The notes: generated by a model from the letters alone, not told the origin. Counted from the first letter of the stretch, positions 1 through 10,512 are shown. The stretch: 10,512 bases of DNA from an uncultured bacterium (GCA_964619725.1 CAZUFC010000206.1:1-10512), one strand, 5' to 3'. Numbers and translations: made by a program.

Positions 1-90
1 GAGGTAGGGGTATTTGTTATACGTTGATTGAGTAAATCCGCAGCCTGACGCAGTACTGGGGAAAATTCGCCGTTTATGGACAAAAACTAA
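1..90. repeat. Probable partial short interspersed repeat (MITE/REP-like), cut by the window start
   Basis: Apparently non-coding, with a mini-hairpin GTAT-TTGTT-ATAC at 10-22 followed by ...GCCTGACGCAG...GAAAATT..CCGTTTATGGACAAAAACTA. From memory (no search run) this resembles the centre and one arm of ~150-bp palindromic repeats in Desulfobacterota-type genomes. The other arm is not in the window. Confidence 0.4.
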
Positions 91-376
91 ATAGGTGAGC
101 GGCGCATGACATTGATGAATCATCAGATCAGGCTCAAGGATTTAAAATAACGCTGTGGTCAAAAGTCGCTCATTGTTAAAAATTCATATTTAAGAGTTCT
201 TGCAGTGTTGGGCTCGACATGCCTGGAGTCCTGACCCGATTGAATGCTTTATCGTTCGCCGTAGAAAATCTGATAAACCCTTTCAGGATTTTTAAATTCA
301 TCTATCCTGCCTTATCGCTTCCAGAGATGGTCCGATCGCCTGTTCTCAATTGCCCGGTTTCACCAGTGCGTTAATC

Positions 377-562
377 TTAACAACGATTCCAGCGTCCTCC
401 TGCAGAATGCCGTCCTCGGCAGATGAGCAACCTCTTCCGGGATGGAAAAATCAATTTGGAGAGTCTTTTTTCATGCTGCGCATCGTCAAGTATATCCAGA
501 ACGGTTCGGATTTTATCCCTGTAACGTCTATGGAATTCCAGCAGACTATCGTCGCTGATCAT
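377..562 (-). CDS. Small hypothetical ORF (61 aa), possibly a frameshifted remnant
   Basis: Co-directional with the giant gene and 53 nt downstream of it. A purine-rich GAGGAAGG lies about 12 nt before the ATG, and the N-terminal half looks like a charged helix. No recognisable family. Confidence 0.3.
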   Translation of the reverse strand: MISDDSLLEFHRRYRDKIRTVLDILDDAQHEKRLSKLIFPSRKRLLICRGRHSAGGRWNRC

Positions 563-590
563 TGTCGATTGCTACCTTCCTCAGATGGCT

Positions 591-606
591 GATGATCATG
601 ATCATC
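591..606. repeat. Perfect 16-bp palindrome GATGATCATGATCATC
   Basis: Equal to its own reverse complement, contains (TGATCA)x2, and lies 9 nt past the stop codon of the giant gene. Confidence 0.8.
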
Positions 607-615
607 CGGCGAACA

Positions 616-3600
616 TTAATAAAACACTTTCATGATAGCGTGAACTTTTTCCGATACATTTCCGAAAGGGTCTTCCGCTCTGAAGCCTATGCAGTACATT
701 CCATCAATCATGAGACGGTCGTTATAACCTTTTCCATCCCAGTAGAAGGTTTTTTCTCCCTGTGAAATGCCGGTCAGCATATATTCATTAACCAGGAGGT
801 TATTTTGGTCTCTGACAGAGACGATGATGTCTGAACTTTTCGATAATGTATATGTAAATTTACAAGGCGTACTGGGTTCAAGTTGATTCGGATTTTGAGG
901 AGTGAAAAAGTTAGGTTCCACGGAAACGTCGTCAATTACAGGATCACAGGCAGCAATAACAGCGTTATCCGACAATGCCCACATAAGGACGGCCATGACG
1001 TAGGAGGAATCGAAAGGAGCTACGGCGCCATTGTCAGCGGTTCCATCCCAGGTTATGACTCGGGGACCGCTTCTAAATGGTTTTCTGGTATGGATAGTCT
1101 TAATTCGTTCTCCTGTTCCGCCGCTGTAAGGTGAAACGTACGTTGTAATTTCCGCGGGAGTATCCAGCGTAAAAGTTGCAGTGAGGTAATCGTCTTCGAG
1201 AGGATTATAGGCAGAAGAATAGGTAACAGTTGGGAATATTTGCTGTCCGGCGCTTCCCGTTGTATCCAGGCGGTAAGTTTTTCCGCCCACGGTATATTCG
1301 ATTATGAAAAAATAAACGCCAGAGGCAACGAAGTTTTCATTGTCGTTTTTTCCATTCCAGACATCAGAGTAGTAACCGGGTGTTCTTGATTCATCATCGA
1401 CCAGGGTGCGTATATGTTCTCCTTTTCTGTTTATAATTTTCATAGTAATCGTGCTTGTGCCTGAAAGGGAGGATTCAATAGTCATAGTTTGGCCGACGGT
1501 AGGATCGAAAATTTCCGTACTTCGATGAGCGGTCAATCCTAAGTCGACATCTAAAAGTATGCGGTCAGTATCTGTAAGATCATCGTCATCTGTGACGCGC
1601 AGGGTTGGTTCATAAGTTCCCGGTTCTGTGAAAATAAAAAAAACGGAACCTGTTTCAGTGGAACTCCAGTCGTAAGTTCCGTCGCCGAGAAAATCCCATT
1701 CAAAGAGTTCAATGTTTCCATCAGTATCGGTTCCTTCACCCATAAAAGTAACGGTCAGAGGAGCAATACCGGTTTTCGGATCGGCATCGGCAAGGGCCGT
1801 CGGGCTGCCCGGAGGATTAACGTTTATCCAAAGCGCTGCGGTACCCGACAATAAATCGTTATCCGTTACTTGGAACACGGCATGATAATCACCCGCATTT
1901 TCGTAGGTGTGTAAGACATCGCCTTGAAATGAAGAGTTCCAATCGTATTGTCCATCTCCGTTGAAATCCCACTCGAACAATTCGATCGTCCCATCAAAAT
2001 CCGATCCATAACCAGTAAAAAAGACATTCAAAGGCGGAGGACCTGTGAAAACTGAAGCATCTGCATAAGCTGAGGGCGCAGAGTCGCTTTGAGTATAGGC
2101 CTCGATCTCAATTATCGCTGAATCGCTCAAACCGTCGTTATCCAGTACCGTCAAGCGAGCCTCATAAATATCGCAATCTTCGTATTCATAATTGATCGCT
2201 GATGTAATCGGACTGGAATAGTCATCTATGCCGTCGCCGTCGAAGTCCCAATAAAAGTATTCGATGGTTCCGTCGGGATCATGGCCGTTGCATACGAACT
2301 GCACAGTCAAAGGCGCCGGACCGGAGCGAGGGTAGGTGAGGGGTAAGGCGACAGGCATGCCGACAGATATTAGTACTGAGTCGTCGTCTTTCAATAAATC
2401 ATCATCTGTGATCTGGAAAAAGGCTTCATAAACGCCTCCATCAGAATAAGTATGAGCAGCCGCGCCTGTTTCGGATGAAGAGCAATCCCAATCGCCGTTG
2501 CCGTCGAAATCCCATTGGTAAAGAATGATTTCGCCGTCAGGGTCGTGGCCGGTTCCTTCAAACTCAACCGTGAGCGGTATTCCGCCCTTCACAGGATGTG
2601 CGTATGCTAGAGCAGTCGGAGCTCCACAAGGTCTTACTTCAATATTAGCGGTATCGGTATCCGTCAAACCGTCTTCATCAGTAACGCGAAGCATTGCTGT
2701 ATAGTGGTTAGGACTTAGGTAGGTATGTTGAGTATCTCCGTTTTCTGCTGATGCATATGCCCAAGTTATTCCAATGACGCAAACATCGTCGATATGCCAT
2801 ACTTGCTCCATTACCGGGGAAAAGGATGAAAGTGAAAATCGAATTCTGGTTTCTGATTGTCCGGAATAGACAGAAATATCTATGACAGAAGCAGTCCAGG
2901 AGGCCTGCATTCCCTGGTATGTCTCTAATTGTATCCAATCCGTCCCGCCATTTGTCGATATTGACGCTGAACCATGAATGCCTGATTGAAAATTGTATTT
3001 GCTAATGAATTTCAACATTGCAGTGCCGGCGGGTATCTCGAAAGAAGTCGATTCAACGGTAGTAACAGTCCCGGTGGGAGGCGGAGCTGATGATTCAGGT
3101 TTCAGTTTATCGAACATTTTTGGTTCGAACAGGCTCTGCGATTTTTCTTCTTCATATTTGTCAACAAAGTTTGTAAGAGAATGAGAAGGGGAATGGCATT
3201 CAGTCTCGGTCAAACCCCATGTCGATTCGAGTATCCATTGATCAACGCCTGATTCGAAGTCATCATAGAAAACAAATTGGTCGCCGAAATCCCATTCATA
3301 AAGCGCAACCGGAGCTTCGAAGTCTATGCCGACACCGTTGAACGTAACTTCCAGCGGAGCGTTACCGACTTGAGGGGCGGCATTAGCGTGAGCTTCAGGC
3401 GGTGAGTTGACAACTGTTATCTCTGTGCTTGTCGTATCGTTCAGATTGTCATTATCTGTAACACGGAGAGTCAAATTATAGTCGCCGACTCCTGTATAGG
3501 TATACTCAACTCCGGAATCGGTTTCAGAACCATAGTCGAAAGTGCCGTCTCCGTCGTAATCATATTCCCAAAAGACTATAAAGCCATCCGGATCGCTGCT

Positions 3601-6600
3601 GTGGTTTCCGTGCATTGCCGTCATCAACGGGTTCTGTCCGCTTGAGGGCGAAACCCATAAACTTGACGCAGGCAGGGATTTAGAGACAGTTATCGTTGCC
3701 GGAATGCTGAATGCTTTATTCGATTCTGAATCGGTTAATTCGAGAACAGGGGTGTAATTGCCTGACAAGAAATCATGATTTACATGAGCCCCGGATTCTG
3801 AAGTCCAATCGAAGATGCCGTCACCCTCAAAATCCCATTGGAATGAATGTATTCTACCGTCACCGTAGGGTGTGGACCCGCCGCCGTCGAACGTTACCGT
3901 CAAGGGTGCATTGCCGGTTGCCGGCGAAGCTTCAGACCAAATCTGGATAGGACCTGTTCGAATTAATATTGATGAAACGAAACCATGCAATCCCTGGTCA
4001 TCAGTCACCCTGAAAACAGGATTGTAAATGCCGGGCGTATCGTATGTATGATCCGCAGCGCCGTTGACAGACGATGTGAAATCCCATACTCCATCGGCGT
4101 TGAAATCCCATTGATAAGTCGTTATGTAACCATTATCGGTTCCTGTTCCACTGAAACTCACATTTAATGGAGAGTCCCCGGCAAGAGGATCGGCGGAAGC
4201 AAAAGCGAGGGGCGGTTCGTCTGCCTGAGTAAATCCCGGCAGAAGGTCCAAATCCCATGGATAAAATATTTCAGGGAAATTCATTAAAATGTTTCCGCCG
4301 GAGGATAATTTTGAAAGAGAATGATTAGAATGATCAACCGCCCATACATTGAGAGAACTCATATCCTGAACCAATCCATAGGCGTCACCGAATTCCGTTT
4401 CACTGATGAAAGTCCCGTCATTACTGATATGATATATACTGTTTTTATCAAGATCAGACACCCATGCGCCGTTGTCAGGGTCGGCAGCGACTGCATGAGG
4501 ACATTCGAAGCCGGGTATCCTCATCAGTTCCGAGGAACCGTCCGCTGCAATCAAGACGAGTGAATCATTATCTCTATCTGCTGCCCAACAGGCGCCGTCA
4601 CTCTGGTTAACGGCAATACCTACAGGATGAAGGAAAGTATTGAGCCGGGCTGTTTCCGTTCCATCGACAGCCAGCTTGACGACAGCATTAGCGCCGTGGT
4701 CCGCAACCCACACGCTTCCGTCGGATTGATCCACATCCAGCCACAATGGATTATCGAATCCATCTACTCTCTGGAGTTCCTGTCCCTGAGAATCCAGCAG
4801 CACTACCTGATTGTGTTGACGGTCCGTTACCCAGCAGCTTCCGTCAGCATGAAAAACTCCCGTATCCCAGGGCTCTTCAAATCCATCCAACCTAAAAACT
4901 TCGTTACCTGATGCACCCAGTTTGACTACCTGGTTATTCATACAATCAGCGACCCAGACGCTCTCATCAACCGGATCGCAGGAGATGCCGCGAGGATCAT
5001 TAAAATCACCGGTTTCCCACTGCCAAACCCCGCCCGAATACCGGTCTACTTTGCCTGTATCGGTCCCTGTCGGAGGAGCTGCCGTTTTTTTCGTTCTCAC
5101 TGTGTGTTCAAATAAAGGCGAGCAATTTTTGGGGTTGGTTTTATGCGAATATTTCTCACCATATTTGTTCGTCACCCAGACGGATTCAGCCCCATAAGAC
5201 GCGTAATCGATATATAAGATTGTCGTATCTGTATCCTGGTAACCGTCGTCGTCTGTGACCCTTAGAACAGCCTGAAAAATGCCGTTTTCTTCATAAGCAT
5301 GCGTCGTTACGCCTGAAATAGTTGAAGTCCATTCATAACTTCCGTTGCCATCAAAATCCCATTCGTATAGCGCAATCGCTCCATCATCAGTTCCAGAGCC
5401 GAGAAAATCCAGGATTTGTCCCACATAACCATAAGCTGGAACTGCCTGTGCCGAAGCATTCGGGTAACCAACAGGTTTAAGCCGTATCGTGACGATTTCT
5501 TCCGCTTCCAGAAAATCATCGTCGATCGTTTTTACTCGTGGTTCATAGATATCCGGTATCATGTAAAAATGAGAAGGATCATTATGTTGGGTCGTTTCAT
5601 CATAGGTACCGTTTCCATCCCAATCCCATTGATATTGAGTTATATTTCCGTCGGTATCATATGCCTGAACATCGAAATTGACCCAAAGAGGTACGTTTCC
5701 TTCTTCAGGTTCCGCTGAAAATGACGCAATGACTGGCGGAAATAATTCTACGGAATATTCAACGAATGTCGTATAGGTCAATCCTTCGTTGTCCGTAACC
5801 CTGAAATAGGCCGTCCAACTACCTTCATCCGTAATGTTGTGGATTGTCGCACCTGTTTCGGTCGAATTCCAGTCGTACTCAGAATCGCCGTTAAAATCCC
5901 ACTCGTAAAGAGCAATCGTTCCGTCAATATCAGTTCCCTCACCATAAAAAAGATTTTCGTTCCGTTTCAAGACATCTTCCGGCATTGGAGAATAAATTTC
6001 CGCTGCAGGCATTGATTGCGCTTTAACTAAAACATTATCCGTCGATGAATAACCTTCATCATCAGTGACTCTAAGCGCGGCATGAAATATGCCTGGTTGT
6101 TCATAGATCGTTGAAGTGTTGGGCTGATCCGGAGAAGAGTATCCCCAGCCGGTTGATGTTAAACTCACGTCATCAAGTCGCCAGCCGTATCCGGCATGGA
6201 AATCAAACGTTACATATTTAAAGCTAATTTTCGTTTCGGAGCATCCCGAATACCCCGTGACGTCAATTTGCTCCAATATCCAGTAATCACAATTTTCTGA
6301 ATAATACGCTAATTCTGTCCAACTGGCGCCGTTGTCGGTAGAAATATCAACTTGACATGAGTCGCCGTCAGCAAGGATACGCTGATTAAAAAATTTCAGG
6401 CTTGCAGGCCCCGCCGGCAGGTTAAACGCCATAGAGGTTGCGGATGCGGATGTTCCTGTGGGAGGCGGGGCGGAACAAGTCGCTGAGAGAGGATCAAATA
6501 TGACCGATGCCAAGTTTCTTTTTTGATGTGTGTTTTCAGAGTATGAGAAAAGAGAATGTGTCGGCGAGCGGCAAATTTCCGTATTTAAGCCCCACGGAGC

Positions 6601-9600
6601 ATCAAGCGTCCATTGATAAGTTCCTGATTCAAAGTCGTCGAAGAATGCCTGGCTCGTTCCATAGTCCCATTCATACAATTCTATCGTGCCGTTAGGATCA
6701 TAAGAATATTCACCTATCAAATTCACGTTCAGCGGTGTAAGTCCCTGTTGGGGTGAAGCTTCAGCGACAGCGACCGGTAAACCGAAGTCTACTTCAATAC
6801 ATATCGTATCCATATCGGTAATGCCGTCGTCATCGGTTACTCTGAGTATTGCAGTATAAACCCCCACTTCTTCATAATACGCTTGAGCATCAGGTTCATT
6901 GGGGGAAAGGTGAGACCAGTTACTTGATCGAATAGTTACATCGTCGATAAACCAGGCTTCTCCAGCAGGAGGTTCTTCATAAATGAATCTGAATCTTATG
7001 CATGTATCGGAAGCGCCGGTATAGGCGGAGATATCAATTTCAGCTGATATCCATGAACTTTGGTTTCCCGATATATTCATGAGTTCATGCCAGTCGGTTC
7101 CGCCGTTTGTGGATATGTCGATGTGGCCCGAAACGCTGTTTTCCATTGTATATTTGTGATAAAAGCGCAATTTTCCGGGTCCCGGTGAAGTCTCAAAGAG
7201 GGGCGAAACGGCAGTAATTGAAGTTCCGGAGGGCGGTAAAGCGGATGCCTTTGGAAGAAAATCTCCAGATGAATATAAGACCTCCATAATTTTGGATTTT
7301 ATTCCCGCCCGGGCTCCCGAACTTGCTTTCAGACAATTCACAGGAGAGTGAAAAGTTTCGGTAGTCAACTCCCAATTTTCATCCAGGGTCCATTGGGAAA
7401 CGCCAGACTCATAGTCATCATTAAATGCTGAATAGTTACCATAATCCCACTCATATAATTCTATCGTACCGTTAGGATCATAAGAATCTTCTCCCATCAA
7501 ATTCACAGCAAGCGGCACAGCTCCGGAATCCGGCAAGGCATCTGCTACGGCTTGGGGAGCTCCCAGTTCCACGGTTATTTCAGTCGTATCCATATTCTTG
7601 TTATCGTCATCATCCGTGACTCTCAGCACAGCAGTGTAAGTTCCCTCCTCAGCATAAGCAGTAGTCGTATTGGGATAAATAGAAGAGGAATATTCCCACT
7701 CCAAGTTCAAGACGGTTATATCGTCAATGTTCCACAAGCTGTTGATTTCAGGTTCGCCGGATTCGAAGACGAATCTTATTCTTGTCGCGGAGTATCCCGT
7801 ATATTCAGATATCATGATTTCTTCTTTCGACCAGGATGTTTTCGTCCCTGTCAATTCAATCAATTCCGTCCAGTGTGCGCCGCCGTCAGTGGATACATCG
7901 ACATGACCCGAATCATCACCTGTAAAAGAATATCTATGGAAAAACATCAATTCCGCAATGCCGGTATTCAACGCGAATGAAAGAGATTCAGCCTTATTGG
8001 CAGGAGCTGTAGGCGGATAGGCGGATCGAGCGGCAAACAGGGAACTTAACATTTGTAAAACATCAGCCCCTTTGCCGTTTTCAGCTTGGCCCTTTTGGGA
8101 GTTAATCCTCAGGCAATGTGCAGGAGAATGATATACTTGATCGGTCAATTCCCAGTCACTGCCCAGGTTCCACTGTGAATTTCCCGATTCACAGTCTTCT
8201 CTGAATGCCGGGGGTGCATCTGAAGACCATTCATAGAGTTCGATAGTCCCGTCCGGGTCATACGAATTTTCTCCGATCAGAGCGATCTCTTCATTGATAT
8301 AGGTTACTTCAGGTTCTGCCTGGGCCACAGCGACGGGATAATTCGCCGGAAAAACAGAAATAAAGAGATAAGCCGTGTCCTGTTCATCATCATTATCCGT
8401 GACTGTTAAGGCGGCATAATATTGACCGGCCTGATCGTATTGATGTTGAACGTCTCCGCTCGCTTGTCCGCTCCAATCATACTCGCCGTCCCCGTCAAAA
8501 TCCCATTGGAAAAGTTCGATATACCCATCCGGGTCAGTTCCGGAACCTGAAAAATTGACCGTTAAAGGAGCATGTCCCTGGACCGGCGCGGCTTCAGCAA
8601 AAGCAGACGGGGCGTCTCCATGCGCATCTATTTCCAATGCGTCTTCAGCCGTCTGACCGTCATTGTCTGTTACTCGAAACCGCGCAGTATAATCACCCGG
8701 TTCTGCATAAAGGTGCAGCAATGGTTCAGAAGTCGTACTCGTCCAATCGTATTCGCCGTCGTCTTCAAAATCCCATTCATACAATACTATTATTCCATCA
8801 GGGTCTGAACCATCACCGATTAATTCCACCAAAAGCGGCGCCGGTCCGCCGGTCGGGTTTGCTTGAGCAGTTGCGTCCGGAGCAGATTTTAAAACCTCAA
8901 CGGTAACCGTATCGGTTGCCGTAATGTTCCCAGTGTCGGTGATTTTTAAAGTCGCATCGTAAATACCGTAACGGCTGAATACATGATCGACCGTCATAGT
9001 ATTCTGAACAGCCGGTTGGTAGAAATCATAAAAACCGTCTCCGTCGAAATCCCATTGATAACTCTCTATATGTCCGTCTACAGGATCAAAAAAGGAACCG
9101 GAAAACGTCACTGAAAGCGGTGCGTTTCCCTCAGCAGGAACAGCATCGGCAAACGCAGCCAGTATGCCTACCCTGACTATCTGAGAATAATCTTCATCCG
9201 TCGAGTAATTGTCGTCGGTTACTCTGAACGCCGGATTAAAAATCCCGCTTTCAGCGTATGCAAATGCAGTGATGCCCGTCGACTCCGACGTCCAGTCATA
9301 TATGCCGTCTCCATCGAAATCCCATTCGTAAAGTATGATTATACCGTCTGAGTCCGTTCCCGTTCCATGAAAGTTAACCGTTTCACCTGTTTGCACCTGG
9401 ATAGGATAGACCTGCGCGGCAGCGCTCGGCGCGCCTGTCGGAGGAACTGATGAATAAACTTCTACTGATGTGGGATAGTAAAATCCTGAGCTTCGCAATA
9501 CTTCAACTCCAGCTACGATTATTTTCACGACTTCGTGATGACCGTAATCCGCCACCCAGCAACTACCGTCCCGGGGATCGACTGATACCGAATAGGGATT

Positions 9601-10353
9601 GTTCATTTCGGTTATTTCAGATAAAAATGAACCTGACGAAGAAAGCCTCACGATCCTGTTGTTTGAGGTATCCGCCGCCCAACATGAACCGTCAGCAGGA
9701 TTAACAGATACATCATGGGGAAAATTGAAACCTCCCCTTCTCAAAATTTCCGTCGTTCCTGAAGGAGATAATTTGACTATCCGGTCATTACCGGAATCCG
9801 CCACCCAGCACGTGCCGTCAGAATTATTCACCGATACGGCAAGAGGATTGTTAAAACCGGATTTTACTCTGTGATTACCTGCATCACCGCTGACGTCATA
9901 TCCGTCCGGTATGACAGCTGACAGAGAATATATCTTCCCGCTTCCGGAATCAGCCGTCCAGACCACACCGTTGTCCTGGTTGACGGAAACATCATTGGGA
10001 TAATTGAATCCGCTTATGCGTATATGATGGCCGGTACAGATTCCGACGTCGTATCCGTCTGGAACGTCAGGCAACAGCTTCACTACTGAATGACTGTTCC
10101 AATCCGCTATCCATACCTCGCCGGTATTTTCATTCACATCCACCGATCGGGGATACGAAAATCCCGTGACTCGGACCTGTTCCTCACCTTTCTCCGAAAT
10201 TTTAACTGTTTCGTGAGTATGATGACAGACTATCCAGACGCTGCCATCGCTGTTGTCCGCGCTTACCGCAATCGGTCCATTGCATAAATCAGACAAACGC
10301 AATTTTTCTTCGCCTGAAGACAACAATAGCTTGACGACGTCGTCAGCCTCCAT
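616..10353 (-). CDS. Giant multidomain extracellular/surface protein (NHL beta-propellers, 18 PKD domains, 4 MAM/jelly-roll-like domains, 3 C-terminal FlgD-Ig-like domains); 5'-incomplete
   Basis: Uninterrupted 3245-codon ORF with TAA at 616-618. Recurrent PKD motifs (Y[EQ]WDF[DNE]GDG...YxxxGxYxAxLxVTDxDG), NHL blade motifs (WVADxxNxxVVKL), FxDDFESG...STxGGxxW...WxIDDV domains and WDG[KT]xxxG-type FlgD-Ig motifs. The frame is also open upstream to 10503, so 10353 is only the first ATG. Confidence 0.95.
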   Translation of the reverse strand: MEADDVVKLLLSSGEEKLRLSDLCNGPIAVSADNSDGSVWIVCHHTHETVKISEKGEEQVRVTGFSYPRSVDVNENTGEVWIADWNSHSVVKLLPDVPDGYDVGICTGHHIRISGFNYPNDVSVNQDNGVVWTADSGSGKIYSLSAVIPDGYDVSGDAGNHRVKSGFNNPLAVSVNNSDGTCWVADSGNDRIVKLSPSGTTEILRRGGFNFPHDVSVNPADGSCWAADTSNNRIVRLSSSGSFLSEITEMNNPYSVSVDPRDGSCWVADYGHHEVVKIIVAGVEVLRSSGFYYPTSVEVYSSVPPTGAPSAAAQVYPIQVQTGETVNFHGTGTDSDGIIILYEWDFDGDGIYDWTSESTGITAFAYAESGIFNPAFRVTDDNYSTDEDYSQIVRVGILAAFADAVPAEGNAPLSVTFSGSFFDPVDGHIESYQWDFDGDGFYDFYQPAVQNTMTVDHVFSRYGIYDATLKITDTGNITATDTVTVEVLKSAPDATAQANPTGGPAPLLVELIGDGSDPDGIIVLYEWDFEDDGEYDWTSTTSEPLLHLYAEPGDYTARFRVTDNDGQTAEDALEIDAHGDAPSAFAEAAPVQGHAPLTVNFSGSGTDPDGYIELFQWDFDGDGEYDWSGQASGDVQHQYDQAGQYYAALTVTDNDDEQDTAYLFISVFPANYPVAVAQAEPEVTYINEEIALIGENSYDPDGTIELYEWSSDAPPAFREDCESGNSQWNLGSDWELTDQVYHSPAHCLRINSQKGQAENGKGADVLQMLSSLFAARSAYPPTAPANKAESLSFALNTGIAELMFFHRYSFTGDDSGHVDVSTDGGAHWTELIELTGTKTSWSKEEIMISEYTGYSATRIRFVFESGEPEINSLWNIDDITVLNLEWEYSSSIYPNTTTAYAEEGTYTAVLRVTDDDDNKNMDTTEITVELGAPQAVADALPDSGAVPLAVNLMGEDSYDPNGTIELYEWDYGNYSAFNDDYESGVSQWTLDENWELTTETFHSPVNCLKASSGARAGIKSKIMEVLYSSGDFLPKASALPPSGTSITAVSPLFETSPGPGKLRFYHKYTMENSVSGHIDISTNGGTDWHELMNISGNQSSWISAEIDISAYTGASDTCIRFRFIYEEPPAGEAWFIDDVTIRSSNWSHLSPNEPDAQAYYEEVGVYTAILRVTDDDGITDMDTICIEVDFGLPVAVAEASPQQGLTPLNVNLIGEYSYDPNGTIELYEWDYGTSQAFFDDFESGTYQWTLDAPWGLNTEICRSPTHSLFSYSENTHQKRNLASVIFDPLSATCSAPPPTGTSASATSMAFNLPAGPASLKFFNQRILADGDSCQVDISTDNGASWTELAYYSENCDYWILEQIDVTGYSGCSETKISFKYVTFDFHAGYGWRLDDVSLTSTGWGYSSPDQPNTSTIYEQPGIFHAALRVTDDEGYSSTDNVLVKAQSMPAAEIYSPMPEDVLKRNENLFYGEGTDIDGTIALYEWDFNGDSEYDWNSTETGATIHNITDEGSWTAYFRVTDNEGLTYTTFVEYSVELFPPVIASFSAEPEEGNVPLWVNFDVQAYDTDGNITQYQWDWDGNGTYDETTQHNDPSHFYMIPDIYEPRVKTIDDDFLEAEEIVTIRLKPVGYPNASAQAVPAYGYVGQILDFLGSGTDDGAIALYEWDFDGNGSYEWTSTISGVTTHAYEENGIFQAVLRVTDDDGYQDTDTTILYIDYASYGAESVWVTNKYGEKYSHKTNPKNCSPLFEHTVRTKKTAAPPTGTDTGKVDRYSGGVWQWETGDFNDPRGISCDPVDESVWVADCMNNQVVKLGASGNEVFRLDGFEEPWDTGVFHADGSCWVTDRQHNQVVLLDSQGQELQRVDGFDNPLWLDVDQSDGSVWVADHGANAVVKLAVDGTETARLNTFLHPVGIAVNQSDGACWAADRDNDSLVLIAADGSSELMRIPGFECPHAVAADPDNGAWVSDLDKNSIYHISNDGTFISETEFGDAYGLVQDMSSLNVWAVDHSNHSLSKLSSGGNILMNFPEIFYPWDLDLLPGFTQADEPPLAFASADPLAGDSPLNVSFSGTGTDNGYITTYQWDFNADGVWDFTSSVNGAADHTYDTPGIYNPVFRVTDDQGLHGFVSSILIRTGPIQIWSEASPATGNAPLTVTFDGGGSTPYGDGRIHSFQWDFEGDGIFDWTSESGAHVNHDFLSGNYTPVLELTDSESNKAFSIPATITVSKSLPASSLWVSPSSGQNPLMTAMHGNHSSDPDGFIVFWEYDYDGDGTFDYGSETDSGVEYTYTGVGDYNLTLRVTDNDNLNDTTSTEITVVNSPPEAHANAAPQVGNAPLEVTFNGVGIDFEAPVALYEWDFGDQFVFYDDFESGVDQWILESTWGLTETECHSPSHSLTNFVDKYEEEKSQSLFEPKMFDKLKPESSAPPPTGTVTTVESTSFEIPAGTAMLKFISKYNFQSGIHGSASISTNGGTDWIQLETYQGMQASWTASVIDISVYSGQSETRIRFSLSSFSPVMEQVWHIDDVCVIGITWAYASAENGDTQHTYLSPNHYTAMLRVTDEDGLTDTDTANIEVRPCGAPTALAYAHPVKGGIPLTVEFEGTGHDPDGEIILYQWDFDGNGDWDCSSSETGAAAHTYSDGGVYEAFFQITDDDLLKDDDSVLISVGMPVALPLTYPRSGPAPLTVQFVCNGHDPDGTIEYFYWDFDGDGIDDYSSPITSAINYEYEDCDIYEARLTVLDNDGLSDSAIIEIEAYTQSDSAPSAYADASVFTGPPPLNVFFTGYGSDFDGTIELFEWDFNGDGQYDWNSSFQGDVLHTYENAGDYHAVFQVTDNDLLSGTAALWINVNPPGSPTALADADPKTGIAPLTVTFMGEGTDTDGNIELFEWDFLGDGTYDWSSTETGSVFFIFTEPGTYEPTLRVTDDDDLTDTDRILLDVDLGLTAHRSTEIFDPTVGQTMTIESSLSGTSTITMKIINRKGEHIRTLVDDESRTPGYYSDVWNGKNDNENFVASGVYFFIIEYTVGGKTYRLDTTGSAGQQIFPTVTYSSAYNPLEDDYLTATFTLDTPAEITTYVSPYSGGTGERIKTIHTRKPFRSGPRVITWDGTADNGAVAPFDSSYVMAVLMWALSDNAVIAACDPVIDDVSVEPNFFTPQNPNQLEPSTPCKFTYTLSKSSDIIVSVRDQNNLLVNEYMLTGISQGEKTFYWDGKGYNDRLMIDGMYCIGFRAEDPFGNVSEKVHAIMKVFY
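619..1538 (-). other. Three tandem FlgD-Ig-like domains at the C-terminus
   Basis: Each has an F[DT]P/YNP start, a strand such as IINRKGEHIRTL, and a W[ND]G[KT]xxx...Y motif. Trp codons at 1357-1359, 1048-1050 and 739-741 are spaced exactly 309 nt apart. Confidence 0.75.
1541..2625 (-). other. PKD domains 15-18
   Basis: WDFxGxG cores with Trp codons at 2512-2514, 2248-2250, 1969-1971 and 1696-1698. Confidence 0.9.
2630..3399 (-). other. Fourth split PKD with inserted MAM/jelly-roll-like domain (insert about 2776-3270)
   Basis: LYEWDFGD-QFVFYDDFESG...HSPSHSL...ISTNGGTDW...WHIDDVCV, then the PKD resumes (W...HTY...YTAMLRVTDEDG). Confidence 0.85.
3400..4215 (-). other. PKD domains 11-13
   Basis: Cores WDFNADG (4108-4110), WDFEGDG (3835-3837) and WEYDYDGDG (3568-3570). 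Confidence 0.88.
4240..5190 (-). other. Beta-propeller 2 (7 NHL-like blades; blade 1 carries a ~33-aa insertion)
   Basis: Blades VWVTN, VWVAD, CWVTD, VWVAD, CWAAD, AWVSD and VWAVD, with closing strand FYPWDLDLL. Confidence 0.85.
5200..6009 (-). other. PKD domains 8-10
   Basis: WDFNGD, WDWDGNG and WDFDGNG cores with Trp codons at 5899-5901, 5626-5628 and 5359-5361. Confidence 0.88.
6010..8340 (-). repeat. Tandem triplication (780-nt / 260-aa period) of a PKD domain split by a MAM/jelly-roll-like domain
   Basis: The GExSYDPxGTIELYEW Trp codons at 8227-8229, 7447-7449 and 6667-6669 are exactly 780 nt apart. 7441-7506 and 6661-6726 differ at 7 of 66 nt. Inserted domains lie at about 7711-8205, 6931-7425 and 6160-6645. 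Confidence 0.88.
8341..9432 (-). other. PKD domains 1-4
   Basis: WDF[DE][GD]DG cores with Trp codons at 9322-9324, 9052-9054, 8773-8775 and 8503-8505, spaced about 90 aa apart. Confidence 0.9.
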
Positions 10354-10374
10354 GTCGCCGACCCATAAGTATAG
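9451..10374 (-). other. Beta-propeller 1 (7 NHL-like blades)
   Basis: Blades LWVGD, VWIVC, VWIAD, VWTAD, CWVAD, CWAAD and CWVAD, each linked by GFxxPxxVxVN-like segments, with closing strand FYYPTSVEVY. Confidence 0.85.
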
Positions 10375-10460
10375 TCCCCGCCCCGTATAACCGAAATTCT
10401 TCGTCAGTATCTGAAGATCAAGATCATCGACGTATCCGTCTTTGTTTAAATCAGCATCCG
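10354..10460 (-). other. In-frame upstream coding extension of the giant gene, containing one dockerin-type EF-hand repeat (10390-10458) and the start of propeller blade 1
   Basis: Manual in-frame translation gives DADLNKDGYVDDLDLQILTKNFGYTGRGLYLWVGD-MEADDVVKL. DLNKDGYVDDLD fits the 12-residue Ca-binding loop (D1,N3,D5,D9,D12) and is followed by LxILxxNFG, typical of dockerin repeats. LWVGDMEADDVVKL matches the other blades. Confidence 0.85.
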
Positions 10461-10512
10461 TGTCTTTCCGGCAAGCGTGCTTAACAATCCCTGCCCGCCG
10501 TGGCTATCATTG
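10461..10512. mobile_element. Candidate end of an insertion sequence (or chimeric contig end) interrupting the giant gene
   Basis: Dockerin similarity stops abruptly at about 10460. Beyond it the frame reads PRRAGIVKHACRKDT and hits TAG/TGA at 10504-10509, with no ATG/GTG/TTG. The segment starts (G)TGTCTTTCC on the + strand and contains a promoter-like motif. No transposase or second IR is visible. Confidence 0.35.
10481..10510 (+). promoter_or_regulatory. Sigma70-like promoter pointing out of the window
   Basis: TTAACA (10481-10486), an 18-nt spacer and TATCAT (10505-10510). Each hexamer matches TTGACA/TATAAT at 5 of 6 positions. Confidence 0.35.

Follow-up and report, generated by a model that had tools for sequence, protein, structure and literature searches.

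The window analysed here, 10,512 nucleotides of DNA from an uncultured bacterium, encodes on its minus strand one open reading frame (616..10353), the product of which, P0001 (3245 aa), carries five loop insertions of 24-34 aa that end in a common Pro-Pro motif, lie in two unrelated folds and are confined to the P0001 lineage. The interpretation that we favour, whilst placing it somewhat below an even chance, is that these five cassettes arose within this lineage as loop insertions, taken from an inter-domain linker of the same protein, and that they display a short motif to a trans-acting factor.

P0001 is a giant bacterial surface-type protein, presumably exported, made up of two NHL propellers, ~17 PKD domains, four PKD-nested MAM/reelin-B-like jelly rolls, and FlgD-Ig repeats. 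These are arranged, all on the minus strand of 616..10353, in the order NHL propeller 1, a PKD array, three PKD-nested MAM/reelin-B-like modules (7705-8208, 6925-7428 and 6154-6645), PKDs, NHL propeller 2 (4219..5208, aa 1716-2045), PKDs, a fourth nested module with a MAM/reelin-subrepeat-B-like jelly roll (2770..3270, aa 2362-2528), PKDs and C-terminal FlgD-Ig-like repeats. The jelly-roll host domain passes the Pfam gathering scores for PF21471 (75.8 bits, cut-off 27) and PF00629 (36.7 bits, cut-off 26.4), and its Foldseek fold matches include reelin, meprin MAM, CBM22 and InhA (E 1e-4 to 4e-7). There are at least 120 giant homologues, the best with 48-49% identity, and the named ones among the matches listed are mostly from Desulfobacterales/Thermodesulfobacteriota; the closest match in genome contigs has 46% identity. 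P0001 is the only gene in the window, which contains neither a partner enzyme nor a sortase.

Neither a start codon nor a signal peptide for P0001 was found within the window. The frame continues upstream (10354..10512, minus strand) with Dockerin-like homology, DADLNKDGYVDDLDLQILTKNFGYTGRGLYLWVGD, and then two in-frame stop codons at 10504-10509, and ~110 residues at the N terminus of the homologues, signal peptide included, are without counterpart. On the basis of these features, P0001 may be truncated and not exported. It is very unlikely, in our estimation, that the loops are junk in a decaying pseudogene, i.e. a silenced 5'-truncated paralogue; the upstream stops, the missing N-terminal region, and the long branches and lost conserved loop of the four modules (below) are consistent with such decay, but the 9.7-kb frame is free of stops and frameshifts, saturated synonymous sites together with conserved motif residues are unlike neutral decay, and the loss of the 5' end may have happened lately or may only reflect where the window or contig stops.

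The pattern [ST][AS].PP[TS][GA] matches P0001 six times, starting at aa 301, 777, 1037, 1294, 1757 and 2422. The xPPTG parts of these matches are located at 9433-9447, 8005-8019, 7225-7239, 6454-6468, 5065-5079 and 3070-3084, exactly where the original prediction had placed them, and the spacing that it gave for the four jelly-roll copies, 70, 70, 67 and 70 residues after the PKD Trp, is correct when counted to the x of xPPTG. In 3000 composition-preserving shuffles of P0001 the mean was 0.006 matches per protein, and no shuffle had two or more. A scan of 261 homologous proteins (572,710 aa) gave two matches to [ST][AS].PP[TS]G and 21 to PP[TS]G, the majority where a PKD domain opens with the pattern 'A.PPSG.APL.V'. 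The inserted copies, all on the minus strand, comprise the loops ending in SAYPPTA in MAM-like module 1 (8005..8115, aa 747-783), SALPPSG in module 2 (7225..7335, aa 1007-1043), SAPPPTG in module 3 (6454..6555, aa 1267-1300) and SAPPPTG in module 4 (3070..3180, aa 2392-2428), together with a 34-38-aa insertion in the first β-hairpin of propeller 2 (5053..5166, aa 1730-1767), in which TAAPPTG is at 5065-5085. The description of these loops as basic holds, with Lys plus Arg making up 12.1% of the loops vs 3.8% of the rest (Fisher p=3e-6). The spacers preceding the motif are Lys/Ser/Glu-rich; Lys accounts for 17 of 125 spacer residues (13.6%), vs 4.9 (3.9%) expected from random codons and 2% in P0001 as a whole.

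Alignment with homologues identifies the five loops as true insertions. All five are missing from the 261 homologues, and each of the four jelly-roll modules has ~24 extra residues compared with every aligned homologue. Complete jelly-roll domains occur 201 times, in 186 of the 261 homologues, and all 201 are shorter across the motif loop, the shortfall being 10-97 residues (median 23) in the 195 split matches and 8-20 in the other 6, which are single-span. The four P0001 modules have lost WTDSPxGxY, a loop conserved in the family. Alignment of propeller 2 with those of P0002 and P0003 leaves a clean 34-aa gap at the cassette, and in a five-protein alignment the cassettes are, one extra module aside, the sole P0001-specific insertions of at least 6 aa. 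Among the 150 matches listed by an exhaustive HMMER search against 1.84 billion representatives there is no cassette-bearing relative, and the 14 with a best stretch spanning the query are 8-22 aa shorter than the P0001 query. Searches for a second cassette-carrying protein, a weak test, yielded none at E<=10 with a profile and no usable match in the Atlas.

Short in-frame insertions at surface positions of unrelated folds, which are the only indels in the gene, could in principle be footprints of a small mobile DNA element. Rickettsia palindromic elements are in-frame insertions of ~30-50 aa at surface positions in unrelated proteins, and the P0001 cassettes resemble them in being in-frame surface insertions, but differ in lacking DNA similarity, a palindrome or a stable fold. 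The sole DNA repeat among the cassettes is a 23-nt motif (family D18; 70-83% identity), the differences within which are at synonymous third positions; the cassettes lack inverted repeats, RNA folding z-scores are -0.5 to +1.1 with no Rfam match, and in base composition the cassettes (GC 0.42-0.50) do not stand out from the gene (0.467). An origin from a Rickettsia palindromic element- or MITE-type repeat is thus largely refuted, and we regard it as extremely unlikely.

By contrast with the DNA, the motif peptide appears to be maintained. Comparing the motif codons pairwise at the 7 conserved positions gave 18 identical, 36 synonymous and 16 non-synonymous pairs (70 in all), with differences at 49 of 70 third positions (70%) vs 16 of 140 first and second positions (11%); Ser and Thr exchange at both hydroxyl positions. 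The spacers are mutually dissimilar beyond flanking domain residues, nucleotide identity being 0.31-0.44 in the loop vs ~0.5-0.65 in the module core, and synonymous sites in the propeller-2 copy are as diverged as those in the other copies. Since third positions have diverged while first and second positions are kept, comparison of the sequences indicates that purifying selection maintains [ST]-A-x-P-P-[TS]-G(-T) as a peptide rather than as a DNA sequence.

The six motifs had been listed as related. Five do end insertions, but the sixth, SSVPPTG at aa 301, is in an ungapped propeller-to-PKD linker and involves no insertion; the end of propeller 1 and the linker with this copy (9433..9507, minus strand, aa 283-307, VEVLRSSGFYYPTSVEVYSSVPPTG) align gaplessly with the orthologues P0002-P0005. 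At the same site these have YAEPPYNAPSA, YAEPPIGSPQA, KGEPIMGAPSA and SAQKNPTAPTA, i.e. a poorly conserved linker with PP in two of the four. Judged from these alignments, the SSVPPTG linker is ancestral; the cassette probably came from it. In the aa-1037 cassette the spacer (MEVLYSSGDFLP) aligns with the segment directly upstream of the linker motif (aa 283-294, VEVLRSSGFYYP) with a score of 32 (p=0.0012; 0.12% of 5000 shuffles reach this score), its best match anywhere in P0001, which suggests intragenic copying. The source segment, at 24 aa, is of the size of the jelly-roll alignment gap. The other four spacers gave p=0.10-0.90 against the linker region, so that only one of the five resembles it.

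With the cassette columns excluded, the four P0001 jelly-roll modules form one clade (94/86), within a 6-row set that includes the third module of P0002/P0003 (100/98), implying two insertion events rather than five; the branches of this clade are long (0.75-1.24), so that the grouping may owe something to long-branch attraction. The claim that domain duplication alone does not explain the distribution of the cassette is therefore in part correct, in that duplication accounts for four of the five copies and the propeller-2 copy represents a second event.

A sequence of steps consistent with these results can be proposed. A segment of ~24 aa that takes in the final strand region of propeller 1 together with the Pro-Pro linker (...EVLRSSGFYYPTSVEVYSSVPPTG) would have been copied intragenically into a surface loop of a MAM/reelin-B-like module, breaking its conserved WTDSPxGxY loop, and the cassette-bearing module would then have multiplied to four copies. 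In a second copying event, a like segment would have entered the first hairpin of propeller 2. The spacer has since drifted past detectable similarity, with the C-terminal motif retained by selection, and the loops may now act as flexible tethers that expose a short linear motif to a factor acting in trans, the normal target of which would be the inter-domain linker.

Structure prediction is consistent with such a role, with the loops being flexible/exposed as had been anticipated; in both folds they have pLDDT<50 in models with confident cores. In the AF2 model of module 4 (aa 2306-2565), pLDDT falls below 50 at loop residues 94-113 and 116-120; such low values are partly built in, because no aligned homologue carries the loop and the alignments behind the loop models are shallow (13 and 7 rows). 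In the same model the motif directly adjoins strand 124-130. It may be, therefore, that SAxPPTG is a rigid Pro-Pro/Thr-Gly cap to the next β-strand of a neutral, tolerated loop and has no recognising partner, a possibility which we consider rather doubtful. In addition to the modelled contact, this reading accords with the presence of four of the five copies in one structural context by common descent, and with the lack of a partner or second carrier protein in the P0001-only window and in the weak profile and Atlas searches. However, the motif is also kept in the propeller hairpin, which is of other geometry, with five residues (TDTGK) between motif and next strand; that copy's synonymous divergence matches that elsewhere, and the orthologues' native linker at the aa-301 position is poorly conserved. 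The original proposal of exposed recognition loops is partly supported, in that the loops are real, lineage-specific insertions in two unrelated folds, are predicted to be flexible and exposed, and carry a motif kept by selection at the protein level. The signal-peptidase analogy found no support.

With regard to the factor to which the loops would be displayed, our best single guess, a doubtful one drawn by analogy, is a system for O-glycosylation of the invariant hydroxyl residue, because the motif, with Ser/Thr-Ala and then Pro-Pro amid disordered Ala/Pro sequence, is reminiscent of the PglL-type preference and of the glycotag ...AASAP. That the factor is a site-specific endoprotease is unlikely, and a non-enzymatic binding partner quite unlikely. 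A highly improbable alternative is that the motif is the handle of a new post-translational system, e.g. a transpeptidase or protease, operating inside folded extracellular domains. If this were so, cutting at PP[TS]|G in the loops, with re-linking of the new end to lysines of neighbouring loops, would make of a giant, acidic, multi-domain protein a surface lattice, either cross-linked covalently or nicked with its pieces still associated, and the lineage would have multiplied the handle by placing copies of its linker in loops of two different folds.

A related rival is that Lys-rich disordered loops, in an otherwise Lys-poor and acidic protein, are cut as programmed nicking sites or protease bait, with the motif as a recognition element or exosite and the pieces staying associated as they do in processed adhesins. 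The Lys enrichment of the spacers, the predicted disorder of the loops, fold matches that include gingipain 'cleaved adhesin' domains and meprin/InhA MAM-like domains, and the documentation of repeated short cleavage motifs in disordered parts of adhesins, namely those of M. hyopneumoniae (PMC3322551) and CD2831/CD3246 (PMC11460543), are in keeping with this. We nevertheless think it improbable: none of the cleavage motifs compared below is present, the fold matches are generic jelly rolls (TM 0.35-0.44), and Ser/Thr interchange is more readily understood if the event is directed at the hydroxyl group than if the residue fills a protease subsite.

No complete substrate definition for sortases, Pro-Pro endopeptidases (PPEPs) or LapG fits the motif copies. 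VPPTG is the Cpa motif for the class B sortase Spy0129 of S. pyogenes, with the consensus (E/Q/V)(V/P)PTG (PMC3019223). Only one of the six copies agrees exactly, VPPTG at aa 301, and that is the ordinary ancestral linker, not an insertion; the five inserted copies read YPPTA, LPPSG, PPPTG, APPTG and PPPTG, i.e. with Y/L/P/A/P at the first position, and two of them break the T or G. A sortase-type hydrophobic segment and positively charged tail are absent after the motif at all six copies, which are at aa 301-2428 of 3245, ~820-2940 residues from a C terminus formed by a FlgD-Ig domain, and are followed by domain β-strands. The original sortase analogy extends to the pentapeptide only and does not reach the rest of the sorting signal (C-terminal placement, hydrophobic segment, charged tail). 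Compared with Cpa/Spy0128, P0001 shares the xPPTG pentapeptide, but its motifs are internal, multiple and tail-less, with some PPSG/PPTA. Loop Lys residues could act as nucleophiles; even so, internal sortase-type transpeptidation or cross-linking at xPPTG is scarcely credible, given also that the named relatives are of Desulfobacterales type, a diderm group, and that no sortase is in the window.

The proteolytic systems are likewise only partly similar. PPEP-1 cuts CD2831/CD3246 of C. difficile at Pro-Pro (PMC11460543), with a PPEP consensus XXPPXP in which Pro is preferred at P3' (PMC11460543; bioRxiv 10.1101/2022.11.15.516584). Like these substrates, P0001 has a repeated short Pro-Pro motif in a large surface/adhesion protein, but none of its six motifs has Pro at P3' in either register (P3' is Gly, Ala or Thr), and, unlike its domain loops, the CD2831/CD3246 sites are linkers near the anchor; the characterised PPEPs are from Firmicutes. 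The LapG/DvhG adhesins, giant proteins found in, among others, sulfate reducers, have a single N-terminal [T/A/P]AAG site that is preceded by a retention module and a targeting helix (PMC13090378); they too have a short motif, and one P0001 copy reads TAAP, but AAG is in none of the six motifs, its sites lie in internal loops, and P0001 shows no sign of a retention module. For the P97/P102 adhesins of M. hyopneumoniae the cleavage motif, in disordered parts, is S/T-X-F|X-D/E (PMC3322551). The strict form occurs in none of the five spacers, which do hold the S-x-[LI]-F-[DE]-like strings SLFEP, PLFEH, VIFDP and SLFAA, with D/E at +1 rather than +2 and S at -3 in two of five; the organisms are unrelated.

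The oligosaccharyltransferase-type comparison is with PglL, which has no strict sequon, prefers disordered Ala/Pro-rich regions poor in Lys/Arg, and recognises the glycotag WPAAASAP (PMC12645811); its targets carry the glycan on Ser and only rarely on Thr. In contrast to such sites, the P0001 loops are Lys-rich, their conserved PP[TS]G exceeds any described PglL preference, and P0001 has no signal peptide in the window. Like PglL-type sites, however, P0001 has a hydroxyl residue, with Ser and Thr interchangeable, ahead of Ala and Pro within an exposed segment that is predicted to be disordered, in an S/T-A-x-P-P context.

Nearly all of the window is taken up by a single minus-strand ORF (616..10353), encoding a very acidic protein of 3245 residues, P0001 (outside the loops discussed below, D+E 16%, K+R 3.8%), to which Pfam assigns 17 PKD_4 stretches, NHL repeats, Reelin_subrepeat-B and MAM regions, and a C-terminal FlgD_ig. 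The NHL repeats make up two propellers, the second of which additionally matches Vgb_lyase. In a word-indexed protein search, 171 proteins match P0001 at E<=0.001; of the best 120, which were listed, the top ~50 are giant proteins having the NHL/PKD/FlgD-Ig architecture in common with P0001, the closest are P0002 and P0003 (48-49% identity), and the named relatives are mostly from Desulfobacterales/Thermodesulfobacteriota, plus Scalindua and 'Candidatus Magnetomorum'. A scan of 185,579 GTDB species genomes found 79 related loci, the best 46% identical. The giant homologues P0004 and P0005 share one contig (75,451 nt), as P0020 and P0022 share another (2,927,812 nt), so the family is present as paralogue pairs within a genome. 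Three C-terminal repeats of ~103 residues (616-1560, minus strand; 309-nt spacing, repeat family D19) carry the FlgD_ig match and also match, weakly, the CHU_C type IX secretion signal domain.

Four MAM/reelin-B-like jelly rolls (modules 1-4) lie on the minus strand within 7594-8373, 6814-7593, 6043-6813 and 2659-3438, where, on the basis of an AlphaFold2 model and the homologue consensus, they are nested in PKD domains. The N-terminal PKD half stops at ...LYEWD and the C-terminal half picks up at ...Y..G.Y...LRVTDDDG; both the PKD halves and the nested jelly roll are modelled with high confidence, and the arrangement is common to the homologues. Each module carries one cassette, i.e. a variable spacer ending in the motif [ST]AxPP[TS][GA] (residues 777, 1037, 1294 and 2422), with a fifth in propeller 2 (residue 1757) and a sixth motif copy, SSVPPTG, at residue 301. 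All six [ST][AS]xPP[TS][GA] motifs were present in the minus-strand reading where the original prediction had placed them. Chance does not explain six copies: shuffled P0001 sequences gave 0.006 matches per protein, and 0/3000 shuffles had two or more. In 261 homologues (572,710 residues) there are two matches of the G-ending pattern and 21 of PP[TS]G, the latter mostly at PKD starts. The observation is real and statistically solid.

Of the six motifs, the five of the cassettes lie on insertions; the sixth site is the ordinary linker between propeller 1 and PKD: 'VEVYSSVPPTGAPSAAAQVYP' aligns ungapped to YAEPPYNAPSA (P0002), YAEPPIGSPQA (P0003), KGEPIMGAPSA (P0004) and SAQKNPTAPTA (P0005). In an alignment that sets the four P0001 modules against 20 modules of eight homologues, the P0001 loop falls opposite a 24-column gap in each homologue, and 'WTDSPxGxY...N..D', conserved in the homologous domains, is lost in all four P0001 modules (6154-8208 and 2770-3270). 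An HMM of these modules found 201 complete domain instances in 186 of the 261 homologues; without exception the loop region is shorter in these, with a deficit of 10-97 residues (median 23) in the 195 split matches and of 8-20 in the 6 single-span ones. HMMER, run exhaustively against 1.84 billion representatives, found 1067 matches at E<=0.001. Of the 150 matches listed, 14 have a best stretch that spans the query from end to end, and these fall short by 8-22 residues; no close cassette-bearing relative was found in that library (top identity 41%). Propeller 2, compared with P0002 and P0003, shows one clean 34-residue gap, between 'SVWVTN' and 'V.RY'. In a MAFFT alignment of P0001-P0005, the cassettes and an extra module are the only P0001-specific insertions of at least 6 residues, and the sole large deletion in P0001 is of the first ~110 residues. 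The cassette feature is limited to one gene of one unsampled lineage.

It had been argued that domain duplication alone does not explain the cassettes, but for four of the five it does. In a maximum-likelihood tree of 28 module sequences from 11 proteins, hand-picked from ~200 instances and restricted to columns at least 50% filled (so leaving out the cassette), the four P0001 modules form one clade (94/86) within a six-row set that includes the third module of P0002/P0003 (100/98). Four cassettes are therefore accounted for by a single insertion, after which the module multiplied. P0001 has four jelly-roll modules and its nearest relatives three. The P0001 branches are long (0.75-1.24 versus a median of 0.52), so there is some risk that the four-module clade reflects attraction. 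A second event gave rise to the propeller-2 cassette. Tandem modules 2 and 3 share a 77-nt patch (6659-6735 versus 7439-7515; repeat families D15 and D9) that is 86% identical, compared with ~50-60% outside it, and that looks, on nucleotide identity, like a local gene-conversion tract.

A mobile DNA element was considered and rejected: the only repeat found is that of the 23-nt motif (family D18, 70-83% identity), and the rest of the evidence is likewise negative, with no inverted repeats at or flanking the cassettes in a repeat search of the window, unremarkable cassette RNA folds (z-scores -0.5 to +1.1) and no match of the cassettes in Rfam. Over the seven conserved motif positions, 70 pairwise codon comparisons comprised 18 identical, 36 synonymous and 16 non-synonymous pairs, with differences at 49/70 third positions versus 16/140 first and second positions. 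Between-module nucleotide identity is 0.31-0.44 in the loop versus about 0.5-0.65 in the cores. The codon-position pattern and low loop identity together indicate that the copies are old and that purifying selection acts on the peptide motif, not on the DNA; such selection holds in the propeller context too.

With regard to the origin of the cassettes, comparison of the spacers with each other revealed no similarity of their own, the two of 10 pairs with p<0.05 both being due to flanking HSL/HCL domain residues. That the spacers arose as tandem copies of the strand next to the motif on its downstream side was also rejected (best p=0.055 in 20 spacer-versus-downstream comparisons, not significant). 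The spacer of module 2, 'MEVLYSSGDFLP', aligns with 'VEVLRSSGFYYP', the segment immediately ahead of the linker motif. The alignment scores 32, a value reached by 0.12% of 5000 shuffles in what was one of ten such tests, and no other stretch of the protein scores higher for this spacer. With 24 residues, the linker segment EVLRSSGFYYPTSVEVYSSVPPTG equals the insertion in length. The end of propeller 1 and its linker were probably copied within the gene to yield the cassette; the [LI][FY] of the spacers may be a remnant of 'GF' in the NHL 'GF..P' motif of the proposed source segment. As the other four spacers find no support in the linker region (p=0.10-0.90), this origin by intragenic copy is only moderately supported.

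An AlphaFold2 model of module 4 with its PKD host (260 residues, 13-row alignment) has a mean pLDDT of 81.9, with loop residues 94-113 and 116-120 at <50; for propeller 2 (7-row alignment) most of the core is modelled at >90 and the first 77 residues, cassette included, at <50. These low loop values arise in part because the alignments are without the loops. Foldseek relatives of the module model are generic beta-sandwiches, i.e. CBM22, reelin, meprin MAM, gingipain cleaved-adhesin domains and InhA. The motif itself adjoins strand 124-130 in the module 4 model, and the main rival explanation, by which it is a purely structural cap, is possible but rather unlikely; the same motif is found in the unrelated propeller fold. 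The loops, originally noted as often Lys/Arg-containing in an acidic protein, are indeed richer in these residues (K+R 12.1% versus 3.8% elsewhere; Fisher p=3e-6). Random codons would give 13.2% K+R, close to the total in the loops (12-17%), but mere random-codon composition is ruled out by the excess of Lys (17 in 125 spacer residues versus 4.9 expected) and deficit of Arg (4 versus 11.6), and the Lys-richness is real. Spacers at 3115-3140, 5110-5130, 6490-6510 and 8030-8045 contain the S-x-[LI]-F-[DEA] strings SLFEP, PLFEH, VIFDP and SLFAA.

At the 5' end, an in-frame upstream continuation (10354-10512, minus strand; DADLNKDGYVDD...GRGLYLWVGD) extends homology to the dockerin-like N terminus of the relatives beyond the annotated ATG (10353), up to two in-frame stops at 10504-10509. 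Neither a start codon nor a signal peptide for P0001 is present within the window, and the first ~110 residues of the homologues, signal peptide included, have no counterpart. Possible causes are a 5' truncation or disruption of the gene, or an effect of the contig/window edge; this bears on whether P0001 is exported at all. The C-terminal FlgD_ig-type repeats may serve as an export or anchoring module. Downstream of the gene, 1-615 holds only short ORFs (<=80 residues) and matches nothing in Rfam; neither promoter-like nor terminator-like sites were found in 1-700, and neither a tRNA nor a tmRNA in the whole window.

The evolutionary account is now sharper: two insertion events are distinguished, the source is placed in a linker, and it is the peptide that is under selection. 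A single conserved heptapeptide, it appears, was copied into two folds of unrelated type from a linker between domains of the same protein. That this heptapeptide is a short linear motif kept by selection and displayed on predicted disordered loops of linker origin is a tentative reading, somewhat short of probable. Much is known of such motifs in eukaryotes, little of their occurrence in bacterial extracellular proteins. If a modifying enzyme or protease reads the motif, P0001 would be a natural example of recognition-site spread inside one protein, and [ST]A.PP[TS]G(T) a ready search pattern for further substrates; if the motif is only structural, the case is an oddity in the way loops evolved in one uncultured lineage. 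A five-cassette profile, weak at 41 columns, had no match at E<=10 among 4046 candidates in proteins of 71-2000 residues, and a part-search of the ESM Atlas gave no usable match.

The processing/transpeptidation function proposed originally is unsupported, and comparison with the defining features of known systems limits commitment to a selected, displayed motif. VPPTG does belong to the class B sortase motifs, but P0001 is without a C-terminal sorting signal and its exact VPPTG match is the ancestral linker copy. With respect to endoproteolysis, the second guess at function and an improbable one, 0/6 P0001 motifs fit the PPEP consensus XXPPXP or the LapG/DvhG site [T/A/P]AAG, and the Mycoplasma cleavage motif S/T-X-F|X-D/E has only a loose echo in the spacers. 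O-glycosylation is the first guess, though itself unlikely. PglL targets are described as Lys/Arg-poor, whereas the P0001 loops are Lys-rich. PglL-type O-glycosylation favours disordered Ala/Pro-rich regions, its glycotag end ...ASAP resembles [ST]-A-(P)-P-P of P0001, and the interchange of Ser and Thr in the motif fits a hydroxyl-directed event of this type.
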